NCBI RefSeq assembly: GCF_913778135.1
Contig: NZ_CAJYVU010000046.1
Coordinates: 3,928 to 67,927 of the forward strand
DNA length: 64,000 bases
Source: an uncultured Sphingomonas sp.
Lineage (GTDB): Bacteria > Pseudomonadota > Alphaproteobacteria > Sphingomonadales > Sphingomonadaceae
Direction: 5' to 3'
Positions 1-64,000 of this stretch are shown one piece after another. Every line of letters starts with the position of its first letter. Positions within the stretch are counted from its first letter, which is position 1. The position numbers and the translations under genes were made by a program. The notes under the pieces were generated by a model. That model was not told where the DNA came from. It ran no database searches and saw nothing but the letters and a program-made list of their open reading frames with translations.

Positions 1-219
1 ACCTATGCCGACACGTCGTTGTTCCAGCTGATCGAGGGACTGCGCTACGCGTTCCCGCGCCGGATGGCGACGCTCGCGCCCGATTACCCCGCGCTCGCGC
101 GAATCCACGGGCTGGTCGCCGATCTGCCGGGGATCAGGCGCTATCTCGCCAGCGATCGGCGCATCGTGTTCAACGAACAGGGCATCTTCCGCCATTATCC
201 CGAACTCGATGACGAGTGA
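1..219 (+). CDS. Glutathione S-transferase family protein, C-terminal part (5' truncated by window)
   Basis: Frame open from base 1: TYADTSLFQLIEGLRYAFPRRM...FNEQGIFRHYPELD resembles a bacterial GST C-terminal domain. Confidence 0.75.
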   Translation, partial: TYADTSLFQLIEGLRYAFPRRMATLAPDYPALARIHGLVADLPGIRRYLASDRRIVFNEQGIFRHYPELDDE

Positions 220-682
220 CGTGTCCGCAGTAACGCGGCGCGTCCCGCGGCCCGCGGCGCGCATCCTGCTGGTTGACGCGCAGGCCCGCGTGCTGCTGTT
301 CCGCTTCACGCCCGCCGACCGCGCGCCCTTGTGGTGCACGCCCGGCGGTGCGGTCGACCCGGGTGAGAGCTACGAGGCGGCGGCGCGGCGCGAGCTGTGG
401 GAGGAGACCGGGCTCGACCGAGACTGCGGGCCGCAGGTCGCGCGCCGCGTCGTCGATTTCCTCACCTTCGACCGGGTCGAGGTGACTGCGGACGAACGCT
501 GGTTCCGCGTCGATGTCGAGCGCCACGATGTCTCGGGCGCAGCACTGACCGATCAGGAACGCGAACTGATGGCGGAGGCGCGCTGGTTCACGCGCGACGA
601 ACTCGCCGACTGGGCGGAAGTGATCTATCCCGCCGATCTGCTTGCCATGCTGGAGGAAACCGATGTCCACGCCCCCAAATGA
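209..682 (+). CDS. NUDIX hydrolase
   Basis: Nudix box GGAVDPGESYEAAARRELWEETG. Confidence 0.9.
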   Translation: MTSDVSAVTRRVPRPAARILLVDAQARVLLFRFTPADRAPLWCTPGGAVDPGESYEAAARRELWEETGLDRDCGPQVARRVVDFLTFDRVEVTADERWFRVDVERHDVSGAALTDQERELMAEARWFTRDELADWAEVIYPADLLAMLEETDVHAPK

Positions 683-1580
683 CGGCGACGCGCTGATCCT
701 GCAGACGCTCGCACCCGCGACGCACGATCTCGGCGGGTTCAAGGTCTATCGCACGCTGCCGCACAAGGATCGGACGATGGTCGGCCCGTTCCTGTTCTTC
801 GATCAGATGGGACCGGCGCACCTGCCGCCGGGCGACGGCGTCGACGTGCGCCCGCACCCGCATATCGGGCTGTCGACCGTCACCTATCTGTTCGACGGCG
901 CGTTCCAGCACCGCGATTCGCTCGGCAGCGACGTGCGGATCACACCGGGCGCGGTGAACCTGATGACGGCAGGCTCGGGCATCGTCCATTCGGAGCGGTC
1001 GCCGCGGGACGTCCGCCCCGGTGGCCCGGCCCTCGCCGGCATCCAGACCTGGCTCGCACTGCCCGATCACCTGGAGGAGCATGATCCCGCCTTCGAGCAT
1101 GTCGCCGCCGACGCGCTGCCCGAAATTGCCTACGCCGGCGCCCGCGCGCGCGTCATCATGGGGTCGCTCTGGGGCGAGCGCGCGCCGACGACGACCTATG
1201 CCGACACGATCTACGCCGACGTAACGCTCGATGCGGGCGGCAGCGTGCCCGTCGACCATTCGACCGACGAGCGCGCGATCTACCTGGCGCATGGTCAGGC
1301 GACGCTCGACGGCATGACGATCGAGCCGCAGCGATTGTACGTGCTGCGTCCGGGCACCGCGGCGACGCTCAGGTCGGAGACGGGCGGACGCGTGATGCTG
1401 GCGGGCGGCGCGGCCTTTTCTACCCCGCGCCACGTGTGGTGGAATTTCGTGTCCTCCTCGCGCGACCGCATCCGCGAGGCGCGTCGCGCATGGAAGGCGG
1501 GCGAGTTCGCAGACGTGCCCGGTGACGACAAGGAACGGATTCCGCTTCCCGAAGTCCCGAAAACGGTCAGTTATCCGTAA
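663..1580 (+). CDS. Pirin family protein
   Basis: GPFLFFDQMG, VRPHPHIGLSTVTYLF, MTAGSGIVHSE, QTWLALP pirin motifs; start moved to ATG 663. Confidence 0.92.
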   Translation: MSTPPNDGDALILQTLAPATHDLGGFKVYRTLPHKDRTMVGPFLFFDQMGPAHLPPGDGVDVRPHPHIGLSTVTYLFDGAFQHRDSLGSDVRITPGAVNLMTAGSGIVHSERSPRDVRPGGPALAGIQTWLALPDHLEEHDPAFEHVAADALPEIAYAGARARVIMGSLWGERAPTTTYADTIYADVTLDAGGSVPVDHSTDERAIYLAHGQATLDGMTIEPQRLYVLRPGTAATLRSETGGRVMLAGGAAFSTPRHVWWNFVSSSRDRIREARRAWKAGEFADVPGDDKERIPLPEVPKTVSYP

Positions 1581-1679
1581 GGGAAAACGGCGCGCGCCTC
1601 TTGATCCATGTCATCGTAAAGATCACAGCAAGCATAAGGGGCTGATCGTGTGAGCGTGCCTCCTGCGTGTGAGGATGGC

Positions 1680-2618
1680 ATGAAAGCGGAAGACCTGCGC
1701 GGCGGTACCAACCGCCCCGACGTGCCGGCATCGGCCTTCGCGATGCCGCCGGGACTTGCCGTCCGCTACGACCTGCCCGCACCCGACCTGCACGAGCTCG
1801 TCAGCGGTTACGCCAGCTACGGCGACAGCAACCGTGCCGAAATGGTCAACTGGTTTCTGCCCGCGCCGCCGATGATCTGCGTGCTGCTGGATGCCGGCCC
1901 GGTCGGGATTGCGATCCGCAACCATCGTTTCACGCCGGCGCCGGTCAGCGTGTACGGGGCAACCGGCAGCGCATTTCGCGCGACGACGAGCGGCGGTATC
2001 CAGGTCGGCATCGGGCTGACCGCGCTCGGCTGGGTGCGGATGTTCCCGCAACCGGCCTCCGCCTTTCACAACCGCGTCGTCCCGCTCGATCAGGTGCTGC
2101 CCGCCGGCATCGCGGAGCGGCTATTGGGCGCGTTGGAGGCGATACACGACGAGACGCTGATCGCGCCGATGCTTGACGCGCTATTGACCCCGCTGTTCTC
2201 CCGCCGCCACCCGCACGAGGACGCCATCCGCGACTTCACGCGGTTGATGCTGGTCGACGGCGTGATCGAGATTGCGGACACGGCCGATCGACTGGGACTG
2301 ACCGTCGCCACGTTGCGGCGGGTCGCGATGCAGGCGTTCGGCATGCCGCCAAAGCTGCTGCTGCGCCGCGCGCGTTTCCTGCGTTCGCTGGTCAATCTGC
2401 TCCGCTCGGGCGAGCCGATGGGCTATCATCTGATCGACAGCAGCTATTATGACGCGTCGCACTTCCTGCGCGATGCCAATACCTTTCTCGGCACCACGCC
2501 GCGCCGTTTCCTTGCGCAGGGTACGACCTTCCTGACCGCGAGCATGATCGCGCGCGCGGCAGCGATCGGCCCCGCGACCCAGGCCCTGCATGCCCTGCCG
2601 CGTCAGTCCGCCTCGTAG
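1680..2618 (+). CDS. AraC-family transcriptional regulator
   Basis: C-terminal HTH (LRRVAMQAFGMPPKLLLRRARF...YYDASHFLRDANTFLGTTPRRF). Confidence 0.8.
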   Translation: MKAEDLRGGTNRPDVPASAFAMPPGLAVRYDLPAPDLHELVSGYASYGDSNRAEMVNWFLPAPPMICVLLDAGPVGIAIRNHRFTPAPVSVYGATGSAFRATTSGGIQVGIGLTALGWVRMFPQPASAFHNRVVPLDQVLPAGIAERLLGALEAIHDETLIAPMLDALLTPLFSRRHPHEDAIRDFTRLMLVDGVIEIADTADRLGLTVATLRRVAMQAFGMPPKLLLRRARFLRSLVNLLRSGEPMGYHLIDSSYYDASHFLRDANTFLGTTPRRFLAQGTTFLTASMIARAAAIGPATQALHALPRQSAS

Positions 2619-3703
2619 GCGCCGCGACGCATGACATAGTCGCGCGTCTCGTACGGAGGTGACAAACCCTCGACCCAGGCGCCGTGCGCGTGCGTGAGCG
2701 CGACGAGTTCCATCGGCGTCGTCCCCGGCCAGCATTGCACCCGCACCTCGTGCCGGTGAAGGTCGCGGTTCGGCTCCATCATCACCCAGGCGAGCGGCCG
2801 CTCCGCTCTCGCCCGCGTGCCGGCCGCGGCCATCGCGTCGCGGATGCGCGAGCGACCTTCGGGCGGCAGATACTGCCACATGACCGAGTGCATCAGCACG
2901 CGCGTGACCCCCGCCGGCTGCGGCTCGGCCAGCCGTGCCTCGACCCAGTCGGCCGCGTCGCCCTGCACCAGATCGACGCCGTGCGCGCGCACCATCGCGA
3001 TCGCAGTGTCGAGCCGCGCCTGCCGCTCGGCCGCATCGACCCAGACGTAGCCCTGCAACCGCTCCGCCGCCGCCGGTTGCTCGACATCGACCGGCGCGAT
3101 GTCGACGCCGCGTGCGGATACGACCTCTATCGGCACGTCCGGTGGAGGCGCGCCGCGCCATTCGGGACGAATCAGCAGCGGCGACCCGGACGGCCCCGCC
3201 GCAACGCCACCCAGATCGAAGCGCATGCGCCCGATCAGCAGGTTGAGCCCCGCGCTCGACCCGATCTCCAGCACCTCTACGCGTGGCCCGAAGCGCGCAG
3301 CAACGTGGAGCAACCCGGTCATCAACCCCGCCGACCGCGCCGCCTCGTTGGTCTGTGGCGGACCATCCAGCCACGTCACCAAGTCCTGGTCGAGCCGCGT
3401 CACCGCGCCAGCCAGCGCGTGATCGACCTCGACCTCCTTACTGACGACACCTGAAAGTACCCGCGACAGCTCGGCATCCGCGCCGCGCCGGTGCGTCGCA
3501 TGCAGTCCGCCAACCAGCCGCAACACGACCGCGTCCGCGACCGGCTCGCCCACCCAGTCGAGCACGCGTTGCCCGATCTGCGTGTCGCGCGTCAGCACGC
3601 GCCCGAGCGAACGCGACACGCGCGCGGTGATCGGCGCGGCCATCGCATCGCAATATTGCGCCTGCACCTCGAACGCCGCCCGGTTCTCCGCCTCGCTCGC
3701 CAT
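2603..3703 (-). CDS. DUF2332 family protein
   Basis: [37 protein letters not shown] motifs. Confidence 0.8.
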
Positions 3704-3765
3704 CGGCCCTCTCCCTTTCCTCGCCGACATTGCGCCCCTTCCCCCGCGCTCGTAAAGCCCGCGGC

Positions 3766-4458
3766 ATGTCCGCCCAACAGCCGCCAGCCGACCAAACAGA
3801 CGTGACCGTCATCGCGGTACCCAAGGGCCGCATACTCGCCGAGGCGCTGCCGCTGCTCGCGCGCGCCGGGGTTGTGCCGGAGCCTGCTTTTTCCGACGAG
3901 AACAGCCGCGCGCTGCGCTTCGCCACGCAGGACCCGCGCATCGCGCTGATCCGCGTCCGCGCGTTCGATGTCGCCACCTTCGTCGCGCACGGCGCGGCGC
4001 AGCTCGGCATCGTCGGGTCAGACGTGCTCGCCGAGTTCGACTATCCCGAACTCTACGCGCCGGTCGATCTCGGCATCGGACATTGCCGGCTGTCGGTGGC
4101 CGAGCCCGCGTCGCTGGCCGAGCACGACGATCCGCGCGGGTGGAGCCACGTGCGCGTCGCGACCAAATACCCGCACCTGACCGCGCAGCATTTCGCGCGC
4201 CGCGGCGTTCAGGCGGAATGTATCAAGCTGAACGGTGCAATGGAGCTCGCTCCGCTGCTCAGCCTCGCGCCGCGCATCGTCGATCTCGTCTCCTCGGGGC
4301 GGACGCTGAAGGAAAACGGACTGGTCGAGGTCGAGCCGATCATGGACGTGTCCGCACGGCTGGTGGTCAACCGCGCCGCAATGAAGACGCGCGCGCACGT
4401 CTTTCCGCTGGTGGAGGCGTTCCGCCGCGCCGCCGCCGGCACAGAGATCGCGGCATGA
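3766..4458 (+). CDS. hisG: ATP phosphoribosyltransferase (short form)
   Basis: [48 protein letters not shown]; overlaps hisD start (ATGA). Confidence 0.97.
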
Positions 4459-5750
4459 TCCGCCTCGACGCCGCCGATGCGAATTTCACCGCCGCGTTCG
4501 ACGCATTGGTCGATGATCGCCGCGAAACCTCGGTCGATGTCGCGCGTGACGTGTCGACGATCATCCGCGCGGTGCGCGACGAGGGCGACGCGGCGCTCCA
4601 CGCCTTTACACAGAAGCTCGACCGGCACGACCTGAACGAGACCGGCTGGCGGGTCGACGCCGCCGACTGCGCCGCGGCGTTCGACGGACTCGAGCCCGAA
4701 CTGCGCGCCGCGCTCGAACTCGCCGCCGCGCGCATCCGCGCCTATCACGAGCGGCAGCGGCCGGAAGATACCGACTTCACCGATGCGGCGGGCGTGCGGC
4801 TCGGCGCACGCTGGCGCGCGGTCGATGCGGCGGGCATCTACGTCCCCGGCGGACGCGCAGCTTACCCATCGACGCTGCTGATGAACGCGATCCCTGCGCG
4901 CGTCGCCGGGGTCGAGCGGTTGGTGGTCGTGACTCCAACGCCCGGAGGCGAGATCAATCCGCTCGTCCTCGCCGCCGCGCATCTGGTCGGCGCGAACGAG
5001 GTGTGGCGCCTCGGCGGGGCGCAGGCGATCGCGGCACTCGCCTACGGCACCGACCGCATCGCGCGCGTCGATGTGGTGACCGGCCCGGGCAATGCCTGGG
5101 TCGCGGAGGCGAAGCGGCAGGTCTACGGCGTGGTCGGGATCGACATGGTCGCGGGGCCGAGCGAGATCGTCGTGGTTGCTGACGGACAGAACGACCCCGA
5201 CTGGATCGCCGCCGACCTGCTCAGCCAGGCCGAGCACGATGTGACGACACAGTCGATCCTGCTGACCGACGATGCCAACTTCGCCGCGCGCGTCGAGGAA
5301 GCGGTCGAGCGCCAACTCGCCGACCTGCCGACCGCCGCTACCGCGCGTGTCGCGTGGGAAGACAATGGCGCGGTGGTCGTGGTGCCGACGCTCGCCGACG
5401 CGATCCCGCTGGTCGACCGGCTAGCACCCGAGCACGTCGAGTTTGCCTGCGACGACCCGCGCGCGCTGTTCGATCGGCTGCGCCACGCGGGCAGCGCCTT
5501 TCTCGGCCGCCATACGCCCGAGGCGATCGGGGATTATGTCGCAGGGCCGAACCACGTCCTGCCGACCGGACGCCGCGCGCGCTTTGCCAGCGGACTCGGC
5601 GTCACCGACTTCATGAAGCGGACGAGCTTCCTGCAACTCGATGAGACCGCACTCAACGAACTCGGCCCGGCGACGGTCGCGCTGGCCAATGCCGAGGGGC
5701 TGCCCGCGCACGCCAAATCGGTTGCGCTAAGGATCAGGACCAACCGCTAA
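4455..5750 (+). CDS. hisD: Histidinol dehydrogenase
   Basis: [49 protein letters not shown]. Confidence 0.97.
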
Positions 5751-5754
5751 CTAC

Positions 5755-5785
5755 TCGTCGCCCCGAAACCGCTCCGGGGCGACGA
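5755..5785. terminator. 11-bp stem hairpin between convergent hisD and ferritin-like gene
   Basis: TCGTCGCCCCG-N9-CGGGGCGACGA perfect inverted repeat just after the hisD stop; no clear U tract. Confidence 0.55.
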
Positions 5786-5796
5786 AGGTGTTCCTG

Positions 5797-6315
5797 CTAC
5801 CCCGCCGACGCCATCTCGGCTGCGCGATTGGCCTTGCTCGTCGCCATCGCGGTCAGCTTGTCGTCGGTGGCATATTCCTCCGCCAACGTTTCTTTCAGGA
5901 TCGACGCGATCTCGCCGCGCCCCATCTGCTCGGCCCATGCGATCAGCGTGCCGTAGCGCGCGATCTCGTAATGCTCGACCGCCTGCGCCGCGGCGATCAG
6001 CGCGGCGTCGAGCACGGCCTTGTCCGCGATCTCGCCCGCGACCTCATTCGCTTCCTTGATGATGCCGTCGATCGCGGGACAGGTTACGCCCGCCGCCTTC
6101 TCGCCCATCAGACCGAAGATGCGGTCGAGCCGGTCGATCTGCCCGCGCGTCTCGCTCAGATGTTGCTCGAACCCCGCCTTCAACCCCGCGTCGCTCGCCT
6201 TGTCGATCATCTTCGGCAGCGCCTTGGTGATCTGGTTCTCGGCGTAATAGACGTCCTGCAACTGGTGCAGGAACAGGTCATCGAAGGTTTTGATGTCCTT
6301 GCTAAAAAGGCCCAT
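5797..6315 (-). CDS. Ferritin-like DUF892 (YciE/YciF-like) stress protein
   Basis: LQDVYYAENQI, HLSETRGQIDRL, CPAIDGIIKEA, AAQAVEHYEIARYGTL. Confidence 0.9.
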   Translation of the reverse strand: MGLFSKDIKTFDDLFLHQLQDVYYAENQITKALPKMIDKASDAGLKAGFEQHLSETRGQIDRLDRIFGLMGEKAAGVTCPAIDGIIKEANEVAGEIADKAVLDAALIAAAQAVEHYEIARYGTLIAWAEQMGRGEIASILKETLAEEYATDDKLTAMATSKANRAAEMASAG

Positions 6316-6467
6316 GTTCGTCGCCCCCGTGATTGATGAGCCGACAACGGTGCGTGCGGGCAAATCGTTGCGCCGTCACGGCAAATTGCGGCCGAGCCGT
6401 GCCGACGAGAGGACGAGCGCCGCTGAGGGGTGACGAACGGCGCATGCGCGACTACATCGCCGCCCTT

Positions 6468-6950
6468 ATGTCCCGCACCGCTGCCCGATCGCGCGCCCGC
6501 GCCGCCGCCCGCCTCGCCGCCGTCCAGGCGCTCTACCAGCACGAGATGGAAGGGACCAAGATCCCGCAACTGCTGACCGAATTCCACCACCACCGCTTGG
6601 GTGCGACGATCGAGGATGTCGAGTATGCCGACGCCGACATCGCCTTCTTCGACGATCTGGTGTCGGGCACGCACGCGCGGCTGGATGAGGTCGACCGGCT
6701 GATCGCGGCGCGGCTGTCGTCGGGGTGGAGCTTCGATCGCCTCGACAAGCCGATGAAGGCAATCCTGCGCGTCGGCACCTATGAATTGCTCGCGCGCAGC
6801 GACGTGCCGGTCGGCGCGGCGATCAGCGAATATGTCGACGTGGCCGACGCCTTCTACGAACGACGCGAGAAGGGCTTCGTCAACGGCATCCTCGACGCGG
6901 TCGCCAAGGACGTGCGCGGCGCGGGGACCGCCGACGCCGGGCAAGACTGA
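6468..6950 (+). CDS. nusB: Transcription antitermination factor NusB
   Basis: RAAARLAAVQALYQ, AILRVGTYEL, AISEYVDVA, FVNGILDAV. Confidence 0.95.
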   Translation: MSRTAARSRARAAARLAAVQALYQHEMEGTKIPQLLTEFHHHRLGATIEDVEYADADIAFFDDLVSGTHARLDEVDRLIAARLSSGWSFDRLDKPMKAILRVGTYELLARSDVPVGAAISEYVDVADAFYERREKGFVNGILDAVAKDVRGAGTADAGQD

Positions 6951-6952
6951 CG

Positions 6953-7132
6953 ATGGGCGAGGTCGTCAACCTGCGCCGTGCGCGCAAGGCCAAGGCGCGC
7001 ACCGAGGCAGAGACGACCGCCGCCACCAACCGCGCCGCCTTCGGCCGCACGAAAGCGGAGAAGCAGCGCGACGCGGCCGCGCGCGACCGGTTCGACGCCA
7101 CACTCGACGGCGCACGGCGCGAGCAAGACTGA
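6953..7132 (+). CDS. DUF4169 family small protein (59 aa, absent from ORF track)
   Basis: Manual translation MGEVVNLRRARKAKARTEAETTAATNRAAFGRTKAEK... Confidence 0.85.
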   Translation: MGEVVNLRRARKAKARTEAETTAATNRAAFGRTKAEKQRDAAARDRFDATLDGARREQD

Positions 7133-7175
7133 CGCGGGTGAGTGACTTCACAGCGCGAGCCGCTACCGTCGCGCC

Positions 7176-8714
7176 GTGACCTTCTTCGAGAGCCTTCTCG
7201 CACTGATGCTCGCCGCAGTGGCGATGCTGCAGGTCGCGCGCCGACTGTCGCTGCCCTACCCGACCGTGATGGCCGCCGCGGGTGTCGCGGTTGCTGCGAT
7301 CCCGGGTGCGCCGGTCTTGTTGATCGATCCCGCCACCGCGCTCGCGCTGTTCATCGCACCCATCCTGGTCGATGCGGCCTTCGACTTTCCCGTGGGCGCG
7401 GCACGGCGGCTGATGCTGCCGCTGATCGTCTACGCGGGTGTGGCGGTGCTCGCGACCGCGGGGTTCGTCGCCTGGATCGGTTGGTACACGATCGGGTTGC
7501 CGGTCGCCGCCGCGCTGACACTCGGCGCGATCGTCGCGCCGCCCGATGCGGCCGCCGCGACCGCGGTGCTGACCAACCTGCCCGTCGCCAAGCGGGTCGA
7601 GGCGGTGTTGAAGGGCGAGAGCCTGTTCAACGACGCGACCGCGCTGATGCTGTTCAATGCCGCGCTTGCCGCACAGATGAGCGGCACGTTCGATTGGGGC
7701 ACGGGTGCACGCTTCGCACTAGCGGCACCGGGCGGCATCCTGTTCGGCATCGCCTACGGGTTGCTGGTCCGCCGCTTGCAGCCGCACGTCGAGAAGACGG
7801 TCGGCGGCACGCTGCTGCAATTCCTCCACGCCTTCGTCACTTGGATCGTCGCCGAGCATCTGCATCTGTCCGCCGTGCTGGCAGTGGTGGCGAGCGCGAT
7901 GACGATCGCGGCGAAGCCGGGCGGCGGCAGTTCGCCCCGCATGCGCGTCCACTCCTACGCGGTGTGGACCACCGTCGTGTTCCTGCTGAACGTCTTCGCC
8001 TTCCTGCTGATGGGCGAGCAGGCGCGCAACATCCTGTCGGCGATGTCGGGCGCGGAACTGGTCAACGCCGGCTGGCTCGCCCTGTGGGTGGTGCTGGGCG
8101 TGATCGCCACGCGGCTGCTGATCGCGTTCGGTTACCGCGGCGTTGTGATGTGGCGCATCCGCCACGGACGGCAGATGACGCCGATCAGCCCGGCCGAGAC
8201 GTTCCTGCTCGGCTGGTCGGGGATGCGCGGGCTGGTCACGCTCGCCACCGCGTTCGCGCTGCCCGCCGGCTTCCCACAGCGCGATGCGGTGGTACTCGCC
8301 GCCTTCGCGGTCGTGCTCGCGACCGTGGTGATACAAGGCGCGACGCTGAACCCGCTGATCCGCTGGCTGGGGATCGGGCGGGCAAAGGAGGTGCGCGAGG
8401 AGGTCGACCACGCACGGCTTGAACTTGCCCAAGCCGCGCTCTCGCGGCTTGAGGGCGAAGACGGCGAAGCGGCTGAACAATTGCGCCGCGAGTATCAGGA
8501 CATTCGCGACGGCGTGTCGGGCAAGGACCCCGACACGCTCAACCGCCGCCACGGTCTCGCCATCGCCGCCGTCCTCGCGCAGCGCGACCGGCTCGAGGCG
8601 CTGCGCCACGATCAGTCGATCAGCAGCGACACCTACCTGCTGCTGCAGGAAGCGCTCGACTGGCGCCAGCTGACCGTGTCGGGCGACGAGGACCGCCGGA
8701 TCGAGGAGAATTGA
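7176..8714 (+). CDS. CPA1-family Na+/H+ antiporter
   Basis: Multi-TM; LGAIVAPPDAAAA, LKGESLFNDATAL, WSGMRGLVTLATAFALP. Confidence 0.9.
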   Translation: MTFFESLLALMLAAVAMLQVARRLSLPYPTVMAAAGVAVAAIPGAPVLLIDPATALALFIAPILVDAAFDFPVGAARRLMLPLIVYAGVAVLATAGFVAWIGWYTIGLPVAAALTLGAIVAPPDAAAATAVLTNLPVAKRVEAVLKGESLFNDATALMLFNAALAAQMSGTFDWGTGARFALAAPGGILFGIAYGLLVRRLQPHVEKTVGGTLLQFLHAFVTWIVAEHLHLSAVLAVVASAMTIAAKPGGGSSPRMRVHSYAVWTTVVFLLNVFAFLLMGEQARNILSAMSGAELVNAGWLALWVVLGVIATRLLIAFGYRGVVMWRIRHGRQMTPISPAETFLLGWSGMRGLVTLATAFALPAGFPQRDAVVLAAFAVVLATVVIQGATLNPLIRWLGIGRAKEVREEVDHARLELAQAALSRLEGEDGEAAEQLRREYQDIRDGVSGKDPDTLNRRHGLAIAAVLAQRDRLEALRHDQSISSDTYLLLQEALDWRQLTVSGDEDRRIEEN

Positions 8715-9616
8715 GCGTGGACGAACGCGCTTTCCTCGATGCGCTGCGCACGCTGCCCCTGCATCCCGGTGCGGCTGGCCTGACCGACGATACCGCGATG
8801 CTCGCCGGGCTGGTTGTCACCACCGACACGATGGTCGAGGGCGTCCATTTTCTCTCGGCCGATCCGGCGGGCGATGTGGCGTGGCGGCTGGTCGCGACCA
8901 ACCTGTCCGATCTCGCCGCCAAGGGCGCGTTGGTCGAGGGGGTGCTGCTCAACTATCCGTTGTCGGAAGTGGCGTGGGACGCCGCCTTTCTGCGTGGTTT
9001 CCGCGCGGTACTGGCGCAGTATGACGCGCCGCTGCTGGGCGGCGACACCGTGTCGCTGCCGCCGGGCGCACCGCGCGTGCTGACGCTAACCGCGTTCGGG
9101 GCCGATGCCGCCGCGCCACCGCGTTCGGGTGCACGCGCGGGTGATGCATTGTGGGTCACCGGCACGATCGGGGACGCGGGGGCGGGTCTCGCGATCGCGC
9201 AAGCCGGACGGGCGCGCGACTCCGACGAGGCGTGGCTGCTCGCCCGCTATCGCCGACCGACCCCGCGCCTTGCCGAGGGACGAGCGCTTGCCCCCCACGT
9301 CCATGCTATGATGGACGTGTCCGACGGGCTGCTGATCGACGCCGCGCGCATGGCGGAGGCGAGCGGAATGGCGGTGACTGTCGACCTCGCCGCGGTGCCG
9401 CTCTCGATGCCCACGCGCCGATACGGATCGACCCCGCTCGCCGCCGCGACGGCGGGGGACGATTACGAGCTGCTGTTCGCAGCACCGGCCGACTGGACGC
9501 CTCCCGTTCCGGCCGTGCGCGTCGGCGCGTTCGCGCGCGGTCGCGGGCTTGTGCTCGTCGACGATGGCGCGCGCGTGCCACTGCCGGCACTCTTGGGTTA
9601 TCAGCACAACGCTTGA
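8711..9616 (+). CDS. thiL: Thiamine-phosphate kinase
   Basis: DDTA, TTDTMVEGVHF, NLSDLAAKG, GGDT, MDVSDGL, GDDYELLF. Confidence 0.95.
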   Translation: MSVDERAFLDALRTLPLHPGAAGLTDDTAMLAGLVVTTDTMVEGVHFLSADPAGDVAWRLVATNLSDLAAKGALVEGVLLNYPLSEVAWDAAFLRGFRAVLAQYDAPLLGGDTVSLPPGAPRVLTLTAFGADAAAPPRSGARAGDALWVTGTIGDAGAGLAIAQAGRARDSDEAWLLARYRRPTPRLAEGRALAPHVHAMMDVSDGLLIDAARMAEASGMAVTVDLAAVPLSMPTRRYGSTPLAAATAGDDYELLFAAPADWTPPVPAVRVGAFARGRGLVLVDDGARVPLPALLGYQHNA

Positions 9617-9701
9617 CTTTGGAGGCACTTGGGTGCCCCTTCGTGCCCGAGGCGAGCGCGAGCGAACATCGCGCCGCCAAAAATAGGAGGGAAGAACGGG
9701 C

Positions 9702-11873
9702 ATGACGAGCGTCTATGTCGCCATTCTCTGCGGCCTGGTGGCCGTGGCCTATGGCATCCTCACCAGCGGCCAGGTGCTGCGACAACCCGCCGGCAATGAG
9801 CGCATGCAAGACATCGCTGCCGCGATCCAGGAGGGCGCGAAGGCGTATCTCGGCCGGCAGTACACCACCATCGCGATCGTCGGCGTGATCGTCGCGGTGG
9901 TGCTGTTCGCGACGCTCGGCCTGCTGTCCACCACCGGATTCGTGATCGGCGCACTATTGTCGGGGGTCGCGGGCTACGTTGGCATGAACATCTCGGTGCG
10001 CGCCAATGTCCGCACCGCGGAGGCGGCGCGCGGCAGCCTTCAGGGTGGGCTCACCACCGCGTTCCGGTCGGGCGCGGTGACGGGGATGCTGGTCGCGGGG
10101 CTCGGCCTGCTCGCGATCGCGGGGTTCTTCTGGTACCTCGTCGGCCCGGGCGGACGCGCGCCCAACGACCGCGCGATCGTGGAGGCGCTGACCGCGCTCG
10201 CGTTCGGTGCGTCGCTGATTTCGATCTTCGCGCGGCTGGGCGGCGGCATCTTCACCAAGGCAGCCGACGTCGGCGCAGACCTGGTCGGCAAGGTCGAGGC
10301 CGGCATTCCGGAGGACGATCCCCGCAATCCCGCGGTCATCGCCGACAACGTCGGTGACAATGTCGGCGACTGCGCCGGCATGGCGGCCGACCTGTTTGAG
10401 ACCTACGTCGTCACGCTGGGCGTCACGATGATCTCGATCGCGCTCCTCATCCGCGCCGACGCGGCCGAGCTGCTGCGGCTAATGAGCCTGCCGCTGATCG
10501 TAGGCGGCGTGTGCATCGTGACCAGCATCATCGGCACCTACATGGTGCGGCTGGGACGTGGCGGCTCGATCATGGGCGCGCTCTACAAGGGGTTCTGGAC
10601 CTCGGCGCTGCTGTCGATCCCCGCGATCTACGCGGTGACGCGCTGGACATTGGGCGACATGGGCGCGGTGATCGGCGGCGCGGGCTTCCTCGATCCCGCG
10701 GGCGACGACCTGACGACGGGCGCGGAGGGTGCGGTGCAAGCGGGCGGCACGCTCGCCTCGTTCACCGGCAACGACCTGTTCTGGTGCATGCTGATAGGCC
10801 TCGCCGTCACCGGGCTGATCGTGTGGATCACCGAATATTACACTGGCACCAACTACCGCCCGGTGAGATCCATCGCACGCGCGTCGGAGACCGGGCACGG
10901 CACCAACGTGATCCAGGGCCTGGCGATCAGCCTGGAGGCGACCGCGCTGCCGACGATCGTCATCGTCGTCGCGGTCATCGCCGCGTACAAGCTGGCAGGC
11001 ATCATCGGCATCGCATTTGGCGCGACCGCGATGCTGGCGCTCGCGGGCATGGTCGTCGCGCTCGACGCCTACGGGCCGGTCACCGACAATGCCGGCGGCA
11101 TCGCCGAGATGGCGGGGCTGGAGGACGAGGTGCGCGCGCGCACCGATGCGCTCGACGCGGTCGGCAACACGACCAAGGCGGTGACCAAGGGCTATGCGAT
11201 CGGCTCGGCCGGCCTCGCCGCGCTGGTGCTGTTCGGTGCCTATACGACCGACCTCGCAACCTACTTCCCCGATCTGACGGTCGATTTCAGCCTGTCCAAT
11301 CCGTACGTGATCGTCGGCCTGCTGCTCGGCGCGCTGCTCCCGTACCTGTTCGGCGCGTTCGGGATGACCGCGGTGGGCCGCGCGGCAGGCGCAGTGGTCG
11401 AGGAAGTACGTGGTCAGTTCCGCGACAATCCGGGCATCATGCAGGGCACCAGCCGTCCGAACTACGGTCGCACCGTCGACCTCGTCACCCGCGCCGCGAT
11501 CCGCGAGATGATCGTGCCGTCGCTGCTGCCCGTGCTTTCCCCGCTCGCGCTCTACTTCATTGTACGCGCCGTCGACGGGCAGGCCAGCGCCTTCGCCGCG
11601 GTCGGCGCGATGCTCTTGGGCGTCATCGTCTCGGGACTGTTCGTCGCGCTGTCGATGACATCCGGGGGCGGCGCTTGGGACAATGCCAAGAAATATATCG
11701 AGGACGGTAACCACGGCGGCAAGGGATCGGAGGCGCACAAGGCCGCGGTGACGGGCGACACGGTGGGAGACCCGTACAAGGACACCGCCGGCCCCGCGGT
11801 CAACCCGATGATCAAGATCACCAACATCGTTGCCTTGCTGCTGCTCGCCGCGCTGGCGGGTGGTGCGGGCTGA
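9702..11873 (+). CDS. hppA: Membrane H+/Na+-translocating pyrophosphatase
   Basis: [53 protein letters not shown]. Confidence 0.97.
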
Positions 11874-11880
11874 CAGCGCC

Positions 11881-11914
11881 TCGGGCAAGGTGAGCCGCCG
11901 CTCGCCTTGCCCGA
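11881..11914 (+). terminator. Long GC hairpin after hppA
   Basis: TCGGGCAAGGTGAGC-CGCC-GCTCGCCTTGCCCGA, 15-bp stem with one G-U pair. Confidence 0.55.
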
Positions 11915-12055
11915 CGGTGGCAGAGCGCCCATATCATTGGTGTCGACCGGACTCGCCTCGCGCGGGTCCGGTTATTGTTGTACTCCCGGCGCTCCTTCCC
12001 TTTTGGCCGTTCTTCGGCTAAGGGCGCGCTCGTCCAATCCCGAAAGAGACACCGT

Positions 12056-12301
12056 TTGGCGAAAGAAGAACTCCTCGAAATGCGCGGCCAGGTGGTCGAG
12101 CTGCTGCCCAACGCGATGTTCCGCGTCCGGCTCGAGAATGATCACGAAATCCTCGGCCACACCGCGGGCAAGATGCGCAAGAACCGCATCCGCGTGCTCG
12201 TCGGCGACGAGGTGCTGGTCGAACTGACCCCATACGACCTGACCAAGGGTCGGATCACCTACCGCTTCATGCCCGGCCGCGGCGGCCCCGGCCCACAATA
12301 A
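12056..12301 (+). CDS. infA: Translation initiation factor IF-1
   Basis: (TTG)[23 protein letters not shown]...[32 protein letters not shown]. Confidence 0.97.
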
Positions 12302-12333
12302 TCGCGCCGGGCGGCCTTCGCCCGTTTTCGCCG

Positions 12334-12900
12334 ATGCCACTCGTCCTAGCTTCCTCTTCGCCGCGCCGGCGCGACCTGCTCGCGCGCCTCGGTGCCGCGC
12401 CCGACCGGGTCGCCGCGCCCGAGATCGACGAAACGCCGCTCAAGGGCGAGCTGCCCCGCGCCTATGCTTTGCGCCTCGCCGTCGAAAAGGCACGCGCCGT
12501 TGCCCGCGCGGATGGTGAGGTCGTGCTCGCCGGCGACACCACGATCGCGCTCGGCCGACGCATCCTGCCGCCTGCCACGACCGAGGAGGTCCAGCACGAC
12601 CTGCTCTCCGCACTGTCGGGTCGCCGCCACCACGCGCTGTCCGCCGTCTGCGTCATCGACGCGAGCGGCACCGAGCGCACGCGGCTCGCCGACACGATCG
12701 TCGCGTTCAAGCCGCTGACCGCGCGCGAGATCGATGCTTACATCGCGTGCGGCGAGGGGCTCGGCAAAGCGGGCGGCTACGCGATCCAGGGTCGTGCCGA
12801 GGGCTGGGTCCGCTTTCTCTCGGGCAGCCACTCGGGCGTGATCGGCCTGCCCCTGTTCGAGACGCGCGCGCTGCTCGTCACCGCCGGCATCCTTGCCTGA
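12334..12900 (+). CDS. maf: Maf family nucleotide pyrophosphatase
   Basis: LASSSPRRRDLL, IDETP, GDTTI, KAGGYAIQG, GVIGLPL. Confidence 0.93.
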   Translation: MPLVLASSSPRRRDLLARLGAAPDRVAAPEIDETPLKGELPRAYALRLAVEKARAVARADGEVVLAGDTTIALGRRILPPATTEEVQHDLLSALSGRRHHALSAVCVIDASGTERTRLADTIVAFKPLTAREIDAYIACGEGLGKAGGYAIQGRAEGWVRFLSGSHSGVIGLPLFETRALLVTAGILA

Positions 12901-13825
12901 CGCCTGCTGGCTCTACGAGGACGGCATCGGCGAGGCGCGCGCCGCGCTGGTCCACGGCAACCGTATCCTTGCCGCGAGGATCGAACTGCCCGGCCGGCTG
13001 CGCGTCGGCACCGTCGCACCTGCACGGCTGACCGAGTTCCAGCTCGCCACGCTAGATATGGGCGAGCAGGTGATGCTCGACCGCCGCCCAACCGGCGTGA
13101 CGCTCGGTTCCGCGATCACGGTCGAGGTGGTGCGTGAGGCGATCCCCGAACCCGGCCGCGCCAAGCGCGCGCGCGGGCGGGTGAGCGAGCTGCCGATAAC
13201 GACCGGCCCCGATCTGCTCGCCCGCATCACCGCGACCGGGGCGCCGGTCCGGACCTTGCGCGCGCACGAGCCCGACCTGCTCGAACAGGTCGGCTGGTCG
13301 GAGGTGCTCGACGAGGCGCTGTCCGGCGAGATCGCGTTTGCGGGCGGCGCGCTGCGGATGTCGCCGACGCCGGCGATGACGCTGTTCGATGTCGACGGCG
13401 ACGGTCCGCTCGACGTACTCGCCGAGCGCGCAGCGGTGGCGGTGGCGCTCGCGATCCGACGGCACGGCATCGGCGGCTCGATTGGCGTCGACTTTCCCAG
13501 CATTACCGGAAAGGCCACGCGGCAGGCGGTTGCGGCCGCGATCGACGCGCACCTGGCGCCCCCGTTCGAGCGCACCGCGGTCAACGGCTTCGGCTTTCTG
13601 CAGATCGTCCGCCCGCGCCCCCGCGCCTCGCTGCCCGAATTGCTGCGCGACGACCTCGCCGCCGCCGCGACGCGCGCTGCGCTGCGCCAGATCGAGCGCG
13701 TTCCTGCGACCGCGCCCAATCGCCATCGCCTCTCCGCACCCGTCGGCGCCTGCCTCGACGCGCATCCGCACTGGCTCGACGAGCTGGTGCGCCGCACCGG
13801 CCGCACGCCTATATTCGACGCATGA
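12893..13825 (+). CDS. Short RNase E/G-like protein
   Basis: TPAMTLFDVDG, IGGSIGVDF, NGFGFLQIVRPR; infA-maf-rng-yacG synteny. Confidence 0.8.
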   Translation: MPDACWLYEDGIGEARAALVHGNRILAARIELPGRLRVGTVAPARLTEFQLATLDMGEQVMLDRRPTGVTLGSAITVEVVREAIPEPGRAKRARGRVSELPITTGPDLLARITATGAPVRTLRAHEPDLLEQVGWSEVLDEALSGEIAFAGGALRMSPTPAMTLFDVDGDGPLDVLAERAAVAVALAIRRHGIGGSIGVDFPSITGKATRQAVAAAIDAHLAPPFERTAVNGFGFLQIVRPRPRASLPELLRDDLAAAATRAALRQIERVPATAPNRHRLSAPVGACLDAHPHWLDELVRRTGRTPIFDA

Positions 13826-13995
13826 CGACCGCCCGCTGCCCGATATGCACCGCACCTACGCTGCCCGAACACGCGCCCTTCTGCAGCCGCGGGTGCAAGG
13901 ACCGCGACCTGCTACAATGGCTGGGCGAGGGTTATCGCATCCCCGGCCCCGCCGTCGACGAAGAAGCGCTGGACAGCCCCCGCAACCCCGATTAA
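13822..13995 (+). CDS. yacG: DNA gyrase inhibitor YacG (57 aa, absent from ORF track)
   Basis: Manual translation MTTARCPICTAPTLPEHAPFCSRGCKDRDLLQWLGEGYRIPG; zinc finger CPIC...PFCSxxC. Confidence 0.93.
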   Translation: MTTARCPICTAPTLPEHAPFCSRGCKDRDLLQWLGEGYRIPGPAVDEEALDSPRNPD

Positions 13996-14026
13996 GGACG
14001 CCGCTCACCGCTGCTCAGCGGTACAT

Positions 14027-14102
14027 GCCCAGGTAGCTCAGTTGGTAGAGCATGCGACTGAAAATCGCAGTGTCGGCGGTTCGATCCCGTCCCTGGGCAC
14101 CA
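14027..14102 (+). tRNA. tRNA-Phe(GAA)
   Basis: 76 nt, GCCCAGG/CCTGGGC acceptor stem, anticodon arm TGCGA-CTGAAAA-TCGCA (GAA at 14060-14062), GGTTCGATCC T loop, encoded CCA. Confidence 0.98.
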
Positions 14103-14104
14103 TC

Positions 14105-14109
14105 AGATG
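14105..14109 (+). repeat. Left copy of 5-bp target site duplication AGATG
   Basis: Identical to 44646-44650; both copies directly abut the inverted repeats. Confidence 0.88.
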
Positions 14110-14148
14110 TAATCGGACCCGCCAAGACCTAAGCTCTGACCCGCTAAC
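14110..14148 (+). repeat. Left transposon end: terminal IR plus second transposase-site-like motif
   Basis: TAATCGGACCCGCCAAGAC (14110-14128); ACCCGCTAAC at 14139-14148. Confidence 0.85.
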
Positions 14149-14648
14149 GTGTTCGCAGGCACCATTTAGAGGCCTGTAGCTGTGACGTTGAGAAGTCAGC
14201 GGCGCATATTCGACCTAAATTGTTCGAAGAATTCCAGTCATCGCCCTCTTCTTGGCTGAAGCTCAAGAAGCGTCATGCGGATCACCATTTTCGGCCGTTC
14301 AGAGCCAGTTTACCCCTCTCCAACTCCGGCCCTTCGTTCACCTCGGCCGAGCGGCGGATTTGGCGCTTTCGTCGAACCGGCTGAACGGCATCGGCGGTAG
14401 ATCTCCGCCCTTCTGAAACTAATGCCCCTATACGGCGTCAGCCGGTCTCCGACGCATCGCGCCGCTTGACGGATCAAACCGTGATTGTGTCGAAGGGGCA
14501 TGAACGATAGCGCAGCGCGAGCGTGACCGGCAGCGAACTAGCCTACCTTGATACTGGGTTAGGTCGAGCGGGTAGCGGCAGGCGGACTGGGAATCGACTC
14601 TCGCGCGCGGCAGCCGCTATCAAAACGGCTAGTCCTCGAAAGGCAATC

Positions 14649-17177
14649 ATGCCCAAACTTCCTCGCGCCTTCCTATCTCACCACTCGGCTGACAAGAAGA
14701 TTGTCGGCGAAGTCGCAAGGTCGCTCGGCCGCGCCGCAGTGATTTATGACGCCTTCGAATTTGACGCTGGTGATGACTTCAGGGAGGCTATTCTCGCTAG
14801 CCTCTCTCGTTCGGACATCTTCGTCCTTTTCGCTAGTCGTGGCGCACTGACACGCGACTGGGTCAGATTTGAGATTGCCACCGCGAAGGAGGCGATGACG
14901 CGCAAGGCCCTCAGCAGGGTAGTTACCTTTATAATAGATCCAGCCCTCGACCTTGACGATCTACCCAATTGGATGAAGCAGACGCTCATCGTCCGTCAAG
15001 ACAACGCCGGCCTGATCGCGATCGAGATCAGGCGCATGATTGGCCAACGTCTCGCGGAAAGAATACCGTCCTACTTTGTCGGACGACGTGCCGAGATTGA
15101 GGAGGCCCTTGACGTCATTTCGAGTTTTACCGATCCCGACCAGCGTCCGCCTCTGCTAGTATACGGTCTTAAGGGAATTGGTCGGCGGACCCTCGTCCAA
15201 GCGGTAGCAAGGGACAATCTCTCCTATTCGACCACGTTGCCGGTCCCGCTCGGAGCCGGCGATCTGATGCCGGAGACGTTCGTTCGGCTCTCGGACGCCC
15301 TGTCGCCAGGCGGAGTCGCCGACTACGCTGTCCTCTTGGCCGAGCAGCAGGCCAAGGCGCCCGACACTCTCAGGGCTGACGTGCTTGAACTCATGAGCGT
15401 CGCATGCGACGCAGGAACGCTGCCGGTCATCGTCGACAACGGCGCCTTGGCTCAGCAGAACGGCGTGCTCCGACCGGAGTTCGAGGCGCTCTACCATGCG
15501 ATCGCGGCAGATCGCATGATTGACGCGGTCTTTATTGCGAGCCGACGCCTGTACGGGGCCGGGGGAGCGAGCCTGCCCTCGCTGCGCGTTCCTGAACTTG
15601 ACCAGGCATCTACCCAAAACTTACTGCGGGTCGCGGGCCGAGACATGGGGCTGGTCTTCGCAAGATCCGAACTCAGCTCACTGGCGACGTACTCTAGGGG
15701 CTACCCGCCCGCCGTACGCTTCGCGCTGGACGAAGCGCGGACCAGAGGCGTGCCGCAGGTCGTGGCAAATCAACGCGCGTTGGTAAACTTCAGCGCCGAG
15801 CTCTTTCTTCGACAGCTGAAAGAGAACAGCGCAATTACGCCCGCAATGGTCACAATGCTGAGGCTGCTATCGGCCTTCAGCCCTTTGCCACTCGGCGTCT
15901 TAGCGGATTACGGCGGAATTGCTGATGCCGAAGCCAACGCAGCAATGGACCAGCTCATTGATCTCGCCTTCGTGTTACCGGATGGGCTGAACTTCCGCAT
16001 TACCGAGCCGCTTCGCGATGCCGCCTACCGTGCCTTCGACGGCTTAAGGGTGGATTCCTCACGCCTCGCCGACCTGCTGGACGCATATCTGCGAGAAGAG
16101 GCCGGCGACGACGCACGGTTGAGCCTCGGGCAGACGATCTTCCGAGCCAGCCTGCTCGCGGGAACGCCGGCGCTGTCCCCGTTCGCGGTCGGTTTCGCGG
16201 CAGATCTGATCCAAGTGGCCACCCGCAGCTACCACGACCAAGACTACGATCTTGCGATACGCTACGGAGCGGCGGCGTTGGAGGCCCGGCCCGACAACGT
16301 CGACGTGCGCCGCTACGTTGCGCAGGCTTTCATCAGACGAGATAAGTTCGACGATGCGGACGCTCATATCGACGAGCTGATCAGGCAAGGTGAGCTGAAG
16401 GAGGCTTTCTATATTCGAGGCTTCGCGGCCCGCCGCAGAAGGGAGTACGGTGCAGCGGTCGAAGCGTATGAGAAGAGCCTCGCGTATGGCCGCGGGGGCG
16501 TTGCCGTTCATCGCGAACTCGCCAGCAGCTATTTCGAGCTAGGAGATCTCGCCAAAGCCGAGCATCATATCACACAAGCCGAGGAGAAGTCGCCGCACAA
16601 CCGCTACGTCGTTGACCTGCGCTGTACTATAGCGCTGCGCCACGGAGACTTGGAAACCGCAGCCAGAACTTTGGATGTCCTCGAACGAGTAGATCCGAGC
16701 GGCTTCGCCGACCACCGCCGTTCAACTTTCGAGCAGGCGCGTGGCAATCCAGGGGCGGCGCTGCGATACGCCGAAACGGCAAACCGCACCATACCGCATC
16801 CGCCATTCGAAGTCATGGCTAACCTGGCAAACTGTGAAATTGAGGCGGACCGTGCCGAGGCCGCACTCTCGACGCTGACCTTATTGTCTAAGCGCTTCGG
16901 AGGAGCCAACCATGACGCCCAAGTCGGCTTGCGATGCAAATACGAAATTCGGTTCGGCAGCCTCGACGCTGCAGAGGGCCTATGGACGACGCTCCGCGAT
17001 CGTGGCACGCCGGTTCACACAGGTCTCCGCCTATCGATCCTGAACCGCAAGGGAGCAGAAGTCGGACTCGACGCGGCCGACGAGAAAGAGCGGCAAGGCT
17101 TGGCGGAGCGACAGTCGGCCCTGGAGGCGGAGCGCAATCAGCGCATGCTGGGCTCGATCTTCTCGCGCTCAGAATAG
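14649..17177 (+). CDS. TIR-STAND/NB-ARC-like-TPR protein (NLR-like)
   Basis: N-terminal TIR (AFLSHHSADK...DWVRFEI), FVGRRAEI followed by LLVYGLKGIGRRT P-loop-like motif, GYPPAV, C-terminal TPR-like helices. Confidence 0.8.
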   Translation: MPKLPRAFLSHHSADKKIVGEVARSLGRAAVIYDAFEFDAGDDFREAILASLSRSDIFVLFASRGALTRDWVRFEIATAKEAMTRKALSRVVTFIIDPALDLDDLPNWMKQTLIVRQDNAGLIAIEIRRMIGQRLAERIPSYFVGRRAEIEEALDVISSFTDPDQRPPLLVYGLKGIGRRTLVQAVARDNLSYSTTLPVPLGAGDLMPETFVRLSDALSPGGVADYAVLLAEQQAKAPDTLRADVLELMSVACDAGTLPVIVDNGALAQQNGVLRPEFEALYHAIAADRMIDAVFIASRRLYGAGGASLPSLRVPELDQASTQNLLRVAGRDMGLVFARSELSSLATYSRGYPPAVRFALDEARTRGVPQVVANQRALVNFSAELFLRQLKENSAITPAMVTMLRLLSAFSPLPLGVLADYGGIADAEANAAMDQLIDLAFVLPDGLNFRITEPLRDAAYRAFDGLRVDSSRLADLLDAYLREEAGDDARLSLGQTIFRASLLAGTPALSPFAVGFAADLIQVATRSYHDQDYDLAIRYGAAALEARPDNVDVRRYVAQAFIRRDKFDDADAHIDELIRQGELKEAFYIRGFAARRRREYGAAVEAYEKSLAYGRGGVAVHRELASSYFELGDLAKAEHHITQAEEKSPHNRYVVDLRCTIALRHGDLETAARTLDVLERVDPSGFADHRRSTFEQARGNPGAALRYAETANRTIPHPPFEVMANLANCEIEADRAEAALSTLTLLSKRFGGANHDAQVGLRCKYEIRFGSLDAAEGLWTTLRDRGTPVHTGLRLSILNRKGAEVGLDAADEKERQGLAERQSALEAERNQRMLGSIFSRSE

Positions 17178-17357
17178 TTATACCGGCGGGTCAGCCGGCC
17201 TAATGCCGTGGCTCCGCCGCCATTACCGGTTGCGAAAAAGCGGCATGGTCGAGGGCGGGCAGCCCTCGCTTCGACGACCCACACGACGCGCCCTGACCCA
17301 CGAAGTGACATTTTCGCGTCGGGCCTAGCCGCGCACGGTACACAGCGGGCAGACCGC

Positions 17358-17792
17358 TTAGTCGGCCGCTTCATCGATCCACTTCTTCAACATCGCGTGA
17401 TCGACGTAGCTGCGCACGGGGGCCTGAGAATTGACGATGGCTTGAGGCGTCGCACCGACCGGATCAGTCATGCCCGTTTTGTCCTTGAGATGGTTGATGC
17501 GAAGCGCGACAATCCCGTTCCCGCGCGCGATCGACTGCTCGATCTCATAATCGATGTACTTGCGACCCGCTGATTTTGCGCCGATGCACACGACTGTCAC
17601 CGACGTGTTCGCCAAGCCGTTGTCGATGAGCGCTTTAATGGCCTTGTCACCCTTGGTCTTGGCGTCTTCCCACAGTGAGGCGTCGTGGAAGCCCGCCGCC
17701 GCGACGCCGACAATCTCGCCGATGTTGCGGATCTGGTTCACGCGCCAGATGTCGCGATCGTAGTGGAAGCTAAAGAAGACCCGGCGCGCCAC
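17358..17792 (-). CDS. ThsB-like TIR protein (DUF1863/MTH538 type)
   Basis: (GTG)ARRVFFSFHYDRDIWRVNQIRN...TSVTVVCIG...YIDYEIEQS..RGNGIVAL. Confidence 0.88.
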   Translation of the reverse strand: MARRVFFSFHYDRDIWRVNQIRNIGEIVGVAAAGFHDASLWEDAKTKGDKAIKALIDNGLANTSVTVVCIGAKSAGRKYIDYEIEQSIARGNGIVALRINHLKDKTGMTDPVGATPQAIVNSQAPVRSYVDHAMLKKWIDEAAD

Positions 17793-17879
17793 GACTTTAC
17801 TCCAAAGCCAAATCGGACGCATAGCGCGCGTCGATCCCCACGTGCAACGTCCGCAACCGCGAGATCATCGACGTTGCAA

Positions 17880-18365
17880 TCAGGGATGAGCGATCCGCGC
17901 CAGCCTGCATCGAACCCTTTCGACCAGATCTTCCACCGACGACGCCCGCTCGATGCCGTAGCGCTCAGCCGTGATGTCGATGTTACCCTTGCGAAAGTAG
18001 TCGGGCGCGCAGAACACGATCAGCCTTCCTCCGCGGGCGTGTAATCCTAATTCGAGAAGGCTGATAGGACTCTTGGAGCCTGACGCGAAATGCAGCACGA
18101 CAATGTCGGCCACCTCCAGGGCCTCAAGTTCCCACTTGACCTGCTCTCTGAAGTGCGGCTCGTCGGCGACAGGCAGCCAGTCAGCGCTCCAGTCCGCCCG
18201 GCGCGGGTTCACGATCGCCGCGCGCTCGCCGGACAGCAATTCTATGGCCTGCGCCTGCCAATCTTCGGAGTCGCCCATGTCAATGGTGCCGCCTAAGTAA
18301 ACCATCGGCCATCGGTTCGCGTTGGCGAGAGGCTGTGGAGCGGTGATCACGCGGGCGACGGTCAA
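17880..18365 (-). CDS. Nucleoside 2-deoxyribosyltransferase-like protein
   Basis: VYLGGTI, NPRR, QVKWELEALEVAD, SPISLLELG, FRKGNIDI; TTGA overlap with patatin stop. Confidence 0.8.
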   Translation of the reverse strand: MTVARVITAPQPLANANRWPMVYLGGTIDMGDSEDWQAQAIELLSGERAAIVNPRRADWSADWLPVADEPHFREQVKWELEALEVADIVVLHFASGSKSPISLLELGLHARGGRLIVFCAPDYFRKGNIDITAERYGIERASSVEDLVERVRCRLARIAHP

Positions 18366-21100
18366 GCTGGTTCTCCGATCGCTTTCGGTGCAACGATGCC
18401 ATCCCCGGTCACCGACGTGGCCGCGTCAAGAGGCTCAAGCAAGCTCTTTCCCATTGCCGCGAACCAATGTCCGATGTCTACATCCTGGTCTGTCGGGAAC
18501 GCCCCAACGATGCTCTGGAGGAAGAGCTTCTCCCCAACGTGCTGCCCGAGGCTCCGATAGGCCTCAAAGCGGGCCTCGCTAAAGTTCTGATCCGCCGTCG
18601 GATGATGGGGAAAGGCGGGCTCATCGAGCCTAAACCGGCGCAGGAACTCCCCTTCGTTACCGGTGAGGGACAGCTTGAGGTAGAGCATGTAGCCGACCGC
18701 TCCGTCGCGATAGCGGATGCGGCAGAACTGGAAGTGTGAGCGGCTGAGTCCGTCTCCATTACGCCTCAGTTCATCCAGATTGATCTCGATACGCACGCCC
18801 AAGTCGATCGAGGCGAGCCGCTGCAGGTTAGCAATGGCATGAAAGGTCATGTCTTGGTCCTGCTCGCCATCGATCACAACCACGAACTTGCAGCGTCGCC
18901 TCAGCAGCTCGTAGACTCCGAGATTTTCAATATGGCCGCCGTCGGAGAGGTTAAGGAAAGCGGCACGCTCGTCCATCCGACCGGTGAGTTCGCGAAGCAG
19001 GTAACTGAGGCCTGGTAAGCCTTGCGGGCTCGATTTTTCGACCGCGGGATTTCTTAGCCAGTATCCCAGCCTGACGTTCAGCAGCGAAAGCCAAAAGCTG
19101 AACTGCCCCCGATTGTGTAGACCCATGCGGGGCGAGATCGCTGCACCGGAGATCGCCATCGCTGTGGCGATCGTCAGGTCAGGCTCCAGGCACTCCCATT
19201 CCGTCGTCCGGTGATAGCCGCTGATCGGACTGCCACAGTGGTGTGGTGTGAACGAGAAAAAGTCGGTGAGGCGCCCTCGCATCGCTGGTGCGTCGGAACT
19301 CGGCACGTTGAGCGCCGCGTTGAAGATGGGATAGGGGCCGAGACGACCTTCAGCGAGCGAACTGAGCTTGCGGTCGTCGTCGGTGACCACCGCTCCCGGC
19401 TTGGCGTCAGCTACGAGAAACGCTTCCGCCAGCTTGCGCCGATAGTGCCGGTGCAAGCCAGTGACGTTGAGGTTTAAGAAAAAGTGATAGTAGCCTGCGA
19501 TACCAAGCGCGGCGACGGCGAACCAGAGGCCGTATTGCTCATGATCGATAAAAAATGCGGTCGACGCCAGCGTCACGATTGTCACGAACAGCGGGGCGGA
19601 GGAGCGCGCCAACCAGCGCCCGACGATCGGCGCCCTGGTCAGGGTCCGTTCCAGAACGATGCCGACGACCAGCAGGCCGAGCGGAGCGATGCAAACGTAG
19701 AGCAGTTGCAAGGGGTCGTCACCCATCGCGAGAGCCATCCACGCGGCGGATTCCCGCATGCCGATCGCGGCCAGCGCCACGGCCAGAACCACCGCGCACA
19801 TAGCCGTTGCTTGGTCGGCAAACTTCACCCCCTCTCGCCCCTGCCGCCACGCCAACGGCGCTCCGATCATAGCCAAGGAGAGAGCTCCAAGCGAAACGAC
19901 GGCAATCCAGTTGGTAAAGAAGGAAGGTATGAGGATAACGAATAGAGCCGAGAAAAGGCACAGGACCGCAGACAGCGCGAGGAGGTTGTTCAGCAGGCCG
20001 CTCGTCTGCGCGAAGACCGTGGACCATATCTTAGACAAGGGTCCTGACGCTAGATAGCGGCTGTTCTGACGGATGTGACCCGTGGCTGCGGCATCGCGGT
20101 GCGTTTCCCCGAACGGCCTGTCGCCACGCTCTAGTCCGATCGGCCGTGCCGCCTCGATCGCGCCGTCACCGGCCCCGACGTCACCAGCGGGCCCGCTCGT
20201 TCGATCGACATCTGTCGTCTCACCGGCAGCCAGGTAGTTCGTCAGAAATGCCCCGAGATAGCCGCCGCCGCTGACCGTCGAGAGGTAGTCGAACTGCTTG
20301 AGCAGGCCGCGTTTAGCGAACACGGTCAGCACGCCGAGGGCGAAAGTGGCCGACCGAATGCCGCCGCCAGAAAGCGCCAGCCCGGTCGCCCGCTCAGCCG
20401 TTAGCTCAATGCCGTAGCGCAGCCGCCGTCGATTGACCGCCTCCCGCTCAACCGACGCGATTTCGTCAAAGGAGATGCCCTTTACGCCATCGAGATCGTT
20501 CGGATCGCCCTTGTCTAGACCCCAACACAGCGCCACTCCCATCTCCAGATCTACGGCGGCCGCCTCCGCCTGCGGCAGCCGCCCAGGATCCTTCTCGCCC
20601 GCCAGCCTAAGGAGCATGAGATCCAGAGTTCGCAGGGTCTCCTGCAAGGCGGCTAGCTGCAGCCGGAAGTCGTCCGTGTCGTCGAGCGCGGCTAGGCGCC
20701 CCGCGCGATTGCGACGGTGCCAGCGCGAGGTGAATGGGCGAACGTGGTGGTTAAGCACGAACCACGTGACCGTCTCGAAGATTCGCCCCGTCGCGTTCTC
20801 CCGACAGATCACACGCGTCCGTTCGAACAATGCGTGCACGCTCTCAAGCGCAGACACCTCGTCGCCGCTCGAATAGCCGATCTCCTGAGTCGCGACACGC
20901 GACGTCAACTCCAGATGCAGCAGCGAAGCGGCCCTGACATCGGTCTCGCTGGGAGCCCACGCGCGGTGGCCGTGCGCCTCCAGGAACGCGTTCGTTAGGA
21001 CGGGCGTCGCGCCGACGTCCAACGCCCTCAGCTGGTCCTCCCAAGTCGTTTCGCTCACCGACCCCGTCCCATTGCTCGCTACGTCATCCCTGGAAGGCAT
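18362..21100 (-). CDS. Membrane patatin/cPLA2-like phospholipase with unknown N-terminal helical domain
   Basis: GLALSGGGIRSA, YLSTVSGGGY (Ser), LSDGGHIENLG (Asp); central hydrophobic segments; start set at ATG 21100. Confidence 0.85.
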   Translation of the reverse strand: MPSRDDVASNGTGSVSETTWEDQLRALDVGATPVLTNAFLEAHGHRAWAPSETDVRAASLLHLELTSRVATQEIGYSSGDEVSALESVHALFERTRVICRENATGRIFETVTWFVLNHHVRPFTSRWHRRNRAGRLAALDDTDDFRLQLAALQETLRTLDLMLLRLAGEKDPGRLPQAEAAAVDLEMGVALCWGLDKGDPNDLDGVKGISFDEIASVEREAVNRRRLRYGIELTAERATGLALSGGGIRSATFALGVLTVFAKRGLLKQFDYLSTVSGGGYLGAFLTNYLAAGETTDVDRTSGPAGDVGAGDGAIEAARPIGLERGDRPFGETHRDAAATGHIRQNSRYLASGPLSKIWSTVFAQTSGLLNNLLALSAVLCLFSALFVILIPSFFTNWIAVVSLGALSLAMIGAPLAWRQGREGVKFADQATAMCAVVLAVALAAIGMRESAAWMALAMGDDPLQLLYVCIAPLGLLVVGIVLERTLTRAPIVGRWLARSSAPLFVTIVTLASTAFFIDHEQYGLWFAVAALGIAGYYHFFLNLNVTGLHRHYRRKLAEAFLVADAKPGAVVTDDDRKLSSLAEGRLGPYPIFNAALNVPSSDAPAMRGRLTDFFSFTPHHCGSPISGYHRTTEWECLEPDLTIATAMAISGAAISPRMGLHNRGQFSFWLSLLNVRLGYWLRNPAVEKSSPQGLPGLSYLLRELTGRMDERAAFLNLSDGGHIENLGVYELLRRRCKFVVVIDGEQDQDMTFHAIANLQRLASIDLGVRIEINLDELRRNGDGLSRSHFQFCRIRYRDGAVGYMLYLKLSLTGNEGEFLRRFRLDEPAFPHHPTADQNFSEARFEAYRSLGQHVGEKLFLQSIVGAFPTDQDVDIGHWFAAMGKSLLEPLDAATSVTGDGIVAPKAIGEPA

Positions 21101-21196
21101 CGGCCCACCAGGCGCCTGCACGTTAGACACCGCGGCGCTCGCGTCAAAGAACGACCTGTCGCGGAGAAGGGTTGAGTTTGGTCGCGCAAGGTGGGA

Positions 21197-21211
21197 GAAC
21201 GTTGATGGAAC
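21197..21211. promoter_or_regulatory. Alphaproteobacterial LexA (SOS) box
   Basis: GAAC-GTTGATG-GAAC; reverse strand reads TTTGTTC-N7-GTTCT; lies in the divergent intergenic region. Confidence 0.75.
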
Positions 21212-21269
21212 AAATTCCCGTGTCTGAACGCCGGTGCAGCTCGGGTGGAAAAGCGAGGATGACTTTCCG

Positions 21270-21764
21270 ATGGCAAAGCGTCGCCACGTCTTTATCAGCC
21301 ACCACCATGCCGACGACGCCCACGTCAGCGGCCTGACCGACATGCTCAAGCGCAACGGTCATGAGATCCGCAACAGCTCGATCCGCGCCAAGCCGGCCAA
21401 CCAGCGTCGCCTGGATGAGGGCCGCGTGAGCGACAATGCCATCAAACGACTGCTGCGGATGAAGATGAATTGGGCGTCCACGGTCGTAGTGCTGATCGGC
21501 AAGCAGACTCACGCGCGACCGTGGGTCGATTGGGAGATCAGGAAGGCGCACGAGCTGGGGAAGCGGATCGTCGGTGTCTACGAGCGCGGCGGGCGCGAGA
21601 ACGACATTCCGGATGCGTTCAAGAAGTACGGTGACGCCCTCGTCGGCTGGAACTCCGACAATGTGATCGGTGCGATAGACGGCACGTGCTCCCCCTTCGA
21701 ACGACCAGATGGCGGATCGCGCGCCACCTCTGGTGACGGCGCGCGGAGCAGCTGCGCCGCCTAA
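21270..21764 (+). CDS. ThsB-like TIR protein (DUF1863 type)
   Basis: RHVFISHHHADD, STVVVLIG, RPWVDWEIRKA, IVGV. Confidence 0.88.
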   Translation: MAKRRHVFISHHHADDAHVSGLTDMLKRNGHEIRNSSIRAKPANQRRLDEGRVSDNAIKRLLRMKMNWASTVVVLIGKQTHARPWVDWEIRKAHELGKRIVGVYERGGRENDIPDAFKKYGDALVGWNSDNVIGAIDGTCSPFERPDGGSRATSGDGARSSCAA

Positions 21765-22414
21765 TGCCGCACGTCCACGTCTACGCTGTCAGCTACGACC
21801 TAGGCTTCGCGCCGAACCCGTTCGGCGGCGTGTGCAGTCTGGCCTGCTGCAAGCCGGAGATCAGGAGGACCGCGCAACTCGACGACTGGGTCGTCGGATT
21901 GACCAGCACCAAGCTCCCACCAGCGCTGCGGCTCGTGTTCGCAATGAGGGTCTCTAGGATCAGCGACTTCGACGAATACTGGAGTTCGGCGGAGTTCGCC
22001 GGTCGAAAGGCGGCCCGCAACGGTTCGCAGAAGGCGCAGGTGGGCGACAACATTTACCATCGCGACAGACCCGAAACCGACTGGATCCAGGAAGATTCAG
22101 TGCACAGCCTTCCCGGCGGCCTGCAATGCGATCTTAATCGAGATCACGACACGCGCGTGAACCGGATCCTGCTGTCCGACCACTTCCTCTACCTCGGTGA
22201 TCAAGCGCGCGCCGTCCCGAATGAGATACTCGTCGAGCTAAAGTATTGGAAGAATCCGCGTGATCGCCGCAAATTCACGATGGAAGAGGCGGCGGACCTA
22301 ATTGGGTGGATCGAAGGGCTGAAGGCCGCCGCGGCAGCATCCGTCGTCGGCGATCCCATCGACTTCGACAAAACCGGCAAGACGTTCTCCTACGTCGGGC
22401 AGAAGATGATTTGA
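21764..22414 (+). CDS. Nucleotide modification associated domain 2 (Nmad2)-like protein
   Basis: YDLGFAPNPFGGVCSLACCKP.IR, LVFAMRV, GDNIYH, LLSDHFLY; TAATG overlap with TIR stop. Confidence 0.75.
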   Translation: MPHVHVYAVSYDLGFAPNPFGGVCSLACCKPEIRRTAQLDDWVVGLTSTKLPPALRLVFAMRVSRISDFDEYWSSAEFAGRKAARNGSQKAQVGDNIYHRDRPETDWIQEDSVHSLPGGLQCDLNRDHDTRVNRILLSDHFLYLGDQARAVPNEILVELKYWKNPRDRRKFTMEEAADLIGWIEGLKAAAAASVVGDPIDFDKTGKTFSYVGQKMI

Positions 22415-22504
22415 CGGCGATGGTTCACCCCGCAGCGGCCCGGCCGTTCGGTCGATTCCGGATGTCACGCGGCGATTCAATAGCATCAAACATTGTGGGC
22501 TGAC

Positions 22505-24103
22505 GTGACCTCATACCGCAACATCAGCGTGGCGACGGTGAATATCGTTGGGGAGCTGCTGAGCACGGGATCAACGATCTCGGTCCGCGGCTTGCAAACC
22601 CGCGAGGTCCTCGCCCGCCATACGCGACTGGAGCGTCCGCTGGAGCGCTACCTCTTCGTGCCGGAACGCAACGACGACGTCTTCGCGCAGGTCGCAGAAA
22701 CCATGTGGGTGCTCGCCGGCCGGGATGACGTCGCCTGGCTGGAGCGATACCTCCCAAGGGCGCGCGAGTTCTCGGATAATGGCGAGACCTGGCGCGCAGC
22801 ATACGGGCCGCGCCTGCGTAACTGGAACGGACGCGACCAGATTGCCGAGACGGTGCGGCTGCTGACCGAAGACCCGACCAGCCGCCGCGCGGTGATGTCG
22901 CTCTTCGATCCCGACCGCGACTTCATCGAGTCGAAGGACGTTCCGTGCACCAATTGGCTGGGATGGATCATCCGCGATAAGCGGCTCGAAATGAGCGTCA
23001 CGCTGCGCAGCAACGACGTGATATGGGGCTTCTCCGGCGTCAACTCGTTCGAGTGGAGCATCCTGCAGGAGATGCTCGCGTTCTGGCTCGGCGTGGAGGT
23101 CGGCCCCGCGAACTACTTCGCCATGTCGCTGCACCTGTACGACCGGCACGTCGATCGCGCGGGCAGGATTGTGCAGGCGGCGCGACGGCCGTCGCCGTAT
23201 GACTTCAGAATCAAACGGCATCCGTTCGCAACCCCTTGGGTGGATTTTGACGCCAAGCTCGCGCGCTGGTTTGCTCTGGAGCAGGCCGTCTCCACGAATC
23301 CTGGACAGCCGATCGGCAGCTTCGGCTCCGTGGGAGACCCGCTGCTCGATGCCGCACTCACGCTCGTCCACCTGAGGTGGGCCTCGGAGGTCTGGGACGA
23401 CCGGCGACTGGTCCGGGAACTCGGCCAATTACCGGCCGCCGATCACGTCGTGGCCGCCTACCGTCACCTCGGCCGGCGCCGGCCCGATGTCCTTGAGTGC
23501 ATCCCGCAAGAGGAGGTAGCGGCATTCTTCTCCGCGGCCGGAACGGCGGCAGAAATTTCCGACGAGGACGTGAGGGGCGCCATTAAGCGTCTGCACGCGG
23601 AGAAGAACAGAGCCTATGCCGGGGCATGGAAGCGGCGGGGCGAGCTGGTCAGCATTCAACCCAACATCGCCCGCAAGGTCGATCGGCTGGAGACGTTGGT
23701 CGCCACCAGAACGCTCATGGCGGGCGAGACGGCGCTCGACACCGCGATAGACCTCCTTATCTACGCGGAGAAATACCGGCTTTTCTTGGCCGAGGGGATG
23801 ACGCCGGGCACATTGATCCCAACGGACGCTCTGGAGCCGTTAAGCGACCACGACGCCAACCTTGATCTGCTCATCGACCGCTTGGGTCTGACGCCGAGCG
23901 GGCGCGAGGTTGAAATCATCGTACGGGAAATCGTCGAGGCATTCGATCATAGCTGGCGGAGAGCGGAGAGCGGCGCCTTGCCCGAGGACCGTTTCGAGAC
24001 CGCTACCCTCGTGTCCACACTTGCCGGCGAACTTGTGGCACTGCTGGCTGGGCGCGACAGAGAGGCGGTCGCCCGGTTCCTTCGACACGAAGCTCGGAAA
24101 TGA
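22505..24103 (+). CDS. Thymidylate-synthase-superfamily enzyme (dUMP hydroxymethylase-like) fused to DUF1599/Nmad1-like domain
   Basis: DPTSRRAV, DVPCTN (catalytic Cys), LRSNDVIWGFSGVN, SLHLY; C-terminal EKNRAYAGAW...NIARKVDRL...DTAIDLLIYA; start 22493 or 22505. Confidence 0.8.
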   Translation: MTSYRNISVATVNIVGELLSTGSTISVRGLQTREVLARHTRLERPLERYLFVPERNDDVFAQVAETMWVLAGRDDVAWLERYLPRAREFSDNGETWRAAYGPRLRNWNGRDQIAETVRLLTEDPTSRRAVMSLFDPDRDFIESKDVPCTNWLGWIIRDKRLEMSVTLRSNDVIWGFSGVNSFEWSILQEMLAFWLGVEVGPANYFAMSLHLYDRHVDRAGRIVQAARRPSPYDFRIKRHPFATPWVDFDAKLARWFALEQAVSTNPGQPIGSFGSVGDPLLDAALTLVHLRWASEVWDDRRLVRELGQLPAADHVVAAYRHLGRRRPDVLECIPQEEVAAFFSAAGTAAEISDEDVRGAIKRLHAEKNRAYAGAWKRRGELVSIQPNIARKVDRLETLVATRTLMAGETALDTAIDLLIYAEKYRLFLAEGMTPGTLIPTDALEPLSDHDANLDLLIDRLGLTPSGREVEIIVREIVEAFDHSWRRAESGALPEDRFETATLVSTLAGELVALLAGRDREAVARFLRHEARK

Positions 24104-25050
24104 CGCCCAACATCACGACCGACCTCCGGATCCGCCTCGTGCAGACCCTCGCTAAGCGCAATCCGGGCGCCCGCGTTGCGATAGTCGGCTGGTCGACGGC
24201 GGCCATCGAACTCGCTGCCGATCCGATCTTCGCGGAGGGGGCCGCGACGCTCATCGGGCGATATGCAGCGCAAACGGGCGGCTCCATCCTGCCCCTCTCT
24301 GAACTTGCGTCCGCGATCCCAGACGTCGTCGTCGTCGCGGAGGACGACGGCAAAGAGCCCCTCCTCAAGGCGGTAGCGAGGCTGGTTCCCGCGACCACAA
24401 CCATCGTTATCGCCGGCTTCGGTCACTTCGCCTTTCGTGACGAGCTGTTCGACCGCGTCCGGCGCGACGCTCTCATCCCCTCTTTCGCAAACGGGTATCC
24501 CAATTGCCTTGTGCACATTTACCAGTGTCTGAGGAACGCCCGCGCGCGAGGCCTGACCGGCGTTGTGGCGGAGTTCGGCATGTTCAAGGGCGGCACCACC
24601 ATGCTCATGTCCCGCTTCATCGAGGAACTCGGCGCCGACTGGAAGGTGATTGGCTTCGATACGTTCGATGGCTTTCCGTCGAAGCGCAGCCCACTGGACA
24701 TGTACGCTCATCCTGACTGCGTATTTCTCGACGTGGGCACCCTGCGCGCCATGTTCGCAGGCCGCGACGTCGAGATCGTCGAGGGAGACGTAGTGGAGAC
24801 ATGCGCGCGTCTCAATGACGAGCGGCTCGTGCTCTCTTTTGTGGACACGGACAATTACACGTCGGCCAATGCGATCCTGGCAGTCATAGCGGATCGCACT
24901 CAGGTGGGTGGCGCCATCGTGTTTGATCATTGGACAGGCGTCGATCGGTACCTCGACACCATTGGCGAGCGGATAGCGGCGATGACTCTGGCCGCGGATC
25001 GACGCTACTTCAACCTGCACGGCACCGGTGTATTTCTGAGGCAGGAATGA
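24100..25050 (+). CDS. TylF/MycF-family O-methyltransferase with N-terminal Rossmann-like domain
   Basis: VAEFGMFKGG, GFDTFDGFP, VEGDVVET, FVDTDNY, GGAIVFDHW. Confidence 0.82.
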   Translation: MTPNITTDLRIRLVQTLAKRNPGARVAIVGWSTAAIELAADPIFAEGAATLIGRYAAQTGGSILPLSELASAIPDVVVVAEDDGKEPLLKAVARLVPATTTIVIAGFGHFAFRDELFDRVRRDALIPSFANGYPNCLVHIYQCLRNARARGLTGVVAEFGMFKGGTTMLMSRFIEELGADWKVIGFDTFDGFPSKRSPLDMYAHPDCVFLDVGTLRAMFAGRDVEIVEGDVVETCARLNDERLVLSFVDTDNYTSANAILAVIADRTQVGGAIVFDHWTGVDRYLDTIGERIAAMTLAADRRYFNLHGTGVFLRQE

Positions 25051-26159
25051 GCGCAACCGGCAGCCATTTCGTGCGGCGCGTACCGCCGATGCCACGCGCC
25101 GGCGTCTACGACCTGTACTGGCAGTTCGCATCAAAGCGCCAAGCGGCGTTCGAGGCCCGGCTTGCGGGCAGCTGCTGGCCTTGGTCGCCCGACCCGATTC
25201 TGCAGACCTTCAAGTTCTGCAATGTTTATCGTGCAGCCGACCGCGTGTCACAATACCTCATTCGGCACGTGGCCTACGACAACCATCCGGAAACGACGCC
25301 TAGAGACCGCGTTTTCCAGATCACGGCCTTCCGCACGTTCAGCAAGATCGCGACGTGGGAGGGGGTAGTCGATGAGCTGGGCGGTCCACCGATGCTAGAG
25401 CACCTCCGCTCCGGCGCATTTGAGACGGCGCTTGACCAGGTCAGGGCGCGCAACGGCGGTCTCTATACAGGTGCCTTCATCCTATGCGCCAACAAGGCCT
25501 TCGGCTTCCAGGAAAAGCACCGAAATCACATTGCGTTGTTCAAGCACATGTTCCTAGAGAGCATGTGCGCTGAACGGGTCCTACAGTTGCCTTCCCTACG
25601 CGGCGTTGTGGAGCTGCTGCAGAGCTTCCCGCTGCTCGGGCCCTTTATGGCGTACCAGACCGCCATCGACATCAACTACTCTGAACTGACGGCATTTAGC
25701 GAGAACGACCACACCCAGGCCGGCCCTGGCGCGCTCCGCGGCTTAAAGAAGGCCTTTATCCACCTGGGTGACCATTCGCCGTCCGACGCAATTCTGTGGA
25801 TGGTCGACAACCAGGAAGCTGAATTCGCACGCTTGGACCTACCGTTCCAAGGGTTGTTCGGTCGGCCTCTGCACGCGATCGACTGCCAAGGTCTGTTCTG
25901 CGAACTCGACAAGTACTGCCGCGAGGCCGTGCCGGACCTGACCAGCGCGAGGAGCAGGATTAAGGCGCGGTATCGCGGGTCAAACGATGCTATCGATCTG
26001 TTCTTTCCGCCCAAGTGGAAATTGTTCACCACGGCCGGCATACCTGCGGCGCACATCAAAGTGCTCGGCAATCGATCGGTTATGCGGCCGAGGATAGCCA
26101 GAAGCCATAGCCGCGACGGCCGGGGAATGCGCGACCTCTTCGATACCGCGCGAGACTGA
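25047..26159 (+). CDS. 5-hmdU DNA kinase-like helical domain protein (aGPT-Pplase1 family)
   Basis: PWSPDPILQTFKFCNVYRAADRVSQYL, FRTFSKIATW, AYQTAID, GPGALRGL, FCELDKY. Confidence 0.8.
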   Translation: MSATGSHFVRRVPPMPRAGVYDLYWQFASKRQAAFEARLAGSCWPWSPDPILQTFKFCNVYRAADRVSQYLIRHVAYDNHPETTPRDRVFQITAFRTFSKIATWEGVVDELGGPPMLEHLRSGAFETALDQVRARNGGLYTGAFILCANKAFGFQEKHRNHIALFKHMFLESMCAERVLQLPSLRGVVELLQSFPLLGPFMAYQTAIDINYSELTAFSENDHTQAGPGALRGLKKAFIHLGDHSPSDAILWMVDNQEAEFARLDLPFQGLFGRPLHAIDCQGLFCELDKYCREAVPDLTSARSRIKARYRGSNDAIDLFFPPKWKLFTTAGIPAAHIKVLGNRSVMRPRIARSHSRDGRGMRDLFDTARD

Positions 26160-26408
26160 GCCGGATGCGGGTGCTCGCCAAATGAACGAATGAGTGTTTG
26201 CAGCGGGCGCCACGTTAAAGCGGACACGCCGATTTCCACCAATCCAAGCAGTTAACGTTTCGTCAAATAACTACCAAAATGATCGCATCGTTGCACATTT
26301 GATTGGTTAGAAGGACAACACCGTCATTCTGATGAGCTATTCATTTTCACACCAGCCCGTTTGCTTAATGGCAGACCCATTATCTGCCTCAGATACTTTC
26401 TTAAAATG

Positions 26409-26663
26409 CTAGGTGGACGGCGTTAAACCACATCGATTTAAAGCTGCAAGCTCCTTCTTGGTCATACGTCTGCCAACTATCCTACTGCTGGTAAACTGCC
26501 CAACCCTGCGCTCTGCCATGATTTCTGCCACAACCTCTCTCGCCGTTTTTCTGTTCACGACATGGATCGTCTTTTTGCGGCCGGGATCTGCCAAGATCCG
26601 CTTGAGCTTCTCACTCAGACGCACCTCCACCTGGACCGGGTAGATTTTCGCTGCGGGAAGCAC
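26409..26663 (-). CDS. Small basic hypothetical protein
   Basis: Last ORF of a co-oriented run; no recognised motif; start uncertain. Confidence 0.4.
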   Translation of the reverse strand: MLPAAKIYPVQVEVRLSEKLKRILADPGRKKTIHVVNRKTAREVVAEIMAERRVGQFTSSRIVGRRMTKKELAALNRCGLTPST

Positions 26664-26692
26664 GCGAGCAGATGCTTAATAGATGCCTGCTG

Positions 26693-27367
26693 TTATTCAC
26701 CAGCGGCATCCCGACGAGCCGCTTCAAACTCAAGAAGGGAGACTTCGATTAGAGAAATCTGTTCAAGTGGGTAGTAACGTTCAGCACCCTCAACACAGGA
26801 GATTTCAACGAAGTTGATCTTGTCATCGTCTTCGAGTTCGAGGAGCGCAATGAGGTTAGTTCGATTGGCTTCGTAACTGATCGAGGTACCGTTCCGAAAA
26901 TGGATCGTCGTGTGACGTAGATACTTAACGAGCTCCTCCTGTCGGTCTGTGAATCCTGCAGTATCGATTATTGACGCAACTTCGGCGCGTGCACTCAGCG
27001 TGTTAGATACTTCAAACTCCGGATCACCTTCTGCCCACAATGACATGAGCCTGTAAGTTTCTATGGGTAGGCCAGCATAGTCGTTAAAGGGTCCATCGCA
27101 TGGGTGGTCGCCTTTAGGCCAATAATCTCCATCATCGAGCAGCGAGATCATCGGCATCTGAAGCAGGTCGACAATAAGCAGCCGGTTATTCAGAGTTTCG
27201 ATGATGGAGATGCCACCAATCGAGGAGCGCAGCCGCCTGCGTACCTGCAGCTCCGTTTCTTCTGAGATCGGAAACCAAGCGGAACGTTGCCGCCTAGGAC
27301 CGCGTAAGCCGAGATGGCCAGAGAAGCCCGCCCCGAGACCTTCACGAGTTGTCCTTCCTACTTTCAT
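26693..27367 (-). CDS. Hypothetical protein
   Basis: 224 aa ORF with ATGA overlap to the upstream ORF. Confidence 0.6.
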   Translation of the reverse strand: MKVGRTTREGLGAGFSGHLGLRGPRRQRSAWFPISEETELQVRRRLRSSIGGISIIETLNNRLLIVDLLQMPMISLLDDGDYWPKGDHPCDGPFNDYAGLPIETYRLMSLWAEGDPEFEVSNTLSARAEVASIIDTAGFTDRQEELVKYLRHTTIHFRNGTSISYEANRTNLIALLELEDDDKINFVEISCVEGAERYYPLEQISLIEVSLLEFEAARRDAAGE

Positions 27368-27930
27368 AGGACCTCGCAGATGAAGAGCGCACCAGGCAAA
27401 GCACGCTTCAGAGTCTCGGCATAGCGAACTGCATCAAACCGGTATGAAAACCCATCGGACGTCGCAGCAGATACGGCAGTCGCATCGCCAGCTGCGATCA
27501 GCTTCTTCTCCGTAGAAAACACCATAAAGGCAGCCTCACCGCGCTCCGCGATGCTCATTTCCCGCTCGAACCATCGTTTGCGCGCTGGCTCCGTCATGGC
27601 TGCGAACGATTGCTTGAACGCAGCCATCTTCTCCCCAGCCCCTTCTACACGCCAGCTGGTCAAGTCGCATGACAAGTGCCCGAGCGCCGCGTAGACAAAC
27701 CTTCCCAAAGCAGGAGTCACAATTCCTACGGGAATCCTCGCCTGAACAGCGTCTGCGAGAGCCATAAGACCGATACCCGCAGCCACATCAGTTTGAAGCG
27801 AGCTATTTGGTACGGCGCAACGATACGCGTGATGAAGGTTTTCGCCACGCACTCTCGACAAATCAACCAAAGTCCTTAATTGCCCGTGCGGGATATTATA
27901 TTGGCTAATTTTAGCCTTTAAAGATTCCAT
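27364..27930 (-). CDS. Hypothetical protein
   Basis: GGAG RBS before ATG 27930; coupled to the next ORF. Confidence 0.6.
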   Translation of the reverse strand: MESLKAKISQYNIPHGQLRTLVDLSRVRGENLHHAYRCAVPNSSLQTDVAAGIGLMALADAVQARIPVGIVTPALGRFVYAALGHLSCDLTSWRVEGAGEKMAAFKQSFAAMTEPARKRWFEREMSIAERGEAAFMVFSTEKKLIAAGDATAVSAATSDGFSYRFDAVRYAETLKRALPGALFICEVL

Positions 27931-27970
27931 CCATACACTCCTTCCAAAACACCTTTGCACCTGGTGCGGT

Positions 27971-28174
27971 TTACTCCGCCAACACGGCGATCAGCTGACA
28001 CCTCGGCGCACTCACAAGCGCCTCCGAAGCGATAAGAGACCCGCCAATCTCCAGATCCTTCACGCGCAGACAGCGCGAGCGAGCCATTTCCAACGAAAGC
28101 TCATCCAAGCTTCGCGCGGCAGCCTCCGCCACAATCGGCTGAGAAGACCCAATCAACGATATTGATACCCTCAA
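27971..28174 (-). CDS. Small hypothetical protein
   Basis: 67 aa, GGAG 7 nt upstream of the GTG start; first gene divergent from tnsA. Confidence 0.5.
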   Translation of the reverse strand: MRVSISLIGSSQPIVAEAAARSLDELSLEMARSRCLRVKDLEIGGSLIASEALVSAPRCQLIAVLAE

Positions 28175-28330
28175 GCTTCACTCCTTAACTTCCTAGCACA
28201 ATCACTCTAGCAGCAGAGCGTCTTTGAAATAGATAACGCATCCCGGCCTTGTCAACGCGTTACTTGTGTTTAGTTTGCGCAGGTGACCCTGTTAAGGTTA
28301 ACGGAGCAAGTGTTATTATGGATTGTCTAC

Positions 28331-28388
28331 GTGTTAGTCTGACTTAACACTACCTCCGCTTTTTTGTACTTGAGTGTTAGTGTCTGAC
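28331..28388. promoter_or_regulatory. Palindrome and direct repeat upstream of tnsA
   Basis: GTGTTA-GTCTGACT-TAACAC (28331-28350); GTGTTAG(TG)TCTGAC repeated at 28331 and 28374. Confidence 0.45.
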
Positions 28389-28404
28389 GCACGAGAATCG
28401 ACGT

Positions 28405-29244
28405 ATGCAGACAGCTCCCACCATCGACCTACGCCGAGCAGGCGGTGCGTTCACAAAATCCGATTCGCCGGTCTTTGATGCGACTTCCAAACAATCGCTC
28501 CAGTCGGCGACTGCAGCAGCTCGTGATTTTAGTGGGCTGGCTGTTGAGCGGATTGTGATCGTCCGCGCACCCGACCGGGACCAGTTGCGGGGCCAGATTA
28601 CCGGTACGAAGACGGTTCGTACGCTGAGCTATCCCTCACGGAAAACGCAGCGCGCGCGCTTTGCTGAAGGAGCCGCCGAGTTCGAGCGGATCGAGGCTGA
28701 AGAGGTTGAAGTCGCGGTTGTCGACGGCGTTGCGCAGCCGATGCGCATCGAAGCGCTAGTTCATACCCCCGCGGGTCCGAATTGGCTTTCCCATATTCCC
28801 GATTTCGCGACGCTTTACGCGAATGGAGAGCGTGCACTTGTCGACGCCAAGCGCGTGTGGAGTGATTTTCGGAAGCCGCTCGGTTACAAACAGACATTCC
28901 TTGGGCAGCTCGCCGCCGACATGATGGGGTACCGCTACGAGCGAATTATCCTCGGGAGCGCTGGTAGCGACGTGCGCCGTCGCAACATCAATGAGGTGCA
29001 GGCAGCACGCTTCGTGCACGTTCCCGATCACCTCGCGGCACGGGCCGCACTAATCCTCAAAGCCGGCGGCATTTCACTTGGCCACTTGAGTGACCTTCTT
29101 CACCCCGCAAACGGCCGCGCGATGGTTTTCGCGCTCATGGTTCGCCGCTTGGTAGAGATCGATCTGGATCGCCCCTTAGGGGTCAACAGTGAATGTCGTG
29201 CAGTGCCCGCCCTGCCCTCCGCAATGCCAAGCATCCGTCACTAG
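28405..29244 (+). CDS. tnsA: TnsA-like PD-(D/E)XK endonuclease
   Basis: SRK...AQP.RI...HIPDF...ALVDAK; first gene of the tns operon. Confidence 0.75.
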   Translation: MQTAPTIDLRRAGGAFTKSDSPVFDATSKQSLQSATAAARDFSGLAVERIVIVRAPDRDQLRGQITGTKTVRTLSYPSRKTQRARFAEGAAEFERIEAEEVEVAVVDGVAQPMRIEALVHTPAGPNWLSHIPDFATLYANGERALVDAKRVWSDFRKPLGYKQTFLGQLAADMMGYRYERIILGSAGSDVRRRNINEVQAARFVHVPDHLAARAALILKAGGISLGHLSDLLHPANGRAMVFALMVRRLVEIDLDRPLGVNSECRAVPALPSAMPSIRH

Positions 29245-29322
29245 GACGCGGTTCGCCACCACAAAGGACGAACAGCAAGTCCGGTTTCTCGCTTTGATAT
29301 TACAGACATCGGGACATCTTGA

Positions 29323-31542
29323 ATGAGTAAGAACTCCATCAATGGCGCCATTGGAGCCACGTTCATCACAGGTGCTGGTGAAAAGCTTCTTGTTGAGCGC
29401 GAGCTCGGCGACGGACATCTTTACGTCATAACGGTACCCGGTGGCGCTCTCTACCGGACACAGGACCAAACGACTGGCGATCTTCTGCTGCCGGACACCA
29501 ACTGGCTTGAACGTGGCCTGTCAGACGGATCTTTGCGGCTTTATAACGCGAATAATAGCGGCATCGCACCCGAGCGCAAGCTCGCTAAGGTCTTCGACCG
29601 TGACGCCATCCTCACGCTTGATCCGTACGCTGAGGCGCGCCTAGCTGTCATCTCAACGCTCATCGAACGCGGCATCTCCTCGGCTGGTCCGCGACTTGAA
29701 GCCGAGATCAGGAGGGCTTGGACCGATGATCTTGAAAAGAAGCATGGCCCGTGTCCTGAGGTCGGAACCGTTCGGACTTGGTTTGGCCGGTGCCGCGGCG
29801 ACTCCTGCGATCTTGCTGATATGCTCAGCATGTCAGGACGCGTCCCGCGCGCGAACCGTCTTGCTCCGGCCGTCGAGACAATCATCGAAGCTGCTCGCAA
29901 CCGCTTCTGGAGAAGTCGCGGATGGAAGATCATCGACGTTCAGGCCGAGGTTAGCTCGGAGATTTGCAACGCGAATCGGCAACGTCTTCTCGTCGGCGAG
30001 CCCCCGCTCAGGATTCCTGGGAAGGAGACAATTCGCCGCCGGGTGAACGAGCTGCTCTGCCGAGATACTTACGCCGACAAGTACGGCGAGCCAGCTGCGC
30101 GCCGCAAGTTCGACGGTTCGGGTAAAGGTATCTCCGCCTCTCGCATTCTTCAGGTCGCACTGATGGATGACACGGTCGTCGACCTCGTCACAGTCCTGGA
30201 CATGGATCGCGGCCTGATCGCGGGCCGTCCCTACCTGAATGTTCTGATGGATGTGCACTCACGGTGCATTCTCGCCGTCACCGTCAGCTTCCAACCACCT
30301 ACGGTCGACAAAGCAGCGGAGTGCATACGTATCGCGCTGAACTGCGTTCGTGAAGGAAATCGACCCAAGGTCAACCTGCGCCCGGAATGGCTCCAGCAGC
30401 ACCCCGGTCTTGCAACAATAAATGGCAAGCCCGCCAAGGTCATCACTGACAACGGGTTCAACTACGTAGCGCCGGCCTTCACAGAAATGATGCTCGACCT
30501 CGGTATCATTCACGAGCTCGCGCCGGTGAAAGCGCCGCGTCACAAGGCGATGATCGAACGCTTCTTTCGCTCCTTCAACACCTTCCTGATCGACAAGCTT
30601 CCGGGCGCAACCCTCGATCCCAGCATTCTACGCAAGCTTGGTATCGATCCCACAAGTGAAGCAATCGTATCGATGTCCGAGTTAACGGAGCTGATCGAGC
30701 GCTTCGTCTACATCTATCATATCACCCACCATAGCGGAATCGATACCGCTCCGTTGCAAAAGTGGAGCGCCAGCATGGCTGTTCATGGACGAGACATGAT
30801 CTTGGACAACCGACAGATCGATATTGTTACCGGCATCACGGTACACAACAAGAGGATTACTGCCGGAGGTGGTGTACGAATGTTCGGCATGATCTGGAAA
30901 GGCGCCGGGCTTGACCGCGTTATCGAGGCACTTGCCGCGAAAGAGCCACACCGCAAACGTCTGGACGCCACCGCAGCCGTCACAACCAAGATCAAGTACA
31001 ACCCTGAGAATCTTCTTCACGTACTCGTCTACGTTGGCAACGACTGGATTGAGCTAGAGAATACTCAGCCAGACTACGCCGCTAACCTGTCACTGTGGCA
31101 TCATCGCCAAATCCGCGCTTGGTCCAAGAGCCAGTCTCTAGCGTTTGCGAGCGATGCCGATCGGCTGGCTGCCCGCCACTCGCTCAATCTGGCGATCCGT
31201 GATGCGTTTCCCGAGATGCCCGCGCGCGAACGCCGCGCCGCAGCACGCCTGCTTGGGTCGCGTAGCAAGGCCGAACCCGCCCACGCAGTTGATTTTGCCG
31301 ATGCGCCGCCGCGCCACGACGGAATGGCTTCCATCATCCATCACGACGTACCGGCGAACACCCGTAGAGATGCTCACCGAGCGATGAGCCGCCCGATCAA
31401 GAGTGATGACGTTTCCGTGCATTTTGACGAGGATGAAAGCGGCAACGCGGATAACGAAGCTCCGCTTCTCAAACCCAGCATCCCGCTCGTTGAGCTTTCG
31501 GACTTCGACGCGGATGATCTTGACGATGAGGAGTATCGTTGA
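29323..31542 (+). CDS. tnsB: TnsB-like DDE (Mu-type) transposase
   Basis: LMDDT (D), MDVHSRCIL, ITDNG (D), PRHKAMIERFF (E). Confidence 0.9.
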   Translation: MSKNSINGAIGATFITGAGEKLLVERELGDGHLYVITVPGGALYRTQDQTTGDLLLPDTNWLERGLSDGSLRLYNANNSGIAPERKLAKVFDRDAILTLDPYAEARLAVISTLIERGISSAGPRLEAEIRRAWTDDLEKKHGPCPEVGTVRTWFGRCRGDSCDLADMLSMSGRVPRANRLAPAVETIIEAARNRFWRSRGWKIIDVQAEVSSEICNANRQRLLVGEPPLRIPGKETIRRRVNELLCRDTYADKYGEPAARRKFDGSGKGISASRILQVALMDDTVVDLVTVLDMDRGLIAGRPYLNVLMDVHSRCILAVTVSFQPPTVDKAAECIRIALNCVREGNRPKVNLRPEWLQQHPGLATINGKPAKVITDNGFNYVAPAFTEMMLDLGIIHELAPVKAPRHKAMIERFFRSFNTFLIDKLPGATLDPSILRKLGIDPTSEAIVSMSELTELIERFVYIYHITHHSGIDTAPLQKWSASMAVHGRDMILDNRQIDIVTGITVHNKRITAGGGVRMFGMIWKGAGLDRVIEALAAKEPHRKRLDATAAVTTKIKYNPENLLHVLVYVGNDWIELENTQPDYAANLSLWHHRQIRAWSKSQSLAFASDADRLAARHSLNLAIRDAFPEMPARERRAAARLLGSRSKAEPAHAVDFADAPPRHDGMASIIHHDVPANTRRDAHRAMSRPIKSDDVSVHFDEDESGNADNEAPLLKPSIPLVELSDFDADDLDDEEYR

Positions 31543-32525
31543 TGTCGAACAGGCTCAGAACCGTGGTTTTCAGCCCCTCCGAGCTGCTTCCACAGACGGG
31601 CAGCCCTCAACCGGATGTAAAACCCCGAAAGTTGGTCGCTCTCGCTTCGCGCGATCAGATAATACGGTCGATCTATATTCAAAATCCGAACCACACGCCC
31701 GTCTTTAAATCCCTTGACCTGGTTCTTAGCCTCGGTGTCAAAGGTGTTTTTCAGACTGGTGTTCGGAACGCCGCACCAAGTTTCGCAGGGAAGAGCGCGT
31801 CTGCGGATGAGTTCGCGCGGATCGTAGAACGGCGCGAGACTTACCCCAAGGAGACCAGCCCAGTTGTCCGGGTGGAGCTCGAGCAGGCATGCACGTCAAG
31901 GCGCTTCTGGTCGACAATCCTCGGAAAGTATGGCGACGGCTTCACGGCTTCGAAGGACGAGGAAGGATTGCGTCGCAGCACCTACGATGCCTTTGAGCGT
32001 CACGGGACGAAGCTGCTGATCATCGACGAGGTGCAACACGCCGGATACCGATCCAAGGGTTCCTCCGCACCGACCGACGTTATCAAGCGCTTCATCTCCG
32101 ATGCACAGGTTGGCGTCGGGCTGTTCGGCAACGAGCAAACGCTCGAGCTTCTCCAATCCAATAATCAACTGAGCCACCGGTTGCAGGAACCATGCGACAT
32201 CAAGCCGCTCGACATCACTGAGCCATCCGCCTTGCCGAGATTTGGAAAGTTCCTTGCCGACTACGACGATGCCCTGATTGCAAACAAGCTCTTCACGACC
32301 AGCCTGCCTCTTCGCGATGCACGGGTTGCGGGTTGCCTGATGACTATCGCTAGTGGCTTTCTCGGCAGAGTTGTCACGCTGCTGCAGATTGCAGGGCGGC
32401 GAGCTTTCCTGCGCGGCGCGACTTCGATCGAGTTGCACGACCTTTCGCATGCCTCTACGTCGTGGGCGGTCCAGCAACGGCTAACGCCGCACGACCCTTT
32501 TCGGTTCGGCATTGCAGGTGGCTAA
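31539..32525 (+). CDS. tnsC: TnsC/TniB-like AAA+ ATPase
   Basis: Walker A APSFAGKS, Walker B LLIIDEVQH, QLSHR; ATGA overlap with tnsB. Confidence 0.88.
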   Translation: MMSNRLRTVVFSPSELLPQTGSPQPDVKPRKLVALASRDQIIRSIYIQNPNHTPVFKSLDLVLSLGVKGVFQTGVRNAAPSFAGKSASADEFARIVERRETYPKETSPVVRVELEQACTSRRFWSTILGKYGDGFTASKDEEGLRRSTYDAFERHGTKLLIIDEVQHAGYRSKGSSAPTDVIKRFISDAQVGVGLFGNEQTLELLQSNNQLSHRLQEPCDIKPLDITEPSALPRFGKFLADYDDALIANKLFTTSLPLRDARVAGCLMTIASGFLGRVVTLLQIAGRRAFLRGATSIELHDLSHASTSWAVQQRLTPHDPFRFGIAGG

Positions 32526-34479
32526 GGCCATAGTGGATGGTAAGGTGAACGCTGGCGACTCGCCCGAGACTGGTACTCGGTGCGATTCTCAAGGCGATAA
32601 CTGTCACTGCGCCAAGTGCAGCGGATCATCGCCAGACAGGTCTACGCCCCGCGTTCTGACGAGTGTCAGCCCGATGCCAGGCGAGAGCCTGATCGGGCTT
32701 ATTGCTCGCACATCAAGAGCGAACTGGCTTTCAAATCTCCGTCCGATCCTGGCAGCCGCAAAGGTTGAACGACACGCCTACTACAACCTTGCGGCGCGAG
32801 AAAAACTCGACGCGGCTCAGCTTGCGTTTACATGTCGCCTTCCTCTGCAGTCGATCGAGGAGCGGCGCTATCTTTCTGACAAAAATGCACTGGAAGTGTA
32901 TGGTGTCGGCTTTCACGGCGCGACAATACCCGCGTACGATCTCCAACTTCGCGCATGCAGAGTGACACCCTCATGGCTTCGAATGGGCTATCATTCCGCA
33001 TTTGGTCATCACGCGCTTGCTACTCACTGCCCAGTGTCCGATGAACTTTTCATCGACTCATGTCCGCGCTGCGGCTTAAAACTTAACTGGACACGATCTG
33101 CTATCCACACCTGTCATCGGTGTCAGCTTGATATTACAGAGCATCGGGGCGAAGTCGTTTCACGGGAACTGGCTAACGCAACGCGGCTGATGCTTGACCT
33201 TATTCATCCAAATGCAGATAGACATAAGGTTGCCCTTCAAACTCTCCCGCCGCTTTTGCGGAACCTAAATCGCGGAGTAGTTTTTGAGATTGGCTGGCGG
33301 ATGGGGTGCATCTTGACCGGCACCCGGTCTTATAATCGCATGAATGCTAAACGACTTGCAGTACCAACTCGCCTCAAGATCCTCAGCGCTGGATCAAAGG
33401 CTATTGCAACTTGGCCATGTAGCCTACGCGACATGCTTCAAGATTTTAGCCGGGAGGCGAAGAGCCAAACCAAAGTGTCCGCAGGTTCGTTTCGCCGCTT
33501 ACTGCCCCTCGCAAAGGCTTGGCCTGATCTAACGGCAGCTTTCTATACTGCGGCGCCCGCGTTGAAAGGGGGACCTCGTGGCTTTGTAAAAGCGAGCTTA
33601 TCGAATGGCGTCAACGCGACTGAGCTCGAGAGCACCCTCGGCATCAGTCAGAGGCTGGTGCAGCGGCTTCGAAATAAAGAACTGACTCCCGCTATCTCAA
33701 CGGGCAGCATTAGATCTCATCAAATCTTCGAAGGCGCCAAGCTTGAGCAATTACGATCACTTCTTGACGACAGCATCTCGGTCGGTGCTATTTCCGAACG
33801 TATGGGCATTAGCAGACATGGCGTCGAGCAGCTGGCCTGCCTCGGCAGGATCCAAGTATTCGACAGCGGCCCGGTAAGCCACGCACACGTTCGGCGCCAA
33901 GCGTGTAAATCTGACTTCGATCAGCTCGTCGCTCAACTCTCGGCGGCTTCTAGCGTCTTGAATGATGTGGATTGCGTACCGATCCAGTACGCAATGCGTG
34001 CAATCGGTGGACGTGAAAAACCGTGGGGACCAGTTATCGTGGCGCTGCTGAATGGCGACATAGCGTTCACGCTCACCGATGGTAAAGGCCGCCTACTTGA
34101 GAGAGTCTACATACCTCTCGATTATTTTGACGATATTTGTAACAGCTGGTTTGATCGCACGAAATACCCGTCGTTTTCTTTTGAAGAACAGATCAACTGG
34201 CGAGATACTGAAGAGCTCTTAAATATTTTTCCAAAAGCAAAACCTATCGCGTTGAGTCAAGGTGTGATACCATTGCCGGTTGCGGGAGCTAATGAGCGAG
34301 TTTCTATTCTAGATCTAGCTCAAAGGAACATTTCAGAAAGCGAGATCCTAGCGCGGTGGAATCGATCAAATCGACGGCTTCCCTCTCCTTTAAAAGGAAG
34401 AAACCGGATTCCGAAACTTAGCGCCCTCGGATGGGATCGAGAGGTAGTGGAATTGGCGATGGCGAAGCTCGGTACCTGA
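32518..34479 (+). CDS. tniQ: TniQ/TnsD-like target selector (long form)
   Basis: PMPGESLIGLIAR, zinc-finger cluster HCP...CPRCG...CHRC, long C-terminal extension. Confidence 0.85.
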   Translation: MAKAIVDGKVNAGDSPETGTRCDSQGDNCHCAKCSGSSPDRSTPRVLTSVSPMPGESLIGLIARTSRANWLSNLRPILAAAKVERHAYYNLAAREKLDAAQLAFTCRLPLQSIEERRYLSDKNALEVYGVGFHGATIPAYDLQLRACRVTPSWLRMGYHSAFGHHALATHCPVSDELFIDSCPRCGLKLNWTRSAIHTCHRCQLDITEHRGEVVSRELANATRLMLDLIHPNADRHKVALQTLPPLLRNLNRGVVFEIGWRMGCILTGTRSYNRMNAKRLAVPTRLKILSAGSKAIATWPCSLRDMLQDFSREAKSQTKVSAGSFRRLLPLAKAWPDLTAAFYTAAPALKGGPRGFVKASLSNGVNATELESTLGISQRLVQRLRNKELTPAISTGSIRSHQIFEGAKLEQLRSLLDDSISVGAISERMGISRHGVEQLACLGRIQVFDSGPVSHAHVRRQACKSDFDQLVAQLSAASSVLNDVDCVPIQYAMRAIGGREKPWGPVIVALLNGDIAFTLTDGKGRLLERVYIPLDYFDDICNSWFDRTKYPSFSFEEQINWRDTEELLNIFPKAKPIALSQGVIPLPVAGANERVSILDLAQRNISESEILARWNRSNRRLPSPLKGRNRIPKLSALGWDREVVELAMAKLGT

Positions 34480-34604
34480 GACCCGATCGGAAACAGACCA
34501 TGTAATAGACCGCTATGATTGCTGTTTCGCCTCCCTCATCTCCGCCGTCACCCTACCACCGACCTCCTGGCTGCAGGTGCTTAACCTGACCGATCTTGCC
34601 CTTT

Positions 34605-34619
34605 GTTCACTTTGTGTTC
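34605..34619 (+). promoter_or_regulatory. Alphaproteobacterial LexA (SOS) box
   Basis: TTTGTTC-ACTTTGT-GTTCT about 50 bp upstream of ATG 34672. Confidence 0.8.
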
Positions 34620-34671
34620 TACGCGGAGGCTCTGTTGATTCGCGGTGAAGCGACAGCGATGGAGCTTTCGA

Positions 34672-34875
34672 ATGGAGCACGATCTCCAACTGCGTGCAGC
34701 TGCACGCGCGATCTACGACGCCTGCTACCCGTCCGAGGACTGGGCACCGATCGGCTTCGATGAGGCTGAGCGATACGCAACCGTGCACTACAGGCAGGCG
34801 GTTGGTGCAGCCCAGCAAGCTCGCGTGGTCTTGGCCAGCCGCGGTGAACAGCTGACTCCGCCAACCCTCGTCTGA
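34672..34875 (+). CDS. Small hypothetical protein
   Basis: GGAG RBS; MEHDLQLRAAARAIYDACYP... Confidence 0.6.
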   Translation: MEHDLQLRAAARAIYDACYPSEDWAPIGFDEAERYATVHYRQAVGAAQQARVVLASRGEQLTPPTLV

Positions 34876-34884
34876 TCAGTCGGT

Positions 34885-35403
34885 GTGGTTGGCGATCCCA
34901 AGAACCTGTCGGACCTGCACCGGATAGAAGCGCAGGTGAAGGTCACCTGCACCAGTTGCAGGGCAACCGAGGTTTGGGAGCTGGATGCGCTGATCACCGA
35001 AGTGCGGAAGAACGGCGGCAACACGGATTGGCACACCGCGCGCTATGCAGTGAAATGCCCGCGCCGCTGCGCGTCACCGATCATCAAGCTGCTTCCGATA
35101 CCGTTTGGCCGTGAGCGCGCGCGAAAGCAGGCTCACCGACACGCTCTGATCAACCTGTCATTGCAGATACTGCGAGAGGCGGCGGCGCGATCGGCAACCG
35201 AGGCTGTGGGGACGATTGAGGTAAGGCTAGCCCTGCACGTGCTGCGCCCGTTCGTTCGCGATCAGCATCTGCTGAACGCCTTCTGGCGCTCTGCCATTGT
35301 TCAGCCGCGCCACCCTTGGACGAGCTGTCAGCTACCCTATCGTCATGTCGCACAGCGCCTCATGGATGCCGGTCATTCGGTGGATGAAGCCAACCAGCCG
35401 TGA
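34885..35403 (+). CDS. Hypothetical protein with possible zinc site
   Basis: CTSC...CPRRC cysteine pairs; 9 bp after the previous gene. Confidence 0.65.
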   Translation: MVGDPKNLSDLHRIEAQVKVTCTSCRATEVWELDALITEVRKNGGNTDWHTARYAVKCPRRCASPIIKLLPIPFGRERARKQAHRHALINLSLQILREAAARSATEAVGTIEVRLALHVLRPFVRDQHLLNAFWRSAIVQPRHPWTSCQLPYRHVAQRLMDAGHSVDEANQP

Positions 35404-35439
35404 GTCGACCTGTCCGCGGCGGCATGGCACCATCAACGC

Positions 35440-36099
35440 ATGTGCAACCGCTACCGCATGACTGCCAAACAGGCCGAGCTTGCCTCACGCTACGGTGTGG
35501 AGGCGCCCTACCCCGAAGATGCCGACTTCCCACCGTCTGAGCTGTTTCCCGACCGCCTCGCGTGGGTGGCACGTCGAGGCGAGGACGGCCGCGTGCTGGA
35601 CACCATGAAGTGGGGCTTCCCACGCAAAGTGCCGGGCAAGAAGATCGACAAGGCGACCGGAAAGCCCCTGCTGCTCGACACCAAGGTGACGAACGTGCGC
35701 AACTACACGTCGCCCTTCTGGAAGTCGGCGCTAGCGAATCCCGAACGGCGCTGCCTCGTCCCGTTCACGGCATTCAGCGAGTATGGACCGGGCCCGGCTG
35801 GTAAGCGGCCACTCTACTGGTTCGATGTGCCCAGCCGCCCGATCGTCAGCTTCGCGGGCGTGTGGCGTCCCGTCGATGAAGGAGCGGTATTCGCCTTCCT
35901 GACCACCGAGCCGAACCCGCTTGTCGCACCGATCCACCCAAAAGCCATGCCGGTGTTGCTCGACGAGCAGGACGAGGAACGGTGGCTCACCTGTTCGTTC
36001 GACGAAGCGGTCGCCCTTGCCCGCCCCTTCCCCTCCCAGCTGATGTCCGTGCGACTGGCGCCTAACGCCAGCCCGACGGCGGAGCCGGAGCTGTTCTAG
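35440..36099 (+). CDS. SOS response-associated peptidase (SRAP/YedK/HMCES-like)
   Basis: MCNRY with catalytic Cys2, KWGF, TNVRN, CLVPFTAFSEY, FAGVW, IHPKAMPVLL. Confidence 0.92.
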   Translation: MCNRYRMTAKQAELASRYGVEAPYPEDADFPPSELFPDRLAWVARRGEDGRVLDTMKWGFPRKVPGKKIDKATGKPLLLDTKVTNVRNYTSPFWKSALANPERRCLVPFTAFSEYGPGPAGKRPLYWFDVPSRPIVSFAGVWRPVDEGAVFAFLTTEPNPLVAPIHPKAMPVLLDEQDEERWLTCSFDEAVALARPFPSQLMSVRLAPNASPTAEPELF

Positions 36100-36117
36100 G
36101 TTGCTGAGCGCTCCCGA

Positions 36118-36312
36118 TCACTGAACTGTATCAGATCCCGTATACGACACACCCAAGTCACGACGCCGAAGTCGCTCCAAGGCGGAGTCGAGGTAGGGAG
36201 CAGCGTTCGTCTCACCGACGCTGTCAAGCAGATCGAGGGCTTGCGACATGTGTGCGATAGCCTCGTCAATAATCGCCTTCTTTGTCACACCGCCTTCGAC
36301 CCAACGCAGCAA
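36118..36312 (-). CDS. Small hypothetical protein
   Basis: 64 aa helical ORF, no motif. Confidence 0.35.
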   Translation of the reverse strand: MLRWVEGGVTKKAIIDEAIAHMSQALDLLDSVGETNAAPYLDSALERLRRRDLGVSYTGSDTVQ

Positions 36313-36424
36313 CCCACCGGAGTGCTAAGGCTTACAACTTAGTCTAAGTTAAGTGACTGCACGCTGACTCTCACGCATTGATGATCCAGTTTGGCACAAT
36401 TCGGATCATTAATTGAGGTGAGTT

Positions 36425-36943
36425 GTGCCGCAGCTGCCTTTCGGTCTGACGGAGAAGGAAGCCGAGGTTCTGCGCCTTGTGGATCGAACCCGCACGACGG
36501 GTGAGATCGCATCCATCGTCGGCCGTTCCACATCGACCGTCGATCACCAGATCAAGAGCGCGCGACGGCGTCTGGGAAGCCTAAACCGCTACCATGCCGC
36601 TGATCGGTTCCGTCAGGCCGAACATAGCCAACGTGCGTCTAGACCCACGGCGTCGATACCACCGGAAGCCCAAAGACTGGATGTCGATGGAGCTGCGAGT
36701 GATCGTGTCGAGCCAAGCGAACCTCTAGCCAGCGTGCGCGAGGAAAGAGCTGAATACGATGCGCCCATCCCGGCATACTCGATGGAGAATGTCGATGATC
36801 CCACCGGATTGAACACCAGCCCGCTCGTCACGATCCTGCTGATAGTGGCTATCGCCGCTGCCATGATGATCGTCGTCCTAGCCATACCCGCACTGGTCAG
36901 CAGCGCCGACCAGCTAACCCAGCTTATCCACTCTCGAACGTAG
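36425..36943 (+). CDS. LuxR-type HTH regulator with C-terminal TM helix
   Basis: LTEKEAEVLRL...EIASIVGRSTSTVDHQIKSARRRLG; hydrophobic C-terminus. Confidence 0.75.
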   Translation: MPQLPFGLTEKEAEVLRLVDRTRTTGEIASIVGRSTSTVDHQIKSARRRLGSLNRYHAADRFRQAEHSQRASRPTASIPPEAQRLDVDGAASDRVEPSEPLASVREERAEYDAPIPAYSMENVDDPTGLNTSPLVTILLIVAIAAAMMIVVLAIPALVSSADQLTQLIHSRT

Positions 36944-36978
36944 ACCTGGATCTCCACCGATCCGGGTGGAGGACACAC

Positions 36979-37325
36979 ATGCCCGTTGATCTTCGCTCTG
37001 CCGTTGCCGCGCGAAAAGTCGTCGGCGACCAAGTCGCACACAGCCTGATCCGCTGGAACAGAGCGCACACCAAACCGCGCTTCAAGCGTCCATGTTCATG
37101 AGCCTCGTCCTTGAGGCGCATGCCCAAGCAGCGATCCCGGAAGAGGATGGCATGGCGATCGTCTCGATCTTGTCCGAAGCATCCCACCATGCGGCGCAGA
37201 GCCGAGCGCGCATCGGCCAGGCACATGCCGCGATGCGCCGACTGGCTGACAAGCACGGGATCGTCTTTGCGGGTCCGCCGAACTGCCCCGAGCCCGACTT
37301 CGCCCGCACATTCACCGGAGCATAG
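36979..37325 (+). pseudogene. Helical hypothetical gene interrupted by a probable 1-bp frameshift near 37050
   Basis: GGAGG RBS and ATG 36979 in one frame; coding continues in the 37092-37325 frame; adding one C at ATCCGCTG joins them into about 115 aa. Confidence 0.55.
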
Positions 37326-37350
37326 GAAAGGTTGACCGGACTGCCCCCCT

Positions 37351-37806
37351 GTGGTCCGGTCAGACATGCCGGTATGGACGATCCTCTATTCCGTTGCCTT
37401 CTGGCCCTGCCTGTTCGCGGTGGGCGCCGCCTGCTTGCTCTGGGGCACTCGCTCGCAGCAGTGCGTGGCGCTGACCCTTGTGGTCGGCTTGACGCTAGGG
37501 CAGCTCAGTCTCTCGACGATCGACTATCATGGCCTGGAACGCAGGCTTGCGATGATCGACGTGATCATACTGTGTCTTCTAGTCGCGTGCGCGATGTGGA
37601 AGCCGCGCCTTCCTTTGATCTTCGTGGCCGCCTTCCAGCTCTTGGCTGTCATGGGACACCTGGCGAGGATCATCGATCCTCGGATGGATCGACTGACCTA
37701 CGCGGTCCTCACCGGCGCTACGGCTTACTGCCTTCTAGCTTCGCTGATTACCGATTTGACGCTAACTACCCTGCGCCACCGATCGCAAGCGCGCCGCCAT
37801 GCTTGA
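37351..37806 (+). CDS. Integral membrane hypothetical protein
   Basis: 4-5 hydrophobic segments. Confidence 0.65.
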   Translation: MVRSDMPVWTILYSVAFWPCLFAVGAACLLWGTRSQQCVALTLVVGLTLGQLSLSTIDYHGLERRLAMIDVIILCLLVACAMWKPRLPLIFVAAFQLLAVMGHLARIIDPRMDRLTYAVLTGATAYCLLASLITDLTLTTLRHRSQARRHA

Positions 37807-38029
37807 GACTAGCCCGGCGCTATACCGGGACGCATCTCAGAGCGGCCGAGGGTCTGATCGATGATCTTCGCTGGAACCGCACCACACCGTCGATTGAAAT
37901 TGCAGAATTCGTCGGTCACGCGTTCGGCCTCTGGTCTTTCCCAGATCAAGATGATGTCGACTTCGCTCTGCCTACCTACGACAAGAGCATCTACGAAGGC
38001 TGGGTCGCACATTTCAGCAGGCCGCAACC

Positions 38030-38365
38030 ATGAGGCTTGCGCATGCTCATCAGGTGCAATCCGAGCGAACCGCCCTTGGCAAGTCGGCGGACGTGATCCG
38101 CGACGTCATGAGCAGATGGGAGCGGCTCGACGAAGATCGCCCGGCTCACCGGTGGAGGGCACGACGCGAGATCGCGCTTACGATCGAGAGTCTGATCGCC
38201 GTGCTCGACCGGCTCACACCCGACTGCGACCTGGAGGATGAGCCCCAAGAAGCAGATGGCGACGAGGGTGATAACGCATGGCCGGAGTTGAGCGCCAGCC
38301 CATCAGACGAACGCGTGCAAGCGGTATCCCTCGAGTCCACACGGTGCCGCTCTACTGTTCCTTAA
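38030..38365 (+). CDS. Hypothetical protein
   Basis: IESLIAVLDRLTPDCDLED acidic motif; no function recognised. Confidence 0.45.
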   Translation: MRLAHAHQVQSERTALGKSADVIRDVMSRWERLDEDRPAHRWRARREIALTIESLIAVLDRLTPDCDLEDEPQEADGDEGDNAWPELSASPSDERVQAVSLESTRCRSTVP

Positions 38366-38402
38366 TGCCGGCATGGCATGGCTCTCTTCACGGGAGAGCA
38401 AG

Positions 38403-38771
38403 ATGTACAGCATCAAGATCGACAAGGCGAATAGCCTCGTGAACGTTGCACTGACCGGCATGATGGGACTGCCTGAAGTTGCAGCATACATAGCCGAATT
38501 GAAGCGGCAATTCGTTGCGCAGCGCCTTCACGATTACGCGATGGTGATCGATGTGACGGACATGCCTATCCAATCGCAGGATACGATCACCGCGATGGGC
38601 GAGCACATGGCGTCAATGCCGAAGGCGCGCGCGCTCGCCGTGGTCACGGGCAGATCGCTGGCGCGCATGCAGGTCCGGCGCCTGTTCAAACAACCATACT
38701 GCCGAGTAACGTCAACGGTGGCCGAGGGCGTAAGCTGGGTTCTGCGCGGCGTCGAACCAACCACGCAATGA
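38403..38771 (+). CDS. SpoIIAA/STAS-like hypothetical protein
   Basis: GGAG RBS; YAMVIDVTDMPIQSQD; alpha/beta pattern. Confidence 0.55.
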   Translation: MYSIKIDKANSLVNVALTGMMGLPEVAAYIAELKRQFVAQRLHDYAMVIDVTDMPIQSQDTITAMGEHMASMPKARALAVVTGRSLARMQVRRLFKQPYCRVTSTVAEGVSWVLRGVEPTTQ

Positions 38772-39150
38772 CAATCTTTCTACGATCACAACTCCGCGTC
38801 AGCCTTGGCGCCACATCCACCAGCAGAGCGCCAGCAGCATGACGCAGGTGACAGCCGCGGTGATGAGTATTCCGCGAAATGCCTCAACTCCTTCGTCCGA
38901 TGGTCCCAAGCTCATGGCTTGTGGTTAACGCCGCCTCGAGCGCTCTCAACCGGCCTTCCTTACAGATGTGAGAAATAGCGGTTGCTTGCGGCAGCGAGTG
39001 GGTCATTCTCTATCTGCGCAGGTCCGCCCCTCGGTCGTAGCGCAGCCGGTCGCCTCCCCGCGCTTCCAGCGTGCCCTACGGAAGCGGCCGGCACTCGACA
39101 GACCCATCGATGCATGAAACAGTGACTTTTCCGATCTGATGGAGGCTTGA

Positions 39151-39426
39151 ATGCGCAGTGCTCTAGTCGCCGTAGCTCTCTTAATCGTCGCCGCGGTGCC
39201 GGTGACGGCGCAAGTCCAGCGTAAGGCACCAGACCCACTCGCTCCACCACCGCTCGCAGCATTCAAGCTCTACAAAATGCAAATGCTGAAATTGCGCGAC
39301 GAGGCGCGCGCTCTACAGCAGGCGGACGGCGGAAAGCTGACGCCCGAGCACGACGCGGACATTCAGTGGCGCATCGATCGGACGACGGCTCTCTACCATC
39401 GTCGCCTCGATGGTCAGACGTTCTGA
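39151..39426 (+). CDS. Small secreted hypothetical protein
   Basis: Signal-peptide-like N-terminus, GGAGG RBS. Confidence 0.55.
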   Translation: MRSALVAVALLIVAAVPVTAQVQRKAPDPLAPPPLAAFKLYKMQMLKLRDEARALQQADGGKLTPEHDADIQWRIDRTTALYHRRLDGQTF

Positions 39427-39529
39427 TGTCGCATGCCGCCAACCAATTGACGCCCCCGCCTAATCCAAGCGGTAACAGTCGCGTGGGGTGAGCGTCACAT
39501 ACGCCCCGTCGTCAACTATCTTTGCAGAG

Positions 39530-39910
39530 TCATAAGCAGCCGCCCATTCCGTAGCGACGCCAGTATGTGTCCCACCGTGTAGCAGCACCGGCGGCAAGCA
39601 TGGCGCATGACAACGAGCGACCATCCGGCAGCGTGCACTTGGCAACCACTCGCTTGTAGGAGCGGTCGACAGGCTGGCAGATCAGGCGCTTGTGGAGCGT
39701 GAGGCGCTGAGCAACCTGCTGGCTGGCAGCGGCCGCACGATCGTCACAGACGTAATTTGCGCGACCTGTGCGACATGGCTGCGCGCTTTCGTAGTCAGGC
39801 GCCTGGATACCCGCGACCCGTACCTTTATGCCATTGCGACACCAAAGCGGTCCGTCGCCGTCGTGAACTTTTACAACGTCACAGACGAAGGCTGGCGGTA
39901 GATCAATCAT
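39530..39910 (-). CDS. Thermonuclease (SNase) family protein
   Basis: VVKVHDGDG, VRVAGIQAPD, DRSYKRVVAKC, MLAAGAA. Confidence 0.8.
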   Translation of the reverse strand: MIDLPPAFVCDVVKVHDGDGPLWCRNGIKVRVAGIQAPDYESAQPCRTGRANYVCDDRAAAASQQVAQRLTLHKRLICQPVDRSYKRVVAKCTLPDGRSLSCAMLAAGAATRWDTYWRRYGMGGCL

Positions 39911-39964
39911 GCGTGGCACCTTGCACACAGCGACTCGGATTGTCGCTGAATGATGGAGAGAGAC

Positions 39965-40156
39965 ATGAAGCTTCTGCTTGCCGCGCTCACCGCATCCGCT
40001 CTGCTCACCGCTCCTGCACAGGCTGCTGCTTGCCGCGATGCGAAGGGCAAGTTCATCAAGTGCGCCGAGAAGACACCCGCGAAGGCGACCCGCTGCAAAG
40101 ACAGTAAGGGCAAGTTCGCTAAGTGCGGCACGCCAGGAGCAACGCCGGTCAAGTGA
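39965..40156 (+). CDS. Small secreted Cys-containing protein with duplicated motif
   Basis: Signal peptide, then CRDAKGKFIKC / CKDSKGKFAKC. Confidence 0.65.
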   Translation: MKLLLAALTASALLTAPAQAAACRDAKGKFIKCAEKTPAKATRCKDSKGKFAKCGTPGATPVK

Positions 40157-40245
40157 TCGAACCCGCCAGCCGCACATCGCAGGAACGATGGGGTGCGGCT
40201 GGCTGTTTTCGACCAAGAGCGCGCGAGGCGCCGGGAGATATGTGT

Positions 40246-40593
40246 ATGCGTAACAGATTGATGGGCATCTTTGCTGCCCTGGCAATGGTGTTGACAGGGT
40301 TTGGCGCGAGCGTCGCCCCGACCGACGCTTCGGCCCAGTCATACCGCTACGACAGGGGCTACTCCCGCAATCGTGGCTACAACCGCGGACGCTACTACGC
40401 GCCCCGTCGTGGGTTCCGCGGCTATCGTGGATACAGGGGTTATCGCGGATACCGTGGCGGCTATCGAAACCGCGGGTACCGTGGCTACCGTGGATACCGC
40501 GCTTATCGTGGGTATCGCGGCTATCGTGGGTATCGGAACTACCGCGGCTACCGTGGACCGCGTGGCTACTACGCCCGTCGCTACCGTTACTGA
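40246..40593 (+). CDS. Secreted low-complexity RGY-repeat protein
   Basis: Signal peptide, then many RGY tripeptides. Confidence 0.65.
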   Translation: MRNRLMGIFAALAMVLTGFGASVAPTDASAQSYRYDRGYSRNRGYNRGRYYAPRRGFRGYRGYRGYRGYRGGYRNRGYRGYRGYRAYRGYRGYRGYRNYRGYRGPRGYYARRYRY

Positions 40594-40738
40594 CATCCGG
40601 TCAGGGGTGTGATTTAGATCATACCCTTCACCTGCACCGGTAAGCCAAGTGTAAATACGCGCGCTCGACTCCTTCAATGCGTAAGGTAACTTCCAGCCTA
40701 CAGAGGCGTCATTTGCGCGCCAGGACGGGAGGCGCGCG

Positions 40739-41248
40739 ATGCGGCCGTTATACATGCTTGGTCTGCTACTCGTAGCGATCGTAAGTGCTGGTCCTGCATC
40801 GGCTGCGGTAACGACAGCCAATGTTAATTGCCGCTCAGCGCCCGAAGTATCGGGACGGCTGGTGTCCCGCATTCCCACCGGAACGTCGGTCACAATCATG
40901 TCTCGCCTCAGCAAGTGGTCGCTGGTCGATCGCATAAAGGCGGGCTGTTGGGTGCTTAGCCGCTATCTAGAAGATGACGCCGCAACCTCATCGAACTTCC
41001 GCATGCCAACCTACAGCGCGATTCGCGCTCGTTCGTCGTCACGAGCAATCCGCAGCCGTCCACGCTCGTATGCCTTTGGTTATTCAACGCCTCGGAAGTA
41101 TCGCCGGTCTTCCACATCTCGGCGTTCGCAAGGCTCCTTCTCCTATGGCGGCGGCTCCTGCCCTTGCTCGGGTGGGAACGTCTGCATAGGCCCGCGGGGC
41201 GGTCGTTACTGCATCACGAGCGGTGGAAATAAGCGATACGGCGTGTAG
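40739..41248 (+). CDS. Secreted SH3b-domain protein with Cys-rich C-terminal motif
   Basis: TTANVNCRSAP...GCWVLSRYL; CPCSGGNVCIGPRGGRYC. Confidence 0.7.
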   Translation: MRPLYMLGLLLVAIVSAGPASAAVTTANVNCRSAPEVSGRLVSRIPTGTSVTIMSRLSKWSLVDRIKAGCWVLSRYLEDDAATSSNFRMPTYSAIRARSSSRAIRSRPRSYAFGYSTPRKYRRSSTSRRSQGSFSYGGGSCPCSGGNVCIGPRGGRYCITSGGNKRYGV

Positions 41249-41305
41249 GTCCACGCCTTATCACGCCACATGCCCGGAACCAGTCTCGGCTGGATACGCT
41301 GATCG

Positions 41306-41704
41306 GTGATGTATCGCGTCATCTACGTTAGCCGATCCCTGATCGGTGGGCAGCAGGGCACCCTGACGAGCATTGTGCAGGCAGCCGCGGCCCGGAACAG
41401 GAGCGCGACCATCACCGGCATGTTGTGGTCGGATGATCATAATTTCGTTCAGGCGTTGGAAGGCGAGGAAGCGGCAGTGATGATCACCATGCAGCGCATC
41501 ATGGCGGATCACCGACACACAGACGTGGAGATGGTCGAGACACGGCCAATCCAAGCTCCCCGGTTCGGCGCATGGTCGATGATCGAGGCCGGGGAGAGCG
41601 CGCTTGGCGACGAGTGCGGGCTTTTCCTCGTCGGTCTTGCCGGAATGACAGGTACGCCCGCACGGCGGCGCATGCGCGAAGTCATAATGCGGTCACTGCA
41701 CTGA
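41306..41704 (+). CDS. Stand-alone BLUF blue-light sensor
   Basis: YRVIYVSRS, RN..ITGML, FVQALEG, RIMADHRH, RFGAWSM. Confidence 0.88.
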   Translation: MMYRVIYVSRSLIGGQQGTLTSIVQAAAARNRSATITGMLWSDDHNFVQALEGEEAAVMITMQRIMADHRHTDVEMVETRPIQAPRFGAWSMIEAGESALGDECGLFLVGLAGMTGTPARRRMREVIMRSLH

Positions 41705-41770
41705 GCCACATGGCAACTGAGTTATGACGCGCTTGTTTCAGCAGCAGCGTTTTTGACTGGACGCGATCAC

Positions 41771-42382
41771 TTAAGTTGCCTGACTTAATTGAGCGCTGTC
41801 GCTCAGCGTGTGGAAGTCCTCGATCGTCCTGTCATAATAATTGAGTTTAGGTGCTGCGAACACTGCCATATACAAAAGGCCGTTTACCAACGCTGCCCGC
41901 CCTTCGCCCCGCCGCGGCAAAGCATCGTTATCGATGTAGTCGAACGTGAAACGAATGCCTTCGCGACCAAGGAATTTGTCTGGCTTCGCTCCCGTCACGT
42001 TGAAGGTCGCGATGTCCTTGCCTGCCCGATAAGTGCCTTCAACCAATTCAGGTACTTCAACCAGTAAGGTTTCTTTAGTAAACTTAGGAAGAGGTTTACG
42101 CTTCTTACTCACCTCGCGGACTAGGGGTTTGCCCGGTTCGATACCGGCATAGAAGGTCACATCATTCAGCTCTTCACCATCCAGCGTCCAAGTTTCGGTG
42201 TTTTTACCGACCGCGACGCTCAGCTTGTTCCAGTCTCGTGCCGGTGTCACAGTCAGCGCGGAGTCAGCGATCTTCGCGGGCTGAGCCTTAGGCCGATAGC
42301 TGTTTGCGATAGCGCCGGCTGACGTGAACAAGATCGCTGTTGCAAGTGCGATCGGCAGGATGTGGATTTGGTTAGCACGCAT
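41771..42382 (-). CDS. Secreted/periplasmic hypothetical protein
   Basis: Signal peptide; 1-bp overlap with the M48 gene. Confidence 0.65.
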   Translation of the reverse strand: MRANQIHILPIALATAILFTSAGAIANSYRPKAQPAKIADSALTVTPARDWNKLSVAVGKNTETWTLDGEELNDVTFYAGIEPGKPLVREVSKKRKPLPKFTKETLLVEVPELVEGTYRAGKDIATFNVTGAKPDKFLGREGIRFTFDYIDNDALPRRGEGRAALVNGLLYMAVFAAPKLNYYDRTIEDFHTLSDSAQLSQAT

Positions 42383-43590
42383 TACTTGGCGTCCTTTTGA
42401 GCTAGCATGCTGATCATTGTGGCATCGGGGGCGTCTGGCCTAAGCGAAAGATAGCGCTGCAATGCTGCCTTCCCTTCGACTTGCCGCCCGGTCTTGAACA
42501 GCGATAGGCCTAGACCGCGTTGTGCTTCAGGAAGCGATGGATCAAGCGCCACAGCTTTGCCGTAGTAATCCGCAGCATTCATCAAATCACGCTGGTTGCC
42601 TCGACCACGATACAGATCGCCTCGCGCCCGCCAAAGGGGGGCTGTCCATCCTGTCTCGGCCAGCCGAGTTATGATGAAGTCGCTCCCTCCGAAGTCATTC
42701 AGCTTGATCTGGTCATCGAGGAACGTTGGCAGCCACGGAGCCAATGCCGCGGTGTATCGATCTGCTCCGTCGTCGCGGGTATCCCCATCGGGTGCTGCGA
42801 GGGCAAACAGGTAATCTGCCCGCTCACCATCGGCAGGATGGGACGCGAAGAACGCTACTCGATCAAAGTCAGGTTTGCGCAGCCCGCGTTCGCTTGCGGA
42901 TGCTTCACGCTCCAAGATGAGATTGCGCCACACGCGCGAAGCGGCACCAGGCCGCAGGGTGCTGCCGTTTAGGTAACCGAGACCAATCAGATCAGCCTCG
43001 CGCTCCTGATCGCGTCCGAAACGAGCCAAGCCACCCAACACCGACAGCTGCAGATTGTCGAAGCTGCCGTATGCACTCTGCGTGCCTGCCATAGACGTGA
43101 GCACCGCCGCCCAACTCATCAGGTCCGTGCCCTTCCGAGCAGCCTTATACTGCTGGAGCGTGTGTCGCTTTTCGAAGTGGCCAAACTCGTGACCAAGGAC
43201 GGCGCCTAGTTCAGCTTCACTGCGCACGCGCAGCAGCAAGCCGCTAAACACCTCCATCGTGCCGTTCGGCGTCATGCTCGCGTTAAATACAGGAAAGCGG
43301 ACGAGATAGACGCGCACCGATGCGCAGCGATCGGTGCCAACAGCGTTGCACAGCGCTTGGCGGACGTAAGCGTTGAGCTTCTCGTCGCGGATCAGCAGCG
43401 GAGAGTTGGCGAGCTTTCGTTCGTTTTCGTCCGCTTCACGCCAAAGGCCAATCTCGTCGACGCCCTGAGGTTGGTAAGCGCCAGCGTATGGAGCAGGCGG
43501 TGGAGCAGGCTGGACCTTTGGCTTTGTGGCGGCGCCAGCTGATCCAGCCAGGGTCAGTGCGGCGTAGAGCGCCAGTGCACGAAACTTCAC
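42382..43590 (-). CDS. M48 family metalloprotease with C-terminal TPR
   Basis: FNASMTPNG, ELGAVLGHEFGH (HExxH), QEREAD, SHP. Confidence 0.88.
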   Translation of the reverse strand: MKFRALALYAALTLAGSAGAATKPKVQPAPPPAPYAGAYQPQGVDEIGLWREADENERKLANSPLLIRDEKLNAYVRQALCNAVGTDRCASVRVYLVRFPVFNASMTPNGTMEVFSGLLLRVRSEAELGAVLGHEFGHFEKRHTLQQYKAARKGTDLMSWAAVLTSMAGTQSAYGSFDNLQLSVLGGLARFGRDQEREADLIGLGYLNGSTLRPGAASRVWRNLILEREASASERGLRKPDFDRVAFFASHPADGERADYLFALAAPDGDTRDDGADRYTAALAPWLPTFLDDQIKLNDFGGSDFIITRLAETGWTAPLWRARGDLYRGRGNQRDLMNAADYYGKAVALDPSLPEAQRGLGLSLFKTGRQVEGKAALQRYLSLRPDAPDATMISMLAQKDAK

Positions 43591-44351
43591 TTTCCTGCCT
43601 CGGTCGGGGCACTAGTGGGTGCAGCGACAATCGAACTGCCCGGGAATTCCTCAAGGAGCTGCGCCACGCGCTTATCGGCGCCTTCCGCCGTGCGCACATC
43701 TCCGCCCATCGCCCCGTCCGCGTTCAGCCAGAGCACGTCACCTGTTTTCAAGTCGATCAATCCGGCGTAGCCAGCATGTTCACCTGACTTTACCCCGATG
43801 CCGGGACCTAAAAGCGCAACAACTTGAAGCAGCTTGCGACCAGTCGAGCCGTAAGCATCCTTGTTGTAGATAAAGAGAGCGTAGTCAGCACCTTTGGCAC
43901 CCGGAAGCGCGGATACGCCAGAGCCGAGAGACCAATCGAATATATTCGCTTTGTTGTCGCGCTTCTTGGTTGGCAGCCTATTGCCCACGAAGAACTGATA
44001 GTTGATAACGGATCGGGACACAGCGGCAAAGAGTGCCGCATATTCTTCAGCCAAGCGCGCGTCGTCGCCATAAGCCTCTGGCGCGACGATCACCCTATTT
44101 CCAAGTTTCGTCTGAAGTTTAGCTAACGCGCCGTCGATGTTTTTGCGCGATTGCTCCGTCCAATCTCCATTTGGCTCGAACATGCCGCCTGTTGACTGCG
44201 CTCCCACCTTCACAGTTGGGCGCATGACCAGGATGGTCTTGCCGCTCGCAGCTTTGAGATCGAAACCGTTCTTCACGGCGGTTCGCTCCTGCGCGTTGGC
44301 AGGCATGATCACCATCGCAACGGCTGCCGCGGCCCCTGCAAGTAATTTCAT
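43587..44351 (-). CDS. Secreted hypothetical protein
   Basis: Signal peptide; first gene of a three-gene coupled operon. Confidence 0.65.
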   Translation of the reverse strand: MKLLAGAAAAVAMVIMPANAQERTAVKNGFDLKAASGKTILVMRPTVKVGAQSTGGMFEPNGDWTEQSRKNIDGALAKLQTKLGNRVIVAPEAYGDDARLAEEYAALFAAVSRSVINYQFFVGNRLPTKKRDNKANIFDWSLGSGVSALPGAKGADYALFIYNKDAYGSTGRKLLQVVALLGPGIGVKSGEHAGYAGLIDLKTGDVLWLNADGAMGGDVRTAEGADKRVAQLLEEFPGSSIVAAPTSAPTEAGK

Positions 44352-44529
44352 GCGAATAATCCCCCCCGAGATGGCGTCGGCTCCCCAGCCAACAGCTATA
44401 ATCTGCACAAGACCGACAATCTAACAAGATGCAGAAAGCCTAGGTGTAAATCTCGGCTTGAACTTTTCCCGAGACCGGCACGGTGCTCGTTCGACGGGTA
44501 CGCGTCCCGCAAGCAAGCCGTCTGAGCAT

Positions 44530-44645
44530 GTTAGTGGGTTTCAAGCCGCAGGCGCGATGCGTTAGTGGGTTCTACCCTATGGGTTTTTTGGAAACGCAGT
44601 GTCTTCACGAGACAGAATGTTAAACCGTCTTAGTGGGTCCGATTA
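44530..44645 (+). repeat. Right transposon end: three transposase-site-like motifs plus terminal IR
   Basis: GTTAGTGGGT at 44530 and 44561, CTTAGTGGGT at 44629; terminal GTCTTAGTGGGTCCGATTA (44627-44645). Confidence 0.85.
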
Positions 44646-44650
44646 AGATG
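44646..44650 (+). repeat. Right copy of target site duplication AGATG
   Basis: Identical to 14105-14109. Confidence 0.88.
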
Positions 44651-44699
44651 CACCGACCAATCTCCGTCGTGTTGTGCCAGCATAGGCGCCCGAACCTCG

Positions 44700-45848
44700 T
44701 CACGCACGCAGCAGGCCCGTCAGCGGCCGTTGCGCCGTCGCCTGCGCGAACAGGCCGCGCCTGACCCGTTCGGGATCGAGCGCCAGGCTCTCCGCGACGG
44801 CACCGGCAATGACCGCGTCGAGCGCGCTGGTCGGCCGCAGGTCGCGCGCTTCGTAGAGGCGGCCGGCGGCCAGGCCCGGCCAGTCGGCGATGACGCGTCC
44901 ACCCATCACGTTGCCACCAACCAGCATCGCGACCGAACCGGTGCCGTGATCGGTACCGCCGGTGCCGTTGAGCGCCGCGGTCCGGCCGAACTCGGTCGCG
45001 ACGAGCACCGTCGTCATGCCCCACGCCGCGCCCAGTCCGTCGCGCAGCGCCGCGACCAGCGCGTCCAAGTTGCGCAACTGCCCCGCGAGCCGTCCCTGTT
45101 GCGCGTTGTGCGTGTCCCAGCCGAGCGTTTCCAGCATCGCGATCCTGGGTCCGTTCGGTTTGGTGAGGAAGCTGGCGGTCAGCCGGCCGAGGCTGGCGGG
45201 ATCCTGCTTGGCGTCGAGATCGCCCGCCAGCCCGTTGGTCTCCAGCGCCGCCGCCCACGGTGCATGCAGCTGCGGGTCGGCATCGTATAGCGCGGTGACG
45301 CGCGTCATCAGGTCGTCCGCGGCATGCGGCAGCGCGGATGGCGCGTAGGAGGCAACCTGCACCGCGCCGCGCAGCGCGGTCGGCACCGTTGGCGCGATCG
45401 CGATCGCCTCTTCCGCCGATCGCGGCATTATCGCGACGAGCCGGTTCATCCAGCCGTCGCGCACCGCATAGGGCTGCGTGCCCCCGGTCTCGAGCACGTT
45501 CTGCCCGTCGAAATGCGAGCGATCGCGGTACGGCGAGGCGACCGCGTGGACGAACAGCGCCTGCCCCCGCGCATACATCGCGGCAATCTCGCTGAGCGCC
45601 GGGTGGAGCATGAACATGCCGTCGAGCTTCACGCCCGCCCCGCCATCACCGATCAACGCTTCACGCAAGGCTGCGAACGCCGGGTCGCCGACGGGGCGCA
45701 GGATGTCGAGCCCGTCGGCCGCGCCGCGCTGGATGATGAACACGAAGCGGCGTTCGGTCGGCACGGTGGCGAGCGCGAGGCCGGGCGCGACGAACAGCGC
45801 ACCGGCGCCGAGCGCGGCGGTGGACAGGAACTGGCGGCGAGCGATCAT
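44700..45848 (-). CDS. DUF1501 family protein (Tat-like signal)
   Basis: RRQFL, RGAADGL, RDRSHFDGQ, GWDTH, TEFGRT, GTDHG. Confidence 0.88.
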   Translation of the reverse strand: MIARRQFLSTAALGAGALFVAPGLALATVPTERRFVFIIQRGAADGLDILRPVGDPAFAALREALIGDGGAGVKLDGMFMLHPALSEIAAMYARGQALFVHAVASPYRDRSHFDGQNVLETGGTQPYAVRDGWMNRLVAIMPRSAEEAIAIAPTVPTALRGAVQVASYAPSALPHAADDLMTRVTALYDADPQLHAPWAAALETNGLAGDLDAKQDPASLGRLTASFLTKPNGPRIAMLETLGWDTHNAQQGRLAGQLRNLDALVAALRDGLGAAWGMTTVLVATEFGRTAALNGTGGTDHGTGSVAMLVGGNVMGGRVIADWPGLAAGRLYEARDLRPTSALDAVIAGAVAESLALDPERVRRGLFAQATAQRPLTGLLRA

Positions 45849-45852
45849 GCGA

Positions 45853-47283
45853 TCATCTCCTCAGGAAATCGGGCGACACCAGCATCAGCGCGATGGCGCC
45901 GGCCGGGCTTTCGGAGCGGGCGATCTGATCGGCCGTGCTCGCCGCCAGCGAGGCCGGCATGATCCGGGGCGCGACGACCCGCGCGTCGAGCGTCTGGCCG
46001 AGCGGCGCGGCGAGGCGCTGCGCGATCTCGACGCGGCGCAGCAGCGCGTCGGACGCGGCCCAGCTGGCGGCGGCATTGTCCCATCCCGCCGGCGTGCCGG
46101 GCCTCCACACCCGCTGGCCGAGCTGCGTCTGGAGCCCCGCGATCTGCATCGCACCGACGTCACGCCGCCCGGTGCCGCGCAGCGCGGAGATCGTCCACTC
46201 CCACGGCGTCTTGAACTTGGTCGGCGTCGGCACCCACGCCTCGGGCGAGGCGATCAGCGCGCGGTAGAGCGTCGGCAGGTCGCCGCCGTTGGCGGTGAAG
46301 CTTTTCGCCAGCCGCGCGACCAGCGCGGGCGGCGGATCGTCGCCGGCGAAATGACGTGCCAGCTTGGTCGCGATGTGCGTCGCGGTGGCGGGCGAGCGTG
46401 CGAAGTCCGCCAGGACCGCGCGCGCCTGCCCCTCGCCGCCTTCATCGTAGCGCTTGCCCAGGATCGTCCTGCTGCCGGGTTCGTGCTGGTTCGCGCGGAA
46501 CGCGAAACGGTTGGGATCGCCGCCTGCACCGCCCCACATGCCGCCCACCGACCAGCCGGTCAGCGCGCGCGCGAATTCGGTCACGTCGGCCTGCGTGTAG
46601 CCAGAGCGGACACCGAGCGTGTGCAATTCCATGATCTCACGCCCGAGATTCTCGTTCAGGCCACGCTTGCGCAGCGGATTGCGAGCGGCGTTGCGCAGCG
46701 CCGCGGGGCTGCCCGGACCGATCGACTGCGCCTGATTGAGGTAGATGAGCATCGCAGGATGCTGCTCGACCGCCAGCAGCATGTCGGAGAAGCGGCCGAG
46801 CACGTGCGGGCGGATCGCGTCGCGCTCGAACGCGGCGGCGAAGGCGGTGACGGGCGCGTTGTCGGCCGAGACGCAGAAATGGTTGGACCAGAAATGCACC
46901 ATCCGCTCGACGAACGGTGCCTCGGTCGCGAGTGCGGCATCGGCGCGTGCGCGAACGCCCTCGTTGTAGAGCGCCTGCACATCCTGCCGATAATCCTGCC
47001 GCGCCGCCTTCAGCGTGGCCTTCGCGTCGTCGGGCTGCGCCGTGCCGGGCGACGACGCGGCACGAGCCATCCTGGCCGTCTGCTGCTGCGCGCGATACCT
47101 GGCAACCAGTTCGCCCGCATCGGCAAGCGCGGCGAAGCGGGCCGGACGCGGATCGAAGCGGTCGAACTGCTGTGAAACCCACCGCGCCGGATCGCTCGGC
47201 GGCGCATCGTCCGGTCGCGCGCCCAGGCCGAAGCGGTTGAGCGCGATCGCGGCCGGGGACAGCTTGGCAGCCAAAACAGGCAT
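45853..47283 (-). CDS. DUF1800 family protein
   Basis: ERMVHFWSNHF, HPAMLIYLN, NENLGREIMELHTLGV, YTQADV. Confidence 0.9.
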   Translation of the reverse strand: MPVLAAKLSPAAIALNRFGLGARPDDAPPSDPARWVSQQFDRFDPRPARFAALADAGELVARYRAQQQTARMARAASSPGTAQPDDAKATLKAARQDYRQDVQALYNEGVRARADAALATEAPFVERMVHFWSNHFCVSADNAPVTAFAAAFERDAIRPHVLGRFSDMLLAVEQHPAMLIYLNQAQSIGPGSPAALRNAARNPLRKRGLNENLGREIMELHTLGVRSGYTQADVTEFARALTGWSVGGMWGGAGGDPNRFAFRANQHEPGSRTILGKRYDEGGEGQARAVLADFARSPATATHIATKLARHFAGDDPPPALVARLAKSFTANGGDLPTLYRALIASPEAWVPTPTKFKTPWEWTISALRGTGRRDVGAMQIAGLQTQLGQRVWRPGTPAGWDNAAASWAASDALLRRVEIAQRLAAPLGQTLDARVVAPRIMPASLAASTADQIARSESPAGAIALMLVSPDFLRR

Positions 47284-47378
47284 GATCTTGGCTCCGCTGA
47301 TTCTGTTGAAATGCAGGTGGCCGTCGATCAGCCGCCCGACTTCCTTGAACGGACGTATGCCGGTTTTCCGTCGCGCGC

Positions 47379-47825
47379 TTAATCGTTCGGCGCGCCCCGT
47401 CTCGTCGACCGCCGGGTCATCGCCTCGGCCAGTCTGGCACGGTCCGCCGCGGGCAGTTCAGCCGCGAAGGTCACCGCGCGCCGCTCGACCGCGGCGCGCA
47501 CCGCCGTGTCGGCCGCGCGTGCGGCGTCCAGCGCGGCGACGACTGCAGTCTGATCGACCGGATCTTGCCTGAGTAAATCGGCGGCGCGTGCCTTTGCCGC
47601 GCGCGACGCGTCGATCGTCGCGCGCATCGACTGCCGCGTCTGTCGCAGGGCGCGTCGGAACTGGCGTCGCTCGTCGGGCGGCAGCTCGGCACCCGCGATG
47701 CGCAGCGACCCCGCGTTCACCATCCGCTTGCCCGTGCGCAGCGACGCGTAGCCCGCGACCAGCGCGCCCGCGAGGAACAGGTTGAGCAGGACCGAGACGA
47801 TCAGCGCCAATCGGATACGGTTCAT
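47379..47825 (-). CDS. Periplasmic heavy-metal-sensor (ZraP/CpxP-like) protein
   Basis: LIVSVLLNLFLAG TM, then helical bundle. Confidence 0.7.
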   Translation of the reverse strand: MNRIRLALIVSVLLNLFLAGALVAGYASLRTGKRMVNAGSLRIAGAELPPDERRQFRRALRQTRQSMRATIDASRAAKARAADLLRQDPVDQTAVVAALDAARAADTAVRAAVERRAVTFAAELPAADRARLAEAMTRRSTRRGAPND

Positions 47826-47828
47826 CTT

Positions 47829-48233
47829 CTAGCCCTCCATCCCGGCCACGTCGCCGAACGAGGTGCTGCCCGCCGCCATGTCGACCGGCGGCGCGATCGC
47901 AATCGCGACCGCGGCCGTGCCTGCGACCGCGCCGGCGAGCGTCGCGGCCAGTCCGAAGCCCGACCACCACCAGTGCTGCCGAACCCGCGCGGTGCGGGTG
48001 CCGACCGCGGCCTGATCCGCGACACGCGCTGCGAGCCCGGCTGCCGGCGCCGGTACCGTCCAAGAGTCGAGCCGCGCGTCGAGCGACATCGCGTCCGCCA
48101 GGATGACGCGCCCTTCTGGGGTCGAAGCCACGCGCGCCGCCGCCGCGCGGTACGTGATGGGCCAGCGCGCCACCACGCCGCCATAAGCGTCCGCCAAGTC
48201 ACGGAAACGATCGAGATCGAGCGGATCAGTCAT
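47829..48233 (-). CDS. Putative anti-sigma factor
   Basis: RFRDLADAYGG...WP, single TM, directly after the ECF sigma. Confidence 0.65.
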   Translation of the reverse strand: MTDPLDLDRFRDLADAYGGVVARWPITYRAAAARVASTPEGRVILADAMSLDARLDSWTVPAPAAGLAARVADQAAVGTRTARVRQHWWWSGFGLAATLAGAVAGTAAVAIAIAPPVDMAAGSTSFGDVAGMEG

Positions 48234-48786
48234 CTTGCCTGCTTTCCTGCGACGGCATCAGCCGCGTGCGCAACGTACGTCTTCCCCGCGCCAGCAATGA
48301 TTCGAGCGCCTCGATGCTGACGCCCAGCGCCTCTGCGGCCTCCGCGCCGGAGAGATCCTGATAGTGAACCAGCAGGATCGCCTCGCGCTGCCGCTCGGGC
48401 AGTTGCGCGATTGCGGCCGCGACCTGCGCTCCTCGCTCCGCCACCAACAGCGCGGCCTCCGCGTCGGGCGCGGGGTCCGCGAGATCGGGCACCGCGTCGC
48501 TCGTCACCTCGCGGCGGCGGCGCAGCCGGTCGCGGCACAGGTTGAGCACGACGGTGTGCAACCACGTGTCGACGCGCGCGCGATCCGGCTGCCACGTGCC
48601 CGCGACTCGCCACACCCGCGCAAACGCCTCCTGCGCCACGTCCTCCGCCGCCGCGCGGTCGCGCAGCATCCGCGTGGCGAGCGCCAAAATACGCGGCAGC
48701 TTGGCCGACACGAGCAGCCGCGTCGCGGCCGCATCGCCGCGCCCTATCCGCGCGATCAGGTCCGCGTCGGGATCGCTCCCGCTCAA
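48226..48786 (-). CDS. ECF sigma-70 factor
   Basis: AEDVAQEAF, WLHTVVLNLCRD, LPERQREA, ESLLARGRR. Confidence 0.9.
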   Translation of the reverse strand: MSGSDPDADLIARIGRGDAAATRLLVSAKLPRILALATRMLRDRAAAEDVAQEAFARVWRVAGTWQPDRARVDTWLHTVVLNLCRDRLRRRREVTSDAVPDLADPAPDAEAALLVAERGAQVAAAIAQLPERQREAILLVHYQDLSGAEAAEALGVSIEALESLLARGRRTLRTRLMPSQESRQDD

Positions 48787-48822
48787 GCCTGCCCGATGCC
48801 CACGCCGCCGCGCGTCGTCACG

Positions 48823-49254
48823 TCAGGCCTCCGGCGCGGCTCGCCTCGCGGACGGGCGCGCCGCGGATCGCTCCGTCGGTGTCAGCACGCCGTCGTGGTC
48901 GGTATCCAACCGTGCGAACCGACGCGCCAGCAGCGACGCGATTTCCTGCCGGTCGACCACGCCGTCACCGTTGCGGTCGAGCCTGGCGAAGCGGCGAGCG
49001 GGATCACCCTTTCCCCTGGTCGCGGCGGCGAGATATTCCGCCCGGCTGACCTTGCCGTCACCATCGGTATCGGCGGCGAGCACCCGCCGCTCACGCCGGC
49101 TGGTGAAATCCTGCAGCGTCAGTCCGCTTCTCGGCCGCGCGGCAGCGCCGTTGTCATGCACCGCGGGCGGCATCGCCTGCCCGCACGCCATCGCCGGCAG
49201 CAGCAGGGCGAACGCGGCCGATGCCGCACCATATCGCGTCTTCATGTTCGTCAC
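48823..49254 (-). CDS. Secreted EF-hand protein
   Basis: DTDGDGKVS, DRNGDGVVD, DTDHDGVLT. Confidence 0.85.
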   Translation of the reverse strand: MTNMKTRYGAASAAFALLLPAMACGQAMPPAVHDNGAAARPRSGLTLQDFTSRRERRVLAADTDGDGKVSRAEYLAAATRGKGDPARRFARLDRNGDGVVDRQEIASLLARRFARLDTDHDGVLTPTERSAARPSARRAAPEA

Positions 49255-49329
49255 GCTGCTCTTGTCCCCGTATACCTGTGCCGCGTTTACGCGTCGCCGG
49301 GCGGCGCGGACGCCGCCCGTGCGGATCGC

Positions 49330-49584
49330 TCAACGATAGCGCCAGCCGCCGTGCCAGCGATAGCGGTGGCCCCAGAACCGGTTGCCGTACCAGTAACCGC
49401 GCCCGGGATAGTAACGGTGCACGATATAGGCGCGCGGGGCATAACGCGGGCCGCGGTTGGACACGCAGCGGCCGTAATAGCCGCGGTGGAAACCGGGGCC
49501 GCAACCCTGACGTGCCTCGGCCGGCGCACTCGCCATCACCATGCCGCCCAGCGCCGCTGCCGCCAAAAGAAGGGTCTTCATCAT
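49330..49584 (-). CDS. GCG_CRPN prefix-to-repeats small secreted protein
   Basis: AEARQGCGPGFHRGYYGRCVSN, then an R/Y/W/G-rich tail. Confidence 0.75.
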   Translation of the reverse strand: MMKTLLLAAAALGGMVMASAPAEARQGCGPGFHRGYYGRCVSNRGPRYAPRAYIVHRYYPGRGYWYGNRFWGHRYRWHGGWRYR

Positions 49585-49708
49585 CGATACTCCTTCGCGC
49601 TTCGTCACGTCACAGCGACGACCAGACGTTGAACGGAGTTTGCCCGCCAATCCGTCGGTGAGCTTTCGAAAAAAATCGACAACGACTGCACGATTACACG
49701 CCGCGACC

Positions 49709-50991
<1,283 letters not shown>

Positions 50992-50995
<4 letters not shown>

Positions 50996-52797
50996 ATCGC
51001 CCTCCTGAGCGTCAGCACGAACCCGACGCCCGACAGATGCGGCGCGTCATCGACCGCGAGCTCGCCGCCGAATTCACGCGCGATGTCGCGTGCGATTGCC
51101 AGGCCCAGCCCCAAGCCGTCGGCACGACCGGTCACGAAGGGCGTGAACAGTGTTTCGCGCACCTCTGGCGCGATCCCCGTACCATTGTCCGATACGCTGA
51201 CCGTTATCGTATTGGCGGACGCGGCCACGCCGAGGTGTATCGCCTGCCGCACGACGCCGGCGGTTGCGTCGAGCGCGTTCTGCGTAAGGTTGACCAGCAC
51301 CTGTTCCAGCCGGATCCGATCGCCGAGGACGCGTGCGTCGCGCACGTCCGCGGGCACGTCGAGCGTCAACGCACCGCGCACCCGCTCTCCCATCAACAGC
51401 AGCAGCCCGTCGATCACCTCACCGACCGTCGTATTCCCCGACGCGCTGGGCCGTCGACGTGAGAAGGCGCGCAACTCGCCGGTGATCGCGCCGATACGGT
51501 CGGTCAGCGCGACGATGTGGCCCAGGTTCTCGCGCGCGCGCTCGGGTGCGGCGCGGTCGAGCAGGATCGTGCCGTTTTCGGCGAAGGTGCGGATCGCGGC
51601 GACGGGCTGGTTGATCTCGTGCGCGACGCCCGCGGTAATCTGCCCGAGTGAGCCGAGTCGGCTGGCGAGTGCCAGTTCCTCGCGCGCGGTGCGGTAGCGC
51701 TGGTCGGCGGCGAGCCGCTCAGCCGATTCGACGCTCAACCGCGCATTCGCGTCGCGAAGCTCGGCGGTACGCGCGGCGACCTCACGCTCGAGACCGGCGC
51801 GCGCCTCGCGCTGCAATCGCCGCCGCTCCGCCGAGCGCCACGTTGCGCCCCCGAACACCGCAACGACGAACAGCAGCGCCAACGCCCACAAGGTCACCTG
51901 CTGCCGCGCGGCGGTCAGCGCCGGCGCGAGCGGGGCGAAGTGCAACACCTCGCCGCCCGCGAGCGGTGACGCGGTTCGCGCAACGCGGTAGCCGACCGGC
52001 TCGCCCGGCGCGTTCGCATCCTTGCCTGCGATGGTGAGCGGAACGGGCTTCGGCACGGATCGTCCGAATTGCAGCGTGCGGCGCGCGCGTGCGGCCGTCG
52101 CGCGGTCGATTCCATCGAGGGCGTGAAAGCGCCAGTCGGGGCGGCTGGTCACCAGCACGATGCCGCGCCGATCGGTCGCGACGCTGATGCCCGACGTTCG
52201 CGCCCATTGCGCCTCCACCCGGTCGAACTCGACCTTCACCACGACGACACCGAGCGTGCGGCGGTCCCTCGTCACCCGACGCGACAGGTAGAGCCCCGGT
52301 CGCCCGCTGACGGTGCCGAGTGCGAACAATTCGGCCGCGCCGTCACGCATCGCGTCGATGAAATACGGGCGAAAGCTGTAATCCTGCCCGACGAAGCTGG
52401 TCGGCAGGCGCCAGTTGCTCGCCGCCACGGTGCGCCCGCTTCGATCGATCGCGTAGATGACGGCGGCGTTGGTCCGCGCCGCGAGCAATTCAAGCGTCTG
52501 GTCGAGTCGTTGTTGCGCTCCATCGCCGGCCAGCGCCGCGGCAACGTCGGGATATTCGACCAGCACCAGTGGCAGTAGCCGGAACTTCTCCAGCTCGCTC
52601 GCCAGCAATCCGGCGTGATTGGCGGCAATCGTCGCTGCGGCCTCGTCCGTGGCGGCGCGCGCACGAACCTCGGTCCAGCGCCACGCGCTCCAGCCGAGCA
52701 CCGCGCATGCGACGCCCGCGAACACGACGAACAGGATCGAGCGCCGCCAATGTGCGGTTTTCCACACACTTTCCTGTCCCGCGGCTCCGTCCGACAT
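50992..52797 (-). CDS. dctB: DctB-like sensor histidine kinase
   Basis: FVGQDYSFRPYF, GVAHEINQP, NLTQNA, DNGTG, GLGLGL. Confidence 0.88.
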
Positions 52798-52951
52798 GCC
52801 TAGCTGATCACCCCCACATCTCGCCTAGACGCATTTTCTGCCGTCTTCGCAGTCACTTGGTCTTCGTTCCGCTCCAACGTGGTGCGTGCTTCATCCGCCT
52901 CTACACTGTACGCAACGTTCCGCCACGAGAACGCGGAAAAAGGTGAGGATC

Positions 52952-54301
52952 ATGAACGGCCCGTCTGTCAGCCAGAACGCACATCCGAGCGACGCCCAGG
53001 CGCCGGCGCGGCGGCCGTTCTACACGCACCTCTACGCGCAGGTGCTATTCGCGATCCTGCTCGGCGCGCTGGTCGGTCATTTCGCCCCTCAGACTGGTGA
53101 GGCGCTGAAGCCGCTGGGCGATGCCTTCATCAAGCTGGTAAAGATGGTGATCGCGCCCGTCATCTTCCTGACATTGGTCAGCGGCATCGCGGGCATGAAG
53201 GAATTGCGCGCAGTCGGGCGCGTCGCCGGCAAGGCATTCGGCTATTTCCTGTTCTTCTCCACGCTGGCGCTGATCGTCGGACTGATCGTCGCCAATGTGG
53301 TGCGGCCAGGCGCGGGGATGAACATCGACCCCGCCGGGCTCGATAGCGGCGCGATCGCGGGCTACGCGCATCAGGCGCACGAGACGACGCTGACGGGCTT
53401 CCTGCTCGGCATCATCCCCGACACGCTCGTCTCCGCGCTGATCCAGGGCAACATCCTGCAAGTGCTGCTGGTCGCGATCCTGACCGGCATTACGATCAGC
53501 CTGGTCGGCGAGCCCGCGCAGCCCGTGCTCGACTTGATCGAGCGGCTGGGCACGATCGTGTTCCGCCTGACCGGCATCCTGATGCGCGCGGCGCCGATCG
53601 GCGCGTTCGGTGCGATCGCATTCACCGTCGGCAAGTACGGCGCGGGCAGCCTGGTCAATCTGGGTGGTCTGGTCGCGACCTTCTACGCCACCTCCTTGCT
53701 GTTCGTGCTGGTGGTGCTCGGCACCGTCGCGCGCGTGCATGGCTTCTCGATCCTGAAGCTGATCGCGTACCTTAAGGCGGAGCTGCTGCTGGTGCTCGGC
53801 ACCTCGTCGTCGGAAGCAGCGCTGCCCAATCTCATCGCCAAGCTGGAGGCAGCGGGGTGCGACCGCGGCGTCGTCGGGCTGGTCGTACCGACGGGTTACT
53901 CGTTCAACCTCGACGGCACCAACATCTACATGACGCTTGCCGCCTTGTTCATCGCGCAGGCGTGCAACGTCGACCTGACACTGGGGCAGCAGTTGCTGCT
54001 ACTGGGCGTCGCGATGCTGTCGTCGAAGGGGGCGGCGGGCGTCACCGGCGCTGGGTTCATCACGCTCGCCGCCACCTTGTCGATCGTGCCGTCGGTGCCC
54101 GTCGCCGGCATGGCGCTGATCCTCGGCGTCGACCGCTTCATGTCCGAGTGCCGCAGCTTGACCAACTTCATCGGCAACGGCGTCGCCGCGATCGTCGTCG
54201 CGCGCTGGGAAGGCAAGCTCGATCTCGAGCGGCTGCGCGCCACGCTTAACAACGAGGAGCCCGTTCAGAAGGCTCCCGCCACCACGATACAGGGAGAGTG
54301 A
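52952..54301 (+). CDS. dctA: C4-dicarboxylate:H+ symporter
   Basis: [44 protein letters not shown]. Confidence 0.95.
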
Positions 54302-57300
54302 TTGTGAACCGTTTTCAACACCTGCTCGCGGGCACCAGCATGCTCGCGGCGCTCGCCGTCGCCAGTGGCGCCGCTGCGCAGACCACGCCGCCGGCACCGC
54401 CGCAGGAAGCCGTACCCGGCCTCGCCGAGGCGACGCCGCAGGCCGACCAGAGCCCCGACATCGCCACGCAGGCCGCCGAGCCGGTCGCGGACATCGTCGT
54501 CGTCGGCACCCAGATCAAGGGCGCGAGCGCGACCGCCGCGCTGCCCGTCACGGTGATCGACCAGGCGCAGATCGATGCAACCGGCGCGCTGTCGGGCGAC
54601 GAGCTGTTCCGCTCGATCCCGCAGGTCGGCGACGTGACCTTTAACGAGGCGCAGGGCGCGCAGACGTCGAACTCGGCGCGCGGCGACGTCAATTCGATCA
54701 ACCTGCGCAATCTTGGCGTCGGCAACACATTGGTGCTGTTGAACGGCCGTCGCCTCGTCCAGCATCCGACCAGCCAGGCCGGCGACGGCAACGTGCCGGT
54801 GCTAGGCTACAACTCCAATTCGCTGCCGGTCGCGGGCATCCAGCGGCTGGAGGTGCTGCGCGACGGTGCCGCCGCGATCTACGGCGCCGACGCGGTGGCG
54901 GGCGTGGTCAACACCGTCACCAAGGACAAGTTCGACGGCGGCAGCCTGGACTATCGCTTCGGCTTTGCGGAGGGCACGCACCGCAAGGAATTGCAGGTGA
55001 CCGGCACCTACGGCAAGAATTTCGACGAAGGCCGCGGCAACGTGTCGGTGTTCCTCGACTATACCCGCCGCACCGCGCAGCTGCCGCAGGATCAGGATTA
55101 CACCGCCAGCGACAATCTGCTGCCGCTATTCGCGAACGATCCCGCCTTCGCCGGAAACCTCGCCGCCGACGGACGCGCGACGCAGTCGCCGTGGGCGAAC
55201 CTCGCGGTAGTCGGCGGACCCGGCACGATCCGTCGCGGGACGACCGCGCTCACCTCGGCGGCGGGGGCGTTTCACACGCAATCGGCAGCAAACCCGGGAT
55301 GCGCGTACATCCTGAACGGCAACACCTGCTACGGCACCGGCACGCGCGCGACCGCGTCGACGCTCCGCTCCGAACGGTTCGACACGCGCCCGGGCACCAC
55401 CGTGACGCCGTCGTTCAACCGCTACAATTCGTTCCTGTCGGCGCACTATGACGTATCGGACGCGCTGACCTTCTACACTGAGCTCGGTTACTATCAGGCC
55501 GACACGGTGCGCATCCAGCCGCCGACGATCAACCTGAACGCGATCGTCATCCCCGCGTCCAATTACTGGAACCCGTTCGGTCCGGTGCGCTTCGCCGATG
55601 GAACGCTCAACCCCAATCGCGTTCCGGGCCTCACCAACGTACCCGCCGCGGGTCTGCCGGTACGGCTCAGCACCTACCGCTTCGTCGATGCCGGGCAGCA
55701 GCGCGTCGACGTGACCAACTGGCAGTCGCGCTTCCTGGGCGGCGCGCGCGGCAAGATCGGCAGCTTCGACTTCGACAGCGCATTGCTCTATTCGGAAGCC
55801 AAGTCGACCGATCGCTCCAACGCGATCAACATGACGCTGTTGCAGCAGAACCTCGCGCTCTCGACGCCTGACGCGTACAATCCCTTCTCGGGCGGCTGCT
55901 CGGCGACGCCCTCGGTCGGCGACTGCTCGCCCTCCAGCCAGGCATCGATCGACAGCTTCTCGTTCGATCTCGTCCGCCGCAGCAAGACGACGCTGGCGCT
56001 GGGCGATTTCAAGCTGTCGAACGCCAGCCTGTTCGCGCTGCCCGGCGGCAACGTCGGCGTGGCGCTGGGCGTCGAGGCGCGGCGCGAGACGCAGGCCGAT
56101 ATCCGCGACGACAATCTGAACGGCACGGTCACCTTCCGCGACGCGGTGACCGGCGAGGTCAACCTGTCGAACGTCGCCGCGGTCAGCCCCACGCCAAGCG
56201 TCTATGGCCGGCGCACCGTCTTCTCCGCCTTCGGCGAGCTCGCGATCCCGATCGCCTCGCCCGAGATGGGCGTGCCGCTGATGTACCGCTTCGACGTCCA
56301 GCTCGCCGGGCGGTACGAGCATTACAGCGACTTCGGCTCGGTCGCGAAGCCCAAGATCGCCGCCGCCTGGGACCTGGTCGAAGGGTTTCGCCTGCGCGCC
56401 TCCGCGTCGAAGGGGTTCCGTGCGCCCAACCTCGAACAGGTCAACACGACGCGCTATTCGCGGCTCGGCTCCAACACCGACTTCATCCGCTGCGAGGCGG
56501 ACCTGCGTTCGGGTCGGATCGCGACGTTCAACGCCTGCGGCCGCGCCAACAGCTACCAGATCGCGGTTTCGGGCAATCAGGACCTGAAGCCGGAGGACAG
56601 CACCAACTGGACCGTCGGCACCGTGCTGCAACCCGCGTTCATCCCGCGCAAATACGGGCGCCTGACGCTCACCGCCGATTTCTGGTCGATCAAGCAGGTC
56701 GGCATCGTCGGGCAGTTCGGCGCGCAGAACGCGCTGGTGCTCGACTATCTGCTGCGCCAGCAGGGGTCGTCCAATCCCAACGTCATCCGCGCCGCGCCGA
56801 CCGCCGACGACACGCCGCTGTTCGCCGGCACCGGCATCGCGCCCGCGGGCACGATCACGCAGATCAACGACCAGTTCGTCAACCTGCTGCCGCAGACCGT
56901 ACAGGGCCTTGATCTCGCTTTGCTCTACAATGTGCGCACCGACGTGGGTAAGTTCGACCTCGCGATCAACGGCGCGCGGCTGACCAAGTTCAGCCGCGAC
57001 ACCCCGCCCGCGGTGCAGGCCTTGTTCGACGCGCGTGCGGCGGGACAGATCAACGCCGCCACCCCGCTGACCGACGCCAGCGACCTGTTGCAGGACCGCG
57101 GTCGCCCGAAATGGCGCGTGACCGGCTCGCTCACCTGGTCGCTCGACCAATGGCAGGTCGGCGCGTTCGCCAATTACATCGGCCCGGTCAACGACACCAA
57201 CTTCCTCGACACCGACGGCAACCCCTACGTCGTCGACGGCACCACCACGTTCAACCTGTACGGCCAGTACCGCGTGAAGGGCGGGTTCATGGATGACACG

Positions 57301-57426
57301 CGATTGCGCATCGGCGTGCGCAACCTGTTCGACAAGCAGCCGCCGGTCACCGCCGACGGCTATCTCGGCTCGCTCTACGTGCCGTATGCACGTTACTGGT
57401 ATTTGACCGTTGGAAAGCGCTTCTGA
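54298..57426 (+). CDS. TonB-dependent receptor
   Basis: IVVVGT TonB box, [33 protein letters not shown]-terminal F. Confidence 0.93.
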
Positions 57427-58322
57427 TGCTACGCCTGCTCGCCACCCTCTCGCTCCTCGCCGCCACGCCTGCCTTCGCGCAGCAGGCGGCGCCAGCGCCA
57501 ACCCCGATCACACGGACGAGTGCGCCGCTCCGCGTGCTGTTCATCGGCAACAGCTTCACGCAGGGCGCGCATTCGGCGGTGCGCAACTGGCATGCGGGAA
57601 CGGTCACCGACCTCAACCGCGCCGGCTATGGCGGGGTGCCCGCGCTGTTCAAGGCATTCGCCGACCAGGCCGGGCTCAACTACGAGGTCAGCCTGGAGAC
57701 GCAGGGCGGCAAGACGCTCGGCTTCCATTATGACGAGCGGCGGCAACTGTTCGACCGGTCGTGGGACGTGGTGGTGTTGCAGGAACTGTCGACGCTCAGC
57801 CGCGCGCGTCCGGGCGATGCGACCGACTACGTCCGCGATGTCGGTCGGCTGACGCGGCTGCTCACCGCACGCAACCCGCGCGTGCGCGTTGAGCTCATGT
57901 CGACGTGGAGCCGCGCCGACCTCGCCTATCGTGGTCAGGGCCGCTGGGCGGGCAAGCCGATCGCGACGATGGCGCTCGACCTGCGCGCCGCCGCCGATCA
58001 GGCGCGCGCCGCCACGCCGGGCGTGTCGGGCGTGCTGCCGGTCGGGCAGGCGTGGAACCGCGCCTTCGCGCGCGGCGTCGCCGACCCCAACCCCTATGAC
58101 GGGGTCACCTTCGGACAGGCCGATTTGTGGACCTACGACCAATATCACGCCAGCGTCGCGGGCTATTACCTCGAAGCGCTGATCGTGTTCGGGCAGCTGA
58201 CCGGCATCGACCCGCGCACGCTAGGCCGGGGCGAGCGCTCAGCGGACGAGCTCGGCCTGTCGCAGGACATGGCGGCGGCGTTGCAGGAAATCGCGTCGGA
58301 CGAGCTGCGCGGCGCGCGCTGA
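57426..58322 (+). CDS. Secreted SGNH/GDSL-like hydrolase
   Basis: VLFIGNSFT, VVVLQE, DQYHAS. Confidence 0.7.
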   Translation: MLRLLATLSLLAATPAFAQQAAPAPTPITRTSAPLRVLFIGNSFTQGAHSAVRNWHAGTVTDLNRAGYGGVPALFKAFADQAGLNYEVSLETQGGKTLGFHYDERRQLFDRSWDVVVLQELSTLSRARPGDATDYVRDVGRLTRLLTARNPRVRVELMSTWSRADLAYRGQGRWAGKPIATMALDLRAAADQARAATPGVSGVLPVGQAWNRAFARGVADPNPYDGVTFGQADLWTYDQYHASVAGYYLEALIVFGQLTGIDPRTLGRGERSADELGLSQDMAAALQEIASDELRGAR

Positions 58323-58326
58323 CCGC

Positions 58327-59964
58327 TCACGCATCCGGCAGCGCGTACCCGGCCATGCGCTGCCGCAGCAGCTTCTTGTCGATCTTGCCCGTCGCGCCGA
58401 GCGGGATCTCGTCCACCACGACCACGTCGTCGGGCATCCACCAGCGCGCGATCTTGCCATCCAGGAAGGCGAGCAACTCCGCCTTGCCGCAGGTCGCGCC
58501 TGCGTGGCGCTGGATCAGCAGGATCGGGCGCTCGTCCCATTTCGGGTGCGCGACGCCGATCACCGCGGCAAGCGCGACCTCCGGGTGGCCGACCGCGACA
58601 TTCTCGATCTCGATCGAGCTGATCCACTCGCCGCCCGACTTGACGATGTCCTTGGCGCGATCGGTGATCTGCATGTAGCCCGCCGCGTCGATCGTCGACA
58701 CGTCGCCGGTGTCGAAGAATCCTTCCGCGTCGAGCACGTCGCCGCCCTCCCCGCCGAAATAACCGCTGGTGATCGTCGGCCCCTTGATCATCAACCGACC
58801 GGCGTTGCGGCCATCGTGCGGCAGGCGGTTGCCCGCGTCGTCAGCCAGCTTGAACTCCAGCCCGCACACCAGCCGGCCCTGCATCCCCTTGCGCCGCACC
58901 TGCTCGTCGTACGGCTGCGCCAGCACCTCCGGGCTGGGTGTCGACAAGGTCGCGAGCGGCGAGGTCTCGGTCATGCCCCAGCCCTGCACCACCTCGACGC
59001 CATAATCGTCCTGGAACGCGCGGATCAAAGCCTCGGGCGGAGCGGAGCCGCCGATCACCACGCGCTTCAACGTCGAGAAGCGCGCGCCGCTGGAACGCAG
59101 ATACTGGAGCAATCCCTGCCACACGGTCGGCACCGCGGCGGAAAAGGTCACGCCCTCGTCCTCGATCAGCCGGTAGATCGACTCGCCGTCCATCCGCGCG
59201 CCCGGCAGCACCAGCTTCGCGCCGACCGCCGGCGCGGAATAGACCACGCCCCAGGCATTGGCATGGTACATCGGCACCACCAGCAGCACCGTGTCGCGCG
59301 TCGTCAGCGCGAGCGCATCGGCCTGCAGCGTCATCATCGTGTGCAGGTAGTTGGATCGGTGCGAGTAGAGCACCCCCTTCGGGTTGCCCGTCGTTCCCGA
59401 CGTATAGCACAGCCCGCACGCCAGCCGCTCGTCGAAGCCGCCCCAGACATAGTCGGCCGGCTCGTCCGCGATCCAGTCATCGAACGCAACCGCCGAAAAA
59501 TCGGTCGCGGGCAGGTCGGCCGCGGCGCACAGGAACACCACCCGCTCGATCGACGGCGCGGCGGCGAGCAGCGGACCGATCAGGGCTGCGCAGGCCGGAT
59601 CGGCGAGCAGGATGCGGTCGCCTGCGTGGGCGGCAATATAGGCGATCTGTTCGGGAAACAGCCGCGGGTTGAGCGTGTGGAGCACCGCGCCCATGTTGGT
59701 CGCGCCGTACCAGGCGGCGAGATGGCGCGCGCTGTTCCATCCCATCGTCGCGACCCGGTCGCCCTGCCCGATCCCAACGCGGGCGAGTGCGTTCGACACG
59801 CGCTTCGCCGCCCGGTGCAGCCAGGCATAGTCGAGCCGGGTGACGCTGCCGTCCGCCTCGCGCGCCACGATCTCGCGCGCGCCGTGCCAGGTGTTCGCGT
59901 GATCAAGGAAGCCGTCGACCGTCAGCGACACGTCCTGCATCAATCCGAACAGCGGCTGCGACAT
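58327..59964 (-). CDS. Acyl-CoA ligase (long-chain fatty acid/DmdB-like)
   Basis: YTSGTTGNPKG, QGWGMTE, FDTGD, DRAKDIVKSGGEWISS, TGKIDKK. Confidence 0.92.
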   Translation of the reverse strand: MSQPLFGLMQDVSLTVDGFLDHANTWHGAREIVAREADGSVTRLDYAWLHRAAKRVSNALARVGIGQGDRVATMGWNSARHLAAWYGATNMGAVLHTLNPRLFPEQIAYIAAHAGDRILLADPACAALIGPLLAAAPSIERVVFLCAAADLPATDFSAVAFDDWIADEPADYVWGGFDERLACGLCYTSGTTGNPKGVLYSHRSNYLHTMMTLQADALALTTRDTVLLVVPMYHANAWGVVYSAPAVGAKLVLPGARMDGESIYRLIEDEGVTFSAAVPTVWQGLLQYLRSSGARFSTLKRVVIGGSAPPEALIRAFQDDYGVEVVQGWGMTETSPLATLSTPSPEVLAQPYDEQVRRKGMQGRLVCGLEFKLADDAGNRLPHDGRNAGRLMIKGPTITSGYFGGEGGDVLDAEGFFDTGDVSTIDAAGYMQITDRAKDIVKSGGEWISSIEIENVAVGHPEVALAAVIGVAHPKWDERPILLIQRHAGATCGKAELLAFLDGKIARWWMPDDVVVVDEIPLGATGKIDKKLLRQRMAGYALPDA

Positions 59965-60090
59965 GGCGTCAACTCTCCTATCCACACCGGCTGTCTCGCC
60001 GGTCCCGTGCCTTGTGGCCGTTGCAGCCCCGACTTGTCGTGTTTCGTTTGGTGTCGCCAGCCCGCTTACGTGACTTTTGTTGGTGTGGCG

Positions 60091-60777
60091 TCAGTTGATC
60101 CAGCGCCAGATGCCCGCCGCCCAGCCCGCGAGCGGGATGTGCGCCCAGGTCGCCGCCAGCCACAGCACGATGCCACCACCGAGCGCGTGACCGCCAAGCT
60201 TGCCGATCCGCGCGCGCCCCGCCGCGATCCGGGCGAACGGCAGGTAGCTCGTCCGCCGCTCCCACTCGGGCCAGAAATCGGGCTGGAGCCGTGCCTTCTT
60301 GCGGTCCTGCAAATGGGCGCCGACCAGCGCCAGCACCATGATCGCGCCGGCCAGCACGACGTTGGAGGGGTCGGGATAAACGAGGATGTGCGACGCTCCC
60401 CACAGCGCAAAGGCCCACATCATCGGGTGGCGCGTGATCGCGTAGACACCGCTGGCGTCAGGAACCGGCTTGGTCCTACCCGTGGGATCAGGCAGCGCCG
60501 GGTTGCGGACCAGCGAACCCATGAACAACACGCTCGCCACCAGCATGACGGCGCTAGCGATCGCCCACAACCCGTCGCCGACCGGCCACAGCGGCGTCGC
60601 CGCCGGCGCGGCGCGGTACGCGACGACGAGCCAGCCGAGCGTCACCACCGCGACCAGGCTGTAGAGGCCGAGGAACCCGCCCTCGCCGATCCGCCGCACC
60701 AGCGGCGCACGCAGCGGATGCGACAGGAGGAAGTGCGTTCCCACGAACGCGACCGCGGCGACCAGCACTTCCTCCAT
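60091..60777 (-). CDS. NnrU family protein
   Basis: THFLLS, ITRHPMMWAFALW, multi-TM. Confidence 0.85.
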   Translation of the reverse strand: MEEVLVAAVAFVGTHFLLSHPLRAPLVRRIGEGGFLGLYSLVAVVTLGWLVVAYRAAPAATPLWPVGDGLWAIASAVMLVASVLFMGSLVRNPALPDPTGRTKPVPDASGVYAITRHPMMWAFALWGASHILVYPDPSNVVLAGAIMVLALVGAHLQDRKKARLQPDFWPEWERRTSYLPFARIAAGRARIGKLGGHALGGGIVLWLAATWAHIPLAGWAAGIWRWIN

Positions 60778-60808
60778 CCCGGCTTCTCCTCCCGATTTCC
60801 GCTCGTCG

Positions 60809-62620
60809 TTACTGAACCCCGTGCATCCAGCGCTTGATGAAGGGCGACAGCGCCAGCAGCACCGCACCGATGATGGCGGCGGTCAGCCCGATGGTCCAGA
60901 ACACCTGATTGTAGGTGTCGAGGCTGACCTTCAGGTTGGTCACCTGCCCGCCGACCGTTTCGACCGAGGCGACCTGCGCCACGATGCCCGCGACATATTG
61001 CGCGACCGAGATCGACAGGAACCATACGCCCATCATCAATCCGACGATGCGCGCGATCGACAGCTTGGTGATCATGCTCAACCCCACCGGCGAGATGCAC
61101 AGTTCGGCGACCGAGTGGATCAGGTACAGCCCGGCGAGCCACCAGATCGCGACCTTGAAGTCTTGGCCGGCGAACTGTCCGCCCCAGACGAGGAACAGGA
61201 AGCCCAGGCCGACGCCGATCAGCGCGAGGCCGAACTTGACGGGGATCGTCGGCTCGATCCCGCGTGCGGCCAGCTTGGTCCACAGGATCGACATGACCGG
61301 CGCGAGTGCCACGATGAAGAACGCGTTGAAGAACTGCGTCTGCGGCGCGGTGATCGCGAAGCTTCCTGCGATCGTCAGGTCGGTGTTGCGGTCGGCGAAC
61401 AGCGTCAGGCTCGACCCCGCCTGCTCGAACAGGGTCCAGAATACGACATTGAACACGATCAGGATCATCGCCGCCAGCATCATCTGGAACTCGGCCTTGC
61501 TGCCCTTCGCGTACGACCAGATCAGGATGCCCGGCACGCTGACCAGGAAGGTGCCGAACAGCAGCTTACCCATCAGCGACAGGGAGGCGATATAGCCGAG
61601 AATGCCCGAGCCGGGTTCGGGCGCGGTCGAGTTCATCAGATTGACGAACAGGAAGTAGAACACCGGCACCGCCAGGATCGCGCCGGCGAAGATCGCGAGC
61701 GTGCGGTCGGGCCCCGCGCGCACCGGCGCTTCGCCGATACCGTTCAGCTTCCCGCCGTTGAACTGGATCAGCGCCCAGGAGATCAGCATGCCTGCGGCCG
61801 CAAGGCCGAAGCCCGCCCACCAGCCGACCTTGTCGGCGAGCAGCGGGCAGAGCAGCTGCGAGCCGAGCGAGCCGAGATTGATCCCCATGTAGAAGATCGT
61901 GAACCCCGCGTCGCGGCGACGGTCGCCGCCGGCGTAGAGCTCGCCCACCATTGTCGAGATGTTGGGCTTGAAGAAGCCGTTACCGACCGAGATCAGGCTG
62001 AGCGCGATGAGCAGCACCGCGGTCAGCAGCGCGCTACGCTCACCGCCCGTCTCGAACCCGCCCTTGGCGACGGTCTGCGCGACCGACTTGTCTGGGTTGA
62101 GCAGCGAGACCGAACCGTCCTCGTTGCCCTTGATCTCCAGCCGCCCCTGCGGGGTGACGAGGTAGCGCACCTCGGCCGTGGCACTCGTCGGCGCATCGCG
62201 GAAACCGTCGACCTGAACTTCGTAGCGCTGCCCGTCGATCGTCGCGTACGGCCGGGCCGTCTCGCCGCCGAAGCAGAGCGTGAAATAACCGATCGCCATC
62301 ATGATAGCGCCGAACTTCACCGACCGCTTGGAGCCGAGATACTGGTCGGCCAAATAGCCGCCTACCAGCGGGGTCAAATACACCAGCGCGGTGAACCCGC
62401 CGTACAGGCCCGTCGCCTCGCGGTCGCCGAACACGAAATGCTTGGTGAGATACAGCGTCAGGAGCGCGCGCATCCCGTAGTAACCGAACCGCTCCCACAT
62501 CTCGGTGGTGAACAGCCGTGCGAGCTGGCGCGGATGGCCGAACCAGGTTTCCTCCGCCGCCGGATTGGTGTGGGTGATATCGGGCTCGCCGCGATTGTCG
62601 GCCGTCGGGGTGTCCACCAT
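60809..62620 (-). CDS. POT family peptide:H+ symporter
   Basis: FTTEMWERFGYYGMRA, GNGFFKPNISTMVG, AGFTIFYMGINLGS, ELCISPVGLS. Confidence 0.93.
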   Translation of the reverse strand: MVDTPTADNRGEPDITHTNPAAEETWFGHPRQLARLFTTEMWERFGYYGMRALLTLYLTKHFVFGDREATGLYGGFTALVYLTPLVGGYLADQYLGSKRSVKFGAIMMAIGYFTLCFGGETARPYATIDGQRYEVQVDGFRDAPTSATAEVRYLVTPQGRLEIKGNEDGSVSLLNPDKSVAQTVAKGGFETGGERSALLTAVLLIALSLISVGNGFFKPNISTMVGELYAGGDRRRDAGFTIFYMGINLGSLGSQLLCPLLADKVGWWAGFGLAAAGMLISWALIQFNGGKLNGIGEAPVRAGPDRTLAIFAGAILAVPVFYFLFVNLMNSTAPEPGSGILGYIASLSLMGKLLFGTFLVSVPGILIWSYAKGSKAEFQMMLAAMILIVFNVVFWTLFEQAGSSLTLFADRNTDLTIAGSFAITAPQTQFFNAFFIVALAPVMSILWTKLAARGIEPTIPVKFGLALIGVGLGFLFLVWGGQFAGQDFKVAIWWLAGLYLIHSVAELCISPVGLSMITKLSIARIVGLMMGVWFLSISVAQYVAGIVAQVASVETVGGQVTNLKVSLDTYNQVFWTIGLTAAIIGAVLLALSPFIKRWMHGVQ

Positions 62621-62749
62621 TGTTCGAAATACGCTCCCTGAACTTACGTTCACGCTTACACTGATGCGGCGCGCGCGATGGTTGCACAGGAGACTAGCGG
62701 CTGAGATCGCGCTGTAAATACGCGTTAACACTTCCTAGATGCCGCACCC

Positions 62750-63328
62750 ATGTTCAACGATCGCTCCTCACTCCTCGCGCATCTCGCCACCCGCCGCTCG
62801 GGCAAGCCGCGCGATTTGGTCGCGCCCGGCCCCGATCACGCCGAACTGGTGCAGATGATCACGCTCGCCGCGCGCACCCCCGATCACGGAAAGCTCGCGC
62901 CGTGGCGGTTCGTGATCGTGCGCGACGACCAGCGCGTGCGGCTCGCCGAATTGCTGGTGGAGGCCTACCGCGCCGAGAAGCCGGAGGCACGGCAGGCGGA
63001 GCTGGACAACATGGTCCAGTTTGCGACCCAGGCACCAGCGCTGGTGGTCGCGCTCTCCTCCCCCAAGACCGACAACAAGATTCCGTTGTGGGAACAGGAG
63101 CTGTCGGCGGGCGCGGCGTGCATGAACCTGCTCCATGCAGCGCACGCGCATGGGTTCGCGGCGGGCTGGCTGACCGGCTGGCCGGCCTTCTCCGACCGCG
63201 TCCGAGATGCGTTCGGGAAAGCGACAGAGCGGATCACCGGATTCATCTTCATCGGCACGCCGGGCCGCGCGCTCGACGAACGGCCGCGTCCCGCGATTGA
63301 ACAGGTTTGGAGCGACTGGCAGGGTTGA
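62750..63328 (+). CDS. Nitroreductase family protein (YdjA-like)
   Basis: TRRS, RTPDHGKLAPWRF, GWLTGW, GFIFIGT. Confidence 0.9.
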   Translation: MFNDRSSLLAHLATRRSGKPRDLVAPGPDHAELVQMITLAARTPDHGKLAPWRFVIVRDDQRVRLAELLVEAYRAEKPEARQAELDNMVQFATQAPALVVALSSPKTDNKIPLWEQELSAGAACMNLLHAAHAHGFAAGWLTGWPAFSDRVRDAFGKATERITGFIFIGTPGRALDERPRPAIEQVWSDWQG

Positions 63329-63376
63329 AGCGTGGGCGAGGCTCGACTCCGTTCCCATTTGCTGTATTAACGCAGC

Positions 63377-63733
63377 ATGGCAGCACTGAGCAACGAGGAC
63401 AGCCCGGTTTACATCCGGCTGCGCGCAACCATCGCCGCGGGGATCCTGCGCGGTGACTTCGTGGCGGGCGATCAGCTCCCCTCGGTGCGTGCGCTCGCGG
63501 CCGAACACGGTGCCAACCCGTTGACGGTCGCGAAGGCGTATCAGAGCTTCCAGGACGACGGCTATGTCGAGGTGCGCCGCGGTGTCGGCATGTTCGTGCT
63601 CGCGGGCGCGGCGGAGCGGCTGCGCCAGGCCGAACGCGACAATTTCGTCGCCAATCAATGGCCCCGCATCCGCGGCTATATCGACCTGCTCGGGCTCGAT
63701 GCCGCCGATCTGCTCGAACGCAGCAACGCCTAA
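63377..63733 (+). CDS. GntR (YtrA-like) transcriptional regulator
   Basis: QLPSVRALA, NPLTVAKAY, RRGVGMFV. Confidence 0.9.
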   Translation: MAALSNEDSPVYIRLRATIAAGILRGDFVAGDQLPSVRALAAEHGANPLTVAKAYQSFQDDGYVEVRRGVGMFVLAGAAERLRQAERDNFVANQWPRIRGYIDLLGLDAADLLERSNA

Positions 63734-63784
63734 TTCCCGCGAGTACCCGCGCAACCGGGTAAAGGCTCAGCCGTTGTCGCGGGC

Positions 63785-64000
63785 ATGAGCCTGATCGCTT
63801 CCGTCCTGCTCGCCAGCGCCGCCGCCGCGCCCTCTGCCACCCCTGCCGCCGCCCGCGCCGTCGTCCAGCGTTACTACGCGGCGATCGACCGCCGCGACTA
63901 TCGCAGCGCCTATCGGTCGTGGTCGCGCGGCGGGCAGGCCAGCGGGCAGAGCTATCAGCAATTCGTCCGTGGCTTCGCCAACACGCGCCATACCAGTGTC
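63785..64000 (+). CDS. Secreted hypothetical protein, 3' truncated
   Basis: Manual translation MSLIASVLLASAAAAPSATPAAARAVVQRYYAAIDRRDY...; open to window end. Confidence 0.6.
   Translation, partial: MSLIASVLLASAAAAPSATPAAARAVVQRYYAAIDRRDYRSAYRSWSRGGQASGQSYQQFVRGFANTRHTSV

Follow-up and report, generated by a model that had tools for sequence, protein, structure and literature searches.

A PF18723 protein with a predicted HhH-GPD DNA-glycosylase fold in a DS-4-like cassette of an uncultured Sphingomonas sp.

The protein family PF18723, formerly aGPT-Pplase clade 1, currently bears the name "helical domain of 5-hmdU DNA kinase". A member of the family is encoded in a 64,000-nucleotide stretch of DNA from an uncultured Sphingomonas sp. 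(the window), and the locus raises the question of what such a protein does in a bacterial genome. The initial annotation described a stand-alone helical protein with no P-loop and no downstream transferase, which could act as an hmdU-DNA reader or processing enzyme rather than as a step in hypermodification. The analysis of its sequence, predicted structure, operon and relatives is presented here, and the coordinates of the features are given in Table 1.

Table 1. Features of the PF18723 gene and its operon (positions in the window).
Feature	Position	Strand	Evidence and remarks
ThsB-type TIR protein	21234..21764	+	Pfam PF08937, 6.6e-21; end abuts the Nmad2 start
Nmad2	21764..22414	+	Pfam PF18753, 2.4e-63
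Thymidylate-synthase-family protein, hydroxymethylase-like, fused to a helical C-terminal domain of ~290 aa	22493..24103	+	Pfam PF00303, 4e-22
TylF/MycF-type SAM O-methyltransferase, 316 aa	24100..25050	+	Pfam PF05711, 7.6e-11; PF13578, 6e-8
PF18723 (HMUDK_hel) gene	25047..26159	+	370 aa; translation, Pfam E 3.9e-91
Predicted folded domain, HhH-GPD DNA-glycosylase-like	25104..25940	+	Pfam residues 20-298; model ordered to ~residue 335
N-terminal block DPIL..FKFCNVYR..DRVS	25191..25250	+	D49, N59, R62, D65 and R66 invariant or near-invariant in 79 sequences
LLGPFMAYQTAIDINY and GPGALRGL blocks, hairpin-like	25632..25745	+	Conserved G198, F200, Q204, D208, G226, G228 and G232
FCELDKY, candidate active-site helix	25896..25916	+	C285 in 78/79 sequences; E286 and K289 in 79/79
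Basic C-terminal tail, residues 336-370	26052..26156	+	Low confidence in the model, with the last 30 residues at pLDDT 49-54

Sequence and family of the PF18723 protein

The reading frame of the gene is open throughout. Its product matched PF18723 with a score of 305.7 bits, against a curated cut-off of 25 bits, and the match covered profile positions 3-279 of 281, confirming the initial family assignment over nearly the full profile. The protein also matched phrog_2396 (6e-54). The motifs on which the assignment had been based were all located, with DPIL at residue 49, FKFCNVYR at 55, DRVS at 65, GPGALRGL at 226 and FCELDKY at 284. A search with the protein returned more than 5,000 homologues, of which those in the nearest clade are mostly 360-372 amino acids in length. 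The start codon at 25047 is supported, as homologues of 366-372 amino acids align from residue 1. The C-terminal tail is common only to the closest relatives, a query cover of 99-100% being reached only at an identity of at least ~63%. Neither the protein nor its family profile matched any PDB sequence, and the gene had no match in NCBIfam or PADLOC.

Judged by its sequence, the protein is not a kinase. A motif scan found no Walker A motif in the 370 residues, in agreement with the missing P-loop noted initially. The Pfam scan identified no domain besides PF18723. PF18748, the P-loop 5-hmdU kinase, had no matches across the whole 99.2%-complete genome, and the kinase reading was excluded on these three grounds. 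PF18724, the amino-acid:DNA transferase, was likewise unmatched across the genome, and gave no match in the protein itself at E-values up to 1.

The current name of the family is misleading in this respect, as it derives from fusions like SP10 gp186, the non-kinase half of which has the same fold as the protein described here. In the 5-hmdU DNA kinases (5-HMUDK: M6 gp54, SP10 gp186, ViI gp67/gp243), the activity lies in a P-loop domain, whereas the present protein is without one. In phage M6, the 5-hmdU kinase is the separate P-loop protein gp54, which is sufficient alone (PMC8989533). In the M6-like phage Churro, the PF18723 gene directly follows the kinase gene.

Predicted fold and conserved residues

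The AF2 model of the protein (mean pLDDT of 90.8, pTM of 0.89) predicts a two-lobed, helical HhH-GPD DNA-glycosylase fold. In the VIA-align comparison, QNG1 (7ugk) ranked first (Z of 10.9, 235 residues aligned, rmsd of 5.5), and PaMx11 gp46 (8z2m) ranked second (Z of 9.6, 226 of 287 residues aligned, rmsd of 4.5). The next rows, more than 20 in number, are HhH-GPD glycosylases with Z of 5-8.4. The best 26 rows represent one superfamily, and below them the Z-score drops to ~4. Foldseek analysis of the model against the PDB gave E-values of only ~0.3-1, yet returned the same superfamily, with QNG1/DUF2419 among the rows. In BFVD, the PF18723 proteins of phages (SP10, PhiW-14, phiRSL1 and others) were retrieved at E-values of 1e-8 to 1e-14 and TM of 0.5-0.68; an amino-acid:DNA transferase came next (E-value of 1.7e-3, probability of 1.00).

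The overall fold of the model is common to QNG1/DUF2419, a queuosine-5'-monophosphate glycosylase (Z of 10.9), and to AlkA, Ogg, EndoIII and MutY (Z of 6-8.4). However, the protein has no sequence similarity to the solved glycosylases, the classical HhH-GPD Asp/Lys signature was not identified in it, and the conserved cysteine of the PF18723 family is not a glycosylase feature. Turns containing G-P and the invariant D208 are present, and are at most candidate counterparts of the HhH hairpin and the catalytic aspartate of glycosylases.

The same comparisons indicate a distant structural paralogy between the protein and the amino-acid:DNA transferases of phages (aGPT-Pplase clade 2, PF18724; M6 gp51, ViI gp247 and PaMx11 gp46/PUGT, 8z2m). 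These enzymes have the same DNA-glycosylase-like fold and, like the PF18723 family, are found in hmdU gene clusters, but the present protein is without significant sequence similarity to them. The hhalign comparison of the PF18723 and PF18724 profiles was not significant (probability of 2.3%), and is a pointer to a possible residue correspondence only. In this weak alignment, C285, the conserved cysteine of a helix near the C-terminus, is placed opposite the catalytic cysteine of the transferases, and F200, an aromatic residue that follows a G-P turn, opposite their base-stacking tryptophan (roles from PMC11472151 and PMC8989533). In PaMx11 gp46, Trp146 and Cys247 clamp the flipped thymine (PMC11472151). 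The metal-binding E243/T244 of gp46 correspond in the same alignment to Gln281/Gly282 (Asn in most relatives), and neither this Glu-Thr pair nor the glycine-binding lysine is kept. The transferase systems also use a phosphorylated substrate, whereas here there is no P-loop 5-hmdU kinase to make one.

Conservation was counted over 79 aligned PF18723 sequences, including phage, bacterial, archaeal and fusion forms. C285 is kept in all but one, and E286, K289, D279, R31, R62, D65, Q204 and D208 are invariant. The Cys-Glu pair (C285, E286) is present in phages LuckyBarnes, Churro and SKML-39, in the archaeal forms and in all fusion forms, and the family-wide C-E-x-[DS]-K helix is complete in the protein described here. 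The retention of this pair argues for catalysis over binding alone.

The operon and its comparison with DS-4

The PF18723 gene is the fifth and last of a contiguous, same-strand operon, preceded by the genes for the ThsB-type TIR protein, Nmad2, the hydroxymethylase-like fusion and the O-methyltransferase. Its start overlaps the stop of the O-methyltransferase gene (ATGA at 25047-25050), to which it is predicted to be translationally coupled. The term "stand-alone" therefore applies to the single-domain protein but not to the gene; the overlap and the position in the operon place transferase-type enzymes adjacent to it, upstream instead of downstream. No kinase family was matched by Pfam in any of the five genes. 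Scans for a consensus promoter and terminator around the operon were uninformative. A GTTC-N7-GTTC site is present at 21197-21211; this pattern occurs three times in the 64-kb window against 1.8 expected, which is not significant alone.

The best PDB match of the thymidylate synthase (TS)-like enzyme is the CMP hydroxymethylase MilA (6e-30). An asparagine of the enzyme aligns with the dUMP-specific asparagine of TS, a position at which MilA has an aspartate, and this uracil-type residue suggests a hydroxymethylase-like enzyme of the dUMP type. The C-terminal domain of the fusion had no Pfam match, and Foldseek returned nothing. An atlas lead to DUF1599 (Nmad1-like) scored 0.76, below stand-alone significance, and VIA-align returned the dimeric dUTPase 1w2y (Z of 7.1, 143 residues) amid generic helical matches. 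A MazG/dUTPase-like fold for this domain is thus only a lead.

A defence-system context was missing from the initial annotation, and is provided by the TIR protein, by Nmad2 and by the likeness of the operon to DS-4. DS-4 ("NTTI") is an anti-phage system of E. coli comprised of a thymidylate synthase, a dNMP/adenylate kinase, a PF18723 protein, a TIR protein and Nmad2 (DeWeirdt, Mahoney & Laub, Science 2026; PMC13092281). It protects E. coli against phage (PMC13092281); in the entries of Table S7 of that study considered here, the protection is weak, affecting lambda only (~8.5-fold, small plaques).

Four of the five DS-4 protein families (TS-like, PF18723, TIR and Nmad2) are common to the operon described here, in both cases within one operon and on mobile DNA. 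The DS-4 PF18723 protein has the same motifs as the 370-residue protein, including the Cys-Glu helix. However, DS-4 has a dNMP (adenylate-type) kinase, in place of which the present operon has the ~290-residue helical domain fused to its TS-like enzyme and the additional TylF-type O-methyltransferase. The gene order also differs, with the TIR-Nmad2 pair first in the present operon, and the DS-4-like PF18723 copies of Bacteroidota and Spirochaetota form a separate clade, only 34-35% identical to the protein described here. On the basis of shared families and motifs, the cassette appears to be a variant of DS-4 that lacks the dNMP kinase. A functional likeness to DS-4 would at present convey little about the mechanism.

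The operon is located on a low-GC island adjoining a tRNA-Phe gene. The island is mobile, and its open reading frames include TIR-STAND-TPR, ThsB, deoxyribosyltransferase-like, patatin, Tn7-like TniA/TniB, SRAP and M48 peptidase genes. The island reading frames that were scanned included no phage genes for structural proteins or replication, and a prophage reading of the island was rejected on the absence of structural genes from this set.

Family contexts and candidate functions

The PF18723 family comprises ~3,600 clusters at 50% identity and is represented in many phyla of bacteria and in some archaea, as well as in hundreds of phages, with 486 phage records matching the family. In a rapidly built tree, in which SH-aLRT values are the sole branch support, the bacterial clade that includes the present protein is separate from the others. 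Its members are 56-90% identical across phyla, whereas their identity to phage copies does not exceed 35%.

These data bear on whether the cassette is a leftover of prophage self-modification that marks the element's own DNA and has no defence role. The family is characteristic of phages whose thymidine is hypermodified, and the mobile low-GC island would suit such an origin. We nevertheless regard it as very improbable, given the lack of phage structural and replication genes among the scanned reading frames, the separation of the bacterial clade from the phage copies, the consistent linkage of the PF18723 gene to TIR and Nmad2 genes, and the protection of E. coli by the homologous cassette DS-4.

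Of 45 related loci, 12 carry the complete five-gene cassette and ~20 more carry reduced versions of it. Across the 45 loci, a TS-like gene was present within 6 kb of the PF18723 gene in 34, Nmad2 was found nearby in 31-33, and an O-methyltransferase gene adjoined it in 26. A fusion of PF18723 to a TS C-terminal-type domain (P0135) represents a Rosetta-stone case, and further fusion partners include a Tmk-like kinase, MazG-MazG_C, and NADAR with a DNA methylase. In a class-wide sample of nine PF18723 genes, seven adjoin MazG-MazG_C and none lies near a TS-like gene; dependence on a home-made hydroxymethyl pyrimidine is therefore not universal in the family. In Saccharimonadales, the gene is truly alone, beside dprA and topA.

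A comparable cluster is present in the Brevibacterium phage LuckyBarnes (gp41-gp38), which begins with a TS-like enzyme that shares the C-terminal domain of the bacterial fusion (43% and 28% identity), continues with hydroxyl-modifying enzymes and ends with the PF18723 protein, the best phage match (35% identity to the 370-residue protein). Two TET-associated glycosyltransferases (TAGT) take the place of the O-methyltransferase of the bacterial cassette, and the cluster, in a phage genome, is without TIR or Nmad2. Together with the coupling to the O-methyltransferase gene and the dUMP-type hydroxymethylase-like gene upstream, this TS-fusion and glycosyltransferase cluster gives no support to the initial view that the protein acts outside hypermodification. 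One possible form of such a role is that the cassette turns phage-style thymidine hypermodification on the invader: hmdUMP made by the host on demand would enter the DNA of fast-replicating phage, and the PF18723 protein, as a cysteine enzyme, would with the O-methyltransferase turn these bases into lesions or adducts that bring replication or packaging to a halt. We hold this to be doubtful; if it were true, it would make PF18723 the first example in cells of an enzyme shown to remodel a pyrimidine C5 substituent in DNA for defence.

The substrate could also be free nucleotides. The protein would then act on free pyrimidine or hydroxymethyl-pyrimidine nucleotides, for example as a QNG1-like N-glycosidase, either draining the nucleotide pool or, with the hydroxymethylase and the O-methyltransferase, making a free modified base or nucleotide that could poison phage replication or feed the TIR enzyme. 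The top structural match is consistent with this, as QNG1/DUF2419 is a glycosylase-fold enzyme that acts on a mononucleotide, and the recurrent partners of the family (the Tmk-like dNMP kinase, MazG-MazG_C and the TS-like enzyme) are all pool enzymes. By analogy, the combination of a hydroxymethylase, a glycosidase-fold protein and an O-methyltransferase resembles the logic of bacimethrin biosynthesis, which may count in the same direction. However, the second structural match (gp46), the phage clusters with TAGT and amino-acid:DNA transferases, and the DNA methylase fusion indicate DNA, and the conserved cysteine would be superfluous for a glycosidase. Action on the pool alone is thus considered unlikely.

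The initial proposal of an hmdU reader or processing enzyme was in part upheld, in that a base-flipping glycosylase fold is predicted and no kinase is present; binding alone is less consistent with the Cys-Glu conservation. A non-catalytic reader would flip or recognise 5-hydroxymethyl-uracil or an odd base in phage DNA, and present it to partners or trigger TIR-Nmad2. The proven SP10 5-hmdU DNA kinase is a 637-residue fusion containing the PF18723 domain, which suggests substrate presentation. In M6, neither the kinase step nor the glycine-transfer step required the PF18723 protein gp55 in vitro (PMC8989533), a result that favours a reader and counts against catalysis. The solitary gene of Saccharimonadales and the fusion of the family to diverse enzymes also agree with a reader. 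Nevertheless, the Cys-Glu pair and more than 10 polar residues are kept almost family-wide in phage, bacterial and archaeal members, a pattern that resembles an active site more than a binding surface, and a cassette that encodes its own hydroxymethylase-like enzyme need not obtain its ligand from the phage. A purely reading role therefore appears rather improbable.

On balance, we lean towards a catalytic role for the PF18723 protein, which would flip out a pyrimidine and act on 5-hydroxymethyl-uracil in DNA or in a free nucleotide. The lack of a kinase in the cassette for activation of the hydroxymethyl group counts against it, as do the replaced metal-binding residues in the weak alignment with gp46, the sampled PF18723 genes with no TS-like neighbour and the weak protection by DS-4. 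In the catalytic mechanism envisaged, the TS-like enzyme would produce 5-hydroxymethyl-dUMP upon induction or infection, and the PF18723 protein would hold the 5-hydroxymethyl-uracil moiety, or an O-methylated form of it, in a flipped-out pocket. Cys285 may then attack the pyrimidine at C6, in the manner of thymidylate synthases, C5-methyltransferases and the phage transferase, so that the C5 substituent could undergo exchange, elimination or transfer. A base modified or damaged in this way, whether in the replicating DNA of the phage or in the nucleotide pool, would block phage growth, and the TIR-Nmad2 pair could serve as a sensing, signalling or NAD-consuming arm.

No activity has been reported for any member of PF18723, and the kinase role implied by the family name is not supported by the evidence presented here. 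Several nucleotide-centred cassettes have PF18723 in common, and one of them (DS-4) is protective in E. coli. The putative glycosylase-fold paralogy to the transferases and the near family-wide Cys-Glu pair offer handles on the mechanism of DS-4 and on the unexplained phage "clade 1" gene, and a third is offered by the kinase-free, methyltransferase-containing and MazG-containing variants of the cassette.

Gene, family membership and operon

The target gene has an uninterrupted reading frame of 370 codons, and the translated protein covers positions 3-279 of the 281-position PF18723 (HMUDK_hel) profile at an E-value of 3.9e-91, confirming the family proposed in the initial annotation. The motifs recognised there were present (DPIL at residue 49, FKFCNVYR at 55, DRVS at 65, GPGALRGL at 226, FCELDKY at 284), and a motif search of the protein found no Walker A motif, in agreement with the reported lack of a P-loop. 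This sequence-level observation holds, and by sequence the target is a clear member of the known family, for which several databases still use the name 'aGPT-Pplase clade 1'. The target also matches phrog_2396, a phage family of function unknown; NCBIfam and PADLOC searches gave no match. The ATG at 25047, preceded 9 nt upstream by GAGG, is the likely start: close homologues have 366-372 residues, and their alignments begin at residue 1. The genome is 99.2% complete and contains one PF18723 gene; neither an amino-acid:DNA transferase (PF18724) nor a P-loop 5-hmdU kinase (PF18748) was found in it.

The description of the gene as stand-alone was not borne out. The target is the last of five genes on the plus strand, overlapping the O-methyltransferase gene by four bases, and ATGA overlaps of this length are present at both of the last two junctions. 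A patatin-like protein, a nucleoside deoxyribosyltransferase-like protein and a second ThsB TIR are encoded divergently, with a TIR-STAND-TPR protein upstream of them. Tn7-like TniA/TniB, a SRAP protein and an M48 peptidase lie 3' of the operon. The operon lies within a low-G+C stretch (53-64% versus 66-71% outside) that starts beside a tRNA-Phe gene. No phage structural genes were found among the island ORFs scanned, and we consider it highly improbable that the target is a remnant of prophage self-modification.

A site resembling the alphaproteobacterial LexA box was identified between the divergent operons; its pattern did not occur above chance across the window. Directly past the target stop, the G+C content falls to ~53%. 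Three ORFs there had no Pfam match; this part of the island probably represents a distinct cargo module ahead of the Tn7-like genes.

Features of the operon and its surroundings (window coordinates)
Feature	Position	Strand	Remark
Low-G+C stretch	~14.1-44.5 kb		
tRNA-Phe gene	14027-14102		
GTTC-N7-GTTC site	21197-21211		
ThsB-type TIR	21234-21764	+	operon gene 1
Nmad2	21764-22414	+	operon gene 2
Thymidylate-synthase-family (TS-like) protein	22493-24103	+	operon gene 3; 536 aa
TylF-type O-methyltransferase	24100-25050	+	operon gene 4
Target PF18723 gene	25047-26159	+	operon gene 5
G+C drop	26160-28200		
ORF	26693-27367	-	
ORF	27364-27960	-	
ORF	28405-29244	+	
Tn7-like genes	29323-32525		

The nearest match of the TS-like enzyme was the CMP hydroxymethylase MilA (E 6e-30) and not housekeeping ThyA; identity to the TS-like counterparts in phages Churro, which is M6-like, and LuckyBarnes was 37-43%. 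The catalytic Cys is retained, and Asn is present at the dUMP-specific Asn position of TS, where MilA has Asp. From these residues and the MilA match, we infer a 5-hydroxymethyl-uracil nucleotide as the likely product. One TS fusion, in a Devosia MAG (L006:8204-9001), has an in-frame stop within its helical domain, which may reflect a decaying copy or an assembly error.

Predicted fold and candidate active site

A confident AlphaFold2 model of the target, built from 79 diverse sequences (pLDDT 90.8, pTM 0.89), was ordered from approximately residue 15 to 335, with a floppy basic tail. In an exhaustive structural comparison, the top match was QNG1/DUF2419 (Z 10.9), followed by the crystal structure of PaMx11 gp46, a 5-phosphomethyl-dU glycinyltransferase (Z 9.6, 226 residues aligned), and more than 20 HhH-GPD DNA glycosylases (Z 5-8.4), with unrelated folds from ~Z 4; the usual caveat for helical proteins applies, yet the leading matches all belong to one superfamily and span nearly the whole domain. 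Foldseek agreed weakly with the glycosylase-fold superfamily, and BFVD ranked PF18723 proteins first, then amino-acid:DNA transferases (E 1.7e-3). The modelled fold agrees with the glycosylase-like fold originally predicted for aGPT-Pplases (as reported in PMC8989533).

Across 79 sequences of 31-82% identity, R31, R62, D65, F98, Q204, D208, G226, G228, G232, D279, E286, K289 and P321 were invariant, and C285 was retained in 78. The phage proteins, a protein from a Lokiarchaeota MAG and all fusion forms inspected carry the Cys-Glu pair as well. In gp46, Cys247 and Trp146 clamp a flipped thymine, and attack of Cys247 on C6 has been proposed (PMC11472151); mutating the equivalent Cys or a nearby Glu abolished activity in M6 gp51 and ViI gp247 (PMC11472151, PMC8989533). 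A statistically weak profile alignment (probability 2.3%) placed C285 on Cys247 and F200 on Trp146, which is suggestive of equivalence, not proof.

Cassette variants and phage relatives

Cassette variants among 45 loci from one-per-species genomes (PF18723 relatives of 34-88% identity; partners counted within 6 kb)
Variant	Loci	Taxa
All five genes	12	Alpha- and Gammaproteobacteria, Acidobacteriota
Five-gene set minus methyltransferase	8	Actinomycetota
TIR, Nmad2 and plain TS	4	Bacteroidota, Spirochaetota
MazG-MazG_C directly downstream in place of TS	3	Burkholderiales
Unassigned ~250-aa protein in place of TIR-Nmad2	3	various
No partner detected	4	Saccharimonadota

The Saccharimonadota form is genuinely solitary, implying that a PF18723 protein can act alone: the gene (L033:9986-10963, L029, L030, L037; 56-61% identical) lacks the usual partners and in L033 is flanked by dprA/topA on one side and a ZIP transporter on the other. 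The Burkholderiales loci (L009, L010, L016; at ~11.1-12.3 kb of each locus) keep TIR, Nmad2, methyltransferase and PF18723, lack the TS-like gene and have MazG-MazG_C next after PF18723; this looks like a module swap, because these copies nest within the TS-linked clade. The ~250-aa domain, which has no Pfam match, occurs as an N-terminal fusion to PF18723 (P0152 residues 1-295) or as a neighbour, often replacing TIR-Nmad2 (L014:6699-7277, L031, L032, L038, L039, L050, L051, L054).

PF18723 was present in 9 of a sample of 400 other same-class genomes, across different families, and absent from the one same-genus and the one same-family genome sampled. MazG-MazG_C adjoined PF18723 in seven of these nine carriers and Nmad2 in three. 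A quick tree placed the target inside a supported clade of TS-linked copies, apart from MazG-linked, Bacteroidota and long-branched phage copies; its disagreement with taxonomy suggests horizontal transfer. PF18723 matches were found on 22 plasmids, and homologues in a Lokiarchaeota MAG (P0259) and on haloarchaeal plasmids (H59-H62) extend the family to archaea.

The Pfam name derives from SP10 gp186 (637 aa), a proven 5-hmdU DNA kinase, and similar fusions; the non-kinase half of gp186 matches the target model in BFVD. M6-like phages encode a P-loop kinase (187 aa, Walker A) and a PF18723 protein (323 aa) in two separate, adjacent genes. According to Lee et al. (PMC8989533), M6 kinase gp54 together with transferase gp51 is sufficient for the reaction, and the PF18723 protein gp55 can be omitted. 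PF18723 is also fused to an N-terminal Tmk-like P-loop kinase, to C-terminal MazG and MazG_C, to NADAR and an N6/N4 DNA methylase (P0236, 1007 aa), and to the helical domain carried by the window's TS-like enzyme (P0135, 586 aa). In the ViI-like Salmonella phage SKML-39 (gp042-gp043, L048:1900-4059), a 'MazG-like pyrophosphatase' gene directly precedes a 406-aa PF18723 gene, a pair that mirrors the bacterial MazG link.

The best phage relative is in Brevibacterium phage LuckyBarnes, where PF18723 comes last in the gp41-gp38 cluster (L049:1828-5843), after a TS fusion of 517 aa and a pair of TET-associated glycosyltransferases. The TS fusion shares the two-domain architecture of the window's TS-like gene, whereas hydroxyl-decorating glycosyltransferases occupy the place of the O-methyltransferase; the arrangement suggests glycosylated hydroxymethyl-pyrimidine in LuckyBarnes DNA.

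Relation to DS-4 and proposed function

DefensePredictor experimentally validated E. coli DS-4, comprising a thymidylate synthase, an adenylate-type dNMP kinase, a 340-aa PF18723 protein, TIR and Nmad2; its authors list 5-hmU-kinase and TS among the domains they newly connect with defence, and state no mechanism (PMC13092281). In the part of Table S7 covered here, phage lambda is the sole DS-4 entry (-log EOP 0.93, small plaques; PMC13092281). The window operon has four of the five families in common, and the DS-4 PF18723 sequence has the target's motif blocks, including the C-E-x-D-K helix. The operon has no dNMP kinase; its additions are a methyltransferase and the helical domain fused to the TS-like protein. 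It is a variant of this system, published in 2026.

On balance, we lean towards a catalytic role for the target on a 5-hydroxymethyl-uracil moiety that the cassette's own TS-like enzyme would supply. Cys285 would add to pyrimidine C6 and so make the C5 substituent accessible to chemistry, yielding a product that would be harmful to phage replication. The substrate may be DNA or a free nucleotide, with pointers to both: kinship with the transferases, the TAGT neighbours and the fusion to a DNA methylase speak for DNA, and QNG1, Tmk and MazG for the nucleotide pool. A purely sensing role and a nucleotide-pool role are, in our view, equally probable with each other and each clearly less likely than the catalytic reading.

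The class of system has already been described. New here are the argument against the target being part of a kinase, the Cys-Glu pair kept across the family, the parallel with LuckyBarnes and a catalogue of kinase-free, methyltransferase-containing, MazG-swapped and truly solitary cassettes.
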